Below are positions 1-64,000 of a stretch of 64,000 nt of DNA, piece by piece. A model generated the notes under the pieces. The model worked only from the letters and a program-made list of their open reading frames with translations. It was not told where the DNA came from and searched no databases. The stretch lies in the sequence record MK562504.1; one strand, written 5' to 3'. Source of the stretch: Enterobacteria phage CHB7. Each line of letters starts with the position of its first letter. Position 1 is the stretch's first letter. The position numbers were made by a program, and so were the translations under genes.

Positions 1-2367
1 TTAATCGAAAGCCTGAGTTCCTTCAGGGATGCACTTAACATCAAATCCTAAGAACTGACCAACTTCAACAGGACTTACTTTATTCCAGTCTAAGTTAGAA
101 AGCAAGAAGTTTTCTGCTTTACGTGCTGTGAAGTACACACTCAGTTTCTGCTTAATACGTTCTCTGGCATTGTAGATTGCAGAGTGTACCTTACTCTTAG
201 CTCTTGTCAAGCGTTGTAAGTCATGCAGAACACTTGTAACGTCCTTATAAGCAATCGGTGAAGCAACATAAGCCAGCTTACCAAACATTGCTTCTACAGC
301 CTCTTCATTCCCTTCCAAGAAGATACGTTTGCTGTAATCAGCACTGTAGACATAACCTCTTGAGCACTTCTTATCACCAAACTGGAACGTTCTGGCAATA
401 ACACCTTTATCAGTGATATCACAGTTTGAACTACACCATTCACGAGTTACAAAACGGTTAAACTCAATCCAGTGAATATCAGTGATAGAGTCTTTGAAGA
501 CTTGCTGATTCACTTCTAACCAGTCTTCAGGAATCTTCTTCCAGTTTGCTTTACGGAACACATAAACCGACTGTCCAGTTAAGCGTGCCATTACCTTTGC
601 AGCAGACTCTGGAGTGCAACTAAAAATTCCACCAAGGACTTCATCACTCTGTGCTTTGATATAGTACTGAGGTTCTTCAATATCATCAAAGTTCTCTTTT
701 ACTTCTGTATAAGATACACCGTGTTCATGTACAGAAGCTTTGTAGAGTTTTACAACACCACGAGTAACAGTACGCTTCACATAGTGATGCTCTTTGTCAG
801 ACATTTTAACAATCGTCAACATACTCTTATCAATCATGTGGAGATTAATAAACTGGTCTAACTCTTGCTCATCAGAGAACACATAAACAATACCGTTGTA
901 GCGACGGAAGTTCGGTTCTTCATTTTCACGGTCACGACAAGCGCCACGGATAATCTGATTGCGTCCTACAGTCTTTTCAGTACCATTTTTGTTTCGACGG
1001 TCATTGATAAGGAACAAATAGTTAGACATTTTGTTCTTACTCATTGCACCGAAGATACTGAAGTTCGCACCTTCCTGAGTGTACATCGCTGAAGTTGCAC
1101 GAATCTTATTTTCCAGTTGACTATACTTGAAGTAAGCAACAGGCTCATACAGATTCCCAATAACAGGAATGTGATTACCGCTCTTATCAACAAGCAAAGT
1201 TCCATTGTCATCAGTGGCAAACTTTGGAGTGCCATCTGCGTTACTCAACTGTCCTTGACGAATCTTTAAAAGTTTCTGCTCAAGGTCTGCTAAGCTCTGA
1301 CCATTCCACTCAAGACGGGTAAACACATGCTGGAAGATTTCACGAGAGTTAGCTCGTAAGTCTGCATAAGCCTGTGCAGCGTCTGCCAAGGTTGGTTCGT
1401 TGTCAATACGTTTTACTACATCTTCGACAATCGTCGCAGTAATCTTTTTAACTGCATCTGTAATTGCTTTCTTAGTGGTCTCATTCATCTGCAATGCTTC
1501 ACGAGACGCAGCGATAGCCACTGAACCAATCGGCATGTAGATGTTAACAAGGTCTACAGCATTACGGAAGAATGTAGGAAGAACACTGGTGAACTCTGCA
1601 CCAAGTAAATCTCCTAAGTCAACCGGATAAGCAATATTACCCATAACAACGTTGAAATTTGTCTGGTTATTACTTGAACGCCAGTTCTCTTTATACTTCA
1701 TCGCATCGTAAACACCATCTTCACGAACAATGGTAGTCATCTCGCTAAGGATATCACGGTATTCTACGTTGCATTCTGGTTTCAGTTTGAAGTAAGAGAA
1801 GACATTACTTGCTTCTTCATGAAACTTCTGGATACGATGGTCAGCTACTGCAACACGAACTGCTAAACCATTTGGTTCGGTAGTCGGGTTTGTCGTCAGT
1901 TTAGTAACTTGAGGAATACCATTCTCAAGGTATACAGAGTACTTGTTAACTACGCCGTCTACGTAGCTGGACACGGTGAATGACTGTGCAATTGCAAAAG
2001 GTGACTTTGAACCGATACCCATAGCACCGATGTAGTCGTTTGAGTCATTCTTAGTAGAAGCTCCATAGTTCAGGTACAGAGACATAACCTTCTCATGGGT
2101 CAGGCCAGTACCGAAGTCACGAACTTCAAAGTATGGGTCGAAACGAGTTGGCAGGTGTACACGGAATGGTACATCCTCTTTTCCAGCTTCTTTGTGAGTA
2201 TCTACAGCGTTACAAGACAACTCACGAATTACAGCACGTTCTTTAAAAGTGTAAACACCTGAACTTAACAGGCTGAACATTTCAGGAGTCATCGTAATAG
2301 ATGCCTGAGAAGTTTCTAATGAAGATGAACTCTTAATCACCTCTGCGTGGTCATTTACCATGCGCAT
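1..2367 (-). CDS. rIIA: rIIA-like GHKL (Bergerat-fold) ATPase, 788 aa
   Basis: Translation carries an N-box (ERAVIRELSCNAVD), G1 box (VRDFGTGLT) and G2 box (GAMGIGSKS) typical of HATPase_c domains; TAA stop at 1-3. Assignment to rIIA is by analogy with T4-like rIIA, from memory. Confidence 0.5.
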   Translation of the reverse strand: MRMVNDHAEVIKSSSSLETSQASITMTPEMFSLLSSGVYTFKERAVIRELSCNAVDTHKEAGKEDVPFRVHLPTRFDPYFEVRDFGTGLTHEKVMSLYLNYGASTKNDSNDYIGAMGIGSKSPFAIAQSFTVSSYVDGVVNKYSVYLENGIPQVTKLTTNPTTEPNGLAVRVAVADHRIQKFHEEASNVFSYFKLKPECNVEYRDILSEMTTIVREDGVYDAMKYKENWRSSNNQTNFNVVMGNIAYPVDLGDLLGAEFTSVLPTFFRNAVDLVNIYMPIGSVAIAASREALQMNETTKKAITDAVKKITATIVEDVVKRIDNEPTLADAAQAYADLRANSREIFQHVFTRLEWNGQSLADLEQKLLKIRQGQLSNADGTPKFATDDNGTLLVDKSGNHIPVIGNLYEPVAYFKYSQLENKIRATSAMYTQEGANFSIFGAMSKNKMSNYLFLINDRRNKNGTEKTVGRNQIIRGACRDRENEEPNFRRYNGIVYVFSDEQELDQFINLHMIDKSMLTIVKMSDKEHHYVKRTVTRGVVKLYKASVHEHGVSYTEVKENFDDIEEPQYYIKAQSDEVLGGIFSCTPESAAKVMARLTGQSVYVFRKANWKKIPEDWLEVNQQVFKDSITDIHWIEFNRFVTREWCSSNCDITDKGVIARTFQFGDKKCSRGYVYSADYSKRIFLEGNEEAVEAMFGKLAYVASPIAYKDVTSVLHDLQRLTRAKSKVHSAIYNARERIKQKLSVYFTARKAENFLLSNLDWNKVSPVEVGQFLGFDVKCIPEGTQAFD

Positions 2368-2430
2368 AATAACTTTCCTCTTGGGTTGTTTGATGCATAG
2401 ACTTTAAAGAACTCTGCACTGATTGTCAAA

Positions 2431-2607
2431 TTATTTCTTAAATCTTTTACCAGAACCTTCACAGAAAGGGCAACAGCCACTTCTGGTAAACCCATGACCA
2501 TCACAGTGTTCACAGCGTTCTGTTTCTACAAAGTATCTGACAATGACAAGAACAAATATTGCTATAATCCCCGTCGATAGGAGTAACTCTACCCAATAAC
2601 CTTGCAT
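2431..2607 (-). CDS. small membrane protein with DnaJ-type zinc finger (58 aa, not in ORF track)
   Basis: Hand translation gives MQGYWVELLLSTGIIAIFVLVIVRYFVETERCEHCDGHGFTRSGCCPFCEGSGKRFKK: one hydrophobic helix then two CxxCxGxG motifs. Overlaps the next ORF by 19 nt. Confidence 0.3.
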   Translation of the reverse strand: MQGYWVELLLSTGIIAIFVLVIVRYFVETERCEHCDGHGFTRSGCCPFCEGSGKRFKK

Positions 2608-2924
2608 AACTTCTCTCCAACATGTTTGTACAGTATGAAACTACGGTCATGAACAATACTTGAGGCAACTGCAAAGTTCTCTTCCAGTATTGCTTTGTTC
2701 GGATTATAGAATCCGTCTAAGAATTGGTCAAGTGCTAATTGGTGATTTTGTGGAAGACCTTTAACATAAATCTTCATAGAAAGCGTGGCAACCACTTCAC
2801 CTTGAAGTTCATCTCGTGCTGCTACCAAGATTTGGTTAATGAACTTGTGACCATCTTCAGGACGTTTAATGTCATCCCAATTCTCTTCCAAGACCATATT
2901 GATATTCATCTGTTTGATTTTCAT
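2589..2924 (-). CDS. hypothetical protein (111 aa)
   Basis: Intact ORF co-oriented with neighbours and tightly packed. Confidence 0.4.
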   Translation of the reverse strand: MKIKQMNINMVLEENWDDIKRPEDGHKFINQILVAARDELQGEVVATLSMKIYVKGLPQNHQLALDQFLDGFYNPNKAILEENFAVASSIVHDRSFILYKHVGEKLCKVIG

Positions 2925-3136
2925 AGAACCTCCACAATAAATTTTTTAAACTTTTTACGCAGCTTTCTGATTTGCTTTTTTGTAGGTTTTACACAAAATT
3001 GATAACTCTCAATAATAGCTTGTCTATCATCAGGCATGTCGGATTCTGTGAACCAAAGCACCCAATAAGATTCTTGATACCCTCCGAAACAACTTTGACT
3101 ACCAGCAGTGAAGTATAAATCTGTGTTGAACTCCAT
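2921..3136 (-). CDS. hypothetical protein (71 aa)
   Basis: ORF with 4-nt overlap to the downstream gene; sits just after a terminator hairpin. Confidence 0.35.
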   Translation of the reverse strand: MEFNTDLYFTAGSQSCFGGYQESYWVLWFTESDMPDDRQAIIESYQFCVKPTKKQIRKLRKKFKKFIVEVL

Positions 3137-3150
3137 AGTCTTCTCCAGAA

Positions 3151-3176
3151 ATTAAAAAGGCTCCCGTAGGAGCCTC
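3151..3176 (-). terminator. intrinsic terminator
   Basis: Hairpin AGGCTCC-CGTA-GGAGCCT followed by a T-run on the minus strand, directly downstream of the NadV-like gene. Confidence 0.5.
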
Positions 3177-3189
3177 TTATAATAATTAT

Positions 3190-5016
3190 TTAAAGCTGTC
3201 TGTCAATAACATTTCGTACATCACGAAGGTTAACGTAGCCATATGGCTGAGAGTCGCAGAATACCAGCTTCAGAGCACACTGAGGGTTATCCAGTACACT
3301 TTCAAACTCTGCAAAACCAAAGCCATCTACAGCTTCCAGCTTATCACCATCCCACATAGGGACTACACCACCAAAAGCCGACTTCTTAAGACCACTGTCA
3401 GTTTTAGGGTCTTTTGCCAGCATGATTTCTTCACCATCCATCTGTGCAAGAGTTGCTTTAACAGCAAATGCAAAGGTATCACGAGTCATGTACTGGTAAG
3501 TATATGAACCAACACCAAAGACAACGTTAGAACTTGCAAAGCCCTTTTCAGCAAGACGGCTAAGAATCTCTTCAGCACGTTCCAAAGTGATAGAATCACC
3601 GTAGATTAAACCAATGTGTTCATCAAGAACTTTGTAGCCTTTAGAGTTTACAGCGCCACCAAAGATGTTGTACAGAGTCTTGATAGCACCATCAATTTCT
3701 GCTGTCAGCATTGGTTTAACAACAACTTGACCAGTCTTGTAAGTATCTTTCAGGTTAACTGTGTCAGCAACGTTAAAGTCTTCTGCATCAACAACCAACT
3801 CATAACCTTCAGAGATTAGCCAAGCAGAGAAGCCATAGCCCATATCTGACATGTTACAATTAAGGATTGCATCAAGCAGATAAGTATTGTTAGGAGAAAT
3901 GGTTGACATGTGTTTGTAATACATACTCTTAGCATTTTCCCATTCAATTGCACGATAGCCAGTAACAATGTGTACAGGGTCACCGGAATCTGGACGGATT
4001 ACCAGTTTACCATCACGTTTCAGGATTACTTCACGGAGTTCTGGAAGAATCTCTGTAACTGTACGCCAGAAGTTGTAAGTATCGGACACAACACTTGTAA
4101 TACCAGTTGGGTAAACATCTACCAGCAGGTGTTCAAATGTTTTAACCTCACCACGCCAGCGTTTAGCATCCAGCAAACTATCAGACTGCATGATGTACTG
4201 TGAGTGGATATCATCTTCTGTCAGGTCTTTCATATTCCATGAAATGTTTGCACACATAACGGAATGTTCAGTTGCTGGAACAGAGTTACCAATATCACTT
4301 ACAGTCATAAACTGACCATATGCACGTTTAGCAGTATACACAGCAGGGAAGCTATCAGTTCCTTTAAAGCTGGTCAAGTGGCCTACAGTATTGAAAGCAT
4401 CATCGGTAAAGCCAGACATACCACGCATTGCAAAGTCATGACACTGCCAAGGAAGATGGAAGTCATTGTCACAGGTCTTGTCAGCCCAAGATTTACAGAT
4501 ACGTTTGTAGTGCAGTGCAATAGTTGCAATGGTACAAGCTTTCCAGATTTCAGCAGAGAAAGCATCTTCCAGATAACCAGCTACCCAATGGAAACCTTCA
4601 ACGGTATTTTTGAAGATAATCATTGGAACACGCATAGGAACAACTGTACCTTCTTCAACAGAGTACACTGCAACTGGCAGATAGCCTAAGTCGTGAAGTT
4701 CTTCCCAATGATGACGCTTGATAGCATCTGCACCAAGAACACCATTCATGATTTCTAAGATTTCATCAACAGCTTCTTTCTTATCACGTTCGAAGAAAGT
4801 TGCGTTCCAATGGTCTACTAAGTAATCTTTAACGAAACGTTGGATACCAAAAGCCACTACACCGTCAATTGCTAAAGGGCTGTTAAACCATTTATCACTA
4901 CGTGGTGTCAGGTTGAACATCAAGTATTCTGTTGCACTAGGATACTGGTAAACATGACCAGATTTGTAAGCATCTGCATTTAAACCTGCTGGTACTGCAT
5001 AAAGTGATTTAGTCAT
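3190..5016 (-). CDS. nadV: nicotinamide phosphoribosyltransferase family protein (NadV/Namat-like), 608 aa with C-terminal extension
   Basis: N-terminus (NADAYKSGHVYQYP) and overall layout match the NAMPT family; it is about 110 aa longer than a typical NadV. Confidence 0.8.
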   Translation of the reverse strand: MTKSLYAVPAGLNADAYKSGHVYQYPSATEYLMFNLTPRSDKWFNSPLAIDGVVAFGIQRFVKDYLVDHWNATFFERDKKEAVDEILEIMNGVLGADAIKRHHWEELHDLGYLPVAVYSVEEGTVVPMRVPMIIFKNTVEGFHWVAGYLEDAFSAEIWKACTIATIALHYKRICKSWADKTCDNDFHLPWQCHDFAMRGMSGFTDDAFNTVGHLTSFKGTDSFPAVYTAKRAYGQFMTVSDIGNSVPATEHSVMCANISWNMKDLTEDDIHSQYIMQSDSLLDAKRWRGEVKTFEHLLVDVYPTGITSVVSDTYNFWRTVTEILPELREVILKRDGKLVIRPDSGDPVHIVTGYRAIEWENAKSMYYKHMSTISPNNTYLLDAILNCNMSDMGYGFSAWLISEGYELVVDAEDFNVADTVNLKDTYKTGQVVVKPMLTAEIDGAIKTLYNIFGGAVNSKGYKVLDEHIGLIYGDSITLERAEEILSRLAEKGFASSNVVFGVGSYTYQYMTRDTFAFAVKATLAQMDGEEIMLAKDPKTDSGLKKSAFGGVVPMWDGDKLEAVDGFGFAEFESVLDNPQCALKLVFCDSQPYGYVNLRDVRNVIDRQL

Positions 5017-5020
5017 CTTT

Positions 5021-5042
5021 TAATCTCTCTCAAAATGGGGCT
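5021..5042 (-). terminator. intrinsic terminator
   Basis: Hairpin GGGGCTT-TT-AAGCCCC with T-rich tail on the minus strand, downstream of the Prs-like gene. Confidence 0.45.
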
Positions 5043-5061
5043 TTTAAGCCCCTATAAAGTT

Positions 5062-5943
5062 TCAATCAAGGTTTGCTACAGTAACTTGACCATAATGTGT
5101 TAAGCCACGGTCTTTAGCTTCCCCTAAAGAGTTTGTAGTGTAGATGTGGTCAATGCCATTGTCAAGAAGGTTTTCAACACCTTTAGAGAAGATACCATGT
5201 GTTACATAAAGCTCAACACGTTTTGCACCTGCTTCACGTAGGTGTTTAGCTGCCTCTACGAAGGTTCGACCACCATCACAGATATCATCAAGAATCATGA
5301 CGGTTTTATCGGTCAAATCAACATCGTCAAGGATTCGCATACCAGTGATTTCTCCAGTCTTAAGATTTCGCACCTTAGACATTGTGATATATGGTTTATC
5401 CACCTCTTTAGCAGTCTCTGCAATCTTCTTAGAAGCACCTGCATCTGGGGCTACTAAGTAATCAATTAGAGGGTCATTTGCATAGTGGACTGCAATCTCC
5501 TTTTGAGGAATACTCTGGAAGCAGTTAAACAGGTTATCTGGTACATAGCTGTGAGGGTCAACTGCACAGACTGCGCCAAACCCCATTGCATTAATCTGTT
5601 TAGCAAAAACCTTTAAAGCTGCTGCGTCACCTTTAAACATGTGACGGTCATATCGTGCATTTGGTAAGTAGTAAAATATGACAGTCTTTAAAGCATAATC
5701 ATGAGGAACTAAATCGTCAATTGCTTCTTTAGCCAGTGCCACAGCAAACAGTGTGTCTTTGTCATAACCCTTTACAATCATAACCACATTGTTAATAGAT
5801 GATGCTGCATAAGCAGTAAAATCAACAAGCTCTTGTGAAAAGTGGCCACCAATCTCACCAGAAGGGAATTGGATGATGTTAAACTCTTCTTCATGAGTTC
5901 CTTTAGTCGGTGAATGAATTGTGACACGGATAGATGTTTTCAT
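5062..5943 (-). CDS. ribose-phosphate pyrophosphokinase family protein (Prs/Adps-like)
   Basis: Phosphoribosyltransferase PRPP-binding motif (VMILDDICDGGRTF) and Prs-like architecture. Start is probably the internal ATG at 5943 (MKTSIRV); the track ORF runs to 5958. Confidence 0.75.
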   Translation of the reverse strand: MKTSIRVTIHSPTKGTHEEEFNIIQFPSGEIGGHFSQELVDFTAYAASSINNVVMIVKGYDKDTLFAVALAKEAIDDLVPHDYALKTVIFYYLPNARYDRHMFKGDAAALKVFAKQINAMGFGAVCAVDPHSYVPDNLFNCFQSIPQKEIAVHYANDPLIDYLVAPDAGASKKIAETAKEVDKPYITMSKVRNLKTGEITGMRILDDVDLTDKTVMILDDICDGGRTFVEAAKHLREAGAKRVELYVTHGIFSKGVENLLDNGIDHIYTTNSLGEAKDRGLTHYGQVTVANLD

Positions 5944-5954
5944 AGTTTTCTCTC

Positions 5955-6233
5955 TCAATCAAAAGTTACGTTTGTTACTGCCATTGCAGATTTGCATTTT
6001 ACAGGGTCTACAACGTGGTAAAGTACACTACAGTTACCTGTGCTGTCTGGTACAGGCTTTACCCATTGCTGCTTTATAGTTGGCTCTCCTAAGTCTTTGT
6101 AAGAACCATCTGTAAAGTTGTTTACCATCTCAAGTGCAATTGGTTCTGGAACATGACCACGTATCATGTACATCTCACAACCATTACCTCCTTCACTGAC
6201 TAATGGTAAAATCTCCCACTTTTCTTTAGCCAT
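5955..6233 (-). CDS. hypothetical protein (about 92 aa)
   Basis: ORF whose ATG (MAKEKW) overlaps the upstream stop by 8 nt, suggesting translational coupling. Confidence 0.4.
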   Translation of the reverse strand: MAKEKWEILPLVSEGGNGCEMYMIRGHVPEPIALEMVNNFTDGSYKDLGEPTIKQQWVKPVPDSTGNCSVLYHVVDPVKCKSAMAVTNVTFD

Positions 6234-6741
6234 TATAAGTTGCCTCATAAACAGTCTTGAACTTCGACAAGAGAGATATTGCCAGAACTGCATATTCCCT
6301 GTCAAGCATTGGTGGCATATTATTTCTTAGATACTCTTTTTGTTCTTCATAAGTCATCTTTGGGGTATCTAAAACCCTCTCACCTTGCTTCTGATTATCA
6401 ATCTTAGTCTGGATAAACCAGTTTGCACAGTGATGCTCACCACCTTTTGTGACTGGCTTGTGATGACCTAGTGTAAAGGCTTGCTTTCCAGAATAACGAC
6501 AAAGCTTGTTAAGGATTGCAATAGTGTTCTTGACAACACAGTACTCATAGAGGTTGTCAATTGTATAGTGAGGGTAGTATGCAAAGAGGGAACTGTCACG
6601 GAACTTCCCACGGTTCCAGAGAACCATGTGATTAGAGTTGGAAGTGTCATACTGATGGGAATCAATGAACTCTTGACGTTCATCAAAGTCAAGTCTTAGA
6701 ACAGACATTGCAGCAGCACGTTTTAAGTTAGATAAGTACAT
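6226..6741 (-). CDS. hypothetical protein with His-rich motif (171 aa)
   Basis: Intact ORF with GHHKPVTKGGEHHC motif; co-directional with and immediately upstream of the NAD module. Confidence 0.45.
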   Translation of the reverse strand: MYLSNLKRAAAMSVLRLDFDERQEFIDSHQYDTSNSNHMVLWNRGKFRDSSLFAYYPHYTIDNLYEYCVVKNTIAILNKLCRYSGKQAFTLGHHKPVTKGGEHHCANWFIQTKIDNQKQGERVLDTPKMTYEEQKEYLRNNMPPMLDREYAVLAISLLSKFKTVYEATYNG

Positions 6742-6760
6742 TTTCTCTCCAAAATAAAAA

Positions 6761-6780
6761 GGGAACCTTTTACAGTTCCC
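6761..6780 (-). terminator. intrinsic terminator
   Basis: Hairpin GGGAAC-CTTTTACA-GTTCCC with an adjacent A-run (T-run on the minus strand). Confidence 0.45.
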
Positions 6781-6793
6781 TAATCATAACTTA

Positions 6794-7105
6794 TTACTGA
6801 AGCTCTTTCAAGACTCTTACAAACTCTTCTTGGGTTACGTCCATCTTGAGTGATTCAGATGGCTTTACAAGGTTGTTTGTGCATACAATCTTCTTGTGCT
6901 TTTTGTCATAAGTCAGCTTCAGTTGATGCAGTTCTTTATCAGACTCATCCTGAGTGTTGTACATCTCAACAGCCTTTTTAAATGGTGTATACTCACCACC
7001 AAAAGATTGGAAGCCTGTACCACAATAATGCGCACCATGTTTGTCATACATGAACTGGCAAAGCATTAAAATCTGAAGCTTACGAGTGTTATAAATCTTG
7101 CTCAT
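6794..7105 (-). CDS. hypothetical protein (103 aa)
   Basis: Intact ORF in the gene-dense minus-strand block. Confidence 0.4.
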   Translation of the reverse strand: MSKIYNTRKLQILMLCQFMYDKHGAHYCGTGFQSFGGEYTPFKKAVEMYNTQDESDKELHQLKLTYDKKHKKIVCTNNLVKPSESLKMDVTQEEFVRVLKELQ

Positions 7106-7116
7106 GACAATTTTCC

Positions 7117-7374
7117 TTATTTGTTACGTTTACGGTTACGTGCTTTCTTAGCTGCACGTTTAATAGCTGCTGCACCAGTCTGGCGGTGGGCTTGTTTCTT
7201 ACCACCTTTGCCACGACCTACATAGATGTATGGTTGTGCAAGAGTCTGTGCATTGATGCTGTCAGTGACAGTTTTGATATCAATTCCTACATCTTTACCA
7301 GTTGTTGCAATCACTGCTGCAACCTTTGCCAGAGCCGCTAACATACGGCTTTTCATTCCACTAAAAATTCCCAT
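7117..7374 (-). CDS. small basic protein (85 aa)
   Basis: Lys/Arg-rich C-terminus (KRAAKKARNRKRNK). Confidence 0.4.
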   Translation of the reverse strand: MGIFSGMKSRMLAALAKVAAVIATTGKDVGIDIKTVTDSINAQTLAQPYIYVGRGKGGKKQAHRQTGAAAIKRAAKKARNRKRNK

Positions 7375-7391
7375 TTTAATCTCTCTCTCTT

Positions 7392-7709
7392 TTAAAGTTT
7401 GATGCAGAACTCATTAAGTTCTTCTTCTGTAATTCCAACAACAGAACCACCTACAACAAGGTTTGTGATGTAGAAATTGGAGTTGTGACCTTTGAATTTT
7501 ACTTTAAAGGTTCCGGCTTTTTCAATCTCTGCCAGGGCACTCAGACCTGCACTGCCAAACAGGGACTGAGTATAATCTTTCCAGTCTGCTAATTTTTCTT
7601 GATTAACTTTATATTGACCAAGAACAGACATGTTGCAACCAATTACTGGAATCTCTCCTTTTTGGAAGCCTTTACTCAGCTCTCCACTGACAGTCACCTT
7701 GCCACCCAT
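7392..7709 (-). CDS. hypothetical protein
   Basis: Track ORF extends to 7790 and overlaps nrdG; an internal Met (MGGKV) at 7709 is the more likely start. Confidence 0.35.
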   Translation of the reverse strand: MGGKVTVSGELSKGFQKGEIPVIGCNMSVLGQYKVNQEKLADWKDYTQSLFGSAGLSALAEIEKAGTFKVKFKGHNSNFYITNLVVGGSVVGITEEELNEFCIKL

Positions 7710-8157
7710 ATTCTTTTCTCCAAAGGTTTTGGTTATCAGAACCACGATACGGTTTGTTCGTTGGTTTAGAAGCATCATACTTACCATCAATCACCACGTC
7801 AACATATTTCATCACTTCATGGTGAATTTTTTGGTGAAGCTGGAAACCTGTCCAAAGCCAGATAGATTTCTCTGGATAATGCTCTTTAACAGTCTTGCAG
7901 ATATACGCTACAGTGTCAATGTTTCGTTCTTCTAAAGGTTCTCCACCTAACACTGAGAATCCTTCTATACCTTCATCTTTCAACATAGCTAAGATATCAG
8001 CCATATCAAAATCAGTAAACTCTTTACCTGCATTGAATTTCCAAGATTCTTTGTTGAAACAACCTTCACAGTGATGTTTGCAACCAGCTACAAAGATACT
8101 TACACGAGCACCTTCACCATTAGCTGTATCAAATCCTCGAATTTCCATAAAATTCAT
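7672..8157 (-). CDS. nrdG: anaerobic ribonucleotide reductase activating protein (radical SAM)
   Basis: CxxxCxxC radical-SAM cluster motif (CKHHCEGC) near the N-terminus; about 160 aa; next to nrdD. Confidence 0.8.
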   Translation of the reverse strand: MNFMEIRGFDTANGEGARVSIFVAGCKHHCEGCFNKESWKFNAGKEFTDFDMADILAMLKDEGIEGFSVLGGEPLEERNIDTVAYICKTVKEHYPEKSIWLWTGFQLHQKIHHEVMKYVDVVIDGKYDASKPTNKPYRGSDNQNLWRKEYGWQGDCQWRAE

Positions 8158-8552
8158 TCTACTACCTCCACTTCAATCTTCTCATAAGACATAACATATT
8201 CTGGACAGTGTTTGTAAATGAAGTCTTGCAAGATTTTACTATCTTGTGCATCAGTCATCAAGGCTACATACTTAGGATTCATCTTCTGAATGTAGCTGTA
8301 GAATGAGATATCACCAATCTCAGTTCCCCAATCATCGTCCCAAGTACCTGTTATGATAATGATTTTATCAAGTAACCAATCAGGAACTACTAAGTTTTCA
8401 TCCTCCTTGATTGAGTCAATGAGTTCTTGAGTTATGGTAAGTTCACTGGTTAGGTAAAAACTGGAACCACGACGATGCTCTTTCTCACACTTTCCATCAT
8501 CTAACGTGCATTCCTTCAACACTTCCATTAACGCTTTGGAGATTTTAAACAT
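8154..8552 (-). CDS. hypothetical protein (132 aa)
   Basis: Intact ORF with 4-nt overlap to nrdG. Confidence 0.4.
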   Translation of the reverse strand: MFKISKALMEVLKECTLDDGKCEKEHRRGSSFYLTSELTITQELIDSIKEDENLVVPDWLLDKIIIITGTWDDDWGTEIGDISFYSYIQKMNPKYVALMTDAQDSKILQDFIYKHCPEYVMSYEKIEVEVVE

Positions 8553-8706
8553 TTTAACTTTCCTCTTAAGTCACAATAAAGGAGTCCTAGAAAGAACCCT
8601 AGTGAGATAGAACCGATGAATAAACCAATTATGTTCTCTGCCATATCTAACATCCAATAAAAAGGTGATGCAAGCCTATCAAGACCTACACCACCTTGTC
8701 AACTAC

Positions 8707-9162
8707 TTACTTAAACCTACAACAATCTTTGTGGAGTTCCTTTCTCAGTTTCTTCATAAAATCAACAGCTTCCTCAAACTTTTCAAATCTTCTTGAAACC
8801 GTTTTCTTGTTATATGTTACTGAAGCTCTCCATCTTCTTCTTGTAGAGTCCCAAGATACACCTTTAAATCCAGTTTTGTTATCCTCTCGCAATTTAGCAT
8901 TGCAAGCATTGTCAACTTTGTTAGAGGCTCTTAGGTTTATCCACCTGTTATCATCCTTGATACCATTTATGTGGTCTACTAATTCAGGAGCATCTTCACC
9001 CATCAAAGTGAAAGCTAATCTATGAGCATACTGTTTTGAACCATCTGGTAGTTCAATTAGTATGTATCCACTAGTTATCCTGCTTCCAGCCACATCTCCA
9101 CTATCTTTCCATCTTATCTCCCCATTATCCGGGTTATAGTCAAGAAAATTAGCTACATACAT
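8707..9162 (-). CDS. HNH homing endonuclease with AP2-type DNA-binding domain
   Basis: HNH core (AHRLAF...VDHINGIKDDNRWINLR) followed by an AP2-like segment (GFKGVSWDSTRRRWRA). Confidence 0.7.
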   Translation of the reverse strand: MYVANFLDYNPDNGEIRWKDSGDVAGSRITSGYILIELPDGSKQYAHRLAFTLMGEDAPELVDHINGIKDDNRWINLRASNKVDNACNAKLREDNKTGFKGVSWDSTRRRWRASVTYNKKTVSRRFEKFEEAVDFMKKLRKELHKDCCRFK

Positions 9163-11294
9163 ACTCTGTCCTTAATTTCTGCAATTTTTGCATCATTCAT
9201 TCTTGAAGTACCTTTTATTTTAGTCCACCCAAGATAACCACAAACACGATTGATAACTGAAATGTCATGTGAATGGCACTTAGGGCACTCATCAACATCT
9301 TCGTTAGGTCTATGTCCACAATTTTCACAGATTGCTAAGTCAAAGTTAACACCTTGATAGAAACCTTTACCCATACCTCGTGAGACACAAGCACTAATAG
9401 CTTTTTTGTTCTCTGGGTTTGCCATTCTAGAGTAAATGATGTGACCACCATTACAGCTATGGAATAAAGGTTCTTCCAAGTCTTGCTTCTGATATGGAGT
9501 AATATCTGCTGCAACGTTCATATGGAAGCTGTTAGTGAAATACTCTTTATCGGAAACATCTTTCACAACACCGAACATGTTACGGAACTGCTTCAATTGC
9601 GTCCCACAAAGGCTCTCAGCAGGTGTACCGTAAAGGGCATACAAGAAGCCATCTTGCTCTTTAAAGTGCGCCAGACGGTCATTCAGGTAGTCCAGAACTT
9701 GCTGTGCAATCACTTTCTGAGATTCATGTAGTCTACCTTCCCCAGCTAGTACAGAGAGTTCATCAAGTGCAGTTACACCGAAAGAAGCTGTGAAGGATTT
9801 CACAGTATCCCAACCAATTTTATCAGTTGGTTTCTTACCCCCTTTGTACAGGCCACCTTGTGTAAATGCCAGAGGGTTTGAACTTGCTGGCATGTTAGCA
9901 ATCATCTCATAGCGTTTCTTATGGAAGCTGCGAATCATTTCAAGGTATTTGTCAAGCTCTTTCCAGAAGTCTAAGCCGTTCTCTTTAGCATACTGGTAAA
10001 TCATTGGCAAGTTCAAAGATACTGCACCAATATTTGCACGACCAACGTAGAACTCTTCCCCGTTTTCGTCATAGTATGGAGACAGGAAAGCTCGACAACC
10101 CATCGGTGAAATCACCTTACCAGAACGTTCAAAAGCTTCTGCAACAGCACCATGACCAGATACACTCAAGAAGTCTGGGTACATCGCTTTAGAGCAACAC
10201 TCAATAGCTTTATTGTACAGTTGGCCTTGACAGATATCTTCACTGTGTCTTGTATGGTCATGAATGTAAACCAATTTAGGGAACACAACAGGTTTCTTGT
10301 TCTTACCTTGACCATTCATACGAACATCAAGAATAGTGTTTGCAATCATGTACTGAAGACGGTTATCTTCATCAGCCATATCTGAACCAAGTAAACCAAA
10401 TGTTAAAGTTGTGAATGCAAAGTCACCACGGCTGCAAGGTACAGTGTTCAGCTTCATCTCCAGTGACTGGAAACCTTGAGTTAGTTCAATCTGTAACTGT
10501 TCCATTACATAGTTGTAGTAATGTTCTTTGGGAATCCCATAAGAAGTTGCTTTCTCAGCATGGTAACGTAGAGACTTCTTAGCGTATGGCACAAGAATCT
10601 TGTCAATCTCTGGGATTGTAAAACCACCAAATTGCTGTGCAGTTGCTGACAATACAACATCACCGATAACCTGTAAAGCTGACAGAACAGACTTCGGTTC
10701 ACAGTACTCAATACCAGACATTTCAAAGCCACCTTTCAGGACTTTACCAATGTCAAATAGGCAACAGTTAATCCCACCAAATACCAAATCTCTCAGGTCG
10801 TGAATGTAGATGAAACCTGCCTCAATAGCTTCAAGTTCTTCTGGTGTCAAGTGATATTGCTTAAAGATTTCTTTAGTCAGGTATCCACGAATGATAGAAC
10901 CTTTTGTAGAGATTAAGCTACTGTCAAAGTTAGCATTCTCACGGTCACCTAAGAAGAGGGTGTCTTTAGTCTTCTGATAGAGTTCATCCCAATTCTGTGC
11001 AACTTCTTTACGGTAGTTACGGTAGGTTGAGTAAGATTCGTAAATCTCGTGATTAACTTCTGCTAAAGCCCCTTCAACAATACTGTGAATGTCATCTACA
11101 GAAATCAGTAAAGCATTCTGGTTAGAAGCCTTTACAAGAATCCGCATAAAAGCTGACTCAAGAGCATGAACAACTTCTAACGGGAGTTCTTTATAGCCAA
11201 CTCGGTTAGCTGATTTTGTAACTGCTGCTAGGACTTTCTTAATATCTGGTTCTTCAAGTGAGCCATTCTTTTTAATAATTTGTACTTTGACCAT
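9153..11294 (-). CDS. nrdD: anaerobic ribonucleoside-triphosphate reductase (class III)
   Basis: ATP-cone N-terminus, C-terminal glycyl-radical motif (RVCGY) and zinc-ribbon cysteines. Start reassigned to ATG at 11294 (MVKVQII), preceded by an AAGGAG ribosome-binding site. Confidence 0.85.
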   Translation of the reverse strand: MVKVQIIKKNGSLEEPDIKKVLAAVTKSANRVGYKELPLEVVHALESAFMRILVKASNQNALLISVDDIHSIVEGALAEVNHEIYESYSTYRNYRKEVAQNWDELYQKTKDTLFLGDRENANFDSSLISTKGSIIRGYLTKEIFKQYHLTPEELEAIEAGFIYIHDLRDLVFGGINCCLFDIGKVLKGGFEMSGIEYCEPKSVLSALQVIGDVVLSATAQQFGGFTIPEIDKILVPYAKKSLRYHAEKATSYGIPKEHYYNYVMEQLQIELTQGFQSLEMKLNTVPCSRGDFAFTTLTFGLLGSDMADEDNRLQYMIANTILDVRMNGQGKNKKPVVFPKLVYIHDHTRHSEDICQGQLYNKAIECCSKAMYPDFLSVSGHGAVAEAFERSGKVISPMGCRAFLSPYYDENGEEFYVGRANIGAVSLNLPMIYQYAKENGLDFWKELDKYLEMIRSFHKKRYEMIANMPASSNPLAFTQGGLYKGGKKPTDKIGWDTVKSFTASFGVTALDELSVLAGEGRLHESQKVIAQQVLDYLNDRLAHFKEQDGFLYALYGTPAESLCGTQLKQFRNMFGVVKDVSDKEYFTNSFHMNVAADITPYQKQDLEEPLFHSCNGGHIIYSRMANPENKKAISACVSRGMGKGFYQGVNFDLAICENCGHRPNEDVDECPKCHSHDISVINRVCGYLGWTKIKGTSRMNDAKIAEIKDRVCM

Positions 11295-11310
11295 TTGTGC
11301 TCCTTTGTAT

Positions 11311-11334
11311 ACGAAAAAGGTCTCCGAAGAGACC
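11311..11334 (-). terminator. intrinsic terminator
   Basis: Hairpin GGTCTC-CGAAGA-GACC with adjacent A-run; a near-identical hairpin recurs at 15425. Confidence 0.5.
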
Positions 11335-11340
11335 CTTATA

Positions 11341-11547
11341 TTAATTCTTTTTGAAAATCTTCTCAACAAACTTTTTGAGTTTGCCGCTAATGTCAAGATG
11401 GATTTCTAGAATCTCAAAGATTACCCATACTAGCATAGCACCAAACAAAGCACCTTGTTTGATATCAATAAATAGGTTCACAAAGAAGAAACCGAGTACA
11501 ATCATCGGTGCATCAACTGTGAAACCTTCCCACAAACGCTTAAGCAT
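11341..11547 (-). CDS. small hydrophobic membrane protein (68 aa)
   Basis: Translation is dominated by hydrophobic stretches (VLGFFFVNLFIDI, FGAMLVWVIF). Confidence 0.35.
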   Translation of the reverse strand: MLKRLWEGFTVDAPMIVLGFFFVNLFIDIKQGALFGAMLVWVIFEILEIHLDISGKLKKFVEKIFKKN

Positions 11548-11782
11548 TGTTCACCTCTTCCATAAAGTCTTGTAGTGTACCAACCGGAGTCAGGACAGTA
11601 TCTTCGGTCTTCATAATGAACGGCATCTGACGAACTGGCATCTTTGCAATATCAATCAGGTCTGACAGTTCATAATCCTGTCCTAACATTCTTACAATGT
11701 GGTCAATACCACGAGCCTTCGCAAAGTTCTTTGCAGTTTCACACTGAGGGCAACCAGTTTTGGAGTAAATTACGTAAGTCAT
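11540..11782 (-). CDS. glutaredoxin/NrdH-like redoxin
   Basis: CPQC active-site motif at the N-terminus of an 80-aa protein within the nrd cluster. Confidence 0.7.
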   Translation of the reverse strand: MTYVIYSKTGCPQCETAKNFAKARGIDHIVRMLGQDYELSDLIDIAKMPVRQMPFIMKTEDTVLTPVGTLQDFMEEVNNA

Positions 11783-12855
11783 TAAGGAACCTCTAAATAT
11801 CCTGAGTTTAAATCATCTACAACGGTATTCAACAAGTACGCACCGTTTTGCTGTTCTTGGTTAGCATTCTGCTCTTTATCAATTTCCATCTTCTTAATCA
11901 TATATTTCAAAGGTGGTTCTTTAGGAGCTACGAAGTCTCTTGGAATACCAAACATATCATACAATGGTGCAGCATTATAGTAAACCCACTCATGTAGAAG
12001 TTTTGTATTCAAACCAACTACGGCACGACCCTCAGAGAAAATATAATAAGACCATTTCTCTTCACTTTCAACTACTTCATCAAGAATTACTTTGATTTCT
12101 GGAAGAACCTGACGGAAAGCTTCTTGCCATTCTTCATCTTTCAAAGTCTCTTTCAGTGCTTCAATGTCAATCTTCGTGTGAAGGATTTCATCAAGCATAA
12201 TTTTCTGTACTGCCTGAGCAATACCTTGGAACTTATCTTGTGCATCAAGTGCAAAGGTACATGCAAAGGATGCCATAAAGGATACACCTTCCAAGGCAGT
12301 TACTGCAAAGAGACCTTTCAAAATTACTTTGTGAAAGTGTAAAGGGTCTTTCTCAAGCAGTGAATCACGAACATAACTTAGACGATAGTTGATACCTTCG
12401 TCAAGTAATTCTTCCAGTGCTCTGTTCACAGTCTTCAGACGGTCTTGTACAGCAGCATTCTGGTTAATCTCATCAAGGATTGTTTCAGGATTCTTAATAC
12501 ACTGACGAACAATCTCTGAATAAGTTAAGGCATGAAGGTTCTCAATTTCAGATTGCTTCATAATTGCCGTTGCGTAGATATCATCAGAGATGAATGGTGC
12601 AAAAGCAAATGCCAAACTCTTAGCAACCTGTGTATCAGCTTCCCACTGCCACTTAAGAATCTCAAGCATTACACCAGACATTGATTCTGGAACACTTTCA
12701 AAGTCTAACCGTGACTGCTCAAACGGGAACTCATCTTCAGACCAGTCTTGTGCTTTCTGCTGTTTGTACAGTTCAAAGATTTTTGGATAGTGTTTGTTGA
12801 GTGAGTCAAAAGTTTTTCGCTCACCACCTAAAAAGATTGGATGTTGGTTAATCAT
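11782..12855 (-). CDS. nrdB: ribonucleotide reductase small subunit (class Ia beta)
   Basis: Length of 357 aa and position between nrdA and the redoxin; helical, ferritin-like composition. Confidence 0.8.
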   Translation of the reverse strand: MINQHPIFLGGERKTFDSLNKHYPKIFELYKQQKAQDWSEDEFPFEQSRLDFESVPESMSGVMLEILKWQWEADTQVAKSLAFAFAPFISDDIYATAIMKQSEIENLHALTYSEIVRQCIKNPETILDEINQNAAVQDRLKTVNRALEELLDEGINYRLSYVRDSLLEKDPLHFHKVILKGLFAVTALEGVSFMASFACTFALDAQDKFQGIAQAVQKIMLDEILHTKIDIEALKETLKDEEWQEAFRQVLPEIKVILDEVVESEEKWSYYIFSEGRAVVGLNTKLLHEWVYYNAAPLYDMFGIPRDFVAPKEPPLKYMIKKMEIDKEQNANQEQQNGAYLLNTVVDDLNSGYLEVP

Positions 12856-13127
12856 AATGGTAGGTTTCCTGTTTCATAAAATTCTCTGGCTTCTGACGCT
12901 GTTAAAACTTGCCAACGGTCAACTTTAAACATGTCAAGAGACCTTGCATAAGTGTTGCTTGGGTTGAAGCAGTCAATATAACGAAGATGCTCTTTCCAAG
13001 AACCATCTGGCATTTTAACTTTCAGGTGATAGTCTGCAATATAATATAGAGACTCCCTTGGAATATAATACAGATACAAAGCACAGTTTGGTTCTCTGTT
13101 CCTTGCATCTTGAATGAGTTCTAACAT
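12852..13127 (-). CDS. hypothetical protein (91 aa)
   Basis: ORF between nrdA and nrdB with 4-nt overlap to nrdB. Confidence 0.4.
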   Translation of the reverse strand: MLELIQDARNREPNCALYLYYIPRESLYYIADYHLKVKMPDGSWKEHLRYIDCFNPSNTYARSLDMFKVDRWQVLTASEAREFYETGNLPL

Positions 13128-13133
13128 GGTTTC

Positions 13134-13155
13134 TCCAAAAGGGGCTTTACAGCCC
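13134..13155 (-). terminator. intrinsic terminator-like hairpin
   Basis: GGGGCT-TTAC-AGCCCC with flanking A/T runs, between nrdA and the 91-aa ORF. Confidence 0.35.
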
Positions 13156-13164
13156 CCTATTTAG

Positions 13165-15399
13165 TTAAACTCCGCAACCTTCACAGTAAGCGTCTTGGAG
13201 TGCTGACTTACCAACACCAATACGACTGTTAAGGTAGTACATAGTTTTCATCCCAACTGAGTTAGCATAAATCATGTACTTCAAAGCTTGCTCTAATGAT
13301 ACTTTTTTCGATTTTGAATAGTCAACATAGAAATCTGAAGAGATAGCTTGACCAGTGAATTTTTGAACAATTGCATAGCAATCAATCATATCAAATGTGT
13401 CAATATCCCAAGCAATTTCATAGACATACTTCAACTCTTCGTAATCTGGAACGATAAACAGGACGTTACCAGTAGCTGACTTCTTGGTTAAAATGAAGTC
13501 ACGAATTGGGTACAAACCATTTGTCGTATTAGTTGCCAGTGAAGAACTCTCATTAGGCATGTAAGCCTCAAGTACAGAGTTTCTGATACCACCATTTGCT
13601 TTAATACGGTCTGCTAAGTCATCCCAATCATAACGAAGTTTTGCATCGTGTTTCGTATCAATCTTCCTGTTAGCTGTCTTCGGAGGAACCCAACCTTCAG
13701 GATACTTGGTGAACTTCATATATTCAGGTACACCACGCTCTTTTGCAAGTCTTAGTGAAGCCTCATGCAGATAGTAAGAGTGCATCTCTGCAAGTTCATG
13801 TAGCTTCGTTTTACCTGCTCTTGAAGAATAGTTCACGTAGTTCTTCGCAAGGTAGTGAGCCACATTCGTAAGGCCAATCCCAACAGAACGACGTTTCTGA
13901 ACGTGGTTACGCATTGACGGATACGGATAGTCCATAAGGTCAATAACGGAGTCAACCATTGCAAGAGCATAATAAGCAACGTCAGCGTATTCATCTTCTG
14001 TGATTCTCCCTGCTACCAGACTAGCCAAGAAGCAAAGAGCAACTTCACCATCTTCTTTAGGTGATGTGTAACTGTAAAGGTCACGTTCATCTTCAAACCC
14101 GTGAACTGGCAGTATAATTTCCATGCACAAGTTAGACATTTTCAAAGCTTCTTTAAACGGTGTGTGTGTGTTCGCATTGTTCGTAAAGAACGGATACACA
14201 CGACCTGTGGCATAACGTTGCTGGATGAACAGCTTGGCAACTTCACGAGCCTTAACACGTTTATGCTTAACACCTGAATGAACTGCGTGACCAACTGCCA
14301 TAGCAAACTCATCAGCAGATGCTGTGTAGAACATATCATAAAGCTTTGGAGCGTCCTTGTAAGAGAACAGCAACCAATCTGTGTCATACTGTACACACTG
14401 CCAGAAATAGTCATTTGCACCAAATGAATAGTCCATCTCATTAATACGCTTAGAAGGAACCGTTGTAGGGTGCTTCAAACGTAGTAAATCTTCAATCTGC
14501 GGGTCTAGGGCAGTGTAGAAGTTGTTAGCTGAACCACCACGACTCTTCTGTTTATTGGCCTCTACAGCAGCACGTACAAGTTTGTAGTAAGGAAGCTTAC
14601 CCATGTGTTCAATGGTGTTTTGACGAATACCATCACCAATTGTACGGGTCTCCATCAGCATACCAATACCAGCTTGCTTCGTGGTCATATCATAAGCTAC
14701 CTTAGTAGCAATGCCAAGAGACTCAGCAGTGTCATTAGCCTTGATTAAGCAGCATGACGCATAACCTGACTTAGTAGCACGTAAACCATTCAGATAAGGC
14801 GTAGGAGCGTTAATCTTCAGGTCAGACAGGTAAGTGTACAGCTTGATAACATCTTCCAGTCTACGGTGCTTGGGTTGTCTCTCAAAGGCTTTCATAGCCA
14901 TACCCATAAACATAAACTGTGGAGACTCAAACAGACGACCTGACTTGATATCTCGGATACCATATTTGTCACGGAACTGCTTCAGTACTGCGTAACCGTA
15001 AGAGATATCTTTTGAGTGAACAATGTGACCTTGTAAATAGTCAATTTCTTGTTCGGTGTAATCCATGTGCTCCCACAAACCCATTTGCTCCATCTTCATA
15101 ACGAAGTTGAACAGTTGAGGAACTTTTGTGAAACCACCAAAGGCTTCTTTGTAGATGATACCAAGGAGTAATCGACCAGCCATATCAGAGTACTCTTGAG
15201 TCTGCTTATCAATACAAACGTCAATCATAGCTTGGTGCATCTCTTTGGTAGAGCAACCTTCATAAACACGCTTCATGGCTTCCATAGTTACTTCTGACCA
15301 AATGATTCCTCGTTTGTCAGCCCATGAAGCCCATTTGTTTAAACGTTCTGGTTCGAATGGCACGATTGTACCGTCAGATTTGCGAATGGTCTTAATCAT
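13165..15399 (-). CDS. nrdA: ribonucleotide reductase large subunit (class Ia alpha)
   Basis: 744 aa with N-terminal ATP-cone (IKTIRKSDGTIVPFEPERL) and a C-terminal cysteine pair (CEGCGV). Confidence 0.85.
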   Translation of the reverse strand: MIKTIRKSDGTIVPFEPERLNKWASWADKRGIIWSEVTMEAMKRVYEGCSTKEMHQAMIDVCIDKQTQEYSDMAGRLLLGIIYKEAFGGFTKVPQLFNFVMKMEQMGLWEHMDYTEQEIDYLQGHIVHSKDISYGYAVLKQFRDKYGIRDIKSGRLFESPQFMFMGMAMKAFERQPKHRRLEDVIKLYTYLSDLKINAPTPYLNGLRATKSGYASCCLIKANDTAESLGIATKVAYDMTTKQAGIGMLMETRTIGDGIRQNTIEHMGKLPYYKLVRAAVEANKQKSRGGSANNFYTALDPQIEDLLRLKHPTTVPSKRINEMDYSFGANDYFWQCVQYDTDWLLFSYKDAPKLYDMFYTASADEFAMAVGHAVHSGVKHKRVKAREVAKLFIQQRYATGRVYPFFTNNANTHTPFKEALKMSNLCMEIILPVHGFEDERDLYSYTSPKEDGEVALCFLASLVAGRITEDEYADVAYYALAMVDSVIDLMDYPYPSMRNHVQKRRSVGIGLTNVAHYLAKNYVNYSSRAGKTKLHELAEMHSYYLHEASLRLAKERGVPEYMKFTKYPEGWVPPKTANRKIDTKHDAKLRYDWDDLADRIKANGGIRNSVLEAYMPNESSSLATNTTNGLYPIRDFILTKKSATGNVLFIVPDYEELKYVYEIAWDIDTFDMIDCYAIVQKFTGQAISSDFYVDYSKSKKVSLEQALKYMIYANSVGMKTMYYLNSRIGVGKSALQDAYCEGCGV

Positions 15400-15418
15400 T
15401 ATTTTAGAGTCCTACAGG

Positions 15419-15442
15419 TGAAAAAGGGTCTCCGAAGAGACC
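15419..15442 (-). terminator. intrinsic terminator
   Basis: Hairpin GGGTCTC-CGAA-GAGACCC with adjacent A-run. Confidence 0.5.
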
Positions 15443-15451
15443 CATTAGAGA

Positions 15452-15787
15452 TTAAATGCTAAAGATTTGTTTACTTTGCCAAAGTTCATAGAACTTGTGA
15501 GAAACCTTAGTCAGTGAAGCTTTTGACATTGCGTTGCAGTACCACCAACGTTTAGTTTCATCAAACAGTTTTTCAAGGTCTTCGTGCAGGTTGTCTTCCA
15601 TTCGTGAAATAACAAAGTTACCACGCTTCTTACCAGTAACACGACCAAACTTGATATCACTTCGCCCTTTACAATCCTCTGTGTACATCACTATGTCACC
15701 GAACCGTAAAGGTTTGTCAAACTTATCTACTCCAAGTTCAACGCCAGCTTTTACATCTTCAATTGTAAGCTTATTTGTTTTAGACAT
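15452..15787 (-). CDS. hypothetical protein (111 aa)
   Basis: Intact ORF. Confidence 0.4.
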   Translation of the reverse strand: MSKTNKLTIEDVKAGVELGVDKFDKPLRFGDIVMYTEDCKGRSDIKFGRVTGKKRGNFVISRMEDNLHEDLEKLFDETKRWWYCNAMSKASLTKVSHKFYELWQSKQIFSI

Positions 15788-16112
15788 GATATTTATCCAA
15801 GCTTCGTTTCAGGTAAAGCCACCCATCATCAGTGCGCTCAACACCCATGAACAGTGGAGCCGTTACAACCTTTCCAAACGTATTGCGATGTTGACAAATC
15901 TCATAAGAGTATGTCTTCTCAATGTTCAGGCCATATTTAAAAAGCACTGCTTTCAAGACCTGTTCATTATCCAGTAAAGTTTCTGGTGTCTCTCCATATT
16001 TTACTAACAGTGAATCATTCATAAACACTGTCATAGAGAGATTATAGTTTGAGAAATGGCTCTTTGGAGCCACCTCTTCAGTATTAATGTTCTGTGAATC
16101 CATTATAACCAA
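15780..16112 (-). CDS. hypothetical protein (110 aa)
   Basis: Intact ORF overlapping neighbours by a few nt. Confidence 0.4.
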   Translation of the reverse strand: MVIMDSQNINTEEVAPKSHFSNYNLSMTVFMNDSLLVKYGETPETLLDNEQVLKAVLFKYGLNIEKTYSYEICQHRNTFGKVVTAPLFMGVERTDDGWLYLKRSLDKYHV

Positions 16113-16839
16113 CCCCTTTTAACCAATTCTTCAGGTTATTTGCATCATAGTTCAGTTTCGGGTATGAGGTCACATGGAACTTCTCACCGTCATAGTAAAC
16201 AATATCTGCAAGCCATAATCCGTTTTCTCGGCAGAAGTCTTTGTCTGCTTTCGAACTGATTGGTCGAACTTCTGTGAAGTCACTCAATCCAAGGTCTTTC
16301 AAACTTCCTAAAAGACCTTTACAGATAACGCATGTGTCAGATGTTACCACGAACAATTCTTTGCTTTCAAGTTCCGCGATGAACTCTGCAAGCTGTACTT
16401 TAGGAAGATTAGACTGCTTCATAATCTTCTTATCAGATTCACGTACAATGGCGTACCATTCTTTTCCGTCAATCATTGAAGCACGTACACGACATTCATC
16501 TCCAGTACGCTTCTCGATATCTGCAAGACGCTTCAAAGCTTCCTCATAGTTATCGGTATATTTCAGGTTGTTATTCTCACAGACTGCCCTCATAGCCCCA
16601 TCATGGTCATGCTGTGAAAGGTAAATCAGTCCATCAAGAACATACTGTAAATCTGCCTGAGCATCAAGAGCCTCAATAGGGTCTTTTTCATCAACAGCTT
16701 TCAAAAGCTCTTTGGCTTCTTCTAACATGCAAAGTGCTTGACTACGCATTGAAGACCAGTACTCAGTTGTGTAAGGAGTCAACGGGGTATTCCCACAACG
16801 CTGATTCCAAGTTAAAACGGATTCTCTGGAATTAAACAT
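16084..16839 (-). CDS. hypothetical two-domain protein; possible thioredoxin-like C-terminal half
   Basis: 251 aa; helical N-terminal half and a CxxC motif (CVIC) in the C-terminal half. Fold not established. Confidence 0.3.
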   Translation of the reverse strand: MFNSRESVLTWNQRCGNTPLTPYTTEYWSSMRSQALCMLEEAKELLKAVDEKDPIEALDAQADLQYVLDGLIYLSQHDHDGAMRAVCENNNLKYTDNYEEALKRLADIEKRTGDECRVRASMIDGKEWYAIVRESDKKIMKQSNLPKVQLAEFIAELESKELFVVTSDTCVICKGLLGSLKDLGLSDFTEVRPISSKADKDFCRENGLWLADIVYYDGEKFHVTSYPKLNYDANNLKNWLKGVGYNGFTEH

Positions 16840-17066
16840 TAAACCTCCTGAAACAGTTTCTGCTGAGACTCAATATAATCCAGTCGGCCTTTCAGTTCAA
16901 CACGTTTGTTAATCAGGTGCTGAATCTGGGACTCAAGAGCCTCCATTTCGGACTCCGTAGCTTCTTTAGCTTTGATGATTGCATCTTTAAGTGCTGCAAT
17001 GTGGCTGTCAATCTTAGCTACGTGGTCATTCTTCAGTTTGTTAAACATAATCTTATTCTCTCTCAT
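16839..17066 (-). CDS. hypothetical coiled-coil protein (75 aa)
   Basis: Heptad-like charged/hydrophobic pattern. Confidence 0.35.
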   Translation of the reverse strand: MRENKIMFNKLKNDHVAKIDSHIAALKDAIIKAKEATESEMEALESQIQHLINKRVELKGRLDYIESQQKLFQEV

Positions 17067-17553
17067 TAAGTTTCATGATTTTATGGATTCTCTTCTCAGC
17101 ATCTTCATAAGTCTCTTTAGTCAGAAACTTGATTGCTGCAATGTTTGCATTGTAGAAGAGTCGAAGCTTGGAGTCAATCCTTTTTGTCATGACGTCAAAC
17201 TTATGTTGGAGGTTAGCTTCTCCGTAGACCAACCCACCTCGCGTATAATAAGTTTGCACAATATAGAAGTCAAACTCTTTTTCACCGAAAGTTTCAATAT
17301 CTTTCTTAATGTATTCAGAAGAGGTCTGGTAAACCATCCAGTCACTCTCTTTTGTCACAATCTTTCGTCTGGTCTTTCCAGCTACTTTCTTCTTGGTGAC
17401 ATTGTTAAACTGCTTCTTACCGATGTAATACTGTCCAGTCTTTTTGCAGTACACTAAGTAAACGAAACCAAAATACTTAGCGGGGTCAATCTCCCCGCAC
17501 AGTGAAATCCAATGTCCATATTCAGGGCAATTGCCAAAACCTTTAATCTTCAT
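17053..17553 (-). CDS. GIY-YIG-like endonuclease (putative)
   Basis: FVYLVYCKKTGQYYIGKK resembles a GIY...YIG core; placement about 30 aa from the N-terminus is atypical. Confidence 0.4.
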   Translation of the reverse strand: MKIKGFGNCPEYGHWISLCGEIDPAKYFGFVYLVYCKKTGQYYIGKKQFNNVTKKKVAGKTRRKIVTKESDWMVYQTSSEYIKKDIETFGEKEFDFYIVQTYYTRGGLVYGEANLQHKFDVMTKRIDSKLRLFYNANIAAIKFLTKETYEDAEKRIHKIMKLNERE

Positions 17554-18074
17554 TCATAAGCTTCTCCGTGATTTACAAACTCTCTATGGAGTTCTTCTCT
17601 TCTCTTTATGATGGCTTCTTTAGCCTCATCAATGGTCTCAAATGCACCGATGAAATGTGTTACACCATGTACCATGATTCTTGCTCTCCACTTCTTGGAG
17701 GCTTTGTTAAATGATACACCTTTCACACCGGATGTGTTATTTGAGTGGGTTTTTCTATTCCAGCTATTCTCAGCTTGGGTACACACTCTTAAGTTTTCAC
17801 GGCGATTGTCATCTGTTAACCCGTTACGGTGGTCTACACGTTCCGGTAAGAAACCATCAGTGTAAAGGATTGCTAAATCATGAGCCATATAAGCTTTCCT
17901 TTTGATGGTGATTCTGATGTAGCCTCTGTCATGAGGTGAACCAGCTACTGAACCAACAATAGTCCTGTTAGCAGATTTCTTAAGCCAAGTAAAGACCCCT
18001 GTATCGGGGTCATAATGCAGGTATTCTTTAAGAGTCTTCTGCGTTAACATTTGGAGTCCACCCATACTTTTCAA
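17550..18074 (-). CDS. HNH homing endonuclease with AP2-type domain
   Basis: YDPDTGVFTW N-terminal signature, HNH core (VDHRNGLTDDNRRENLR), AP2-like GVKGVSFNKASKKWRA. Confidence 0.7.
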   Translation of the reverse strand: MKSMGGLQMLTQKTLKEYLHYDPDTGVFTWLKKSANRTIVGSVAGSPHDRGYIRITIKRKAYMAHDLAILYTDGFLPERVDHRNGLTDDNRRENLRVCTQAENSWNRKTHSNNTSGVKGVSFNKASKKWRARIMVHGVTHFIGAFETIDEAKEAIIKRREELHREFVNHGEAYE

Positions 18075-19086
18075 ACGTAAAGTCGTCTTTAGGGTTACGC
18101 TCTTGATATGCTAAGAAGAAGTGCTGGTGCATCAGTTCAAGAGGTGTTCTTGTAATCACCTGACCATCCCACGATTCATAAGTATATGAATCTTTCTTAG
18201 CGTAGAGTTCATAGATAGCATCAAGGCATTCTTTATAGGTCTCTTTACCTTCCAGAGCGTTCATTACAGCAACTTTCCCTGCACCCTTAAGACCAAAGTA
18301 GTTATCTGCGTTATCTCCTGCTACAGCTTGATAGCAGAGGAATTTGAAGCCTACACCAACAGTCTTTTTAGCTTTCGGCTTAGACTTGATAGGGCAATCC
18401 CAAATATTACCTACGTTACCGTCTGCAATGAAAATCAGAGGGGCTTTCTCGTAAGTCATATCAATACAGTAAGTTCCTTCCGCTTGGCGAAGGTCTTTAT
18501 CAATACTCATAAGAGCAGCCTTCTTACCCATCTTCTCAGCTTTTGCAATAACAATGGAGTCAGCTTCAAAGCCACCTTTGAGAAGCTTAAACTCAGGTCG
18601 TGACAGAAGATACTCACGACAAGCAACTAAATGCGTAGGGGTTACTGATTCTTTACGGTTACCTTGATACTGGTGTTCAAGACCTTTAATGTCTTTGTGT
18701 TTATGTACACCTTTCTCAGTGAGGTATCCCATCCAAGTTCGCTCTTTACCAACAACTTTCAACCATTCCTGAAGAACTTGTTGAGTTGCCATAATAGCTT
18801 CTTTTTCACTCTTAGCTTCTTTCCAAGATTGTCTTTCCCATTCATCTTCATCGAATGCAAGACCAAGTTCCTCTGTTAGAACTCTCTGGTCAGATAGCCA
18901 TTGATTAGCATCTTTAGCACTTTCAAAGGCATCAGACTCTTCAGCAGTGAGTTTATTCACATACTTGTACTTTGCTTTCTCAACGACACAGGCTCCCTTG
19001 TAAGCAATACTGTCAGAGTCAATAAAGACATGTGTCACAGTATCTGGGAGTTTTGTTAACGTGTACTTTTCCATTTGTATCTCCAA
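18028..19086 (-). CDS. rnh: RNase H / 5'-3' exonuclease (FEN family)
   Basis: N-terminal acidic motif (VFIDSDSIA) and a second acidic cluster (EADSIVIA...LMSIDKDLRQ) match the flap-endonuclease pattern of T4 RNase H. Confidence 0.6.
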   Translation of the reverse strand: MEIQMEKYTLTKLPDTVTHVFIDSDSIAYKGACVVEKAKYKYVNKLTAEESDAFESAKDANQWLSDQRVLTEELGLAFDEDEWERQSWKEAKSEKEAIMATQQVLQEWLKVVGKERTWMGYLTEKGVHKHKDIKGLEHQYQGNRKESVTPTHLVACREYLLSRPEFKLLKGGFEADSIVIAKAEKMGKKAALMSIDKDLRQAEGTYCIDMTYEKAPLIFIADGNVGNIWDCPIKSKPKAKKTVGVGFKFLCYQAVAGDNADNYFGLKGAGKVAVMNALEGKETYKECLDAIYELYAKKDSYTYESWDGQVITRTPLELMHQHFFLAYQERNPKDDFTFEKYGWTPNVNAEDS

Positions 19087-19090
19087 TACG

Positions 19091-19119
19091 AAAAAGCCCC
19101 ATACTAAGTACAGGGCTTT
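19091..19119 (-). terminator. intrinsic terminator-like hairpin
   Basis: AAGCCC-loop-GGGCTT hairpin with adjacent A-run. Confidence 0.35.
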
Positions 19120-19136
19120 GTAGTAACTACTGAGAA

Positions 19137-19988
19137 TTAATCTTCAGTATCGAAATCTTCTTCGTCGTCGTCATCTGGGTCTGGCATATCATCGTCGTCA
19201 TCGTCAGAGTTAGTATCTTCAGAATCCTTCGCATCTTCTTCGGTGATTTCACCGTTATCTTCAACGCCATCCAGACCAAGCAGAGCCAGTTCATCTTCAT
19301 CCAGTTCAGGCTCACCGTTACCACCTGTACCACCAGTGTACGGAACCAGAGTATCAATGATAAACTGTTCCTGAATCGGCTTCGTCAGAACGTTGCTTTC
19401 AAAAGTGTAGAAGTGAGTTGCAAGAATCACACTACCAAATGAACCGTTGCCGACTGCGATATCTGGGTGAATAACATCATAAGTTTTGTCGTCATCGTGT
19501 TTGTCAGAATGTTGAGCCTTGATTTTCTTCATCGGCTGTTTAACTGCAACACGCTTACCGTTAACTTCTTCAATCAGCATAACAGGGAATGACTGTTTCG
19601 CTGTCCAGACTGCACCATCTTTATAAGCAGCAGCACGACTTACTTTCAGAATGTGATAAGTGTCTGCTTCAAATGGTGGTTTGCAACCGAACTTCTCTTC
19701 AAAGTCATCTGCATCAACAGCTTCAGTTGTAACCTTATCCCAACCATCAGGATTCTTTTTAGACTTGGTGAACTCTTTGAAGAGTTTGTTACCATCTTTT
19801 GCCAGAATTGAAACGCTGTAGTTACAATCTTTGCCTGGGAATTTCTTATCAACTGATTTACCTTTTCCCGGACGTGGAATAGTATTCAGGTAGTAGAACC
19901 AAACATCTTTTAGCAAGTAACGCAGAGTCTGACGTTCAGTACCGTTGTATTTTTCTACCGGAGATTTCATTTTAACAACTTTAGACAT
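19137..19988 (-). CDS. acidic-tailed protein, possible ssDNA-binding protein
   Basis: Strongly acidic C-terminus (DDDDDDMPDPDDDDEEDFDTED) as in phage SSBs. Start moved to ATG at 19988 (MSKVVKM), which has an AAGAGGA ribosome-binding site. Confidence 0.35.
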   Translation of the reverse strand: MSKVVKMKSPVEKYNGTERQTLRYLLKDVWFYYLNTIPRPGKGKSVDKKFPGKDCNYSVSILAKDGNKLFKEFTKSKKNPDGWDKVTTEAVDADDFEEKFGCKPPFEADTYHILKVSRAAAYKDGAVWTAKQSFPVMLIEEVNGKRVAVKQPMKKIKAQHSDKHDDDKTYDVIHPDIAVGNGSFGSVILATHFYTFESNVLTKPIQEQFIIDTLVPYTGGTGGNGEPELDEDELALLGLDGVEDNGEITEEDAKDSEDTNSDDDDDDMPDPDDDDEEDFDTED

Positions 19989-20074
19989 TCTTAAATCCTC
20001 TTTCTCAAAATTATTTCTTTCAAACTTGAAGGAGTACAATCTTACAGACTTCATACTCCCTTGTCAAACACTTT

Positions 20075-20211
20075 TAAGCAGATTTTTTAGCTGCTTTACG
20101 TTCCGTCTTACCAGTGCGAACACGTTTTGCTTCATAGTATGCCGCAGATTTACCAGCAGTTGCTTTCAGTGAATCGCCAAATACTTTTTCAAACGCTTTA
20201 GAATGTTTCAT
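20075..20211 (-). CDS. small basic protein (44 aa, not in ORF track)
   Basis: Hand translation MKHSKAFEKVFGDSLKATAGKSAAYYEAKRVRTGKTERKAAKKSA; its ATG overlaps the upstream stop (ATGA). Confidence 0.25.
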
Positions 20212-20486
20212 ACAACTCTCCGATAAATTTCATATTCAAATGTTTTGTCAGTCAACTTAAACATGTATCCAGTATCATTGTCAACAGCAACTAAGACTCC
20301 ATCAAGACCGGTCTCAATCTCTCTGTATTCTAACTCAACTGTATGTCCTTCGTTGATGAGTACTTTACAGAAATCGTCTATACGAGTCAAGCACTCTTTT
20401 TTAAATTTTACTGAATTTGTTTCTTCATAGAAGGGCGTAAAGCCCTCCTTAAGATACCTATCAGTCAGTTTCAAACGGGCAGTCAT
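20208..20486 (-). CDS. hypothetical protein (92 aa)
   Basis: Intact ORF directly downstream of the primase-helicase. Confidence 0.4.
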   Translation of the reverse strand: MTARLKLTDRYLKEGFTPFYEETNSVKFKKECLTRIDDFCKVLINEGHTVELEYREIETGLDGVLVAVDNDTGYMFKLTDKTFEYEIYRRVV

Positions 20487-22458
20487 CGTCTTCTCCGTCT
20501 TCGTTTAATACTGGTGGAATAGTAGAACTCTGACGTTGCTCTTGAGTATAAATCTCTCCAGTCTCACGGTCAAAGACTTCATCATCATAATGCGGCATAG
20601 AATCATCATAGTGGTCATCGGCTTCACCAATACCAAACTGCTGACGAATGTTCTCTGCTGCACCATCAATATCAACACCACTACCAGCAGCCTTGATAAG
20701 ACGGCCTGTATCTGGATTATACCAAGTGTGACCAGCAATACCAGTTGACTTACCATGACGACGACATTTAGTTAACTTGATTTTGGTCAAGTTTTTCTTA
20801 ACAGGGTCTGGGTCAACCTTGTTACGCATTAACAGAATGTTGTTCATGGAAATCTGGAAGTATGCACCAGAACCCTTGATATCCTCTTCAGAAATATCAC
20901 CACCTTCGGAGTTAGCTTTCTGACCACCTGCACTCTTACGAACGTGACAGACATTTACCTGTGCATATTGGTAACGCTTGCAACGACGCAATAGTTCAGA
21001 CAAGACCTCTTCTTCATCCGTATCAGAACGTGACAGAGCCAGTGTGATAGGGTCAAGAATAATAATCTTACAGTCTAAGCTGTTAACCAGATAGTCAACA
21101 AACTCCAACAGGTTATCTTGGTCGATTGCCCCTTGGTGGTCAACGATATGGATACGACGACCAGCAGACAACTCAGCATGTGCAACCTTGATTTCATCCC
21201 AATTACGTTCATCGTAAGGAATCTCTGAAATCTGCTTGCTAAGGTGAATTGCACAGAGCATCTCCATTAACTCTTCGTAAGTATCTTCTACAGGAATCAC
21301 ACCGATATTATAATCAGTTTCCTTCCAAGCAGTATAAATCATTTCACGAGTGTAAGCTGATTTACCTACTGAAGATGGTGCTGCAAGAGTTGTAATCTCA
21401 CCTAAACCATAACCGCCATAAGTCAGCCTGTTCAAATCTCCGAAAGATTCTGGGAATGGAATCAGTGGAATCTGACCACGATTCTTCATTGCCTCAAAAC
21501 CGTCTGCAAAGTTCTTGATACCAGCAGGGCAGTAACGAGGTGCATTATAGATACGCTGTTTAAATCCTTCCAGTACTGTATCTTTCTCTTTATAAAACTT
21601 AGTCCACCATTCGTTAAGGTCTTTAACACCTTCTGGATACTGGAACAAACGAACCTTCTCAATCGGAAGGATGCCAGCAGCCTCTTTAGTGGCTTTTGCA
21701 CCTGCTTCGTCGTTATCAAAGCACAGGTAAATCTCATCAAACGATGTGATGTACTGATAGTTATCTTTGATAGACTTAATGTTTGCACCTGATGGAACAG
21801 ATACGTGACAGTAATTCTTACGACGAGACTTATCTTTAATTGCCAGAGAAGTCATGTAGATTGCTGTAGCACATTCCATCTCACCTTCCCAGATGAATAG
21901 ACGGTTACCACCTTCTGGAGCAATCCATGAACCGAACATTGCCAGTTCACCTTTGATATCGCCTACACCACCGGAGAAGTCTTTCAACTTACCACGAAGA
22001 TACTCTTTCGGATGGTCTTCTGGGTAACGGTGACGAACACGGTAACCTACATGCTCAAGCTTTCCATTTTCATCTTTCTTGTAAGTCGGGTAAAAGTGTG
22101 CATCAATCTCACCTTCACCATCTACATCAACCTTGATACCAAGACGGTCAAGAACCTTTGCAGGAATCTTACGGTCTTTCAAATCCATTGCTTCAAGGTT
22201 GTCTTTTACATCATCTAAATCCATACCACGGAAGGTACGATTTTTGTTATCTGAACCTGTAGAATAAGTACTCACAATTTGCCCTTTATCAAAATCCCAC
22301 TCTGGAAAACCTTTGTTGCAACTAAAGCAAGTCATCGAATAAGAATCATCGTCGTGATGATAAATTGAACCAGCATCTGATGAACCACACTTAGGGCAAG
22401 CACAATGACCAACAAACTGACCAGCTTCCTTCAATTTACGACCTTTAGACATTAGCAC
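20461..22458 (-). CDS. DNA primase-helicase (T7 gp4-like)
   Basis: N-terminal zinc-binding cysteines (CACPKCGS...CFSCNKG) and a C-terminal DnaB-family Walker A (LAAPSSVGKSAYT). Confidence 0.8.
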   Translation of the reverse strand: MLMSKGRKLKEAGQFVGHCACPKCGSSDAGSIYHHDDDSYSMTCFSCNKGFPEWDFDKGQIVSTYSTGSDNKNRTFRGMDLDDVKDNLEAMDLKDRKIPAKVLDRLGIKVDVDGEGEIDAHFYPTYKKDENGKLEHVGYRVRHRYPEDHPKEYLRGKLKDFSGGVGDIKGELAMFGSWIAPEGGNRLFIWEGEMECATAIYMTSLAIKDKSRRKNYCHVSVPSGANIKSIKDNYQYITSFDEIYLCFDNDEAGAKATKEAAGILPIEKVRLFQYPEGVKDLNEWWTKFYKEKDTVLEGFKQRIYNAPRYCPAGIKNFADGFEAMKNRGQIPLIPFPESFGDLNRLTYGGYGLGEITTLAAPSSVGKSAYTREMIYTAWKETDYNIGVIPVEDTYEELMEMLCAIHLSKQISEIPYDERNWDEIKVAHAELSAGRRIHIVDHQGAIDQDNLLEFVDYLVNSLDCKIIILDPITLALSRSDTDEEEVLSELLRRCKRYQYAQVNVCHVRKSAGGQKANSEGGDISEEDIKGSGAYFQISMNNILLMRNKVDPDPVKKNLTKIKLTKCRRHGKSTGIAGHTWYNPDTGRLIKAAGSGVDIDGAAENIRQQFGIGEADDHYDDSMPHYDDEVFDRETGEIYTQEQRQSSTIPPVLNEDGEDDDCPFETD

Positions 22459-22642
22459 CTCTGCGTTGTAGTTCTGCTTTCAAACCATTTTCAATCTTGT
22501 CTAGCTCGTGAATCTCTTCTGCAATCTCTTTCCGTCTTGAAGCAACCCTTTCAAGTCGCTCCATCATAACTTCTTTGGAAAGAGATGAGAGTTCCACCGA
22601 ACGATGGTCAACAACTTCTAAATTATTTACTCTCATCTTCAT
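22445..22642 (-). CDS. hypothetical protein (65 aa)
   Basis: Small ORF, charged and helical. Confidence 0.3.
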   Translation of the reverse strand: MKMRVNNLEVVDHRSVELSSLSKEVMMERLERVASRRKEIAEEIHELDKIENGLKAELQRRGANV

Positions 22643-22647
22643 CTCTC

Positions 22648-23391
22648 TTATTTAATGATAATAGCTTTCAACTTATTTTCGAGGTCTTCAAGACTACCAT
22701 TGTTTTGAATAATGTCACGTTCAAATTTGGTAGAAATTCCATTTTCTGATTTATGTGATGAAACCTTAACCAGATTGTCTCTTTTTACCTCAATAATTTG
22801 ACTATCAAAAGACTTTAAGAACTCTGCTTCGTGGTCAAACCGTAGGTCACTAATCAGTGCAATGCCATACTGGTTAGCTTTTGAGCATGATTCAAAGAAC
22901 CTTTCCATCCTTTCTGCAAGGTCACGAATCCAGAACTTCTCACCAAGAACCTTCCTGACAACTTCAGTTCCCCAGATTTGTTGAATCTGACGTGAAGAGA
23001 ACTTATAAGTTTTGCTAAGTCCCATTCTGGTTAGCAGAGTTGGTTTAGCAACCTTCTTCAGTTCCATGATTAATCGTCCAGTTAACTCACCACATAGCTT
23101 AACGTCAAGGTGTAAGTTTTTATGTGGGAATACCTGTTCGAGTGACCATTGAACTGCAAAGTACAGGTCAGAGAATCTTAAGTTGAACTTTTGAGGTGTC
23201 TCTTTAGTTTCACCATACAAATCATTCCAGTCAAGGCCAAAGATGTATGCAGCAGATTCTTTTAAACTATCTGCAAAAGCAAAGATGTGAACGTTGTAAC
23301 CTTCTTCATCTTGAAGGAAGTTCTTTGTCAACATACAGGAAGTGTCCTTACCGGAACGAGCCTTTCCAGTGAATGCAATAATACTTTTCAT
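22648..23391 (-). CDS. deoxynucleoside monophosphate kinase
   Basis: N-terminal P-loop (IAFTGKARSGKDT) resembles T4 gp1 dNMP kinase. Confidence 0.65.
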   Translation of the reverse strand: MKSIIAFTGKARSGKDTSCMLTKNFLQDEEGYNVHIFAFADSLKESAAYIFGLDWNDLYGETKETPQKFNLRFSDLYFAVQWSLEQVFPHKNLHLDVKLCGELTGRLIMELKKVAKPTLLTRMGLSKTYKFSSRQIQQIWGTEVVRKVLGEKFWIRDLAERMERFFESCSKANQYGIALISDLRFDHEAEFLKSFDSQIIEVKRDNLVKVSSHKSENGISTKFERDIIQNNGSLEDLENKLKAIIIK

Positions 23392-23451
23392 ATACCATTA
23401 TCTCCATACGAAAAAGCCCCCAATTAAGGAGGCTTTGGGAAAACAATTCTA

Positions 23452-24255
23452 TTAGTGAATCTGCGTAGAATCAATTTTTTCTTTATCAGACAGAGCCTGA
23501 ATAGTTTCTACAAACTCATCACCGAAGTGGATAGCAATCTTGTCTTGAAGAACTGCTGCACCAGTTTGCATAATTACTTCACGCAGTGCTTCACCACTCA
23601 CGTTACCAGCAATCTGCTCTACAAACTCAATAGGTGCATCAATCAAACCTGCAACTTCGAACAGAGCGTGAATGCTCATCACCGTGATGATTGAAGGAAC
23701 CAGAGCAGTCAGTTTAACCTGAATCTCATCAAGGCCACGTTCAGCTTCATTATCAACAACCTCTTGAAGTTGCTCTTTAGTCAGCTTCACCATTTCCTGT
23801 GAGCGTTCAAAGATATCTGCAAAACCCCAATCCAGTTTTTCATAGCGTGGGAGTTTTTCTGTAACACGCTTCTCAAGTACAGCCATCACGCTTGCGATGG
23901 AGTTGATAATCAGGTTGAATGTATCCTCTTCATTGAAATCAAGCAGTGCTTCTTTCTCTTCTTCAGAGAGAACTTTGTAGTCACCAGTTTGCATCTTGTC
24001 AAAGACATAACCAACAAAGGCATCTACACCAACAGCTACTGAAGCCAGAGCCAGTTGACGGTTATTCAGAAGCAGTTCAACCTGTGAGCGAAATGCTGAC
24101 TCATCAGAAATCTCTGCATTAACCTGATAAGATTCAGGAGTTACTTGTGAACTGAATGTATTGCTACGCATAACTATAGCAAGGCTTTCAACAGTGTTCA
24201 GCATAAAGTTGCTATCAATACCTTTAGAGGCCAGCATTTCATTTACAGTAGTCAT
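23452..24255 (-). CDS. hypothetical protein (267 aa)
   Basis: First gene downstream of the divergent promoter region. Confidence 0.45.
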   Translation of the reverse strand: MTTVNEMLASKGIDSNFMLNTVESLAIVMRSNTFSSQVTPESYQVNAEISDESAFRSQVELLLNNRQLALASVAVGVDAFVGYVFDKMQTGDYKVLSEEEKEALLDFNEEDTFNLIINSIASVMAVLEKRVTEKLPRYEKLDWGFADIFERSQEMVKLTKEQLQEVVDNEAERGLDEIQVKLTALVPSIITVMSIHALFEVAGLIDAPIEFVEQIAGNVSGEALREVIMQTGAAVLQDKIAIHFGDEFVETIQALSDKEKIDSTQIH

Positions 24256-24256
24256 A

Positions 24257-24679
24257 TTAATTCTCTCTCATTTTGTTAAGTGTTTGTCGTGATAACTTTA
24301 AGCTTTCTGTAGATGAAAAGTCAAGAACTTTTTCAGACCTTGGGAAGTAATGCCTATCCCATGAACTCTCTACATCGCTAATCAGTGTTGCTAGGTTATC
24401 TAAGTCTGTTCCGTTTTGCAACTTCTTTTTTAAAGAATCTATCAAGAAGAGTGTATCTTTTGCTTTACGCCTCTCAGCCGATATCTCCTTCATATGCTCA
24501 AATACTGAACATTTCATTCTCTCATCGTAACCCTCGGAGAGTTCAATCTCATGTTGAACATCAACCATTCGACGATGATGGTAAGCGTATTCCTTTTGAG
24601 CAGCAATGTCAAGTCCTTCCAACTTTTTTAAAGCTCTCATGAAGTCAGCTATGTCTGGGTGAACAAACATTCTCTGCAT
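24257..24679 (-). CDS. hypothetical protein (140 aa)
   Basis: Intact ORF starting at the edge of the divergent intergenic region. Confidence 0.45.
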   Translation of the reverse strand: MQRMFVHPDIADFMRALKKLEGLDIAAQKEYAYHHRRMVDVQHEIELSEGYDERMKCSVFEHMKEISAERRKAKDTLFLIDSLKKKLQNGTDLDNLATLISDVESSWDRHYFPRSEKVLDFSSTESLKLSRQTLNKMREN

Positions 24680-24937
24680 AATGCCCTCTTTTAAGTATCT
24701 ATTAAACTTAATCTGTTTTCTTTACGTATTCTATACGTATAACTTTAAAGCTTCTTAAAAGCTATTAAAAATCTTTTAAGGGGTTTTAAAGAAACTGTAT
24801 AGTTAATCTGTAAAGGGAGTCTTTTAAGTTAAAACCCACTTCGCAAAGATTAACACCTTGTCAAGTGAATTGTCAACTTGCTTTTTGAAACTTTTTGCAG
24901 TAATGTATTGAGTCAATGATTTTGAGAGGGAGTAAAA
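24680..24937. promoter_or_regulatory. divergent promoter/operator region
   Basis: 258-bp AT-rich gap between divergently oriented genes; duplicated TTGTCAA elements, inverted CTTAAAAG/CTTTTAAG motifs, duplicated ACGTAT, and GAGGGAG ribosome-binding site before the polymerase ATG. Confidence 0.5.
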
Positions 24938-27637
24938 ATGGAAAACGTAGATTTTGAAAACTTGCACTTGGTAGGTGATACCGAAACTGATGGGTTACTC
25001 CTTGAGTTCACAAAAGCACACGTAATGGCATTTGCAGATTACAAAGATGACAGTGACGAACCTGCTGTGTGGGTCTTCACCGATGAACCTATTCTTGGTC
25101 ACAAGTGTACCAAATACATCAAAGGTGGTCTTCGTGAAGGTGTAGAGTTTGCTCTTAAGGCAAAGCGTCTCTGCATTCATAACGGTCTGGGTTATGACTG
25201 GTGGGTGTTCAATCACATTGCGCCGGACTTATGGAACTTTGACAATCCGAAGTGCAAACCTTGGGGAGACTTCTTTCAGGATTCTCTTATCCAGTCTCGT
25301 GTTCAGTGGATGGATAGACCTACACCGAAAGGTTACAAAGGTGCTCATGGTTTGGCTGCATGGGGTGCTCGTGTTGGTGTTCGTAAACCAGAGATTGAAG
25401 AGTGGGGCGTTTGGAATGCTGACATTCTGAACCGTGTTGTTGAGGATATTCGAATCAACGCCAAAACTAAACGTGCTCTTGATAACGAATACCTGAAGTT
25501 GAAGAAGTGTGGTGTAGACACTTACGAAACATACATGCGAGCTAAAGAAACATCTTTTTGGATGAGTCAGCAAGCTATCAACGGTTGGAAAGCTGATATT
25601 GAACTTATGCAGTTCCATGTCAAAGAACTTGACAGAATGACTGATGAATTAGCTGCTGAAGTTGAGCCTCATCTACCACCGACTATTAAGACGAAAGGCA
25701 AAGTCACTGGCGAAGAGTTTGCAAAAGCTTGGAACGAGTATGTGGAGACATTTGGTGAAGCAGATGGTTTGAAGCGTATCACTAAGTATCCAAAAACCAA
25801 GTTCCGTCAGCAGGTTCGTAATGGTGAGATGCAGACTTACGCTATCAAACCTTTTGGTAAACCGACTACCAAGATTTTCAACATTGAGAAGCGTAACTGC
25901 TACACTCCAACTAACACGGTTACGGGAGAAGAGTACAAAGAAGGTTTTGTGGCAATGAAAGATGCTCGTGCAGTTTGTAACGAGTTGAATGCTGTGATTG
26001 ATAAGAAGTGTAAAGACTGGAAACCAGTTAAAACTGTGAAGACTGTGAAGTACTACAACAATCACGTAGTAAATCACTTTGAACTTGAGTCAAGCCGTTA
26101 CACAGGTTTGATTGATGCGCCTTATACACCAATTGAGTTTGAAGTTTCACGCATGACTCAGGTTGCGGTTGTGAAGGATTATCTGAAAACTCTTGGCTGG
26201 ATTCCTGATGACTGGAACTACAAGAAAGATTCTGATGGTCGTCCGGTGAAGGTTTGTCGCTTCAAAGACAACAAGAAGATGATTCGTAAACATCCGAAAT
26301 GGCAAGAGATGGTAGACCGTTGTGGGTTGAACTATGTTGAACATGAAGGTGTACAGTACATCGAACACAACTGGTCTGTGAAGAAGTACACAGATTTGCT
26401 TGAGCCTTGCTTGATTCGTACTTCACCGAAACTGACTGAATCATCTTACGATACGATTGAAGGGGAACTTGGACAGAAGATTGCGAAGTACTATACTTTG
26501 ATGCACCGACGCAGAACTATCGAAAACTCAAAGGATGACGAAAAGGGTTGGTTAAACCAGATTCGTCCAGATGGTCGTTTGAGTGCTGGTGCAATGGTGT
26601 TTGGTACTTCAACTGGACGTATGACACAATATGGAATTGTGAACGTACCTTCTGGAGCTGCTGTTTACGGTGAACCGATGAGGGCAGTCTGGATTTGTGA
26701 AGAAGGAACAAACGTAGTTTCCGTTGATATGAACTCTGCACAGCTTGTTCTACTGTGTAACTTTATGGGTGATAAGGAGTTCACCAAAGCGGTAACTCAG
26801 GGTAAAGAAGAGATTGAGTTTATCCGTCAGGAAGACGGTAGATACTACTGTAAACACTTTGACGAATACCTGAATCCAGAAGTTGATAAGTATCTGCGTT
26901 ACGACTCTGAAAATGACTTGTACGTAGTCTACTCAGGTACTGATGCTCATACACTGAACAGTATCTACTTCAGCTTGAACGAAGAACAAGATATCTTGAC
27001 TTGTCGTATGACTCAGGATGAAAATCTTCTTCACGAAATCAGTAAGGGTCGTAAGAAAGCTAAGAATGGTATCTATGCGTTACTGTTCGGTGCTGGTGAT
27101 GAGAAGTTTGCTAAGACGATTAAAGCTGCGACTACTCAGGAAGGTGCATTAACTAAACAGACTTACTTTGTGCGTTTGCCGAAGATTAAGAAACTGTTAG
27201 ATGACTTGGAAGCTGACTTTAAAGCAACTAAGAAAGCACTCGAAGAAGTATTTGGTAAGACTGCTGCAATTGCTAAAGGTGGTTTTGTCAAGGTTGCTGG
27301 AGCATGGTTGTGGTGTAAGTCTCCACACAAACTGTTGAACTACTTGCTGATGGGTTCAGAGGCACAAGTTCAGAATGAAGCAATCAACCTTGCATGTCGT
27401 CGTATGATTGATGAAGGTTTGATGAAGTTGAACGGTCGTAAGCCAGCTATCGGTGCTCGTTTACTCTGTGCATATCACGATGAAACAAGTTGGGAATGTC
27501 CAGAGAGCATGACAGCAGAAGTTAAGGCTGTGACTGACTGGTACTACGGTCAAGCTTCTAAGAACTTAGGGCTTCGTAAAGAAACTCTGGTAACAGGGAC
27601 TGGTAAAGTTGGTAAGTCTTGGTATGAGGTGCATTGA
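24938..27637 (+). CDS. DNA polymerase, family A
   Basis: 899 aa; N-terminal exonuclease motif (DTETDG), motif B-like RKKAKNGIYALLFG and motif C-like YHDE. Confidence 0.85.
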   Translation: MENVDFENLHLVGDTETDGLLLEFTKAHVMAFADYKDDSDEPAVWVFTDEPILGHKCTKYIKGGLREGVEFALKAKRLCIHNGLGYDWWVFNHIAPDLWNFDNPKCKPWGDFFQDSLIQSRVQWMDRPTPKGYKGAHGLAAWGARVGVRKPEIEEWGVWNADILNRVVEDIRINAKTKRALDNEYLKLKKCGVDTYETYMRAKETSFWMSQQAINGWKADIELMQFHVKELDRMTDELAAEVEPHLPPTIKTKGKVTGEEFAKAWNEYVETFGEADGLKRITKYPKTKFRQQVRNGEMQTYAIKPFGKPTTKIFNIEKRNCYTPTNTVTGEEYKEGFVAMKDARAVCNELNAVIDKKCKDWKPVKTVKTVKYYNNHVVNHFELESSRYTGLIDAPYTPIEFEVSRMTQVAVVKDYLKTLGWIPDDWNYKKDSDGRPVKVCRFKDNKKMIRKHPKWQEMVDRCGLNYVEHEGVQYIEHNWSVKKYTDLLEPCLIRTSPKLTESSYDTIEGELGQKIAKYYTLMHRRRTIENSKDDEKGWLNQIRPDGRLSAGAMVFGTSTGRMTQYGIVNVPSGAAVYGEPMRAVWICEEGTNVVSVDMNSAQLVLLCNFMGDKEFTKAVTQGKEEIEFIRQEDGRYYCKHFDEYLNPEVDKYLRYDSENDLYVVYSGTDAHTLNSIYFSLNEEQDILTCRMTQDENLLHEISKGRKKAKNGIYALLFGAGDEKFAKTIKAATTQEGALTKQTYFVRLPKIKKLLDDLEADFKATKKALEEVFGKTAAIAKGGFVKVAGAWLWCKSPHKLLNYLLMGSEAQVQNEAINLACRRMIDEGLMKLNGRKPAIGARLLCAYHDETSWECPESMTAEVKAVTDWYYGQASKNLGLRKETLVTGTGKVGKSWYEVH

Positions 27638-28149
27638 TGCAAGATTGTGGTTTTACTCATGAGCAATTAAAATCATGGATTCACTACGACCCCTTAACAG
27701 GGGTCTTAACTTGGATTGGTAGACCTCCTAACAGTGGTCGGGTGGTTATAGGCAGTCAAGCTGGGTCAATCAAAAGGACAAAATCTGGTGTGTATCTTCA
27801 TACACAGATACTAGGTTACAGGACAGGGAATCACCGTATTGCTTGGTTCTGGATGACTGGAAAATGGCCTGATAAACATATTGACCATAAGGATGGAGAT
27901 GGTCTAAACAATGCTTGGGAGAATCTTAGAGAAGCCACGAAAGAGCAGAACATGGCTAACAGGAGACAACCTAGAACATCAAAGAGTTTAAAAGGCACAA
28001 GTAGAAGCAAATCTGGAAAGTGGATTGCACAGATTAACCATAATGGAAAGACTAACCATATTGGCACATACATGACCGAGCAAGAAGCCCACGAAGCTTA
28101 CTGTGAAGCTGCTATAAAACTCCACGGAGATTTTGCAAAACTTAGTTGA
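27634..28149 (+). CDS. HNH homing endonuclease with AP2-type domain
   Basis: YDPLTGVLTW signature, HNH core (IDHKDGDGLNNAWENLR), AP2-like segment; overlaps the polymerase stop by 4 nt. Confidence 0.7.
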   Translation: MMQDCGFTHEQLKSWIHYDPLTGVLTWIGRPPNSGRVVIGSQAGSIKRTKSGVYLHTQILGYRTGNHRIAWFWMTGKWPDKHIDHKDGDGLNNAWENLREATKEQNMANRRQPRTSKSLKGTSRSKSGKWIAQINHNGKTNHIGTYMTEQEAHEAYCEAAIKLHGDFAKLS

Positions 28150-28201
28150 CAAGGTGCTCATGGAAGAGTACCTTATACTATATATTGTATAGGAGACTTG
28201 T

Positions 28202-28402
28202 ATGACTATTTCAGAAATTGAAGTTCAACTGCAATGTGCTGGATATTCTCAAAGTGAGATTGAGGCTATGTGCATCATCATTTGCAGTAGCCATAAGCAC
28301 CTCAAGCTTTCTAATGAAAATCTTTTCAAGGTTGATATTTTTATCGCTGGGGGCAAGATTATCAAGGATAAGACAGGCTACCTTAAAGGTGAACGTCTAT
28401 GA
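28202..28402 (+). CDS. hypothetical protein (66 aa)
   Basis: Small ORF at the head of a chain of overlapping plus-strand genes. Confidence 0.3.
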   Translation: MTISEIEVQLQCAGYSQSEIEAMCIIICSSHKHLKLSNENLFKVDIFIAGGKIIKDKTGYLKGERL

Positions 28403-28608
28403 GCCATCGTGGAAGAACTCATCTTGCCATGATGCAAGGGGCTTCAAAAGAGACTATCAAGAATCGGAAGAAAACTCTTTTTGACAGAATGAATAGACTC
28501 ATTGATAATGCAAGTCTACCTAACTCTGAAAAGGTTTTCTTGAAAGGGAATCTGAAGAGTATTGCACAGGAACTTATTGATATTGAACTTTGGAGACACC
28601 AAAAATGA
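28399..28608 (+). CDS. hypothetical protein (69 aa)
   Basis: Small basic ORF overlapping its neighbours. Confidence 0.35.
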   Translation: MSHRGRTHLAMMQGASKETIKNRKKTLFDRMNRLIDNASLPNSEKVFLKGNLKSIAQELIDIELWRHQK

Positions 28609-28856
28609 GCAATAAAGAGCAAGAAGCTTTAGCAATCTTCAAGAGCGAAGACAAATCAATAGCTTTTGTCTCAGAGGCTTGGTGCAGAGATTTGGGGTAT
28701 GATTGGTATCTCTTCTTATGCGCTAAGAAAGATGTTAAGCCAGTTGATGAAACCCGATTCAAAGAACTGTATAATGTCTGCCAAGAGGGTTATGAAGAAC
28801 ATTACAAAGGTTCTTTGAATCCTGTAAATTCAAAAGCTTCAGATTTATTTTATTGA
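28605..28856 (+). CDS. hypothetical protein
   Basis: ATG at 28605 overlaps the upstream stop (ATGA); the track shows a TTG-initiated extension from 28590. Confidence 0.4.
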   Translation: MSNKEQEALAIFKSEDKSIAFVSEAWCRDLGYDWYLFLCAKKDVKPVDETRFKELYNVCQEGYEEHYKGSLNPVNSKASDLFY

Positions 28857-28866
28857 GAGGTTTAAA

Positions 28867-29112
28867 ATGTTAAAATTATTGATACCAGCTTTAGCAGTCC
28901 TACTGGTTGGGTGTAACCCTTCTTATGAGAATAAGGATGCTTCTTACAGACTTCCTCCAGAAATGCAAGACTGCAAGATTTATAAGCTTAATGGTGATGC
29001 CATTAGCAGGGATGTTATTGTAGTTCGCTGCCCAAATTCTCAGACGACAACTTCTTACAAGTATGGGAAGAATAGTCAGTCACACGCCACAGTTTTTGAT
29101 GAGGGATATTGA
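28867..29112 (+). CDS. lipoprotein
   Basis: Signal peptide with lipobox (MLKLLIPALAVLLVG-C) followed by an 80-aa mature region with several cysteines. Confidence 0.55.
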   Translation: MLKLLIPALAVLLVGCNPSYENKDASYRLPPEMQDCKIYKLNGDAISRDVIVVRCPNSQTTTSYKYGKNSQSHATVFDEGY

Positions 29113-29113
29113 T

Positions 29114-29320
29114 ATGCAGGTTCTGGTAAACTTTATCTATAAGTATGAAAACATCTTCAGCACTATGACTGTAGCTCAACGCAATCCAGTTATTCCCCGA
29201 GAAGGGGAGACTGTTGAGATTAATGATTGGAACTACAGAGTTGAAGAGGTCAAGCATAAACTTAAAGATGGTTATGACCACCAAGTTGTAAATGTGTATT
29301 TAAAAGGTAAGTGGCAATGA
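29114..29320 (+). CDS. hypothetical protein
   Basis: ATG at 29114 directly after the lipoprotein stop; the track shows a longer upstream extension. Confidence 0.35.
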   Translation: MQVLVNFIYKYENIFSTMTVAQRNPVIPREGETVEINDWNYRVEEVKHKLKDGYDHQVVNVYLKGKWQ

Positions 29321-29559
29321 GTAGAGAAGACCAGTTAATTGATATGCAAAATGACAAAAATGAGGCAATATCCATAATCCCAATATTGTGGGGGCATGAC
29401 TGCACATATGGTAACTATCTGTGTGTTTGTGAAGACCGAAACATTGAACCCGTAAGCCGTGATGAGTATCAAAAACACTTAAAGGCTCTTGACAATTACT
29501 TCACAGATAATAAATGCTCTCAGATTTCAAGTGAGGTCTTGCATGAAGATTTTTATTAA
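29317..29559 (+). CDS. hypothetical protein
   Basis: ATG at 29317 overlaps the upstream stop (ATGA); the track ORF begins with GTG at 29311. Confidence 0.35.
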   Translation: MSREDQLIDMQNDKNEAISIIPILWGHDCTYGNYLCVCEDRNIEPVSRDEYQKHLKALDNYFTDNKCSQISSEVLHEDFY

Positions 29560-29640
29560 AGTTATTGATGAAGATTTTGGAGGGTGCTCTTGGCACTCAT
29601 TTTTCACAAAAGGTTGTCTAGCTTGTGAGGCACGTAATAA

Positions 29641-30744
29641 ATGACAATTCTGTACAAACAAAATAAAGATGGTTCTTTCAACGTCTGGTCATGCGTTGCT
29701 GTAGGTGACAAAGTGGTTACCACGTATGGCAAAGAAAATGGCAAGATGATGTTTGAAGAGTACACAGTAGAACCAAAAAACATCGGCAAAAAGAATGAGC
29801 GTAACGCTGAACAGCAAGCTCTCTTTGAAGTTGCTGCTAAATACAAGAAGCAGGTTGACCGTAAAGGCTATGCTTATTCAAAATCTGCTGCACAGGAAGT
29901 TGAGAAGGTTGGTGTACAGCTTGCACATGATGCTGCCAAGGTTAGTCATGCAAAGTATCTGAAGTTCCCTGCTGATGCTCAACCGAAACTTGATGGTGTT
30001 CGTTGCAGAATTTCTCGTCATCAGAGTATTGGTGGGACATTTACAGCTTATTCTCGTGAGAATACTGTTTACAATGTCCCTGAAGAGTTGATTCCAGATT
30101 TACTCATGATGCTCAAACTCCATAAAGATGTTGATGAGTTTGACGGTGAGATTTATGCTCATGGTTGGGACTTGGAAGATATTGTATCAATGATTAAGAA
30201 TGTTGACAATCCAGACCGTCACCTACTTAAATTCTACTGGTATGATATCTGTGATAATTCTAAAACTTGGCCTGAGCGTCGTGAAATAATTGATAACTCA
30301 CCAATTGTTGAGCTAGGTGATGCTTGCAGGGTTGTACCTGTTCAAACTATCCGTGTTAACTCTTGGGAAGAGTTTGATAAAGCTCATGATAATTGGGTTA
30401 AGCTGAAGTTTGAAGGGGCAATGTACCGCTCCATTTCAGCAGACTCTTTCTATGAGTGTGGTCACCGTTCATACTTCCTAATTAAGCATAAGAAGATGCA
30501 CACGGAAGAATTTAAAGTAACTGGTGTGAAGACTGATAAACGTGGTCATGGTAAGTTTGTTGTAGAGACACTTCCTAACGTCTTTGTTGATGTTTCATGG
30601 AAAACTACCCATGAGAAGAAACAGTATCTTGCTGAACATCCTGAAGAATTTATCGGGAAACCTTTGACCGTTCAGTTCCAGAAGATGACTCGTAAGGGTT
30701 CTTTGCAGTTCCCTGTTGGTCTCGTTATACGAGATTATGAATAA
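29641..30744 (+). CDS. ATP-dependent DNA ligase
   Basis: Adenylation motif KxDG (PKLDGVR) at the expected position; 367 aa, similar in size to T7 ligase. Confidence 0.7.
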   Translation: MTILYKQNKDGSFNVWSCVAVGDKVVTTYGKENGKMMFEEYTVEPKNIGKKNERNAEQQALFEVAAKYKKQVDRKGYAYSKSAAQEVEKVGVQLAHDAAKVSHAKYLKFPADAQPKLDGVRCRISRHQSIGGTFTAYSRENTVYNVPEELIPDLLMMLKLHKDVDEFDGEIYAHGWDLEDIVSMIKNVDNPDRHLLKFYWYDICDNSKTWPERREIIDNSPIVELGDACRVVPVQTIRVNSWEEFDKAHDNWVKLKFEGAMYRSISADSFYECGHRSYFLIKHKKMHTEEFKVTGVKTDKRGHGKFVVETLPNVFVDVSWKTTHEKKQYLAEHPEEFIGKPLTVQFQKMTRKGSLQFPVGLVIRDYE

Positions 30745-30828
30745 AATTTGTTGACATACCCTCTCCGGTAGTTATACTAGCAATATAAAATTTGATATAG
30801 GAACTACCGGATGAGTTAGGAGAAGAAA

Positions 30829-31209
30829 ATGAAAAAGATTATGATAGGTGTCATTCTGGCAACTCTGAGTTTTGGTGCATCAGCTATGAAGATGCCTGAA
30901 GCAGACTTTAGCAAGGTCTCTATGGAGGCTTGTCAGATTGTTCGTAAAGTCGTAACAGATGCTGGAGAGTTGACTAAACCGTTATCTTCTCCAACCGTCA
31001 TGGAAATGTCTGACCGTATCACTGATTACAATTATCGTGTGATGGCAGACTACTACGAAGCTGTTTCTGATGCTATGGTCACTCAGGATGTTGACTTGCT
31101 TGATGACAAAGACATTGAGAAGGTTGAAGATACTAAACGTGATATGATGGATGAAACGTTTAAAGGTGTTCATTACTTTGTTGAAAAGCGCACTTGTGTA
31201 GGTCTATGA
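30829..31209 (+). CDS. secreted/periplasmic protein (126 aa)
   Basis: Cleavable signal peptide (MKKIMIGVILATLSFGASA), acidic mature region with two cysteines; AGGAGA ribosome-binding site. Confidence 0.5.
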   Translation: MKKIMIGVILATLSFGASAMKMPEADFSKVSMEACQIVRKVVTDAGELTKPLSSPTVMEMSDRITDYNYRVMADYYEAVSDAMVTQDVDLLDDKDIEKVEDTKRDMMDETFKGVHYFVEKRTCVGL

Positions 31210-31210
31210 T

Positions 31211-31414
31211 ATGAAGAAGAATCGTTGCAGGAAGAACTATGGAGAAGTGCTTGACGACGAAGGTCATGTCATCTTCCGAGTTTACTGTGCAGATGACTCT
31301 GAAGTAGATAAAGCACTTGATGACTATATTAATGGTACTCGTGAAAACGTCAGAGCAACAAACATAGATTCATTGATTGACACTTCCAGAAAACGGAGGA
31401 AGAAAGATGAATGA
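31211..31414 (+). CDS. hypothetical protein (67 aa)
   Basis: Small ORF whose stop overlaps the next start. Confidence 0.35.
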   Translation: MKKNRCRKNYGEVLDDEGHVIFRVYCADDSEVDKALDDYINGTRENVRATNIDSLIDTSRKRRKKDE

Positions 31415-31706
31415 AGTCTTTGACCCTTACGCCCCACAAGATAAGTGGGAAGCTGATAGAGAGTATGAGATGGAAAGTTATATCTGTCCGATGGATGTAG
31501 ACGAAATGAGAGAGTTCGTTGCATTCCGTTTTGAAAAAGAAATTGAGAAAAGAAAACTTTCTCAGGCACAAGTTGCAAAAATTTGTGATATCTCTCAAAG
31601 TCGTGTTTCCAACATTGTCAACGGTACTGGAAAGATTACCCTTGAATACATGTTGAAAGCTTGTGAAAAACTTGGTGTTAACTTCAACTTAAGGCTGTCG
31701 GATTAA
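31407..31706 (+). CDS. HTH (XRE-like) DNA-binding protein
   Basis: C-terminal helix-turn-helix signature (LSQAQVAKICDISQSRVSNIVNG); start set at ATG 31407 with a GGAGGAAG ribosome-binding site. Confidence 0.45.
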   Translation: MNEVFDPYAPQDKWEADREYEMESYICPMDVDEMREFVAFRFEKEIEKRKLSQAQVAKICDISQSRVSNIVNGTGKITLEYMLKACEKLGVNFNLRLSD

Positions 31707-31707
31707 T

Positions 31708-32067
31708 ATGAAACGTGAAAATGCAATCTTCAAAGGTAACTTTGCAATTGGCTTCTACGGAAAACCTACTGAAACTGAGAAGCAGTATGGTAAATACCTC
31801 CTTGATGACCTGATTGATTATGTCCAAGAAGGGCTAATTAAACACTCTGAGAAGAATCGTGTGAAAGGTTATATGGCTGTAGGTTCAGCAATCTCTAACA
31901 TTAAACTGGAGACGACATGTGCAAAAGAAGTTAGAGACCACTTTATCCGAGACCTTCACAGTAACCTTGATGGTGTTGATGTTATGTGTGCTTGGCTTGA
32001 TGTTGATGGTGCTAAGTATACAACTTTCGTATTTAAAAATGAGGATATCAAATGTCTCTTCCCGTAA
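31708..32067 (+). CDS. hypothetical protein (119 aa)
   Basis: Intact ORF. Confidence 0.4.
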   Translation: MKRENAIFKGNFAIGFYGKPTETEKQYGKYLLDDLIDYVQEGLIKHSEKNRVKGYMAVGSAISNIKLETTCAKEVRDHFIRDLHSNLDGVDVMCAWLDVDGAKYTTFVFKNEDIKCLFP

Positions 32068-32552
32068 AAATTGACTTGTTCTTTGGATACAATCTGATGA
32101 CAGGGTGTATGCTTAGTCTTCCAAAGTCTCCTTATCGTACTGAGAAGGGTGCTGTGAAACGTGCTGCACACTACAATAATGACTTAGGTCGTTTGCAGAC
32201 GATTTACAAGTGGCTTGAAGAAGATGGTCGAGTAAATGAGTACTTCCATCAGCTTCGTATGGCTAACGAAGAAAATAAGATGGGCTATGAACTGTTCCCA
32301 CGTCTTTACAAAGTGACTTCACCAACTTCTCAAACTTGGAATGAGAAATCTATTGAGGGTTACAAAAAGGTCACAATGTCTCCGTTTAGTAGTGGTGCAG
32401 AGTTTGAGAAGCTACGTGAGATAATTTATCAGACTGTTGCAAAGCGTGTTGCAAAGGGTCTTTCTTATAATGAAAAGATTGACTGGAACACTCAAAAAGT
32501 TATACAATTCTTTGCATACGATAATGACAAACAAACTTTTGTAGAGGTTTAA
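32052..32552 (+). CDS. hypothetical protein (166 aa)
   Basis: Intact ORF. Confidence 0.4.
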   Translation: MSLPVKIDLFFGYNLMTGCMLSLPKSPYRTEKGAVKRAAHYNNDLGRLQTIYKWLEEDGRVNEYFHQLRMANEENKMGYELFPRLYKVTSPTSQTWNEKSIEGYKKVTMSPFSSGAEFEKLREIIYQTVAKRVAKGLSYNEKIDWNTQKVIQFFAYDNDKQTFVEV

Positions 32553-32553
32553 C

Positions 32554-33072
32554 ATGAAGATTGGAAACAGCTTAACAGAGCCAGAAGCAATTCTGCTGAA
32601 GGGTGTTATCAAAGAGCACCTGAAAAATCGTAGACTCCAAGAAGGTACAATCCTGATTGAGACAAACTACGAAGCTGGAACGATTGAGTTTCTTGATGGA
32701 GATACTGGTGATGCACTTTGCCTTTTACCAACTCACCTCTTCACTACTGAGTTCCGAGATTCCAAATCAATCTCTGTGAAGCTGGTTCCAAGCATTGAGT
32801 TGTATGAAGGTACACAGTACCCACGTAGCTTCAAAGCCTTACTTAACATCTTCATAGATGATATTGTAGATTTGGTAAGGCCGGAAGCTGGTGAGTATGT
32901 AATCACTGCTGAATGTCAGAATAGTAGCTACATCACTCTTGCTGGCAATCTTTCGACGATGAACTTCTTAGATTTCATCCCAAAGCACTTTGAGGACTTC
33001 CTTTCATCGTGTGGCGATGACCTTGATTTCATTGTAAAACTGGAACAAGAGTATAAGGTGAACAAGAAATGA
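32554..33072 (+). CDS. hypothetical protein (172 aa)
   Basis: Intact ORF. Confidence 0.4.
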   Translation: MKIGNSLTEPEAILLKGVIKEHLKNRRLQEGTILIETNYEAGTIEFLDGDTGDALCLLPTHLFTTEFRDSKSISVKLVPSIELYEGTQYPRSFKALLNIFIDDIVDLVRPEAGEYVITAECQNSSYITLAGNLSTMNFLDFIPKHFEDFLSSCGDDLDFIVKLEQEYKVNKK

Positions 33073-33338
33073 AAATCTTTAAAGTTGAACATTGTTACAT
33101 GGAGAGTGGTGAGCCAATTCGTTGTCCTCATTGTGGTGGTACAGACTTCCAAGGTGAGGTTAAAGATATTGTCTCTGGTCATGTAGCAGAAGAGTATACT
33201 CGTTGCCGTGGCTGTATGAATATTGTTTCATTTTGGGCTTATGGGAGTTATGAGCCACATCCACATATTATTTACCATCCAGTTAAAGTAGTGAAGAACG
33301 TCATCAACTGGTTTATCATTAAAGGATTTTTCAAATGA
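33069..33338 (+). CDS. zinc-ribbon protein (89 aa)
   Basis: CPHCGG...CRGC four-cysteine motif. Confidence 0.4.
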   Translation: MKIFKVEHCYMESGEPIRCPHCGGTDFQGEVKDIVSGHVAEEYTRCRGCMNIVSFWAYGSYEPHPHIIYHPVKVVKNVINWFIIKGFFK

Positions 33339-33880
33339 TTCGTTTAGTATTTGCAAGTGGTCGTAAAGGTGAGTTTGGTACTCCTGATGGGATGCCTTGG
33401 GAACGCAACCGTGAAGACATGAAAGAGTTTAAAAAGCTGACTCAAAACCAGCTTGTAATCATGGGTAACGAGACTTTCAAGACTCTTGGACGTAAACCTT
33501 TACCAAATCGTGAGAACATGATTCTGTCAAACAACCTCCCGTATTACGGGATAGATTTTGATAATGATGGTTTTGTTATTGCAAAGGTTGACCCAGATTC
33601 TTTCGGTGCATTCTTGAAAAAGATTGACAGTCAGATTGATGAAAATGTCTGCGTGATTGGTGGTGCAAACATCTTGAAAGCAGCTTTACCGTTTGCTGAT
33701 GAAGTTTACCACACAGTTATCTATGAAATTACTAAAGAGCCAACTGTGTATCTTCCTGAAGAGGGATTCTTTGAGTATTTACACGAGCCTGAACTATTTG
33801 CTAGAATACAGGCTAAACCTCTGGATGATAAATCTGGGTTGGTCAATTTCTATGTTCCACAAGTAAGAGGACGTTTCTGA
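33335..33880 (+). CDS. frd: dihydrofolate reductase
   Basis: N-terminus MIRLVFASGRKGEFGTPDGMPW and VIGGANILKAALPFADE align with the T4 Frd/DHFR pattern. Confidence 0.75.
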   Translation: MIRLVFASGRKGEFGTPDGMPWERNREDMKEFKKLTQNQLVIMGNETFKTLGRKPLPNRENMILSNNLPYYGIDFDNDGFVIAKVDPDSFGAFLKKIDSQIDENVCVIGGANILKAALPFADEVYHTVIYEITKEPTVYLPEEGFFEYLHEPELFARIQAKPLDDKSGLVNFYVPQVRGRF

Positions 33881-33881
33881 T

Positions 33882-34778
33882 ATGTCACAAGCAGATGTAA
33901 GCTACAAAAATATTCTGAACCACGTTTTAACAGTTGGCGAGCAGCGTAAAACCCGAACTGGTTCTGTAATTTCAACGTTCTCACCCCCAGAGTTTCGTTT
34001 TGATATGCGTACTGGTTTTCCTTTACTAACCTCTAAACAGGTTCTGACCAGACAAGTTATCGGAGAAGCTTTATGGTTCTTGAATGGTGAGAATAAACTT
34101 GGTCATCTTCGCTATCGTACTTGGGGAGAAAATGATGGAGAACGTTGGACAATTTGGACAAATGACTTCGAGCGATGGCTTAAAACAACGTATGCAAGTG
34201 AGCAAGATTGGCTTGATGATGCAGGTGGACGAATCTACGGTGTACAGTGGAGAGCCTCAGAAGGTCATGGTGGCGTTACAGTTGACCAGCTAGATAATCT
34301 GATTACCAAGATGAAAAAGTCTCCTACAGACCGTTACATGCTGGTTAATGCTTGGAATGCTGCTGATATATCAGCTAATGCAATGGCTTTACCACCTTGT
34401 CATGTGCTTTTCCAGATTTACATCTCAAATACTGGTGAAGTTGATTTAAAATGGTATCAACGTTCTGTAGACAGCTTCTTAGGTTTACCATTTAACATTG
34501 CATCTTATGGTTTTATCTTGGAAGTGCTTTGTAAGATGACTGGATACACACCTCGTTATCTGATTGGTACTTTTGGTGATACTCAGATTTATCAAAACCA
34601 TATGAATCAGGTATTCCAGCTTTTAGGTAATGAAGAGTTTCCTGCACCAAAGTTTGAGATTATCCAAGATTTGAAATGTCTGGATGACCTCAAACATATG
34701 ACTGCAAGTGACTTTATCGGTGGTTTCAAAGACTATCGACATGCTGGGAAGATTGAAGCTCCTTTGTCAGTAGGTTGA
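33882..34778 (+). CDS. thyA: thymidylate synthase
   Basis: Conserved ThyA blocks: RTGTG-like RTGSV, GFPLLTSK, active-site LPPCH, and FLGLPFNIASY. Confidence 0.85.
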   Translation: MSQADVSYKNILNHVLTVGEQRKTRTGSVISTFSPPEFRFDMRTGFPLLTSKQVLTRQVIGEALWFLNGENKLGHLRYRTWGENDGERWTIWTNDFERWLKTTYASEQDWLDDAGGRIYGVQWRASEGHGGVTVDQLDNLITKMKKSPTDRYMLVNAWNAADISANAMALPPCHVLFQIYISNTGEVDLKWYQRSVDSFLGLPFNIASYGFILEVLCKMTGYTPRYLIGTFGDTQIYQNHMNQVFQLLGNEEFPAPKFEIIQDLKCLDDLKHMTASDFIGGFKDYRHAGKIEAPLSVG

Positions 34779-34780
34779 TA

Positions 34781-34812
34781 GATACAAAAAAGGCTCCTTT
34801 TTACGGGAGCCT
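34781..34812. terminator. bidirectional intrinsic terminator
   Basis: Hairpin AGGCTCC-TTTTTAC-GGGAGCCT flanked by A-run and T-run, between convergent thyA and the minus-strand block. Confidence 0.5.
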
Positions 34813-34817
34813 TAAAC

Positions 34818-35192
34818 TTATTTTTTCTTAGCGTTTTGAGTGTTCTGTTCAGTGATTGCTTGCAAAGCTGATACAGACTGTGCTAGGTTATTAACACTGT
34901 CAGAGAATTTATCAAGGGTTTTGGTCAACTTGGCGTTTTCACCCTTTACGTTCTCTAGCTGAACTTTCTGGTTCTCCATGCCTAATTGCAGGAGTTTCAT
35001 GTCAGACTGCAAATCACGAATAGCTGAATAGTTGCTTTTGTTGTAACTATCAAGCTGTTGTAACTTTGTCGAAACGGAAACTTCCTGCTTCCCACTAGAC
35101 ACCTGCATTGTAGTGTACATACCAATTACACTGAAGATACCCACAACAATTGCACCAATGTTATTTTTGAAAGCATCCTCTAACCACTTCAT
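34818..35192 (-). CDS. membrane-anchored coiled-coil protein (124 aa)
   Basis: N-terminal hydrophobic helix (IGAIVVGIFSVIGMY) followed by a Q/K/L-rich coiled coil. Confidence 0.4.
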   Translation of the reverse strand: MKWLEDAFKNNIGAIVVGIFSVIGMYTTMQVSSGKQEVSVSTKLQQLDSYNKSNYSAIRDLQSDMKLLQLGMENQKVQLENVKGENAKLTKTLDKFSDSVNNLAQSVSALQAITEQNTQNAKKK

Positions 35193-35386
35193 TCTTTCTC
35201 CCCTTTAAAGGCTTTTTCCAAGTTGTTAACAAATTCATCATCAATAGGCGTATCTGTCTTACTCGCAAGGTATCTTGCAAGTCTGAAGAAGGCTTTCTCA
35301 ATCATGTATTCACTCAGAAGGGAAAGTAGAAGTTTCCAGAGGAAGCTACCCAAGTTTTTTAAGAGGATTGCTAGGATAGTCGGCAT
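35189..35386 (-). CDS. hypothetical protein (65 aa)
   Basis: Small ORF overlapping the downstream gene by 4 nt. Confidence 0.3.
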   Translation of the reverse strand: MPTILAILLKNLGSFLWKLLLSLLSEYMIEKAFFRLARYLASKTDTPIDDEFVNNLEKAFKGEKE

Positions 35387-35465
35387 TATGTCACCTCATC
35401 AGCCAAGATGGTGAGAATACCTATGAAAATATTAACACCATCTTAACATTTAGTCAACAAATTGA

Positions 35466-37811
35466 TTATGCCGTTCTAACCCAAGCCATCAATCTGATAA
35501 ACATATTTACAACACTGAATGCAGAACCAGAACCAGTACCACCAGTGTTACCACTCAATGTGTGGCTGTGAGCACCAATACCAACTGTATGCGTGTGAGC
35601 ACCAGCGGAAGCAGCAGTACCACTAACTGAGTGGGTGTGAGCACCAGCGGAACCAGTGTTGATGTTCCCATAGTTGGTTTTAGAACCAGCACCAACATAA
35701 CCAGTATATTCACCATTCCACGTCTGGTGAGCAGCCATACCATGAACGTGAGCACCAGCGGAAGCAGCAGTACCTGAAACACCATGTGTGTGAGCACCAG
35801 TGCTGTTGGAGGTCTTAGTACCATAGTCGAAGCTTGATGTTGTCGCTGAGAAGCTATGGGTGTGTGAAGGGATGTTGCCTACAGCTAATGTCACAGTATC
35901 TGCACCACCAGTAGTTTTAACATCTGAACCGTTTGCTGCACCGATTCTGACAGTTCTACCAACACCTTCATTTAGATACGTCCAAGTTAATCCCGGAAGG
36001 GTAGTGTTAGGGTTCTGGTTAGTTGCAAACCATGTTACAATACCAACTGGATAAATCTTCTTAAGGTCTGTAGAGTTAGTGATAGCAGCAGAAATTTTAG
36101 CATCAGTTTCTGCCTTAGTGTATGCACCTACATCTCCAGCAGATGGTTTATCAGTTGAGGTGTAAATCTTAGACCAATCTACCTCGAACCCAAAAGCGTC
36201 TCTTGAAGACCTGTAGAAGATACCACCATTTTTGTAGTTGAAACGCAACTGTGCAGAAGGGCATGAACCCTGTGCTTGGTAGAGTTGCAGAATCATCTGT
36301 GAACCACCACCAACAAGGACATTATACAGCCCTGACTTAGCATTCCAAGGAACTGCGTTAAAATCTGTTGAAGTATATGCACCAGTTGCACCAGCTAACA
36401 TAAATCTTGAGTTAGCAGCAGACTGTGTAAAGTATCGTGCATCAAAGTTACCCCAATCAGAAGGTTGAACCTGTCCAGTAATTGCCAAAGTTTTGTTTGC
36501 AGTGATTGTTGAGCCAAGTGTTAGCGTTGAACCATCCACATAGTTTGACAAAACAAGGTTGTTATTGTTGGCACTTCCATTACCCACATACCATCTCATG
36601 GTTCCATCGGAATCAACACCTCTCAAGTAAAGAGCGGCCTGTTTTGTTGCATTTTTCAGCATCAAAGCTTCATTATCAGATGTGATATTTTGCTTTACGC
36701 TGAAGTTGTTTGTTGCGTTAACTCTTGCCAAACTCGATAGTGTTCCGGCAGGAATAAATCTTGAATCAATATTAGTCCAGTCACTAGGTTGAACCTGTCC
36801 AGTAATTGCAAGACTCTTGTTAACTCTTACCATATTGTCAAGTAATACGTAGGTATCGTTTGAGATATTTGTTAAGACAACTGAGTTGCTACCATCTGCA
36901 TAGTTACCTACAGCCCACTTCATAGAAGCATCTGTGTTCTGACCTTCAATATAAAGTGCTTTACCACTTGTCAAGTTCTTAAGAGTTAATCTTGCACCGT
37001 CACCAAGTAACGTTGTAGTCCCTCTGAAGGTGTTGTTTCCAGTAATCGTGTTAGCTGCTGCCAACTGAACAAATCTTTGGTCTGCTGCATCACGAGTATA
37101 GAATCTTGCATCGAAGTTTGCAAAGTCTGAAGGAACAACCTGTCCAGTAACTTGAAGCTGTTTGTTAATCCCTACAGAGCCAGTGCCAAGAACAATATTA
37201 GTGTTCTGTTTGGTGTTTGCAATAGTAACATCAGAACCAGAACTCAAGTTACCAATTGTGAATCTTACTGCATTTGCTGTATCACGACCTTCATAATACA
37301 ATGCAGCAGCCGCAGTGTTCTTTAAAGTTAAACCTGCATTGTCTGTCTGAAAAATCTGACTTGCTGTGAAGGTGTTTTGAGTTCCCTTGATAGCAAACCT
37401 TGCATCATTCTCATCATTAGTTCTCATCCCAAGTTCATTAGGGGATGGCTTATTCAGAGTATGGTAAACTGTTGCATTTCTTGAAGCATCTGCAATAGTC
37501 AGTTTAAGACCATTTGCATTAAGCTTGAAAGTTTTTGCAGTGTCACCGAAGACAATTTCAGAGTTACCTGTTGGGTCAAGTAAATCTTTTCCTCCATAGG
37601 TAAGCTTGACAATCCCTAAATTACCTGTCATGGTTCCACCAACTAATTGCAGAAATCTTTCCAGCTTGAAAGATGCAAGGAAATCTGCATAAGTCATTCT
37701 ACGGTCTTCATCACCTAACATCTCAGTTCTTTTCTTAACTCTGACATGTAATAGGTCATCAGAACGAATTTCGTTAATCGAGTTCAGTTCACTCAATTTA
37801 AATTCTGCCAT
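35466..37811 (-). CDS. tail fibre protein with His-X-His repeat tip
   Basis: 781 aa, Gly/Thr/Asn-rich; C-terminal iterated GAHTHSVSGTAASAGAHVH / HSHTLSG units. AAGAGGA ribosome-binding site and terminator hairpin immediately upstream. Confidence 0.6.
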   Translation of the reverse strand: MAEFKLSELNSINEIRSDDLLHVRVKKRTEMLGDEDRRMTYADFLASFKLERFLQLVGGTMTGNLGIVKLTYGGKDLLDPTGNSEIVFGDTAKTFKLNANGLKLTIADASRNATVYHTLNKPSPNELGMRTNDENDARFAIKGTQNTFTASQIFQTDNAGLTLKNTAAAALYYEGRDTANAVRFTIGNLSSGSDVTIANTKQNTNIVLGTGSVGINKQLQVTGQVVPSDFANFDARFYTRDAADQRFVQLAAANTITGNNTFRGTTTLLGDGARLTLKNLTSGKALYIEGQNTDASMKWAVGNYADGSNSVVLTNISNDTYVLLDNMVRVNKSLAITGQVQPSDWTNIDSRFIPAGTLSSLARVNATNNFSVKQNITSDNEALMLKNATKQAALYLRGVDSDGTMRWYVGNGSANNNNLVLSNYVDGSTLTLGSTITANKTLAITGQVQPSDWGNFDARYFTQSAANSRFMLAGATGAYTSTDFNAVPWNAKSGLYNVLVGGGSQMILQLYQAQGSCPSAQLRFNYKNGGIFYRSSRDAFGFEVDWSKIYTSTDKPSAGDVGAYTKAETDAKISAAITNSTDLKKIYPVGIVTWFATNQNPNTTLPGLTWTYLNEGVGRTVRIGAANGSDVKTTGGADTVTLAVGNIPSHTHSFSATTSSFDYGTKTSNSTGAHTHGVSGTAASAGAHVHGMAAHQTWNGEYTGYVGAGSKTNYGNINTGSAGAHTHSVSGTAASAGAHTHTVGIGAHSHTLSGNTGGTGSGSAFSVVNMFIRLMAWVRTA

Positions 37812-37823
37812 TATACAATCCTC

Positions 37824-37844
37824 TTAAAAGGGGCTAAAAAGCCC
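37824..37844 (-). terminator. intrinsic terminator
   Basis: Hairpin GGGGCT-AAAA-AGCCCC with flanking T-run on the minus strand, between the two tail-fibre genes. Confidence 0.5.
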
Positions 37845-37853
37845 CTGCAATAA

Positions 37854-39165
37854 TTAAGCAGTTCTTTGCCATACATACAGTACGAAAGATGGCTGTTCAA
37901 CGTTGAATGCCTGCCCAGAACCAGTTGACCCTGTTGTACCAGAGTGGGAATGTTCACCTGCTCCAGTGACAGATACAGACACATTGTGATTATGTGAACC
38001 AATAGCCACTGTGTGACTGTGAGAGCCGATTGCCACTGTATGTGTATGAGCACCAGCATTAGCCGCAGTACCACTCACTGAGTGAGTATGGTTACCAGCA
38101 GCCTGAGTATCAGACCAGTAAGCCACTTTTGGTGTGTAGTCATCACCAGATGTGTAGATACCCCCACCACCAGAGTTAACCTCACCTTCTGGAACCTTGT
38201 GAGTGTGGTTACCAGCAGTTGCCGCAGTACCACTAACCGAGTGTGTGTGAGCACCAGCATTGCTGGTCGTCTTTGTACCATAGTCAAAGGTAGTTGAAGA
38301 CTTAGTACCATAGTCAAATGCGCTGATAGACACACTAGTACCGTGTGAGTGACCACCGCCTGTAACATACACTGAGTGAGTGTGAGCAGGAATATTGTTT
38401 GCAGTCAAAGCCACAGTTTGGGAACCAAATGTGGAACCTGCTGGTCTAGCTGCACTGTCCACTAGTACCGTGTGAGTGACCACCGCCTGTAACATACACT
38501 GAGTGAGTGTGAGCAGGAATATTGTTTGCAGTCAAAGCCACAGTTTGGGAACCAAATGTGGAACCTGCTGGTCTAGCTGCACTGTCATAACCCACAAGTG
38601 CTCTACCTTTTGATACTAGCTCCCAAGTACCTCCACAAATCAAGTAAGTGGATGGGTTAGCAGCATTCATAGACAAGTGAATAGTCCCAACTGGATATGA
38701 AGCCTGAACAGCCCTGTATAGACTATTAACTGCTCTTGCTGTAGCATACTTATCAGCATCTTCATTATATGCGTTAGAAGCTAACCAGTTCTGCACATTA
38801 CCTAAACCGACTTGTGATTTAGTTGTGTTGTGAGGGTTATTCTTATCATTAATGTGAGCCTGAATAAGTTGGTTAACTTCATCAGAAGACATGATTTGCA
38901 AGTTTGCTCTTGCTTCAGCGACGTCAACGATATCTGATAGGTTGTTTGCAGCGACAAGCTGTAAAGCGTTTAATACGTTACCTAATTCAACCTGAACCTT
39001 TGTAACGCCGTGAGGGTTATTTCTCAATGATGCGTGTGGGTCAAGTAATTGTTCAAGTGTACACCTCTTATCCTCAATACCTTGTTTAAGGTGGAAGATA
39101 TCACTTAGCTCAATTGGTAACGATGCTTGAGGCAAGGCACTAATTTGAATTTCACCTACTGCCAT
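37854..39165 (-). pseudogene. second tail fibre gene, frameshifted by a 127-bp tandem duplication
   Basis: Track ORFs 38446..39165 and 37854..38495 both encode the same 42-aa segment DSAARPAGSTFGSQTVALTANNIPAHTHSVYVTGGGHSHGTS; removing one repeat copy restores a single ORF of about 394 aa. Confidence 0.55.
38333..38586. repeat. perfect 127-bp direct tandem duplication (2 copies)
   Basis: 38333..38459 and 38460..38586 are identical by eye (CACTAGTACCGTGTGAGTGACC...CTGGTCTAGCTGCACTGTC). Confidence 0.85.
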
Positions 39166-39167
39166 TA

Positions 39168-39482
39168 TTAGCCTCCAATAAATTCATAAGTGTACTGGTT
39201 AGTTGTACTTGTTGGAGCAGTCCCTGTCACGGTATTAATAAGGCTCCATCCAGCCGATACTAAATCAGGTTGCTCGGTAGCAAAGCTTCTAACTTCACCT
39301 ACAATAGCTGTTGTCCCATTTGCCCTTTCCAACAAATAGTTTAAAATATAATTATACCACTGACGACCCATTGGCTCACCACGTAGTAAACCTGTTGCCT
39401 GAATCTCAGGAGGTGGTAACACTTTTAACTGGTTACCATCAGCGTCTACATCATCTGTAGCCCATCTTACTGCATCTGCCAT
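39168..39482 (-). CDS. hypothetical tail/baseplate-associated protein (104 aa)
   Basis: Intact ORF between the baseplate genes and the tail fibre. Confidence 0.35.
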
Positions 39483-40339
39483 TATGAACTTCCTTCCTGT
39501 TGAGATTTATCTTTTCTGCCTTTGATGATTTGTGCAACTTCAGCCATTACACCATAACCACCACCTGCGACTGTTTCTTTACCGACGATAAAGTTGTCGT
39601 TACTGTTATTTGTCCTGCTCACATTCAAATAATCTTTTGAAGTGCTTCCAGCAGTTCTGTCAATCCTGAAATAGCCGTCTCTGATACCTGCGTCTGCCAA
39701 GCTACCTAATAAGTTAGCCTCAAGAGAACCACCTGTGTTATTAGTGACAAGACCTTTGTTGTTATCTGTTACAAACCAGTTATCTTTGTCATCAACAATA
39801 GCTAAGGCTGAGTCAGCAACCTCTACAGGTGTCCAAGCAGTACCATTCAAAGTTACATCTCGTAAGATGACTGCTGAACCAATTGTTGTTGCAGCAATCC
39901 TTGAAAGTGTGTATGCTGTATCTAGAACGTTATTTCTGGTATTAACACGAATAACAATACCACCAGTCATAGGTGTGATATGCTCAAACACCTGTGAAAA
40001 GGTAGCATTGTATAGTGTCATTACGGCATTTTGAAGAAACGCTGGAGTTGTGTCAGAACGTCTTAGGAAAATCTGGATATACAGCATTGCACGATATGTG
40101 TCATCATCAGCACCGAGTGGTCTTGGTACTTTAATCAAAGCTCCAATATTGTCTAATTGCTGACCAATAGCTGTACGGATATTACGTTCTGTATGCATCT
40201 GCCAAGTAATATCCTCTAATAATTGTAACTCATCTGTAATAGATTTCAATAGGCTAGTGTAAATAAACTTTTCTTTGAATTGAGTTACAGTTCTTTCATC
40301 CAATGTTTTGTAATAGACGTCTTCAATCTTTTCAAACAT
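39482..40339 (-). CDS. baseplate/tail-fibre attachment protein (putative)
   Basis: 285 aa; position after the J-like protein and before the fibres, as in P2/Mu-like baseplate modules. Confidence 0.3.
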
Positions 40340-40341
40340 TG

Positions 40342-41810
40342 TTACTCCTTAGTGATAGTGTACTGGCTGCTTTCCCATACCGTATACTGGTCACCGTCAA
40401 CTGTGATTCTTGCTGTGGTATACTGGTCATCTGATGGTGGTACTGCTTGGTTGTTTGAAAGGGCAACTTTGATTTCGTTGATTTCAATACCTTGAATAAC
40501 ATCATAGATATAACCATAGATTCTGTTAGGAATCACATCATTACCAACTTTTAGGGTTCTGCCATAGTCATTAATACCCTGCACAATATTTTCATGAATA
40601 TCTGCTTCAGGGATTGTCAAACTTTCTTCATCATAAAGTGAGTAAGACACTTTCACGAATACATACTTTGGTGTTGGTCTACTAAAGTAAACATTGTGAG
40701 CCAAGTTTCCAAGGTCATATGCAGTACCAAAGATGGAACCATAAGCCCTAATACCAGCAGGTTTCGTATCCCAGATAGCTTGAGCAACGTTATCGTTCTG
40801 ACCACCTACAACGACAATCTTGAAAGATTTCGGAGGAATACCATCAGGAGTTGTTGTCTCAGTATCGTTTTCAACACCTGAAGCATCTGACACACCCTGA
40901 ACTCTCTTGACAGCAGCAACGATAGCATCTAAAGTACCTACACCAGTAACGGTTAAAGATTCTAGGTAACGTTGACGAAGTTCTGTATCAGTTTCTTCAT
41001 CACGTCCTGTTGTTAGGTCGTATCTGTTAAATACACTATCAAGACCATCTACAGTTGTTTCAATCTCAATCAGAGTTCCTGCCAAAGCTGGCATAGCACC
41101 AACCTCTTCAGCGACTACATCATGAATTGTAGTAATCTTCGTAAAGCTTAAGAATGTCGTTGCAGTAACAACCATAGGGTTTGTTCTGGCAATGATATCT
41201 CCTTCATCTTTGTAGATTCTTAGAGATGACCCATCATCAATAACTTCAGCTTTTGCAACAATACCACCATTAATAGCATCTGCAAGCTCATTGAGTAAAG
41301 TTGTGATAGTATCTGAAGAAGTTGGTTGATAAGAGAAAACAACGTTATCAATAATAATAACATAGTTTGCATCAGTACGTAAAGAGTTAACTTCTAAGAC
41401 CGCTTCAACACAGTAAGATGGTGTCAAGGTGAACGTAGATACTGGATAGAAAATATTACCAGCAGTACTTCTTAATCTTGTTGTTGCAGGAATTGAAGCA
41501 CCAGTCGTACCAGTAAATTCAGCCTGACCTCTAGTAGCTTGAGCAACATATCTGTAGATTGCGTTTAAGGCTGTGATATCATCTAGGTTGAATCCTTCAG
41601 CTTTATCAATGGTGTTGCCATCATAAATCTCAGACAGAACTTCATGGGTATCTGCCAAAGCTCTTGCTACTGATGCTAAGAACAGACCTAACTGGCTGTC
41701 TTCAGATACGTCAAGGTTTGGGGAGATATCTCTTAAAAGTCTTGCTTTGATATTGTCAAAGATTTCTTGATATCTCAATGTTTGTAATCCTGTTGCGGTT
41801 AATCCAGCCA

Positions 41811-41811
<1 letters not shown>
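40342..41811 (-). CDS. baseplate J-like protein
   Basis: 489 aa; size and gene order (after W-like and V-like proteins) fit the baseplate J family. Confidence 0.45.
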
Positions 41812-44967
<3,156 letters not shown>

Positions 44968-44968
<1 letters not shown>

Positions 44969-47211
44969 TATTCTTCCTCTGGGTAACTTGAGTTAAGAAG
45001 GATATCTTCTTGGTTCTTGTCCATGATATCAACCGTCTTAGTAGCAATCTGCTTACCATCCAGATTAAATGAGACATTCAGGGTCTGTTTAGTTTGCATA
45101 GGGAAGCCAGAAGGTGTCATCATCATTGGGGTTTGGTTGAACTTATTGGCAAAGTTATTTAAAGACTCTGACAAGTTGTTCATGATAATATCCCAATTAG
45201 ACATTCCATTATCAACAAAGCTACGATTACCTTGAGCATCTACAGAGTATTGCGCAAACTGTAGCTGTCCATTCTGGTCAAAGAACATCGGACGTTTAGG
45301 GTTGGTAATGCTTGATACAGCGTCTTCAAAAGGTTTTGGAAGGTTGACTTCGTTAAATCTACCATTATTCTTACTGTCTGTAGAACCAGACAACATCAAT
45401 GATGACCCGACTGTACCAAGAGCCATTCGGGTTGCTGTGACTCCTGCAACACCTGTAGCTGTTTCTGCTGCTGTAGCTGCACCACCTAAACCAAACTTCT
45501 GCATAATTTTTGCAAAGATACCTTCTTCAAAGATACTCTTAACAAATGCTACAGTACCACCAAAGATTTTTGCAACCTTGTTAATAGCAGCAATTGCAGC
45601 ACCAATCATAGCAAAGGTTGAAACGAGTTCAGCAGAATCCTTGATAAGTTTCTGTTGACTTGCATCTAAATCCTTGTACCATGCCATTGCAGAGTAATAT
45701 AGTGAAGATGTTCTGTACATGATATCTGTTACGAAATCAAGTAAGTTACCAGCACCTTTTAACAGGTAACCAATCACAGTCCCAAGTGCTTCAGCAGTAC
45801 CCATAGAACCTTGTAAGAACATTGCAATGGATTGTGAAAGTTGTGAAATACCATCGCTAGAGTTGTTAAACAATGCAACTAACATGTTATCCCACATAGA
45901 CTTTGCTTGACCCATTGAGGTAGCTGTCTGCTTAGATACGGCATTCATGCCACCTGCTGCCTGTACCAACTCAGCCATCTTTTCAGATACCTTTGGCAGT
46001 ACATCTTCAGCAAGAAGTTTACCGTCCTTCATCATCTTATCAAGTTCTTGTGGTGTCTTCCCGATAGCGTCAGCAAATAGCTGTACAGCACCTGCCAAAC
46101 GGTCACCTAACTGACCACGAAGTTCTTCAGCCTGAATCTTACCCTTAGAAGCCATCTGTTGGAAAGCAACCATGATACCTTTCAGGTCTTCGTCTGTTGC
46201 ACCCCTGATACGGGAGAACATCGCAGCGTTCTTATAGAACTCCTGAGTTCCTTGGAATCCAAGAGCAGGTTGAGCACCAGCAGCAAAGTTTGAGTATTGC
46301 TTCATGGTGTCTGTGTAGTTCTGTCCAATCTGATGAGCGAATGATGCAGCGAACATTCTAGCTTGCTGTGTATCTGCTCCAAAGATAGCTGTTGAGGCTA
46401 ACTGTGCAGACTGTCTTTTTACACCTGCATCAATCGTCTTCTGAGCCAGTTCCAAGGCTGCATAAGCTGAAACAAAACCACCAATCATCTGACGTAGAGA
46501 TGAGTTAGCTCTTTCCTGAAGCCAAGCTGATTCTCTGACTGACTTGAGTCTAGCATTTTCTGCAATAACCCAACGCTTGGTAACGTCAATGAGCTTTTTG
46601 ACTTCCATCTCATATTCACCGACTTTACCAGTTCCCTTATATTTGTTATAAAGACCCTGCAAGTTCCCTCTGAAGGAAGCTGCCATTTGGTTACCTTGTC
46701 CACCAATAGTTTCAAGGCGACGTGTCAGACCAGAATAGAAGTTGTTGTTGAACATTCTTTCCATCTGTCTCTGAGCAATATCAGGTCTTGCAGGTCTTGG
46801 GTTACCACTTCCACCAGTAGGAGGGAAGCCAGTACCACCTTTTCTACCGCCACGAACAGTGACTTTTCCATCAACTTTCAAAGCGTCTCTTAAAGCCTTG
46901 TTAATTTCCTTGGCAGTTTTTCTACCTTGAGTTTCCAGTCTTTTAAGAGATTTAACACCTTGTGAATCAAGGTTAAGGGAGTTGTTGAGTGCTTTATTGA
47001 TTCTGCCCGAAGCAGTCTGAGCGTTTTTTACAATTCTGTTTAATGCTTCCTGTGAAGACTTATTAGGTTTCACATCAAAGGCTTTGTTGATATTACGTTC
47101 GATTCGTTGAGCAGACTGCATAGCCATCTTTTCAACTCTCTGCAAACCTTTAACAACCTTTTCACTGAAACCCAACTCCACAATAAAGCTGTCAACTGTA
47201 TATTGTGCCAT
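44968..47211 (-). CDS. tail tape measure protein
   Basis: 747 aa; helical, Ala/Gln/Gly-rich with hydrophobic segments; follows a pair of small chaperone-like ORFs. Confidence 0.55.
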
Positions 47212-47450
47212 TAAATTTTACCTGCCCTTCTAAGTTCGTTATAAGCAATTTCTTCTTTGTATGACCTCTGGATTTCTAAATATTGTCGCAGAGATAATAA
47301 ATCAGAGAAAGTCATTGAGAAGAGTTGGTCGAGTGTTTCTTTACACCCTTCCATACCGTAAATAGCAAGCACAAATTTCATCTCATCTGCTTCTTCATAA
47401 GTTGCTTCTACAGCCCCATCAGTCAATGGGGTCTGCATAGCACTACTCAT
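47211..47450 (-). CDS. tail assembly chaperone, second small ORF (putative)
   Basis: 79-aa ORF directly upstream of the tape measure. Confidence 0.35.
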   Translation of the reverse strand: MSSAMQTPLTDGAVEATYEEADEMKFVLAIYGMEGCKETLDQLFSMTFSDLLSLRQYLEIQRSYKEEIAYNELRRAGKI

Positions 47451-47452
47451 GC

Positions 47453-47863
47453 TTACTGAGAAGTTAGGCTTTTGAAAATGCTTGCTTCGAAAAAACTTCC
47501 GAAATTAGCCTCCAGAGCAAATGCCAAGAAGTCAATAAATTCACCGTAGTTTGCTTGGAAGTATTTATCTACGTTTAGAGGGAAGTCATCTACAGTTGCA
47601 CCTTGGAATAGCAGAGCAGCCATTGAGTCAATATCGAGTTCATCAATACGGTCAAAGCAAGCTTCAACTAATTCTTTGAAAGGTACTGCTGTCACACTTT
47701 CTTCACCTTCTTTCTGCTCTTTCCCAGATAAACTTGAAAACATCTGAGCAATTGTCGGTACAACAACTTTACCGAGTTTCATCGACATTTTAATACCATC
47801 TCTTGCACCCAGCAGGACAATATTCACTTTCTTACCATTAATAATTTTGCATTCTGTCTTCAT
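47453..47863 (-). CDS. tail assembly chaperone (putative)
   Basis: 136-aa acidic protein between tube and tape-measure genes. Confidence 0.35.
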   Translation of the reverse strand: MKTECKIINGKKVNIVLLGARDGIKMSMKLGKVVVPTIAQMFSSLSGKEQKEGEESVTAVPFKELVEACFDRIDELDIDSMAALLFQGATVDDFPLNVDKYFQANYGEFIDFLAFALEANFGSFFEASIFKSLTSQ

Positions 47864-47943
47864 TGTGATTCCTTAAATTTCTTAGGTTCTATAAACGAAA
47901 AAAAGGGAAGACCTTTTACAGTCTCCCCCTTATTAGGATGTTC

Positions 47944-48390
47944 TTAAACACTTGACGCAGGAATCGTAGAAGTGTAGTCTAGCTTCTCACAACCAAAAAT
48001 CCAAGTTTTAGAGTTCTGGTCACGACCAAGTTCAATCTGTGGAAGTTCCTGCAACCATGCGTTAATACCAGTTGCCAGAACAGAGCCAGATGGGTCGTAG
48101 ATTACGAAGTTAGAAGAGATATCTTCTTCAAGTTCCATGTCATCTTGTTTAGCTTGAATCGCAGAAAGCATCTGGTTAGAGAGTGAAGTCTGCATTAGCT
48201 CAATCTCAATAGTACCTGTCTTATCTGCGTTTCTTGTCAGAGCTACCTGACCACCTGCACCAACAACTGGTGTAACAAGTGGAGAAGTTCTCTGAAGACG
48301 TAAGAATGAATCTGGAGCAAAGCCTTCGATGGCAATACCATTCCAGCTACATACAACGTCTTTAGGGGAATATTGCTGATACATAGCCAT
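47944..48390 (-). CDS. tail tube protein (putative)
   Basis: 148 aa, immediately downstream of the 450-aa sheath candidate. Confidence 0.4.
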   Translation of the reverse strand: MAMYQQYSPKDVVCSWNGIAIEGFAPDSFLRLQRTSPLVTPVVGAGGQVALTRNADKTGTIEIELMQTSLSNQMLSAIQAKQDDMELEEDISSNFVIYDPSGSVLATGINAWLQELPQIELGRDQNSKTWIFGCEKLDYTSTIPASSV

Positions 48391-48405
48391 TCCAATTTAC
48401 CTCTA

Positions 48406-49758
48406 TTATTCGTAAGCCACTGTACCTTTCAAGTCAACATCCAAGATAGCACCTGCTAAGATACCTGCGAAGGTAACATCTTTCAGGATACGAGCTTTCT
48501 TGTCTGCCAAAGCAACTTGAGAGGCTTTAGGAACATTAACTGTGTAAGATGACAGGAAGTTTCTGTTAACTGCTCTTTGCAGAGAGGTTTCAATGACCTG
48601 ACGAATACGGGTAATACCTGTATCATCATAAGTAATCTTACCACCCTTCTGATTAATTAGCAAGTCTCTCAGAGAAGTTTTCAAGTCAGATTCTAGCCAG
48701 TCAACACCACGGATGATATCAATCCATTCACCACCAGAAGTGACACCTCTACGTACAACTGGAACACCACCATCAAGGTCGATGAAGTTGCAGTGACGTA
48801 CATCCAAAGCGGATTTCTGAATGCTTGTCAGAGGTCTCTGGTTAGCTGGCTGAAGAGACGCTTCAACACCAGTCAACTGAGCATTACCCCAAGCAATTGA
48901 ACCTGCATCATACGGAGCACCGTAAGCGATGTAAGCCATTTCTGGGTAATCATAGGTAGCAGTGTGATGCCACAAGCAGACTGTACGAGTGTACATGCTC
49001 TTGGCAAGCTGTGCAGGAACATCAGAAGCTGATTCTAGTTCGGTTCCTTGCAGGGCAGCTACATCTGCGTTTGCTGTGAAGAAAATCTTCTTACGAGCCT
49101 GAATTTCTGAAGCCATTGCCAAGATGAACTGAGAAGTTCTGTCTTCAGCAGAGATGAAGTACCAATCTGTAGAGTACGTCTCAATAGCAGCCAAAGCACT
49201 TGCAGCAGTGTCAGAAGTTGTAGCAGCGATTGATACAGAGCTTGTAGTTGAGGTAACTTTTACAAAGTCATTGTCACCAGCTTTTGTAACAATCATGGTT
49301 GCGGAGCTACCAGTACCAGTTACGTTGATAGTAACATCATCTTTGATTGTTGGGTCAGCTTCAATCTGGTCTTTAAACTGCGTCAGAACAATCAGAGCAG
49401 TGTCATCAGCTTGTGCAGTGTATTGGTATGGCTGAGAAACGCCACCACCTACAGCAATCGTCAGAGAGTAATCTGTACTTTCAGCTACTTCATCAGGGAT
49501 TGACACTGTGTACTGCATAGCACGTCTACCAATATATAGCTGAGTTACTTTTGGAGTTTGGCTCCATAACTGTCTTGCAGCTTTATAAGCAGCAGAGTTT
49601 TCATCGAAATCTTCAGCAACTTCAGTCAGAGAGGTATAGCCACGAACCCTTTCTTCAAAGTTGTCAGTTGACGCTAAGAATAATGGTAGACCAAAACCTT
49701 CTCTCGTAGTTCCTGCGGTGTTCAATGTAATATCTACATTAACAATTGGATTCCACAT
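48406..49758 (-). CDS. tail sheath (or major tail) protein
   Basis: 450 aa; largest tail-shaft ORF, followed by a small tube-like gene. Confidence 0.4.
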   Translation of the reverse strand: MWNPIVNVDITLNTAGTTREGFGLPLFLASTDNFEERVRGYTSLTEVAEDFDENSAAYKAARQLWSQTPKVTQLYIGRRAMQYTVSIPDEVAESTDYSLTIAVGGGVSQPYQYTAQADDTALIVLTQFKDQIEADPTIKDDVTINVTGTGSSATMIVTKAGDNDFVKVTSTTSSVSIAATTSDTAASALAAIETYSTDWYFISAEDRTSQFILAMASEIQARKKIFFTANADVAALQGTELESASDVPAQLAKSMYTRTVCLWHHTATYDYPEMAYIAYGAPYDAGSIAWGNAQLTGVEASLQPANQRPLTSIQKSALDVRHCNFIDLDGGVPVVRRGVTSGGEWIDIIRGVDWLESDLKTSLRDLLINQKGGKITYDDTGITRIRQVIETSLQRAVNRNFLSSYTVNVPKASQVALADKKARILKDVTFAGILAGAILDVDLKGTVAYE

Positions 49759-50358
49759 TTATTTTACCCCTTTGGAGTCTACATCTAGATGGATAGTATA
49801 TTCTGGTGGCTCCTGTCCTTCCTCATAAACCAACTCACCATCAACGATAACGCGCTCAATAATACCACCACGTTCATCTTTCAAGACTGAGTTCATTACA
49901 AGGGTTACAACAAGAGGTGCAGAATTTTCGAAATCTGTATTAAGATAAGTATAATCATTCGGGATAGCTCCAGTATCAAGCACCGTAGCACCTGTCTGTT
50001 CAAGCAATAAATCCCTTGTGGAACTCATCTCTAACCTTTGTTTTAGCTCCAGCATAATACTGTGAGCACCTTTACCATTTACAGTAATTAGTACGGGAAT
50101 CTGAAAAGCAATTCGATAGCAAACTACGTCATCTTCCACGAATTTATCAAGTAACCAACCATAAGGTGTTGTAGCATCTTGGCAGTATACTGTAATGAAT
50201 GGCTGGTCAGGTTTTAAACCTTTATCGTTAGAGTTGTCAGAGGGGTAAGCCCTAATAACGTTTGGTCTGTTATTCTTATCACGCGCTAATCGGTGACCAA
50301 TAACATCTACCAAAGTTCTAACAATCCCTTTCTCAAGTTCTGCTGTTTCTAACTGCAT
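49759..50358 (-). CDS. head-tail joining/tail completion protein (putative)
   Basis: 199 aa between capsid and tail genes. Confidence 0.3.
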   Translation of the reverse strand: MQLETAELEKGIVRTLVDVIGHRLARDKNNRPNVIRAYPSDNSNDKGLKPDQPFITVYCQDATTPYGWLLDKFVEDDVVCYRIAFQIPVLITVNGKGAHSIMLELKQRLEMSSTRDLLLEQTGATVLDTGAIPNDYTYLNTDFENSAPLVVTLVMNSVLKDERGGIIERVIVDGELVYEEGQEPPEYTIHLDVDSKGVK

Positions 50359-50734
50359 TCATTTTATCCCTTCTAATAATGATATATTCATAATGGGATG
50401 TGTAAGCTAATTGATTTGACCAGTCCATTGTCATAAATACTTCGTACTCGTGACCATCAATCATCACAATATCAGATTCAGTCCAATCAACATCATCAGA
50501 TGTTCTCAACTTAGCTACAGTATAAAGGATTCTGGTATCAGTCAGACGAATACCTTCAGGTAAAACAATCTGTGTACCGTTCTTTACAGAACCCTTAATA
50601 TATGGCTGGATATTACCTTTGCAGTTAATCTCAACAATATCTTCTGAAGCTACCCAATCACCATCGTTATTGTAATAACCATCTTCAGATACTTTACGCT
50701 TAACTACAAAGCGGTGTCTGTTTAAGAGTCTCAT
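50333..50734 (-). CDS. head-tail connector protein (putative)
   Basis: 133-aa ORF in the connector region. Confidence 0.3.
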   Translation of the reverse strand: MRLLNRHRFVVKRKVSEDGYYNNDGDWVASEDIVEINCKGNIQPYIKGSVKNGTQIVLPEGIRLTDTRILYTVAKLRTSDDVDWTESDIVMIDGHEYEVFMTMDWSNQLAYTSHYEYIIIRRDKMNAVRNSRT

Positions 50735-51213
50735 TTCTTAATACCCTTTTTAGTAGAAATTTCATAAGCAAGTTGGTCTCTTAAATCACCTGTCTCAACA
50801 AGAGGTGCGTTAAAACCTTTTTTCTTGACTGTGGAAGGTGCGTTAGGAGGAAGGATAGCAGTATTACCGAAACCTCTTTTAATTGACTTCTGAGCACTCT
50901 TTGCAAATGCTTCCAAAGTATTTGTAGGGTCTACGTTAAGACTGTTAAGTTGCTTATAGAGATTCTTCTTAGTCTGCTCTAACAAGGTCTGTCTGTTTAG
51001 CATCATAGTGATTTCAAACAACCTACGATATACTTTACCAGAAGCTGAGGGAACCCCAATAACTTCGTGTAAGTACATTAAAGCAGGATAAGAAAAACCA
51101 GAGCTATGTTGACCTTGTTCTTGAAAATACCCAACTTGAGCATTAGCCGTATGCAAGTTCTTCATAGCCCCGACTAATTTAGCTCTCGCGGGGTGAATAA
51201 CCCTTTTAACCAT
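50731..51213 (-). CDS. head completion/adaptor protein (putative)
   Basis: 160-aa ORF in the connector region. Confidence 0.3.
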   Translation of the reverse strand: MVKRVIHPARAKLVGAMKNLHTANAQVGYFQEQGQHSSGFSYPALMYLHEVIGVPSASGKVYRRLFEITMMLNRQTLLEQTKKNLYKQLNSLNVDPTNTLEAFAKSAQKSIKRGFGNTAILPPNAPSTVKKKGFNAPLVETGDLRDQLAYEISTKKGIKK

Positions 51214-51665
51214 TATTCATCTCGCTCGATAATAAATACGCCATTGACATTAGGGCAGAAGTCTCTACCATGATATCTAGCAGCATCGCCATATTCAGTA
51301 TATTTCTTGACAGAGCAAGGATTCTGTTGACGCCTGATATCAATATCACACTGGCTAATCCCACCCGCATAAGGTAGACCAGACACTGAACTCTTAATCA
51401 GGTCGTCGTAGACAGCTTTTAGAGACTTGAATCTGGAAGAGTTACGTAAGTAAACACCACCAACTTTCTCATCTCCCATCTTGGCTACTTGAAAGAGTAA
51501 ATATTTAAGAGCTTTGATGGCTGCTTTCTTTTCGTCTTTACCAGATTCCACATAGAACCACTCTAGCACCGACTGTTCAATAAGAAGTTCATCGTTATTG
51601 GTGTCGGTGCAGAGGATTCTTACTCTATCAAGAGGGTTATTGGCTGGGTCGCCTGTATAACACAT
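51213..51665 (-). CDS. head-associated protein (putative)
   Basis: 150-aa ORF immediately downstream of the capsid gene. Confidence 0.3.
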   Translation of the reverse strand: MCYTGDPANNPLDRVRILCTDTNNDELLIEQSVLEWFYVESGKDEKKAAIKALKYLLFQVAKMGDEKVGGVYLRNSSRFKSLKAVYDDLIKSSVSGLPYAGGISQCDIDIRRQQNPCSVKKYTEYGDAARYHGRDFCPNVNGVFIIERDE

Positions 51666-51686
51666 TTATAACCCTCCTTTCAAGTT

Positions 51687-61472: not shown

Positions 61473-61547
61473 TGGAGCATCCAGAGGGAATCGAACCCTC
61501 AACCTCAGTTTGGAAGACTGTAATTTTCCCGTTTAAACTATGGATGC
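61473..61547 (-). tRNA. tRNA-Gly (UCC)
   Basis: Anticodon loop CTTCCAA, T-loop TTCGATT, CCA. Confidence 0.6.
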
Positions 61548-61553
61548 ACTAAT

Positions 61554-61629
61554 TGGTGGAGAAGCAGGGAATTGAACCCTGTACTTAAGTTTGCAAAACT
61601 TATGTTTTAACCATGTAAACTACATCCCC
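61554..61629 (-). tRNA. tRNA-Ala (UGC)
   Basis: Anticodon loop TTTGCAA; G3-U70 wobble in the acceptor stem; T-loop TTCAATT; CCA. Confidence 0.65.
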
Positions 61630-61635
61630 AATGTT

Positions 61636-61711
61636 TGGTACAGGTGGAGGGAATTGAACCCATCGTCTTACTGATTAAGAGTCAGCCGCATAACCATTTT
61701 GCTACACCTGC
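61636..61711 (-). tRNA. tRNA-Lys (CUU)
   Basis: Anticodon loop CTCTTAA, T-loop TTCAATT, CCA. Confidence 0.6.
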
Positions 61712-61718
61712 ATTAATT

Positions 61719-61796
61719 TGGTAGGAGACAAGGGATTCGAACCCTCAAACACCAACTTCTAAGGATGGTAGGTTTACCAATTACCGTCAATCTCCC
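61719..61796 (-). tRNA. tRNA with anticodon UAG (Leu by anticodon), short variable region
   Basis: Anticodon loop CTTAGAA in an arm nearly identical to the Val(UAC) tRNA; T-loop TTCGAAT; CCA. Confidence 0.5.
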
Positions 61797-62024
61797 ATTA
61801 AATCTTTGTAGAGAACTGCTAAGACGCCAAAGCAACAATGGTATCAAATGCCTTAACAATTCTCTAAAAAGACCTAACTGGTCTTTGCATAGTCTTGTTT
61901 AATCCGGTGACTAGAACCTTTGGAGAGCTTGATATTATCTCTTCTCCGTGACACCTACTAGGTGCTTTGTTGTGCGTGTACGACAATACACGAGGGAAAC
62001 CGAACGCTGTACCAGAGCGTGGGC

Positions 62025-62366
62025 TTAAATCTTTAAGCTAAGTTCAGTCTTGGACTTGACATCTTTAGCTTTGTAGATGACGACTTTATCAAGTGGTTCA
62101 ATGTAAACAGCTAAGTAATCAACTTGAGAGTTATCAAAATTCATTATTCTATTTTCATTCTTGTTAGAACGAACTCTTTTCAGTTGCACTCTCCAAAGTT
62201 CACCTCTTTTGACTGATGTTGATTTTACCTCAACAGTCTCAATCAAACCATCTTTGTGAACTAGAAAGTCATACTTTGCATTATCTGTAGCTGGTGAATA
62301 CACTTCATAACCTCTTTTGAGGAAAGCTAATTGTGTAGCAATTTCACCTACTGAACCTTTCTTCAT
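62025..62366 (-). CDS. PD-(D/E)xK-type nuclease-like protein (113 aa) inside the tRNA array
   Basis: GSVGEIATQLAFLKRGYEV...DFLV...IETVEVKS has the spacing of a restriction-endonuclease-like core. Start set at ATG 62366 with an AAGGTGGTGA ribosome-binding site; the track extension runs into tRNAs. Confidence 0.45.
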   Translation of the reverse strand: MKKGSVGEIATQLAFLKRGYEVYSPATDNAKYDFLVHKDGLIETVEVKSTSVKRGELWRVQLKRVRSNKNENRIMNFDNSQVDYLAVYIEPLDKVVIYKAKDVKSKTELSLKI

Positions 62367-62388
62367 AATCACCACCTTAAAATTATTT

Positions 62389-62475
62389 TGGCAGAGAGTG
62401 CAGGAGTTGAACCCGTACCGTTTCCAGCAGCACCAGTTTTCAAGGCTGGTTGGTCTCCGTTGACCGCCACTCTCT
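62389..62475 (-). tRNA. tRNA-Ser (UGA), long variable arm
   Basis: Anticodon loop CTTGAAA, extended variable arm, T-loop TTCAACT, CCA. Confidence 0.55.
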
Positions 62476-62488
62476 CCGAAACAATCTT

Positions 62489-62571
62489 TGGCATGGGACG
62501 GAGGAATCGAACCCCTTTGAGTAAGTTTTGGAGGCTTACGCACATGCCTTAGTGTCTTAACATCGTCCCAT
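62489..62571 (-). tRNA. tRNA-Trp (CCA), atypical 83-nt form
   Basis: Anticodon stem GTAAG/CTTAC with loop CTCCAAA; T-loop TTCGATT; CCA; acceptor ATGGGAC/GTCCCAT. About 7 extra nt between acceptor and D-stem. Confidence 0.45.
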
Positions 62572-62713
62572 ATATTATTTCGAAGCTTACCGTATTATCA
62601 CAACACTGTAAAGCCCCTTCTCAGATTATTTACATGTTCTGGAAAACATGAGATACAGACCACCTCCCTACAGGAAGACCCGCTTAGGTCGTCTAAGTAA
62701 TCTGCTAACTATT

Positions 62714-62790
62714 TGGTAGCCAAGGTAGGAGTCGAACCTACTTACTCTCGAAGGTAGCTAACCTTCAGTAACTTTCCGACTTTCGTACAT
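62714..62790 (-). ncRNA. tRNA-like element / possible degenerate tRNA
   Basis: Perfect T-arm (GTAGG-TTCGACT-CCTAC) and 3' ...CTTGGCTACCA, plus a perfect GAAGG-TTAGCTA-CCTTC stem-loop, but I could not pair a 5' acceptor strand at a tRNA-compatible distance. Confidence 0.3.
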
Positions 62791-62840
62791 CTGTTAACAT
62801 GTATTCAGATGGCTTACTAGTGTTGTCTTGACCATTAAAC

Positions 62841-62917
62841 TGGCACACCCTACAGGACTCGAACCTGTAACTCAGTGCTTAGAAGGCACTTGCTCTATCC
62901 AATTGAACTAAGGGTGC
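62841..62917 (-). tRNA. tRNA-Arg (UCU)
   Basis: Perfect anticodon stem AGTGC/GCACT, loop CTTCTAA; T-loop TTCGAGT; CCA. Confidence 0.65.
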
Positions 62918-63167
62918 ATTCTTATCTTTAAAGGCTCTCTTAGAAAACCCTTAAAGATGCCCACATTATTAATCATACCGTGGGCGAGTACGCCAAATTC
63001 TTTGATGAGGGGTTGGAAGACCTCACTGGTGTTTAGCCTATTAAGCTACTGCCAGAAAAACATTATCGTTTGCATTTATTTTAGTTTGCAAAAATAGACG
63101 CTACGCTAACGAAAACTAAGGTTACTATAAAGTGGTCACATCTGAATGTCAACAACTTTATCGAATT

Positions 63168-63243
63168 TGGTAGTGGTAGCAGGAATCGAACCTGCGATGT
63201 TCGGTTATCAGCCGAGTGTTATGACCGTCTTAACTATACCACC
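63168..63243 (-). tRNA. tRNA-Ile (GAU)
   Basis: Anticodon loop CTGATAA, T-loop TTCGATT, CCA. Confidence 0.65.
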
Positions 63244-63245
63244 AT

Positions 63246-63322
63246 TGGAGGTTCAGATGGGATTCGAACCCACATTCATAGGGCTTATGAAACCCTTGCA
63301 TTACCTTATCTGCGACTGAACC
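63246..63322 (-). tRNA. tRNA-Met (CAU)
   Basis: Perfect acceptor GGTTCAG/CTGAACC, anticodon loop TTCATAA, T-loop TTCGAAT, CCA. Initiator, elongator or Ile2 identity not resolved. Confidence 0.65.
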
Positions 63323-63331
63323 ATAATAAGT

Positions 63332-63396
63332 TGCCCTTTGGAGAAGAACTATTGAGTGGGTGTTTCCAGCCGCGCAGGTGTTCTTCAGTTAAGGGC
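63332..63396. other. long imperfect inverted repeat
   Basis: GCCCTT...GAAGAAC...(GC-rich loop CCAGCCGCGCAGG)...GTTCTTC...AAGGGC forms a two-tier stem of about 65 nt between two tRNAs. Confidence 0.35.
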
Positions 63397-63401
63397 TAAT
63401 T

Positions 63402-63477
63402 TGGTAGGAGTGGAGGGATTCGAACCCTTCGCCTGTCAGATTAAAAGTCTGCCGCATCACCATTCTGCTACACTCCC
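63402..63477 (-). tRNA. tRNA-Lys (UUU)
   Basis: Anticodon loop CTTTTAA, T-loop TTCGAAT, CCA. Confidence 0.6.
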
Positions 63478-63659
63478 ATTGAATCATCTTTGCAGTAACC
63501 TACGCAAACCTTGCTAAAGGGTTTGTAGAGTCATTTCCTATTAAGCTAATCTAGAATCATGCTAAGGAAATTCATCGGCACTCATGGGACGACATTTAGC
63601 TCCATAAGTCACTGCAAAGAGGATTACCAGACCGTTGTTTATCTTAAGTGCTCCCATTA

Positions 63660-63745
63660 CACCAACACGCCGTAACGTGTGAAGGAATCGAACCTTCGCC
63701 TTTTCTTTACCAGAGAAATAGATTGTTTTATACTTGCTGTAAACG
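63660..63745 (-). ncRNA. tRNA remnant / pseudo-tRNA (putative)
   Basis: Good T-arm (GAAGG-TTCGATT-CCTTC) and a perfect anticodon-like arm (TTTCT-CTGGTAA-AGAAA), but no matching acceptor stem and no CCA. Confidence 0.25.
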
Positions 63746-63904
63746 GTCTTCTGTAAATTTGTTGAGCCAGACCAAGTTTTAAATTTTTCAAAATTAAATT
63801 GGCTTGAAATTTTTTAAGTTGGCTTGCTGAATTTGGTCTTCTGCTCCTTTAAAGAACACTCGTAAGAACTCTTTAAGGGAGGGGCTAAAAAGCCCTCTCA
63901 AATT

Positions 63905-63982
63905 TGGCGGTTACGAAGGGATTCGAACCCTCATCATCTCCCGTGACAGGGGAGTATTTTAACCAGATTAAACTACATAACC
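63905..63982 (-). tRNA. tRNA-Asp (GUC)
   Basis: Perfect anticodon stem CTCCC/GGGAG, loop CTGTCAC; T-loop TTCGAAT; CCA. Confidence 0.65.
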
Positions 63983-63987
63983 TTTAT

Positions 63988-64000
63988 TTGGTGCGCCGTG
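63988..64000 (-). tRNA. 3' end of a further tRNA truncated by the window edge
   Basis: TGGTGCGCCGTG is the reverse complement of an acceptor 3' strand plus CCA; the rest lies outside the window. Confidence 0.3.

Follow-up and report, generated by a model that had tools for sequence, protein, structure and literature searches.

Two tail fibres encoded on the minus strand of Enterobacteria phage CHB7 carry iterated His-X-His (HxH) motifs, and the locus raises the questions of what these repeats build, whether the second fibre is encoded by one gene or two, and how an exact 127-bp duplication came to lie within it. The window is the whole stretch of 64,000 nucleotides analysed (record MK562504.1). 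Judged from its sequence, the region very probably codes for both baseplate fibres of an E. coli myophage of the genus Suspvirus (Ounavirinae, Felix-O1-like), with predicted gp37-type metal-needle tips. The 25 kb flanking the fibres are 96-97% identical to Suspvirus phages EcSzw-2, mistaenkt, PC79-13, and EP1, and the fibre region is about 90% identical to the same four phages. The baseplate genes upstream of the fibres (39168..41811, minus strand) were assigned from ORFs, from Pfam and PHROG matches, and from an order shared with Bas63 gp23-gp25:

40342-41811, minus strand: baseplate wedge 2, Baseplate_J, 489 aa
39482-40339, minus strand: baseplate wedge 1, 285 aa
39168-39482, minus strand: 104-aa ORF in the place of the long tail fibre platform (position only)

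In Bas63, wedge 1 has 285 and wedge 2 has 489 residues, and they are followed by the long tail fibre (LTF) platform gp25, the short tail fibre (STF) gp26, and the LTF gp27 (PMC12609058). The order in CHB7 of wedge 2, wedge 1, platform-position ORF, STF, and LTF, all on the minus strand, is the same as that of Bas63 gp23-gp27, and the 104-aa ORF may be regarded, by its position alone, as a putative LTF platform. Downstream of the LTF lie a 65-aa membrane-like ORF (35189-35386) and then a 124-aa ORF (34818-35192), both of which match PHROGs of unknown function; the SUSP2 and mistaenkt orthologues of the 124-aa ORF are annotated as holin. ORFs on the plus strand (<=71 aa) and in alternative minus-strand frames (<=97 aa) were set aside as by-products of repetitive coding sequence.

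The long fibre is encoded by a complete gene:

35466..37811, minus strand: LTF gene, 781 aa, complete (ORF, Pfam, PHROG 4277, PDB matches, annotated orthologues)
35466..36062, minus strand: LTF receptor-binding tip, aa 584-781 (Gp10_C at aa 584-779, 2xgf at aa 640-758, HxH alignment)

The LTF matches PHROG 4277 'tail fiber protein' over its full length, carries Pfam matches to PF20744 (three times), PF12604, PF21939, and PF03335, and has orthologues with a tail fibre annotation in EP1, SUSP2, and mistaenkt. It consists of an N-terminal attachment region, three gp37_trimer repeats, a Mu-S/gp37_C-like domain (aa ~482-581), collar, needle, and head; aa 470-574 match Mu S (PDB 8ju3, E=2.8e-32, phmmer vs PDB). 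In the tip, a gp10/gp37-type collar is joined to a needle whose 6 HxH are encoded within 35562-35864; motifs 3 and 4 are separated by a head segment of 37 aa, and the chain ends in a strand that leads back to the collar.

The short fibre is apparently split into two ORFs because an exact 127-bp tandem duplication shifts the reading frame:

37854..39165, minus strand: STF gene, interrupted by the duplication, 394 aa minus one 127-bp copy (PHROG 2097, orthologue alignment)
38333..38586, no strand: exact twofold tandem duplication of 127 bp that frameshifts the STF gene (38333-38459 and 38460-38586, 100% identity)
37854..38459, minus strand: STF tip in frame past the duplication, aa 194-394, with distal collar, needle, and head (2xgf, E=8.2e-25)

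When one copy is taken out, a 1185-nt ORF of 394 aa results, and it runs collinear with the 382-aa orthologues that EP1, mistaenkt, and SUSP2 carry intact. The two STF fragments match overlapping successive parts of PHROG 2097 (profile positions 205-474 and 424-600), and CHB7 has a 202-aa 'putative tail fiber protein' on record with 100% identity to the downstream ORF, i.e. the truncated form is the one annotated. On the sequence, the CHB7 short-fibre gene is to be read as a single 394-aa gene whose two-ORF appearance comes from the duplication, and what the initial annotation took for a second fibre gene (37854-38495) is only the 3' fragment of the split gene at 37854-39165.

All of the His-X-His motifs quoted in that annotation were found in the translations of the two fibres. 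In the LTF they are GAHTHGVSGTAASAGAHVH at aa 672-690, GAHTHSVSGTAASAGAHTH at aa 723-741, and GAHSHTLSG at aa 746-754; in the STF they are GAHTHSVSGTAATAGNHTH, GNHTHSVSGTAANAGAHTH, and GGHSHGTS. The LTF has 6 HxH, starting at aa 650, 674, 688, 725, 739, and 748, and the restored STF has 9, at aa 219, 230, 264, 278, 317, 331, 340, 349, and 363 (encoded within 37944-38511). The raw STF DNA encodes 11 rather than 9, since two motifs sit inside the duplicated 127 bp. These counts are far above those expected from composition: 6 observed vs 0.27 expected for the whole LTF, and 9 observed vs 1.4 expected for the whole STF, neither ever reached in 20,000 residue shuffles; when the shuffling was restricted to the His-rich tips, P was still about 5e-5 or less. 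Across an alignment of 38 sequences, 30-64% identical to the query, only the His pairs, the Gly before each pair, and one Arg are invariant. Part of the STF needle is also recognisable as a repeat at the DNA level:

37985..38055, minus strand: 27-nt (9-aa) tandem array, VAIGSHSHT/VAIGSHNHN (Tandem Repeats Finder: period 27, 2.6 copies, 70% matches)

The array corresponds to HxH boxes spaced 9 residues apart in the descending needle strand, and aligns with T4 IGAHTHTVAIGSHGH.

It was suggested from these motifs that both fibres end in metal-binding tips like those of gp37 and gp12. The gp37 part of the suggestion is supported at the level of sequence, by the 2XGF match, the one-to-one HxH alignment, and the Bas63 precedent; the gp12 part does not hold, gp12 having a single Zn site, and no gp12 chain was found among the PDB matches of the STF (E<=1). 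In phmmer searches against the PDB, the STF tip matches the T4 gp37 tip 2xgf at E=8.2e-25 (chain residues 17-229 of 242) and the LTF tip matches it at E=1.9e-11 (chain residues 89-216), with the HxH motifs in the same register. In a three-way alignment, the T4 motifs at 883, 915, 929, 966, 980, 989, and 998 pair with seven of the nine STF motifs, which covers all seven T4 positions, and all six LTF motifs align to T4 883, 915, 929, 966, 980, and 989, i.e. six of the seven T4 positions. The gaps between motifs are kept across T4, STF, and LTF (14 / 37-39 / 14 / 9 / 9). The Pfam families matched by the fibres are Gp10_C, gp37_C, gp37_trimer, and Phage_fiber. The Gp10_C collar is found in the restored STF at E=2.5e-19 and in the LTF at E=4.3e-06 (28.1 bits vs a cut-off of 27 bits), and the STF collar region also matches T4 gp10 chains (E=5e-05, phmmer vs PDB). 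With the Phage_fiber repeat PF03335 (gathering cut-off 20 bits), the LTF scores 25.6 bits, and the STF falls slightly under the cut-off, as a fragment (19.9 bits) as well as in restored form (16.1 bits). In the T4 gp37 tip, seven HxH coordinate Fe (PMC12609058). The alignments support the reading that both proteins are tail fibres whose HxH repeats would form a gp37-type metal-binding needle.

A mechanism for the tips can be proposed as follows. Each fibre would be a homotrimer whose C-terminus forms a T4-gp37-type receptor-binding tip, made of a gp10/gp12-like collar, a six-stranded beta-needle, and a small head in contact with the receptor. Each chain would go out to the head domain and then return, and each G-x-H-x-H box would direct two His toward the three-fold axis; as two His per box are contributed by three chains, six ligands would be available for one octahedral metal ion (Fe2+ in T4). 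The predicted column would number some 6 ions in the LTF and as many as 9 in the STF, and the metal ions would rivet the thin needle together. The occupancy of the extra STF motifs at aa 230 and 363 is a guess, because T4 has no counterpart to them. We infer in this way the trimer geometry, the metal identity and occupancy, and the receptor roles of both fibres; the preference for Fe over Zn would be borrowed from T4 by analogy. An AlphaFold2 monomer model of the in-window 201-aa STF tip, built with 38 aligned sequences, was poor (pLDDT 55.5, pTM 0.21), and a Foldseek search of the PDB with this model gave nothing significant, the best match being the Bizionia C24 tip at E=6.8. A poor monomer model is what an interdigitated trimer would be expected to give, and it neither backs nor refutes the needle.

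Two other readings of the motifs were weighed. The HxH boxes might be a mere structural beta-strand repeat that serves as recombination 'His boxes' and binds no metal, which would fit the in-frame deletion between such boxes in a relative and the plain Pfam label for the unit, 'phage tail fibre repeat'. However, it is the His themselves, beyond the repeat, that are invariant across homologues to about 30% identity, and their alignment with the Fe-binding motifs in the T4 tip is exact to the residue; moreover, recombination and metal roles are not mutually exclusive, and a purely structural role appears very improbable. The STF might instead be a short tail fibre of the T4 gp12 type with one Zn site, as its shorter length, baseplate-proximal position, and gp10/gp12-class collar would allow. 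The gp12 tip has a single Zn site and is not known to hold an ion column. The STF has nine HxH, not one, and its PDB matches at E<=1 (phmmer) include gp37 and gp10 chains only and none of gp12, with gp37 matched at 8e-25 over collar, needle, and head, so that a gp12-type fibre is extremely unlikely.

The putative metal needle is common to the two fibres, and what they contact may differ. Identity between the LTF and STF tips is 39%, all of the similarity lying in the needle boxes, and the ~37-39 aa between motifs 3 and 4 give no alignment between the two. In T4, the stretch between motifs 3 and 4 is the receptor-contacting head. With the boxes conserved and the head segment between boxes 3 and 4 hypervariable and different in each fibre, two receptor specificities would result. 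The suggestion that the two genes share a motif family in differing surroundings was borne out by the needle boxes and the unalignable head stretch; the two fibre specificities drawn from it are plausible. None of 50,697 phage records exceeds ~67% nucleotide identity to the distal STF tip, which would be a unique allele among them; at the protein level (tblastn), the STF tip finds 52-57% identity over 93-94% of the query in Felixounavirus VpaE1, BPS17L1, Sf18, and others.

Repeats of the His-box DNA are also present in the long fibre:

35595-35621 and 35748-35774, minus strand: two 27-nt exact direct repeats in the LTF, 153 nt apart, encoding G-T-A-A-S-A-G-A-H of two His boxes

In-frame deletions or duplications could arise between these repeats. 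The corresponding repeats of SUSP2 and mistaenkt are 22 nt long, and precisely between them both phages have an in-frame deletion of 147 nt. Tetart, Krisch and colleagues reportedly described in the 1990s the GxHxH 'His boxes' of T-even gp37 as recombination sites by which tip segments are duplicated or deleted. The LTF repeats and the deletion in mistaenkt resemble this T-even system, but the 127-bp duplication does not. The duplication repeats STF aa 194-235, including the first two HxH, and begins at a codon boundary; it has 0 bp of junction homology, both of its ends lie beyond the His-box repeats, and it is out of frame. Slippage in the repetitive His-box DNA, which had been offered as the source of the 127-bp event, was rejected on these three grounds.

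The duplication is the sole repeat of its kind in the 64 kb, and the relatives' STF genes are intact and without it in the orthologue alignment. Its length of 127 equals the SPAdes maximum k-mer, and artificial 127-bp overlaps at SPAdes contig ends are documented (PMC5923482; PMC8104045); from this length, the shifted frame, and the absence of microhomology, an assembly artefact is the most likely reading. The duplication would then probably be an un-trimmed k=127 overlap of SPAdes contig ends, in a contig that was later re-opened elsewhere. A genuine duplication, which would leave CHB7 with a frameshifted STF of which only a 239-aa N-terminal stub is made, seems unlikely. It is present in the deposited genome, since the truncated 202-aa ORF is annotated; it abuts the point at which STF similarity to the relatives falls, and this breakpoint of tip divergence could hint at a recombination-associated event; and tail-fibre genes are known rearrangement hotspots, as the repeat-mediated 147-nt deletion of a relative illustrates. 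Against this, the length is exactly that of a documented artefact, the copies are 100% identical without junction microhomology, the event would destroy a conserved virion gene of which all examined relatives have an intact copy, and the downstream ORF has no plausible start or Shine-Dalgarno sequence of its own. The junction was also sought in IMG/VR contigs, where it found no match. Were the duplication genuine, infection would proceed by the long fibre alone, or the STF would be regained when the copies collapse by recombination. Such a reversible switch, with the STF normally off and recombination restoring the nine-HxH fibre as a phase-variable second receptor specificity, is improbable; if it were true, the restored STF would carry a tip allele unseen in other sequenced phages. 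Finally, the ORF at 37854-38495 could be an independent second fibre gene and the upstream ORF at 38446-39165 a different baseplate protein, both being open in the window and the public record annotating the downstream one alone. This has hardly any likelihood, and the 213-aa ORF was rejected as a gene of its own: the two ORFs have 42 duplicated residues in common and overlap on one family profile, they fuse into an orthologue-like ORF once one copy is removed, and the 213-aa ORF opens with 12 codons that read the duplicated segment out of frame.

The significance of the locus is mostly one of annotation, in that the CHB7 STF is to be read as one 394-aa gene. The unique distal STF tip allele may serve host-range engineering, and the HxH box numbers of Suspvirus fibres, which vary (6, 7 or 9), make a natural series in which needle length could be related to metal sites.

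As a fibre tip, the gp37-type HxH needle is textbook knowledge, and it is already known on both Ounavirinae fibres. The core metal-needle reading is right but not new, because the Bas63 study (2025) describes the same arrangement: by cryo-EM, collar, needle, and head of the gp37 kind are present in both STF gp26, which has 7 HxH, and LTF gp27, which has 6 (PMC12609058). Bas63 (Felixounavirus) and Sf14 (Mooglevirus, gp52/gp53) belong to the same subfamily and share with CHB7 two gp37-like HxH tips with hypervariable receptor-binding ends (PMC12609058; PMC11821841). Unlike Bas63, CHB7 is of the genus Suspvirus and has 9 rather than 7 HxH in the STF. Five gp34-like beta-helix repeats are described in the Bas63 LTF shaft; Pfam gives three gp37_trimer repeats and a Mu-S-like/gp37_C domain here, which may be the same structural units under another name.

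Both CHB7 fibres share with the T4 gp37 tip (2XGF) the G-x-H-x-H boxes in the same register and spacing, the FDYGTK motif, the 37-39-aa head segment between boxes 3 and 4, and the C-terminal return strand. They differ from it in the number of boxes (6 in the LTF and 9 in the STF vs 7 in T4) and in their unrelated head sequences. Moreover, each CHB7 fibre is one polypeptide directly on a simple baseplate, whereas T4 gp37 is the distal part of a kinked fibre of four proteins, and no gp38-like gene follows the LTF. The collar before the first HxH resembles the collars of T4 gp10 and gp12 (PF21939, PF07484) in its matches to Gp10_C and T4 gp10 chains, but both T4 proteins are without a long multi-HxH needle, and gp12 itself is unmatched. 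The needle boxes are 48-57% identical to those of lambda Stf and lambdoid-prophage side fibres over about 55-64% of the STF tip, and LTF aa 470-574 match the Mu tail fibre S. Lambda Stf and Mu S differ in their N-terminal attachment domains and virion context, and their chaperones Tfa and U have no evident equivalent among the neighbouring genes here; their likenesses to the CHB7 fibres are classic tail-fibre mosaicism.

The fibre genes sit on the minus strand, in the tail and baseplate module of the window. The features that define the gene model are the following.

35466-37811, minus strand: gene of the long tail fibre (LTF), an ORF of 781 aa
37854-38495, minus strand: ORF of 213 aa upstream of the LTF gene, overlapping the 239-aa ORF
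38446-39165, minus strand: ORF of 239 aa upstream of the LTF gene, overlapping the 213-aa ORF
38333-38459 and 38460-38586: the two copies of an exact 127-bp tandem duplication (100% identity, the match extending 0 bases on either side), with the copy-to-copy junction between GGTCTAGCTGCACTGTC and CACTAGTACCGTGTGAGTG

The 213-aa and 239-aa ORFs have the 42-residue stretch DSAARPAGSTFGSQTVALTANNIPAHTHSVYVTGGGHSHGTS in common, and deletion of one 127-bp copy yields a single 1185-nt ORF of 394 aa, the restored short tail fibre (STF). The two fragments match phrog_2097 consecutively, with overlap (profile positions 205-474 and 424-600), the restored STF runs collinear with 382-aa orthologues that are intact in the Suspvirus relatives EP1 (L001), mistaenkt (L002) and SUSP2 (L003), and codons 1-12 of the 213-aa ORF are the duplicated segment read out of frame. 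Therefore, the two ORFs are one gene, and the ORF at 37854-38495 is the 3' fragment of the split STF gene, not a second fibre gene as the initial annotation had it. The split gene is also present in the deposited CHB7 record, and the 202-aa CHB7 "putative tail fiber protein" recovered by protein search is the 213-aa ORF taken from an internal GTG start (100% identity), which makes it almost certain that the window is CHB7 DNA.

Directly 3' of the LTF gene, window 34818-35386 holds a 65-aa membrane-like ORF (phrog_402, function unknown) and a 124-aa ORF annotated as a holin in relatives; within this immediate downstream interval, no gp38- or Tfa-like chaperone gene follows the fibre genes. A minus-strand cluster of 21 tRNA genes including tRNA-His(GTG), typical of Ounavirinae, lies at 58936-63982. 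The GC skew passes from negative to positive near 24 kb of the window and back toward negative after about 36 kb, consistent with a plus-strand gene block between minus-strand modules; this block includes the genes for DHFR (33335-33880) and thymidylate synthase (33882-34778).

The His-X-His (HxH) motifs of both fibres are real and non-random. All of those quoted in the initial annotation were found, six in the LTF and nine in the restored STF. In whole-protein shuffles (20,000 each), the mean number was 0.27 for the LTF and 1.4 for the STF and the observed counts were never reached, and shuffles of the His-rich tips alone gave P of about 5e-5 or less. For the STF tip, 37 homologues from the database, with 30-64% identity to it, were aligned; three His pairs, two of the Gly preceding them, and one Arg were invariant, and further His pairs were at least 90% conserved. 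Such a pattern would be expected from constraint acting on the histidines themselves.

The proposal that these are gp37-type tips held up on alignment. In a PDB sequence search, the restored STF matched 2XGF, the structure of the T4 gp37 receptor-binding tip, with E=8.2e-25 over chain residues 17-229 of 242, which comprise collar, needle, and head; the LTF tip matched the same structure with E=1.9e-11. The search also aligned the restored STF with the T4 gp10 collar domain, LTF residues 470-574 with Mu tail fibre S (8ju3, E=2.8e-32), and a single LTF shaft repeat with the T7 fibre. Pfam matches were gp37_trimer (three repeats), gp37_C, Gp10_C, and Phage_fiber for the LTF, and Gp10_C for the STF. 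An AlphaFold2 monomer model of the STF tip was poor (pLDDT 55.5, pTM 0.21), and a fold search with that model returned no significant match. T4 gene 37 was translated from its GenBank record, and residues 785-1026 were aligned with the LTF and STF tips.

HxH motifs in the three tips: start residues, then gaps between successive motifs (aa)
T4 gp37, seven: 883, 915, 929, 966, 980, 989, 998; gaps 32, 14, 37, 14, 9, 9
LTF, six: 650, 674, 688, 725, 739, 748; gaps 24, 14, 37, 14, 9
Restored STF, nine: 219, 230, 264, 278, 317, 331, 340, 349, 363; gaps 11, 34, 14, 39, 14, 9, 9, 14

The first six T4 motifs align with all six LTF boxes, and all seven are matched in the STF, whose extra boxes fall one after the first T4 motif and one after the last. 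In these alignments, T4 gp37, LTF, and STF keep the same needle register and a head segment of conserved size. The boxes are arranged as four ascending and five descending in the STF of the window, as two and five (seven boxes) in L001-L003, and as three and four in T4; therefore, metal-binding boxes need not be equally numerous on the ascending and the descending strands of a needle. The LTF and STF tips share 39% identity, concentrated in the needle boxes, and their head segments do not align with each other in a tip-to-tip comparison, which fits one scaffold carrying two specificities.

By homology, each fibre would be a homotrimer: starting from the collar, the chain would extend the length of the needle, fold into the head, and come back. 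Each GxHxH box may place two histidines on the axis, so that three chains would offer six ligands per metal ion; on this basis, the number of ions is predicted to be about six for the LTF and between seven and nine for the STF. Bound ions may lend stability to the beta-structure, which is very thin, and receptor contact would be made by the head.

Identity to Suspvirus phages (Ounavirinae, Felix-O1-like myophages) is about 88-92% in the fibre region and 96-97% in the adjacent 25 kb. The STF gene is mosaic: its first 190 or so codons (38587-39165) are near-identical to those of the Suspvirus relatives, and the distal tip (37854-38332) is a unique allele, with a best full-length nucleotide identity of 67.5% among 50,697 phage records and a best protein identity of about 66%. 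Besides CHB7's own protein, the nearest relatives of this tip (46-57% identity) are Ounavirinae fibres, proteins from Logan assemblies and metagenomes, and tail fibres of E. coli and Enterobacter, the last of which are likely side fibres of lambdoid prophages. The LTF shaft is mosaic as well. A Mu tail-fibre-S-like domain lies ahead of the collar (window 36060-36400, residues ~470-582) where the EP1 LTF has an unrelated, longer segment, and the third shaft repeat also varies among relatives.

The duplicated length, 127 bp, is not divisible by three, so the STF frame is shifted. One end lies in the collar, at codon 194, and the other immediately past the second HxH; the two have no mutual homology, and the junction has no microhomology. 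The end positions, the absent homology, and the out-of-frame product together argue against the earlier suggestion that repetitive His-box DNA was the substrate of this event. The length equals the largest SPAdes k-mer, and SPAdes assemblies of circularly permuted phage genomes carry an artificial 127-bp end overlap that needs trimming (PMC5923482; PMC8104045). An untrimmed contig re-opened elsewhere would contain an exact interior 127-bp tandem duplication.

The alternative, that the duplication is not an artefact, is kept alive by one observation. Differences from the Suspvirus relatives number 0-7 per 30 nt before position ~690 of the STF gene and 9-25 per 30 nt after it, and this sharp rise just past the duplicated segment means that the duplication adjoins the mosaic breakpoint. 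Yet the duplication disables a virion gene that is conserved, and the phage was isolated as viable; because of this, it is considered quite probable that the duplication is an assembly artefact, left in the deposited CHB7 sequence as an untrimmed overlap of contig ends.

A different kind of event is seen in the LTF of mistaenkt (L002 3067-5268), which lacks 147 nt (49 aa) relative to that of SUSP2 (L003 3067-5415). Unlike the 127-bp duplication, this deletion is in frame and ends in direct repeats, which are 22 nt long, exact, 147 nt apart, and encode AASAGNH of two boxes. The loss takes two HxH and the entire head segment, and its origin is either true deletion mediated by the repeats or collapse of a repeat during assembly. 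The LTF gene of the window has an equivalent 27-nt exact repeat with a spacing of 153 nt.

Fibres of this kind have been described in the same subfamily. The cryo-EM structure of Bas63 (Felixounavirus) shows two fibres on the baseplate, the short one being gp26 and the long one gp27; the C-terminal tip of each resembles that of T4 gp37 and consists of a collar, a needle of six strands in which the HxH are conserved, and a small head (PMC12609058). According to the same study, its STF has seven HxH and its LTF six, Fe ions are coordinated by seven such motifs in T4, and across the genus these proteins vary most in their tips (PMC12609058). For Sf14 (Ounavirinae), the structure paper notes in its two fibres a domain like gp10-C as well as a distal tip like that of gp37 (PMC11821841), and the older record of phage wV8 labels the orthologue "tail fiber protein GP37". 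In view of the Bas63 and Sf14 structures and the wV8 annotation, the central interpretation is correct and already known: direct homology to a solved structure and the published structure of a sister phage support gp37-type tips in both fibres, and the reading is not novel. The gene order also agrees, since in Bas63 wedge 1 (285 residues) and wedge 2 (489 residues) are followed by the LTF platform gp25, the STF gp26, and the LTF gp27 (PMC12609058), which is the layout of the window, with ORFs of 489, 285, and 104 aa and then STF and LTF.

Follow-up and report, generated by a model that had tools for sequence, protein, structure and literature searches.

The short tail fibre (STF) gene of this phage is written as two overlapping reading frames with a perfect tandem repeat inside the gene. 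This raises the question whether the duplication is present in the phage DNA or whether it entered the sequence during assembly. The window, by which we mean the whole stretch of 64,000 nucleotides that was analyzed, had been inspected before. An earlier note on this DNA offered three possible explanations for the repeat: a switch by phase variation, a mutation acquired during laboratory passage, or an assembly artefact.

Tandem repeat and split reading frame

By direct string comparison the two 127-nt strings at 38333-38459 and 38460-38586 are adjacent and identical. Tandem Repeats Finder scored the repeat at 508 with 100% matches, 2.0 copies and a period of 127. Both results confirm the two identical adjacent copies that the earlier note had reported. 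In the coding direction of the gene, the copy at 38333-38459 is the second one and the copy at 38460-38586 is the first one. A perfect tandem match of 127 nt cannot have originated by chance in 64 kb. Besides this pair, a repeat search of the whole 64-kb window revealed no other long perfect repeats. The copies abut bluntly with an extension of 0 nt on either side and without microhomology, and the flanks of the endpoints show 3/20 and 5/20 matches, which corresponds to the random level. The novel junction is located between 38459 and 38460 and reads …GCTGCACTGTC before and CACTAGTACCG… after the join; in a second rendering its flanks are …GGTCTAGCTGCACTGTC and CACTAGTACCGTGTG…. The blunt join was dropped as a discriminator, since about 56% of random junctions likewise show zero extension. 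The span from 38250 to 38650 comprises 401 bp with two copies and 274 bp with one.

The repeat lies in the STF gene (37854..39165, minus strand), which is interrupted as written. The upstream ORF (38446..39165, minus strand, 239 aa) consists of the native residues 1-235 followed by the out-of-frame residues GQCS and a stop, and the downstream ORF (37854..38495, minus strand, 213 aa) starts with 12 out-of-frame residues and continues with the native residues 194-394. Both ORFs overlap by 50 nt (38446-38495), and the 42-aa segment DSAARPAGSTFGSQTVALTANNIPAHTHSVYVTGGGHSHGTS is present in each of them. Since 127 is 3 x 42 + 1, the repeat has the appearance of a frameshift in the STF gene. Deletion of one 127-bp copy resulted in a single unbroken ORF of 1185 nt, i.e. 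394 aa. An uninterrupted ORF of about 380-415 aa is lacking in the gene as written and is present once one copy has been removed. It had been proposed that a fibre gene of about 394 aa is split into two overlapping ORFs because 127 is not a multiple of 3, and this was borne out by the ORF coordinates together with the one-copy ORF.

Identity of the fibre and translation of the split gene

Judged from its sequence, the window derives from a Felix O1-like myovirus of the genus Suspvirus (Ounavirinae). Over 16 kb it shares about 96% identity with Escherichia phage mistaenkt, and megablast against a phage collection gave identities of at most 92% at the STF locus and at most 96% elsewhere. When the 239-aa ORF and the 781-aa fibre encoded next to the STF were looked up as exact sequences, no match was obtained. 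A 2025 cryo-EM study of Bas63 (JohannRWettstein, Felixounavirus) assigned gp23 and gp24 as wedge proteins, gp25 as the platform of the long tail fibre (LTF), gp26 as the 430-Å STF and gp27 as the LTF (PMC12609058). In the window the gene order of 489 aa, 285 aa, 104 aa, STF and 781 aa equals that of bas63_0023 to bas63_0027, so that the order wedge 2, wedge 1, LTF platform, STF and LTF is common to both phages. Because of this gene order and the cryo-EM assignments in Bas63, the split gene is identified, on comparative grounds, as orthologous to Bas63 gp26, which is the STF in Felix O1-like phages, and to SUSP2 gp025 and mistaenkt_84. The one-copy STF is about 75% identical to Bas63 gp26 (tblastn), and the two proteins share the Gp10_C-like collar and the HxH motifs of the needle. 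They differ in that gp26 has 382 aa and 7 HxH motifs, whereas the one-copy STF has 394 aa and 9 motifs. Moreover, the one-copy STF matches Pfam Gp10_C at aa 154-271 (2.5e-19), falls in the tail fibre family phrog_2097 (PHROG 2097) and matches the receptor-binding tip of T4 gp37 (2XGF) at aa 145-364 with E=8e-25.

The genes on both sides of the STF gene are intact. Directly upstream lies the LTF-platform gene (39168..39482, minus strand), the ortholog of Bas63 gp25, which is 99% identical to mistaenkt_85 and the position of which matches bas63_0025; its role is taken from the Bas63 study (PMC12609058). Directly downstream lies the LTF gene (35466..37811, minus strand), the ortholog of Bas63 gp27, in which the Pfam domains gp37_trimer, gp37_C and Gp10_C were found.

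The duplicated unit corresponds to aa 194-236 of the STF, where the collar region ends and the first two HxH motifs lie. In Bas63, where the STF was observed in the virion by cryo-EM, its tip is composed of collar, HxH needle and head, and the chain returns from the head to the collar (PMC12609058). With a chain that goes out to the tip and comes back, a protein ending at residue 235 would lack most of the needle as well as the head. The one-copy STF has nine HxH motifs, two of which are kept by the 239-aa ORF; the product of this ORF would thus miss seven of the nine motifs, the head and the returning strands. The native STF start is preceded by the Shine-Dalgarno sequence GGAGG. No Shine-Dalgarno sequence was found before the ATG of the 213-aa ORF, and a separate translation of this ORF is therefore unlikely.

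It is conceivable in principle that the fibre is expressed despite the duplication by programmed frameshifting or by re-initiation, which would lead either to a fibre with a 42-aa repeat or to two cooperating polypeptides. The 50-nt overlap of the ORFs at 38446-38495 and a CCCAAAC heptamer in each copy would be in line with such a mechanism. However, a +1 shift is needed here, whereas CCCAAAC is a heptamer of the -1 type and, read in the codons TCC CAA ACT, has the wrong phase; the second CCCAAAC falls beyond the stop codon. A programmed ribosomal frameshift was therefore rejected, as this sole heptamer has the wrong phase and the wrong direction, and re-initiation was rejected because the downstream ATG has no Shine-Dalgarno sequence. 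Besides, the split arrangement occurs in no homolog. A gp37-type chain must go out and back through the needle, and two separate pieces, or 42 aa inserted where the collar and the first HxH region lie, are unlikely to fold. When we searched the sequence for a translational rescue of the two-copy STF gene, no plausible route to a functional fibre emerged. We consider the probability that the fibre is expressed in this way to be close to negligible.

Intact single-copy gene in relatives

The earlier note had recommended to look in related genomes for an intact gene with a single copy, and the gene is intact in all of those examined. The locus corresponds to one CDS of 1149 nt and 382 aa in SUSP2, mistaenkt and PC79-13. 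A DNA alignment showed that the one-copy STF gene is collinear end to end with these three phages and that the extra 127 nt are present only in the window. By tblastn, at least 80% of the one-copy STF is matched in one place by about 292 phage records. A search of 5.8 billion proteins yielded 56 clusters of 360-460 aa that span at least 99% of the one-copy STF, and 48 of the 49 closest clusters (at least 42% identity, 100% coverage) have a length of 382-415 aa. The 42-aa segment is present once in each of the aligned close homologs (5/5). Copy-number variation of the 127-bp unit was not observed among the relatives and homologs examined.

The STF gene is also the only one that is split across frames among the approximately 85 CDS common to the window and mistaenkt. 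The alignments of the short CDS mist_31, mist_78 and mist_114 stay in one frame and span only 89-95% of the respective CDS, and the remaining mistaenkt counterparts are full-length in one frame, most of them at 95-100% identity. Most likely, the STF of the actual phage is a single intact protein of 394 aa in three parts: an N-terminal part that binds the baseplate, a collar domain (Gp10_C-like), and an HxH needle with the tip, which resembles gp37.

Start of the record and origin of the repeat

The rIIA gene is located at 1..2367 on the minus strand, and its stop codon coincides with window bases 1-3, which read TTA, the reverse complement of TAA. Positions 1-2367 contain no internal stops, and the rIIA of mistaenkt maps to the window from 2367 down to 4 (tblastn). 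In Moogle NC_027293 and Silverhawkium MK562505, rIIA is annotated as complement(1..2373). For Moogle, Mijalis, Michonne, vB_EcoM_3HA14, KPS64 and Silverhawkium, megablast revealed that the offset in the query equals the offset in the record on the same strand, with equal offsets of 242/242, 232/232, 233/233 and 21/21 in the matches to Moogle-type records. Since the rIIA stop is located at this site and related records share the same start and strand, window base 1 can be regarded as a conventional start chosen by hand. Very probably a deposited record starts at this base, having been re-opened there by convention.

We are confident that the duplication is an artefact of assembly rather than a feature of the phage DNA. 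The largest k accepted by SPAdes is 127. Short reads would have been assembled at this final k, presumably by SPAdes, and a circular or circularly permuted genome would then lead to a contig with the same 127 bases first and last. If this contig was re-opened at the rIIA boundary, as in the Moogle-type records, and the overlap was presumably left untrimmed, the old contig ends would have been joined inside the record. The result would be a perfect tandem repeat of 127 bp with a blunt join at an arbitrary site, which by chance would have fallen within the STF gene. In a close variant, two contigs of the SPAdes graph with an overlap of k would have been concatenated without trimming. The two versions are inseparable here. 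We prefer the circular overlap, as the window contains no other repeat of at least 127 nt; a contig break at a genomic repeat of this length was rejected for the same reason.

Artefacts of this kind have been described. A 127-bp artefactual terminal repeat which needs to be trimmed was reported for SPAdes contigs of phages (PMC5923482, PMC11210271, PMC7372960, PMC8104045), and the SPAdes k series (usually 21-127) as well as the 127-bp overlap are documented (PMC11210271, PMC7372960). In the case of phage U136B, 127 bp were cut off and the genome was then reopened for synteny with the reference (PMC8104045). Similarly, internal repeats of about 79 bp in SPAdes/Shovill phage assemblies were identified as artefacts by Sanger sequencing (PMC10438801), and according to the INPHARED preprint SPAdes yields artefactual DTRs. 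A published description of the internal 127-bp form was not found, the internal repeats of about 79 bp being the nearest case (PMC10438801).

At the STF locus the repeat has the length of k, its copies are identical and blunt, the record is rotated and the duplication is absent from relatives. Our confidence is based on three of the observations taken together, namely the length that equals the SPAdes k exactly, the rotated record and the fact that the STF gene is the sole broken gene. Among the three options of the earlier note, the assembly artefact is thus favoured because 127 is a SPAdes k, the record was re-opened, no other gene is broken and relatives have a single copy. Phase variation and laboratory passage gained no positive support.

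Against an artefact it can be argued that a real duplication may just happen to measure 127 nt. Such a duplication would be recent, having arisen in nature or in the laboratory, and would inactivate the STF, which would be tolerated since the LTF suffices on the propagation host. Fibre genes are hot spots of recombination, the repeat sits at the transition from the conserved to the variable part of the STF gene, and the neighbouring LTF gene is intact. The requirement of the STF for infection is unexplored (PMC8594841), and a laboratory host might support a phage whose STF is knocked out. The perfect identity of the copies is compatible with a very recent event as well; the earlier note had concluded from it that the event is very recent, and this part holds only if the duplication is present in the DNA. 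Nevertheless, a real event would have to coincide exactly with the SPAdes k of 127 in a genome that was demonstrably re-opened, and the endpoints of the junction are without homology. All of the examined relatives and homolog clusters have an uninterrupted STF gene, which implies strong purifying selection. Moreover, a perfect 127-bp repeat should be unstable, and in-frame revertants would be expected to outgrow the defective phage. A real and recent duplication is therefore distinctly unlikely. We also considered that the repeat was placed exactly on a mosaic breakpoint between co-infecting phages. This was rejected, as there is no sharp coincidence and the copies are identical instead of being parental variants; the divergence of the STF increases little by little, beginning at the upstream edge of the unit, and peaks downstream.

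In a reversible on/off switch, recombination would add or remove one 127-bp unit and thereby turn STF expression on or off and change the host range. It would suit such a switch that the frame is kept with one copy and lost with two, and that the affected protein bears a gp37-like receptor-binding tip. However, neither a repeat nor copy-number variation was found at the STF site in relatives. A genome with one copy has nothing to slip on, and each step from on to off would be a fresh illegitimate duplication, which is unlike simple-sequence contingency loci. In addition, the junction was found neither in IMG/VR (38-mer, 0 matches) nor in JGI metagenome contigs (32-mer, 0 matches), and this absence counts weakly against a circulating two-copy form. 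A 31-mer of the unit, representing the exact allele, likewise gave 0 matches in IMG/VR and in metagenome contigs, which is uninformative and leaves no identical sequence with a single copy for comparison. As all points against a real duplication hold against a switch too, we judge the latter to be highly improbable. It is also very unlikely that the two-copy form is real and alternates with the one-copy form in the population, with recombination restoring the STF at a measurable rate. If this was true, a lysate would be a mixture of STF-minus and STF-plus particles that differ in adsorption or host range, and the repeat would represent a crude bet-hedging switch on a receptor-binding protein.

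Variability of the fibre genes and further observations

Both receptor-binding fibres diverge from the nearest sequenced relative. In the STF the N-terminal two-thirds are conserved and the tip is variable, with the identity to relatives dropping from about 95% to 20-50% between positions ~38600 and ~38000. In the central tip (37980-38290, minus strand) the nucleotide identity to the closest Suspvirus relatives is 20-50%, compared with about 95% upstream (30-nt windows). The STF in the window is 12 aa longer than in relatives and has extra HxH motifs, and the closest protein found, on a Logan contig, is 85% identical. The tip region looks like a swapped receptor-binding module. At 37985-38055 there is a tandem array with a period of 27 nt (2.6 copies, 70% matches) which encodes HxH units of the 'HSHTVAIGS' type and corresponds to the 'repeat_region' 49332-49388 of mistaenkt.

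The LTF (35466-37811, minus strand) is 77% identical to mistaenkt_83 over its full length, compared with 98-100% for its neighbours, and is 48 aa longer than that of mistaenkt (781 vs 733 aa). The C-terminal HxH regions of LTF (35590-35839) and STF (38041-38296) share stretches of 60-97 nt with 62-78% identity. These stretches form the families D1 and D2 with the motif GAHTHSVSGTAA.AG.H.H, and their similarity could mediate an exchange between both fibre genes. A further match to the Felix O1-like fibre locus, with about 80% nucleotide identity, was obtained for 'Campylobacter phage A132' MG065664.1 (70.7 kb). This is unexpected for a Campylobacter phage and suggests that the record is mislabelled or contaminated.

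Outside the fibre locus, a cluster of 21 tRNA genes is located at 58936-63982 (minus strand). The HNH homing endonucleases mistaenkt_113 and mistaenkt_115, which lie in the tRNA cluster of mistaenkt, have no counterpart in the window, pointing to a presence/absence polymorphism of such genes. Between the orthologs of mistaenkt_41 and mistaenkt_42 (8552-9156) lie about 600 nt, compared with about 157 nt in mistaenkt, which suggests an extra small insertion or gene at this place.

Consequences for the record

The doubling of the 127 bp is most likely no biological feature, and the gene that it interrupts is a typical representative of a fibre family already known. If the repeat is an artefact, its biological meaning is nil, its practical consequences remain and its value is that of a curation flag. 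The deposited sequence would then probably exceed the true one by 127 bp, and a single protein of 394 aa would be the appropriate annotation of the STF. As the record stands, a conserved receptor-binding fibre would be annotated as two fragments or as a pseudogene, and a false loss of function would enter host-range prediction, pangenome analyses and quality pipelines. The signature can be screened for: a perfect tandem repeat with the length of a common k (55, 77, 99 or 127) in a genome that starts on a gene boundary. If, on the other hand, the duplication was real, it would represent a natural knockout of a Felix O1-type STF and would reveal whether the STF is dispensable.

Comparison with known systems

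The host-range duplications in T4 gp37 are similar to the repeat in that a tandem duplication lies inside the distal part containing HxH motifs. The duplications of gp37 described by Tétart et al. in 1996 and 1998 are reportedly in frame, with endpoints in conserved His-box motifs, and are said to give functional adhesins. In contrast, the duplication in the window is out of frame (127 mod 3 = 1) and its product is truncated. A His-box-mediated duplication of the gp37 type was rejected, since the repeat is out of frame and its endpoints agree at only 3/20 and 5/20 positions.

With contingency loci, invertible fibre segments and DGRs the locus shares that a repeat changes the frame of a surface or receptor-binding gene, and nothing else. 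Contingency loci differ from it, as no short simple-sequence tract is present here and the 'off' form is unique to the window sequence.

The terminal overlap of SPAdes contigs is found, as in our case, in a phage genome, with exactly 127 nt, perfect identity and an arbitrary position relative to genes. The difference is that the known form is located at the sequence ends, whereas the copies in the window are internal and adjacent. Internal, adjacent copies are what would be expected if the contig had been re-opened at rIIA before trimming.

What the first reader, a model, noticed from the sequence alone, without database searches (positions are those of the whole stretch)
62489..62800. Atypical tRNA-Trp and a tRNA-like element with a perfect T-arm but no acceptor partner
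The Trp(CCA) candidate has canonical anticodon and T-arms and a pairable acceptor stem, but about 7 extra nt between the acceptor and D-stem (83 nt total). The element at 62714..62790 ends in a perfect T-arm plus ...GCTACCA but I could not pair a 5' acceptor strand at a tRNA-compatible distance; it also has a perfect GAAGG-TTAGCTA-CCTTC stem-loop and a CATCTG/CAGATG inverted repeat. A third remnant sits at 63660..63745. These could be tRNAs with non-standard architecture, pseudo-tRNAs, or tRNA-derived regulatory RNAs.
Basis: seen in the sequence. Interest (0 to 1): 0.4.

Follow-up and report, generated by a model that had tools for sequence, protein, structure and literature searches.

The report
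Odd tRNA-Trp plus phage tRNA mimics
In the tRNA gene array of this Felix O1-like phage, standard software misses a conserved, oddly built tryptophan tRNA and a 120-base tRNA look-alike that cannot decode; the look-alike belongs to a phage RNA family I could not find described.

Summary
The window is a Felix O1-like (Ounavirinae) phage with a minus-strand tRNA array.

(1) 62489-62571(-) is an 83-nt cloverleaf with anticodon CCA, discriminator G73 and an encoded CCA end. It has an invariant 9-nt linker (GAUGUUAAG) where tRNAs have 2 nt. It also has an 8/4-type acceptor/T-stem and a C31·A39 mismatch. It occurs in about 235 phage records and is never annotated. 8 of 19 pairs show compensatory changes. 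Trp is the only amino acid with no standard tRNA in these arrays, so this is most likely the phage's working tRNA-Trp.

(2) The second element does have an acceptor partner: GGUCAAG at 62827-62833. This makes a 120-nt tRNA-like RNA (62714-62833) with a hairpin inserted in the D-region. The anticodon position is a closed pentaloop, UAGCU, so it does not decode. A syntenic homologue exists in Yersinia phage P778. It is related to a ~95-nt phage RNA family absent from Rfam and resembles T4 rnaC. Its function is inferred to be tRNA mimicry.

(3) The "third remnant" is part of a 133-nt YrlA-like, capped tRNA-like domain (63623-63755).

In passing: a tmRNA-like tag RNA (ANDNVFLAVA**).

The parts
62489..62571 (-). 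Non-canonical tRNA-Trp(CCA), 83 nt with encoded CCA
   Evidence: Sequence. ARAGORN -mt calls mtRNA-Trp(cca). 14 distinct homologues: 99.6% of cells paired and 8/19 pairs compensatory. RNAalifold gives the same cloverleaf.
62565..62571 (-). tRNA-Trp acceptor 5' strand AUGGGAC. G8 can add an 8th pair with C65.
   Evidence: Pairs 1-72 and 2-71 covary (AU/GU/GC; UA/CG).
62556..62564 (-). Invariant 9-nt linker GAUGUUAAG between acceptor and D-stem (canonical tRNAs have 2 nt)
   Evidence: Identical in all 14 distinct sequences, including the Yersinia and Pectobacterium phages.
62540..62555 (-). tRNA-Trp D-arm: stem CAC/GUG, loop with GG
   Evidence: Pair 19-32 covaries, UA in 8 sequences and AU in 6.
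62521..62539 (-). tRNA-Trp anticodon arm. Anticodon CCA at 62529-62531. Has U33, A37 and a C31·A39 mismatch.
   Evidence: 4 of 5 stem pairs covary. CCA, U33 and A37 are invariant.
62500..62516 (-). tRNA-Trp T-arm: 4 pairs plus A49·C65, loop UUCGAUU
   Evidence: Pair 59-73 covaries GC/UA.
62489..62499 (-). tRNA-Trp acceptor 3' strand GUCCCAU + G73 + CCA
62714..62833 (-). E2: 120-nt tRNA-like RNA with a UAGCU pentaloop in place of the anticodon loop
   Evidence: Covariance model R1 scores 145 bits on itself. Homologues in 24 phage records. Syntenic homologue in Yersinia phage P778. All 27 pairs are kept in 7 variants and 26/27 with P778 added.
62827..62833 (-). E2 acceptor 5' strand GGUCAAG, starting 7 nt after the CCA of tRNA-Arg(UCU)
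   Evidence: Pairs 7/7 with CUUGGCU at 62718-62724. P778 has GGUCUGU/GCAGACC, with 3 pairs compensated.
62788..62811 (-). E2 hairpin 1 (CAUCUG...CAGAUG), an insertion in the D-region
   Evidence: Covaries CG/UA between phage groups.
62772..62786 (-). E2 D-loop-like segment ACGAAAGUCGGAAAG. It contains a GG and is complementary over 7 nt to E2's own T-loop.
   Evidence: Invariant in 7 of 8 E2 variants; one variant has a single substitution, GGAUAG. RNAalifold and the MFE fold pair AGUCGGA with UUCGACU as an alternative to the T-arm.
62749..62767 (-). E2 anticodon-position arm: 7-bp stem, loop UAGCU
   Evidence: Positions 32-38 covary U-A/G-C, so the loop is 5 nt. The loop sequence is invariant, including in P778.
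62725..62741 (-). E2 T-arm GUAGG-UUCGACU-CCUAC
62714..62724 (-). E2 acceptor 3' strand CUUGGCU + A73 + CCA
   Evidence: Relatives have CUUGACU-G-CCA; P778 has GCAGACC-G-UCU.
63623..63755 (-). Element (c): 133-nt capped, circularly permuted tRNA-like domain with YrlA-like topology.
   Evidence: RNAalifold on 14 variants gives an outer helix, a T-arm, a 7-bp capped acceptor-like stem with 3 covarying pairs, and a D-stem. The MFE fold is the same.
63702..63718 (-). (c) V hairpin UUUCU-CUGGUAA-AGAAA, the apparent 'Thr GGU anticodon arm'
   Evidence: The loop varies among relatives (CUGGUAA, CCGGUAA, CCGGUAC, CGGUAA, CUAUGAA) and the hairpin is absent in Moogle-type phages.
63681..63697 (-). (c) T-arm GAAGG-UUCGAUU-CCUUC
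   Evidence: Invariant.
63665..63680 (-). (c) acceptor-like stem closed by a loop (ACACGU-UACG-GCGUGU)
   Evidence: Three sequence types, all compensated. The Moogle type reads ACCCUUC-GCCA-AACA-GAAGGGU.
63648..63662 (-). (c) D-arm GUGU-AAUGGGA-GCAC
   Evidence: Conserved.

Best explanation
The stretch belongs to the minus-strand tRNA array of a Felix O1-like phage. It encodes two RNAs that are released like tRNAs: RNase P cuts at the 5' end, and the CCA is already encoded.

(a) 62489-62571 is the phage's tRNA-Trp(CCA).
- It is a real cloverleaf with a 7-nt insertion after position 8/9 and an 8-bp acceptor/4-bp T-stem arrangement. It also has a weak 3-bp D-stem and a C31·A39 mismatch.
- These departures are why tRNA finders reject it.
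- It keeps what E. coli TrpRS and decoding need: CCA, U33, A37, G73 and A1-U72.
- I infer that the host TrpRS charges it and that it reads UGG. That would complete a 20-amino-acid phage tRNA set.

(b) 62714-62833 (E2) is a 120-nt tRNA mimic.
- It has a 7-bp acceptor stem, a T-arm, a D-loop-like GG segment, a hairpin inserted in the D-region and an anticodon-sized arm.
- In that arm, positions 32 and 38 pair, leaving an invariant UAGCU pentaloop. It therefore cannot present an anticodon.
- I infer that it accumulates as a small stable RNA, as T4 rnaC does. I also infer that it works by occupying or diverting a tRNA-binding partner that reads the elbow/acceptor and the UAGCU loop, either a host tRNA-directed defence or a tRNA-processing enzyme.

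(c) The third 'remnant' is part of a separate capped tRNA-like domain with YrlA topology.

Shown: the structures, their conservation and covariation, synteny, and the failure of standard models.
Inferred: processing, aminoacylation, decoding, and the decoy mechanism.
For: Context
- 92% identity to Felixounavirus/Suspvirus genomes.
- 21 standard tRNAs on the same strand, and the six tRNAs whose structures were drawn end in CCA. Spacers are 7 nt (tRNA-Arg to E2) and 13 nt (tRNA-Trp to tRNA-Ser).

tRNA-Trp
- Present in 235 phage records and annotated in none of the 60 listed.
- 14 distinct sequences: 99.6% of cells paired, 8/19 pairs compensatory, 0/500 shuffles reach the covariation score, and slid controls collapse to 31-52% paired.
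- RNAalifold independently returns the cloverleaf with an 8-bp acceptor, as does the MFE fold.
- The linker, the anticodon, U33 and A37 are invariant.
- The window plus relatives' annotations cover 19 amino acids, all but Trp. Published counts agree: a Moogle-like phage has 26 tRNAs for 19 amino acids (PMC12482277), and the text of the Felix O1 genome paper does not mention Trp (PMC3185647).
- UGG makes up 1.3% of codons.

E2
- The acceptor partner was found by alignment.
- All 27 pairs are kept in 7 variants.
- The P778 homologue sits in the same place (Arg-UCU, E2, Trp, Ser-UGA) and is compensated in the acceptor, D-stem, hairpin 1 and hairpin 2, with an identical UAGCU loop.
- The 32-38 pair covaries U-A/G-C.
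- Reciprocal model hits link E2 to a ~95-nt phage family.
- That family's motif is rare in bacteria, with 12 hits in 185,579 genomes. None of the family members or bacterial relatives I scanned matched an Rfam family above threshold.
- T4 has rnaD and rnaC directly after its tRNA-Arg, which I recall carries UCU (the record names only arginyl-tRNA). rnaC has a T-arm and a 7-bp acceptor.
Against: - No expression, processing or charging data exist for any of these RNAs (literature searches found none).
- The tRNA-Trp carries several destabilising features together: the 9-nt linker, a 3-bp D-stem, C31·A39 and A49·C65. Thermodynamic z-scores are unremarkable, -0.8 to -1.2.
- Sequence diversity is modest: 14 and 8 distinct sequences from a few clades. 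Independent compensatory events are therefore fewer than the cell counts suggest.
- The E2 alignment that includes P778 was fitted to the model. P778 scores 32.7 bits, only slightly above an ordinary tRNA-Met at 31.2 bits with the same model. That homology therefore rests on synteny and architecture.
- E2 is missing from most Felixounavirus genomes, as a clean CCA-to-CCA absence. It is dispensable.
- The 3' tail is not always CCA: GUCU in P778 and ACAA and similar in the 95-nt family.
- No partner for the UAGCU loop was identified, and no protein gene is a conserved neighbour.
Confidence: 0.6

Rival explanations
1. All three elements are decaying tRNA pseudogenes: remnants of duplicated tRNA genes with insertions and no function.
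For: - Standard detectors reject them.
- E2 is absent from most Felixounavirus genomes.
- The 'anticodon' hairpin of element (c) drifts in sequence and length.
- tRNAscan-SE already labels other tRNAs in these arrays 'pseudo'.
Against: - The cloverleaf of the Trp element is kept by compensatory changes in all four helices, out to the Yersinia and Pectobacterium phages, and the 9-nt insertion is invariant.
- E2 helices are compensated while its loop is invariant.
- The capped stem of (c) exists in three fully compensated versions.
- Neutral decay would break pairs.
Confidence: 0.08
2. E2 is a genuine decoding tRNA with anticodon AGC (Ala, or another identity) that merely carries a hairpin insertion in its D-loop. 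The Trp element is likewise just an odd but ordinary decoder.
For: - Relaxed ARAGORN calls tRNA-Ala(agc).
- The arm has the canonical 17-nt size with a U at position 33. In the window the loop could open to UUAGCUA.
- A GC-rich viral contig has a 90-nt RNA with the same loop that default ARAGORN calls tRNA-Ala(agc).
Against: - Positions 32 and 38 covary as Watson-Crick pairs, U-A or G-C. This closes the loop to 5 nt.
- Position 37 is U, where working tRNAs have a purine.
- There is no G3·U70 for AlaRS: U3·G70 in the window and U3-A70 elsewhere.
- The array already has tRNA-Ala(UGC).
Confidence: 0.08
3. The Trp element is not used for ordinary UGG decoding. It is a recoding or regulatory tRNA-Trp variant: for example a Hirsh-type UGA reader, made possible by the disturbed position-9/D-arm region, or a TrpRS or attenuation decoy.
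For: - The changes cluster where the E. coli tRNA-Trp miscoding mutations lie (position 9 and the D-stem; from my own knowledge of the Hirsh suppressor).
- The insertion is invariant, which suggests selected function rather than mere tolerance.
Against: - It is the only Trp-type tRNA in a set that otherwise covers 19 amino acids. The simplest role is plain decoding.
- The phage does not avoid UGA stops: 12 of 62 long ORFs end in UGA.
Confidence: 0.1
4. E2 and/or element (c) are pieces of a fragmented (two- or multi-piece) phage tmRNA. They would act with the tag-encoding RNA between tRNA-Ile and tRNA-Arg.
For: - Default ARAGORN calls a permuted tmRNA in Moogle and HP1. It uses the T-arm + ACCCUUC-GCCA of (c) as the 3' domain and the tag ANDNVFLAVA**. 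The Moogle genome announcement reports ssrA (PMC4319497).
- The Rfam tmRNA_permuted model scores 38.7 bits in the window.
- The tag ORF is nearly invariant, and its substitutions are synonymous or stop-preserving.
Against: - No G3·U70 in either acceptor stem.
- In the window the acceptor-like stem of (c) is closed by a tetraloop with no CCA.
- Three tRNA genes separate (c) from the tag.
- P778 has E2 but no tag RNA, and Felixounavirus has the tag RNA but no E2.
- The 5' tRNA domains ARAGORN picked lie in the promoter or in tRNA-Lys.
- The Rfam score is below the gathering threshold, and the alignment borrows the T-arm of tRNA-Ile.
Confidence: 0.06
5. E2 and (c) are cis-acting processing or stability elements ('punctuation'). 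They recruit RNase P and related enzymes to cut the long tRNA-cluster transcript, and they have no trans function.
For: - They sit inside the array with tRNA-like spacing and a tRNA-like acceptor/T-arm.
- U at -1 and an A/U-rich leader precede G+1.
Against: - Flanking real tRNAs already supply RNase P sites every ~80 nt.
- The element conserved across the family is the UAGCU loop, far from the cleavage site.
- The clean absence of E2 from Felixounavirus leaves the neighbouring tRNAs intact.
Confidence: 0.12

Closest known systems
Canonical bacterial/phage tRNA-Trp (E. coli tRNA-Trp CCA)
   Same: - Cloverleaf with anticodon CCA, U33, A36-A37-A38, G73, A1-U72, a UUCGA T-loop, GG in the D-loop and an encoded CCA.
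- The anticodon stem-loop of most relatives (CGGCCUCCAAAACCG) differs from my recalled E. coli sequence (CGGUCUCCAAAACCG) by one base.
   Different: - 9 nt instead of 2 between the acceptor and the D-stem.
- 8-bp acceptor with a 4-bp T-stem, or equivalently an A49·C65 mismatch.
- 3-bp D-stem.
- C31·A39 mismatch with G26-C44 paired.
- The Rfam tRNA model does not report it at all, and the best score is 20 bits with the tRNA-Sec model.
Phage T4 rnaC (species 1 RNA) and rnaD, the small stable RNAs of the T4 tRNA cluster
   Same: - Encoded directly downstream of tRNA-Arg (UCU in the window; I recall UCU for T4) in a phage tRNA cluster.
- 119-139 nt.
- rnaC ends in a T-arm (CCGGG-UUCGAAU-CCCGG) plus a 3' strand, CGUUUCG. 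This pairs 7/7 with an internal CGGAACG followed by UU-CGGAUA, as in the 95-nt family.
- A 5' extension precedes the tRNA-like domain.
- Function unknown.
   Different: - No BLAST similarity, and model R1 does not hit it.
- Model R2 gives only 19.2 bits.
- No UAGCU loop.
- T4 rnaC has no encoded CCA.
Unnamed ~95-nt phage tRNA-like family found here (AGUCAGG-UU-GGAUACAAG-[T-arm-like hairpin]-GGAAGGUC...-GGG UAGCU CCC-UGUAG-T-arm-CCUGACU)
   Same: - 7-bp acceptor of similar sequence (xGUCAxG/CxUGACU).
- The UAGCU loop is closed by G-C pairs just upstream of the T-arm.
- A GAARGUC..GGA segment.
- Located in phage tRNA arrays and missed by ARAGORN and Rfam.
- Reciprocal covariance-model hits: R1 gives ~30 bits on family members, and R2 gives 32.5 and 26.0 bits on E2.
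   Different: - E2 carries a 19-nt 5' extension that supplies the acceptor strand it now uses.
- The segment of E2 that aligns with the family's 5' acceptor strand (AGUUAUC/AGCCAUC) overlaps the 5' strand of hairpin 1.
- The family's first T-arm-like hairpin is not recognisable in E2.
- The scores are only a few bits above ordinary tRNAs.
YrlA (bacterial Y RNA with a tRNA-like domain; Chen et al. 2014, PMC4201824)
   Same: - For element (c): a closing stem, then a variable (V) hairpin, a T-arm, a capped acceptor-like stem-loop and a D-arm, in that order.
- The Moogle-type version has a 7-bp stem and GCCA in the loop. This is like M. smegmatis YrlA, which RNase P cuts and which receives CCA.
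   Different: - No Ro60/Rsr gene nearby.
- No GNCGAAN0-1G motif in the stem's 5' strand.
- No Rfam match other than a partial tRNA hit.
Two-piece (circularly permuted) tmRNA
   Same: - Gene order T-arm, 3' acceptor strand, CCA, loop, 5' acceptor strand in Moogle-type (c).
- A tag-like ORF, ANDNVFLAVA, with two stop codons in a hairpin downstream.
- Called as tmRNA by ARAGORN in some relatives.
   Different: - No G3·U70.
- A true D-arm rather than a tmRNA D-loop.
- The tag lies 570 nt away, behind three tRNA genes and its own promoter.
- In the window the acceptor-like stem is capped and has no CCA.

Membership tests
Canonical tRNA (Rfam RF00005 / ARAGORN default) | Score above the family threshold with standard models | tested here: not met
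   There is no ARAGORN call and no RF00005 hit at the gathering threshold for 62489-62571 or 62714-62833. In E-value mode the best scores are 20.1 bits (tRNA-Sec model) and 16.5 bits (tRNA model, truncated).
Canonical tRNA (Rfam RF00005 / ARAGORN default) | 7-bp acceptor stem, discriminator base and CCA | tested here: met
   Trp element: AUGGGAC/GUCCCAU-G-CCA. E2: GGUCAAG/CUUGGCU-A-CCA.
Canonical tRNA (Rfam RF00005 / ARAGORN default) | Two nucleotides (8, 9) between the acceptor and the D-stem | tested here: not met
   The Trp element has 9 nt (GAUGUUAAG), invariant. E2 has 2 nt, but about 50 nt sit inside its D-stem.
Canonical tRNA (Rfam RF00005 / ARAGORN default) | 5-bp anticodon stem with an open 7-nt loop, U33 and a purine at 37 | tested here: inconclusive
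   Trp element: met except for C31·A39 (or a 9-nt loop). E2: not met, because 32-38 covary as a pair and position 37 is U.
tRNA-Trp identity (E. coli TrpRS; identity set recalled from the literature) | Anticodon CCA, discriminator G73, A1-U72 | tested here: met
   CCA and G73 are in all 14 sequences. Position 1-72 is A1-U72 in 9, G·U in 3 and G-C in 2. Charging itself cannot be tested with these tools.
tmRNA (one- or two-piece) | Acceptor stem with G3·U70, for alanine charging | tested here: not met
   E2 has U3·G70 or U3-A70. Moogle-type (c) has A3-U70, and the window's (c) stem is capped.
tmRNA (one- or two-piece) | Tag reading frame within the same RNA as the tRNA-like domain | tested here: not met
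   The tag ORF at 63038-63073 has its own TTGACA-N17-TATAGT promoter. It is separated from (c) by tRNA-Lys, tRNA-Met and tRNA-Ile, and from E2 by tRNA-Arg.
tmRNA (one- or two-piece) | Score above the Rfam or default ARAGORN threshold | tested here: not met
   tmRNA_permuted scores 38.7 bits against a gathering score of 47. ARAGORN finds it in the window only at -ps80. Default ARAGORN does call it in Moogle and HP1.
YrlA / bacterial Y RNA | Order stem, (V), T-arm, capped acceptor-like stem-loop, D-arm, stem | tested here: met
   Element (c), 63623-63755: compared with PMC4201824.
YrlA / bacterial Y RNA | Encoded next to an rsr (Ro60/TROVE) gene | tested here: not met
   No TROVE domain in the seven ORFs of 450-665 aa that I scanned, out of 13 ORFs of at least 380 aa; the other six were not scanned. 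The neighbours of (c) are tRNA genes.
YrlA / bacterial Y RNA | GNCGAAN0-1G motif in the 5' strand of the Ro-binding stem | tested here: not met
   The only matches in 62300-64000 are GGCGAAGG, at the V/T junction of (c) and in tRNA-Lys.
T4 rnaC-type small stable RNA of phage tRNA clusters | Non-tRNA RNA of ~120-140 nt inside the tRNA cluster, with a tRNA-like 3' domain (T-arm plus acceptor) | tested here: met
   E2 is 120 nt and lies directly after tRNA-Arg(UCU).
T4 rnaC-type small stable RNA of phage tRNA clusters | Detectable sequence or structure homology to T4 rnaC | tested here: inconclusive
   There is no BLAST hit and no R1 hit. R2 gives 19.2 bits on the 3' 95 nt of rnaC, against 9.6 bits for T4 tRNA-Arg.
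T4 rnaC-type small stable RNA of phage tRNA clusters | Accumulates as a stable processed RNA in infected cells | not testable with these tools
   Needs Northern blots or RNA-seq.
UAGCU-loop phage tRNA-like family (defined here) | 7-bp acceptor, T-arm, and a GG(G/U)-UAGCU-(C/A)CC hairpin 4-13 nt upstream of the T-arm, inside a phage tRNA array | tested here: met
   E2, P778 and about 50 IMG/VR loci.
UAGCU-loop phage tRNA-like family (defined here) | Reciprocal covariance-model hits clearly above ordinary tRNAs | tested here: inconclusive
   R2 is highest on E2 (32.5 and 26.0 bits), but tRNA-Met scores 26.8 and 23.5. R1 gives 28-34 bits on family members and 31.2 on tRNA-Met.

The most novel reading that the evidence does not exclude
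E2, the ~95-nt UAGCU-loop RNAs found in dozens of uncultivated phage contigs and a few Streptomyces genomes, and possibly T4 rnaC would form one widespread, phage-borne class of non-decoding tRNA mimics. Their conserved pentaloop and tRNA elbow would capture a specific tRNA-handling protein. The most attractive candidate is a tRNA-cleaving or tRNA-modifying immunity effector, which would make these RNAs decoys. This would finally give a function to the T4 'species 1' RNA. Separately, the invariant 7-nt insertion in the tRNA-Trp may be an adaptation that keeps the tRNA functional while escaping such an effector.
Probability: 0.2. Interest if true: 0.8.

Novelty: new variant of a known kind. Interest (0 to 1): 0.58.

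Why it matters
1. Annotation. Several hundred sequenced Felix O1-like phages, many of them proposed for biocontrol or therapy, are annotated as lacking tRNA-Trp. They most likely carry one. It would make them phages with a complete 20-amino-acid tRNA set. That bears on the current debate over whether phage tRNAs replace host tRNAs destroyed by defence nucleases (PMC10264068, PMC11555353).

2. tRNA structure. This tRNA-Trp would be a natural example of a bacterial-type tRNA that tolerates 7 extra nucleotides at the acceptor/D junction and has an 8/4 acceptor/T arrangement. It is useful for tRNA structure work, for engineering, and for improving detectors.

3. A new family. E2 ties a Felix O1-like element to a phage-enriched tRNA-like RNA family. 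Rfam matched none of the members I scanned and the literature searches found nothing. The family may also include T4 rnaC, whose role has been unknown since the 1970s. The invariant UAGCU loop gives a concrete handle for pull-downs and genetics.

4. The region as a whole. The same 1.7 kb also holds a YrlA-like domain and a tmRNA-like tag RNA. This part of the phage genome is a cluster of tRNA mimics, not just a tRNA array.

Tried and rejected
- **ARAGORN with intron detection (-i)** found nothing new. At -ps70/-ps80 it produced many clearly spurious calls, which I ignored apart from those overlapping the candidates.
- **Alternative pairings for the 9-nt Trp linker** (with the D-loop CAU, the variable loop, or the anticodon stem 3' strand) are not conserved in the Yersinia and Pectobacterium versions. 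Rejected on reading.
- **Proximal acceptor for E2** (AGCCA/UGGCU, 5 bp). It is perfect only in the window and mismatched in mistaenkt and SUSP2. I rejected it in favour of GGUCAAG, which pairs 7/7 everywhere.
- **A D-arm-like reading of GUUUAAUGGUCAAGAC** proposed by the Rfam tRNA alignment is not conserved in Moogle or P778.
- **E2 as the tRNA-like domain for the tag RNA.** Rejected because the two occur independently: P778 has E2 only, and Felixounavirus has the tag only. There is also no G3·U70.
- **Base-pairing between the tag RNA 5' end and the 3' part of the (c) RNA.** About 10 bp is possible in the window, but that segment already sits in a covarying helix and the pairing is not kept in UAB_Phi87 (reading).
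- **A second tag ORF at '...UUAGCUUAAUAGG' downstream of (c).** Rejected: in relatives those bases covary as a helix.
- **Ro60-binding resemblance** (E2's 3' strand CUUGACU equals my recalled human Y1 RNA strand). There is no bulged C, and I judged it a 7-mer coincidence.
- **BLAST of the P778 E2-like RNA** found only itself.
- **Neighbour-gene clustering** around 50 family loci found no conserved protein; the best cluster covers 8 of 50 loci.
- **Stop-codon usage** gave no sign of UGA avoidance.
- **Literature searches** for a Felix O1 tmRNA, tRNA-Trp, transcriptome, or phage tRNA-like decoys found only the ARAGORN 'ssrA' remarks in genome announcements.


Full report
**Where this is**

BLAST of 62300-63000 finds Felix O1-like myoviruses (Ounavirinae: Felixounavirus, Suspvirus, Mooglevirus) at up to 92-93% identity. 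ARAGORN finds 21 tRNA genes, all on the minus strand between 58936 and 63982. Rfam confirms 19 of them at the gathering score, plus one partial hit at 63681-63734. The six array tRNAs whose structures were drawn end in an encoded CCA, and most are separated by only a few bases. In none of the related records I opened, nor in the 60 rows listed for the Trp element, is anything annotated at the equivalent places apart from occasional 'hypothetical protein' calls.

**Element 1: a non-canonical tRNA-Trp, 62489-62571(-)**

The minus strand reads:

AUGGGAC GAUGUUAAG (A)CAC-UAAGGCAU-GUG(C) GUAAG-C-CUCCAAA-A-CUUAC UCAA(A) GGGG-UUCGAUU-CCUC C GUCCCAU G CCA

It is 83 nt, with seven nucleotides too many between the acceptor and the D-stem.

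- Default ARAGORN and ARAGORN with introns do not call it. Metazoan-mitochondrial mode calls 'mtRNA-Trp(cca)'.
- The Rfam tRNA model does not report it even in a 363-nt search at E ≤ 10. The best match is the tRNA-Sec model at 20.1 bits.

A 124-nt query finds it in 235 phage records. I collected 14 distinct versions, including two distant ones from Yersinia phage P778 and Pectobacterium phage Arno18. On my cloverleaf:

- 99.6% of cells are standard pairs.
- 8 of 19 pairs show changes on both sides.
- 0 of 500 shuffles reach the observed covariation score.
- Sliding the 3' partners by 1-3 columns drops pairing to 31-52%, with almost no covariation.

RNAalifold, given no structure, returns the same four helices. 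It extends the acceptor to 8 bp (G8-C65), leaving a 4-bp T-stem. The single-sequence MFE fold is identical.

The anticodon stem exists in three compensated versions: GUAAG/CUUAC, AACGG/CCGUU and GUAGG/CCUAC. The D-stem flips CAC/GUG to CUC/GAG, and the T-stem flips G-C to U-A.

Invariant features are the anticodon CCA, U33, A37, the 9-nt linker GAUGUUAAG and G73. Position 31·39 is always a mismatch, C·A or C·C.

By my own knowledge of E. coli TrpRS identity (CCA, G73, A1-U72) and of MiaA (A36-A37-A38), the molecule keeps what it needs to be charged and modified.

The array in the window, together with the tRNAs just beyond it in relatives (Tyr, Asn, Met, Glu, Pro), covers 19 amino acids. The one missing is Trp. 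[quoted passage not shown] The text of the Felix O1 genome paper never mentions Trp (PMC3185647). UGG makes up 1.3% of codons in the window's long ORFs.

I conclude that this is the phage's tRNA-Trp, missed because of its architecture. Structure, conservation and identity elements are shown. Processing, charging and decoding are inferred.

**Element 2: E2, a 120-nt tRNA mimic, 62714-62833(-)**

Aligning the tRNA-Arg to tRNA-Ser interval of nine phages shows that the 3' strand CUUG(A/G)CU pairs 7/7 with GGUCAAG. That strand starts seven bases after the CCA of tRNA-Arg(UCU).

In Barry and UAB_Phi87 the whole unit is cleanly absent, from one CCA to the next. It is present in only 24 records, from Suspvirus, Mooglevirus and this phage's group.

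The RNA is built as follows:

| Part | Sequence / description |
|---|---|
| Acceptor | 7 bp |
| Linker | AC |
| D-stem | 3 bp, AAC/GUU, enclosing the next two parts |
| Hairpin 1 | CAUCUG...CAGAUG |
| D-loop-like segment | ACGAAAGUCGGAAAG |
| Anticodon-sized arm | 7-bp stem with the UAGCU loop |
| Linker | AGAGUAA |
| T-arm | GUAGG-UUCGACU-CCUAC |
| 3' end | acceptor 3' strand, A73, CCA |

All 27 pairs are standard pairs in all 7 variants, with compensatory changes in hairpin 1 and in the anticodon-position arm.

The key observation is that the nucleotides at positions 32 and 38 covary as U-A or G-C. The loop is therefore the 5-nt UAGCU, not a 7-nt anticodon loop. Position 37 would be U.

A covariance model of E2 (R1) finds a 117-nt homologue in Yersinia phage P778. 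It sits at exactly the same place: tRNA-Ile, tRNA-Arg(UCU), E2, tRNA-Trp-like, tRNA-Ser(UGA). Its acceptor (GGUCUGU/GCAGACC), D-stem (CAC/GUG), hairpin 1 and hairpin 2 (GAUGGG/CCCAUU) are all compensated. Its UAGCU loop is identical. One caveat: the alignment was fitted to the model, and the 32.7-bit score is close to that of an ordinary tRNA-Met, 31.2 bits. The case for homology therefore rests on synteny and architecture. P778's copy ends GUCU, not CCA.

RNAalifold and the MFE fold also offer a 7-bp pairing between AGUCGGA and the T-loop UUCGACU. This may be an alternative conformer, or an exaggerated D-loop/T-loop contact.

**A wider family**

I scanned IMG/VR for TAGCTMCC followed within 6-20 nt by a T-arm and searched the hits with R1. 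This exposed a ~95-nt RNA present in about 50 viral loci:

AGUCAGG-UU-GGAUACAAG-GUCGG UUCGAGU CCGAU-GGAAGGUCAUGGAUGUC-GGG UAGCU CCC-UGUAG-AGAGG UUCGAUU CCUCU-CCUGACU-A-CAA

- Its acceptor, first hairpin and T-arm covary.
- ARAGORN does not call the copies in the loci checked (L222, L203), and no Rfam family matches them at E ≤ 1 in three member loci scanned.
- A model of this family (R2) gives its best scores in Moogle and in the window to E2: 32.5 and 26.0 bits. It aligns the family's 5' end AGUCAGGUUGGAUAC with E2's internal AGUUAUCUUAGAUAC.
- The margin over tRNA-Met (26.8 and 23.5 bits) is small. I rate the relationship as likely, not proven.
- The motif pair GGGTAGCTCCC...GGTTCRANTCC occurs only 12 times in one genome from each of 185,579 bacterial species. 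Among those hits are 125-130-nt versions in Streptomyces scoring 41 and 37 bits. None of the three bacterial loci I scanned reached an Rfam gathering score; the only match was a sub-threshold tRNA-Sec hit.
- No protein gene is a conserved neighbour.

**Comparison with T4**

In T4 the tRNA-Arg gene (the record names no anticodon; I recall UCU) is followed directly by rnaD (119 nt) and rnaC (139 nt), annotated as small stable RNAs. The sequence shows that rnaC ends in CCGGG-UUCGAAU-CCCGG plus CGUUUCG.

R2 aligns its last 95 nt at 19.2 bits, against 9.6 bits for T4 tRNA-Arg. It uses an internal CGGAACG as a 7-bp acceptor partner, followed by UU-CGGAUA. E2 is therefore the same kind of object as rnaC: a tRNA-like domain with a 5' extension, sitting after tRNA-Arg. 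Homology is unproven. As far as I know, the function of rnaC has never been established.

**How E2 most likely works**

Shown:
- A conserved tRNA-shaped RNA with tRNA-like flanks, a U at -1, an encoded CCA in this phage, a closed invariant pentaloop and no G3·U70.

Inferred:
- It is cut out by RNase P and accumulates.
- It does not decode.
- It acts through tRNA mimicry, binding a factor that recognises the tRNA elbow/acceptor together with the UAGCU loop.

Phage tRNAs are now known to counter tRNA-cleaving defences (PMC10264068, PMC11555353). I therefore think a decoy or antagonist role is the most likely specific mechanism, at roughly 0.3. A cis processing role and true decoding are less likely alternatives. 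Because E2 is dispensable in Felixounavirus, an accessory, host-dependent function fits.

**Element 3: the 'third remnant'**

Aligning the tRNA-Asp to tRNA-Lys spacer shows that the T-arm GAAGG-UUCGAUU-CCUUC (63681-63697) is not followed by an acceptor strand and CCA. It is followed by a hairpin that exists in three fully compensated versions:

- window: ACACGU-UACG-GCGUGU
- Felixounavirus: ACUCGGC-AGAU-GUCGAGU
- Moogle type: ACCCUUC-GCCAAACA-GAAGGGU

After the hairpin comes a D-arm, GUGU-AAUGGGA-GCAC. The whole unit is enclosed by the helix AGACCGU/ACGGUCU.

The apparent Thr(GGU) anticodon arm is a variable hairpin. Its loop changes sequence, shrinks to 6 nt, or is absent altogether.

The order is closing stem, V hairpin, T-arm, capped acceptor-like stem, D-arm. 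This is the topology described for YrlA. It includes the M. smegmatis case, in which a 7-bp stem is cut by RNase P and receives CCA (PMC4201824). The Moogle-type loop even encodes G-CCA.

Membership in YrlA is not supported:
- No Ro60 gene among the seven large ORFs (450-665 aa) scanned; the six largest were not scanned.
- No GNCGAAN0-1G motif in the stem.
- No Rfam match beyond the partial tRNA hit.

Default ARAGORN joins this T-arm + GCCA in Moogle and HP1 with a tag ORF 570 nt downstream and calls the result a 'permuted tmRNA'. This is evidently the 'ssrA' reported in the Moogle genome announcement (PMC4319497). I regard that composite as unsupported. There is no G3·U70, three tRNA genes intervene, and the 5' tRNA domain ARAGORN picked lies in tRNA-Lys.

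**The tag RNA (noticed in passing)**

Between tRNA-Ile and tRNA-Arg lies a near-consensus promoter, TTGACA-N17-TATAGT (63124-63152). It precedes an RNA containing AAUAAAU-GCA AAC GAU AAU GUU UUU CUG GCA GUA GCU UAA UAG, i.e. ANDNVFLAVA** (63038-63073).

- This matches ARAGORN's tmRNA resume consensus and the Rfam tmRNA_permuted model at 38.7 bits, below the gathering score of 47.
- Across 21 variants the only changes are GAU to GAC (synonymous), UAA to UGA (stop kept) and one Val to Ala.
- The stop codons sit in a hairpin, and a downstream helix covaries (UGAGG/CCUCA against CAGGG/CCCUG).
- I found no tRNA-like domain belonging to it. What it does is open.

**Verdict**

None is simple debris.

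Nothing here is categorically new, since odd tRNAs, T4 rnaC, YrlA and tmRNA-like RNAs are all known kinds. However, I found neither the tRNA-Trp architecture nor the UAGCU-loop family in Rfam matches, in the genome records I opened, or in the literature I could search.

Noticed in passing
window 62918-63152 (-): promoter 63124-63152, tag ORF 63038-63073: A tmRNA-like 'tag RNA' lies between tRNA-Ile and tRNA-Arg. It has a near-consensus sigma-70 promoter, then AAUAAAU followed by an ORF encoding ANDNVFLAVA and two stop codons held in a hairpin, and covarying helices downstream. The tag is nearly invariant in 21 variants, and its changes are synonymous or stop-preserving apart from one Val to Ala change. 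It has no tRNA-like domain of its own. It is absent from Yersinia phage P778 and Pectobacterium phage Arno18.
   Followed up: partly
window 63480-63622 (-), downstream of element (c): About 140 nt more of structured RNA lies between the YrlA-like domain and tRNA-Lys. A long-range helix CUUUGCAG/CUGCAAAG covaries to CUUUGUAG/CUACAAAG. The hairpin AUUUCCU/AGGAAAU covaries to UCUCUU/AAGAGA, and CUACAAACC/GGUUUGCGUAG covaries to CUACAGAC/GUCUGGGUAG. Together with (c) this could be one ncRNA of about 280 nt.
   Followed up: partly
window 63756-63900 (-): Upstream of (c) there is a direct repeat of its 5' module: CAGAAGACCAAAUUCAGCAAG against CAGAAGACCGUUUACAGCAAG. Each copy is closed by a helix AGACCNN/NNGGUCU followed by GG. 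The first unit encloses an A/U-rich stretch.
   Followed up: no
window 62572-62713 (-), spacer between E2 and tRNA-Trp: The spacer contains a 48-nt block that is invariant in all nine phages compared: GGAGGUGGUCUGUAUCUCAUGUUUUCCAGAACAUGUAAAUAAUCUGAG. Within it are a perfect hairpin, CAUGUU-UUCCAG-AACAUG, and a possible 7-codon ORF (MFSRTCK) behind GGAGG. Moogle-type phages carry an extra hairpin insertion upstream of the block.
   Followed up: no
window 62920-62960 and 63850-63885 (-): Similar CUUUAAAGG-type inverted repeats precede tRNA-Arg (AUCUUUAAGGG...CCUUUAAAGAU) and follow tRNA-Asp (CCUUAAAGA...UCUUUAAAGG). They may be repeated processing or regulatory hairpins.
   Followed up: no
loci L285 24-148 and L280 2978-3107 (Streptomyces genomes); L215/L212 (GC-rich viral contigs): There are 125-130-nt relatives of the UAGCU-loop family with two T-arm-like hairpins in Streptomyces (41 and 37 bits with R2). 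There is also a 90-nt GC-rich viral version that default ARAGORN calls tRNA-Ala(agc). None matches an Rfam family.
   Followed up: partly
L199 1909-2047 (phage T4 rnaC): The 3' strand of T4 rnaC, CGUUUCG, pairs 7/7 with an internal CGGAACG. That gives a 95-nt tRNA-like domain preceded by a ~45-nt 5' extension. The extension's own start, CGAUUCG, pairs only 5/7. This is the same layout as E2.
   Followed up: partly
window 61797-62388 (-), between tRNA-Leu(UAG) and tRNA-Ser(UGA): This is a ~590-nt gap in the array. At the same place, relatives carry either an HNH endonuclease gene (mistaenkt, Maleficent) or nothing. The tRNA array is therefore a hot spot for insertions and deletions, including the CCA-to-CCA presence or absence of E2.
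   Followed up: no
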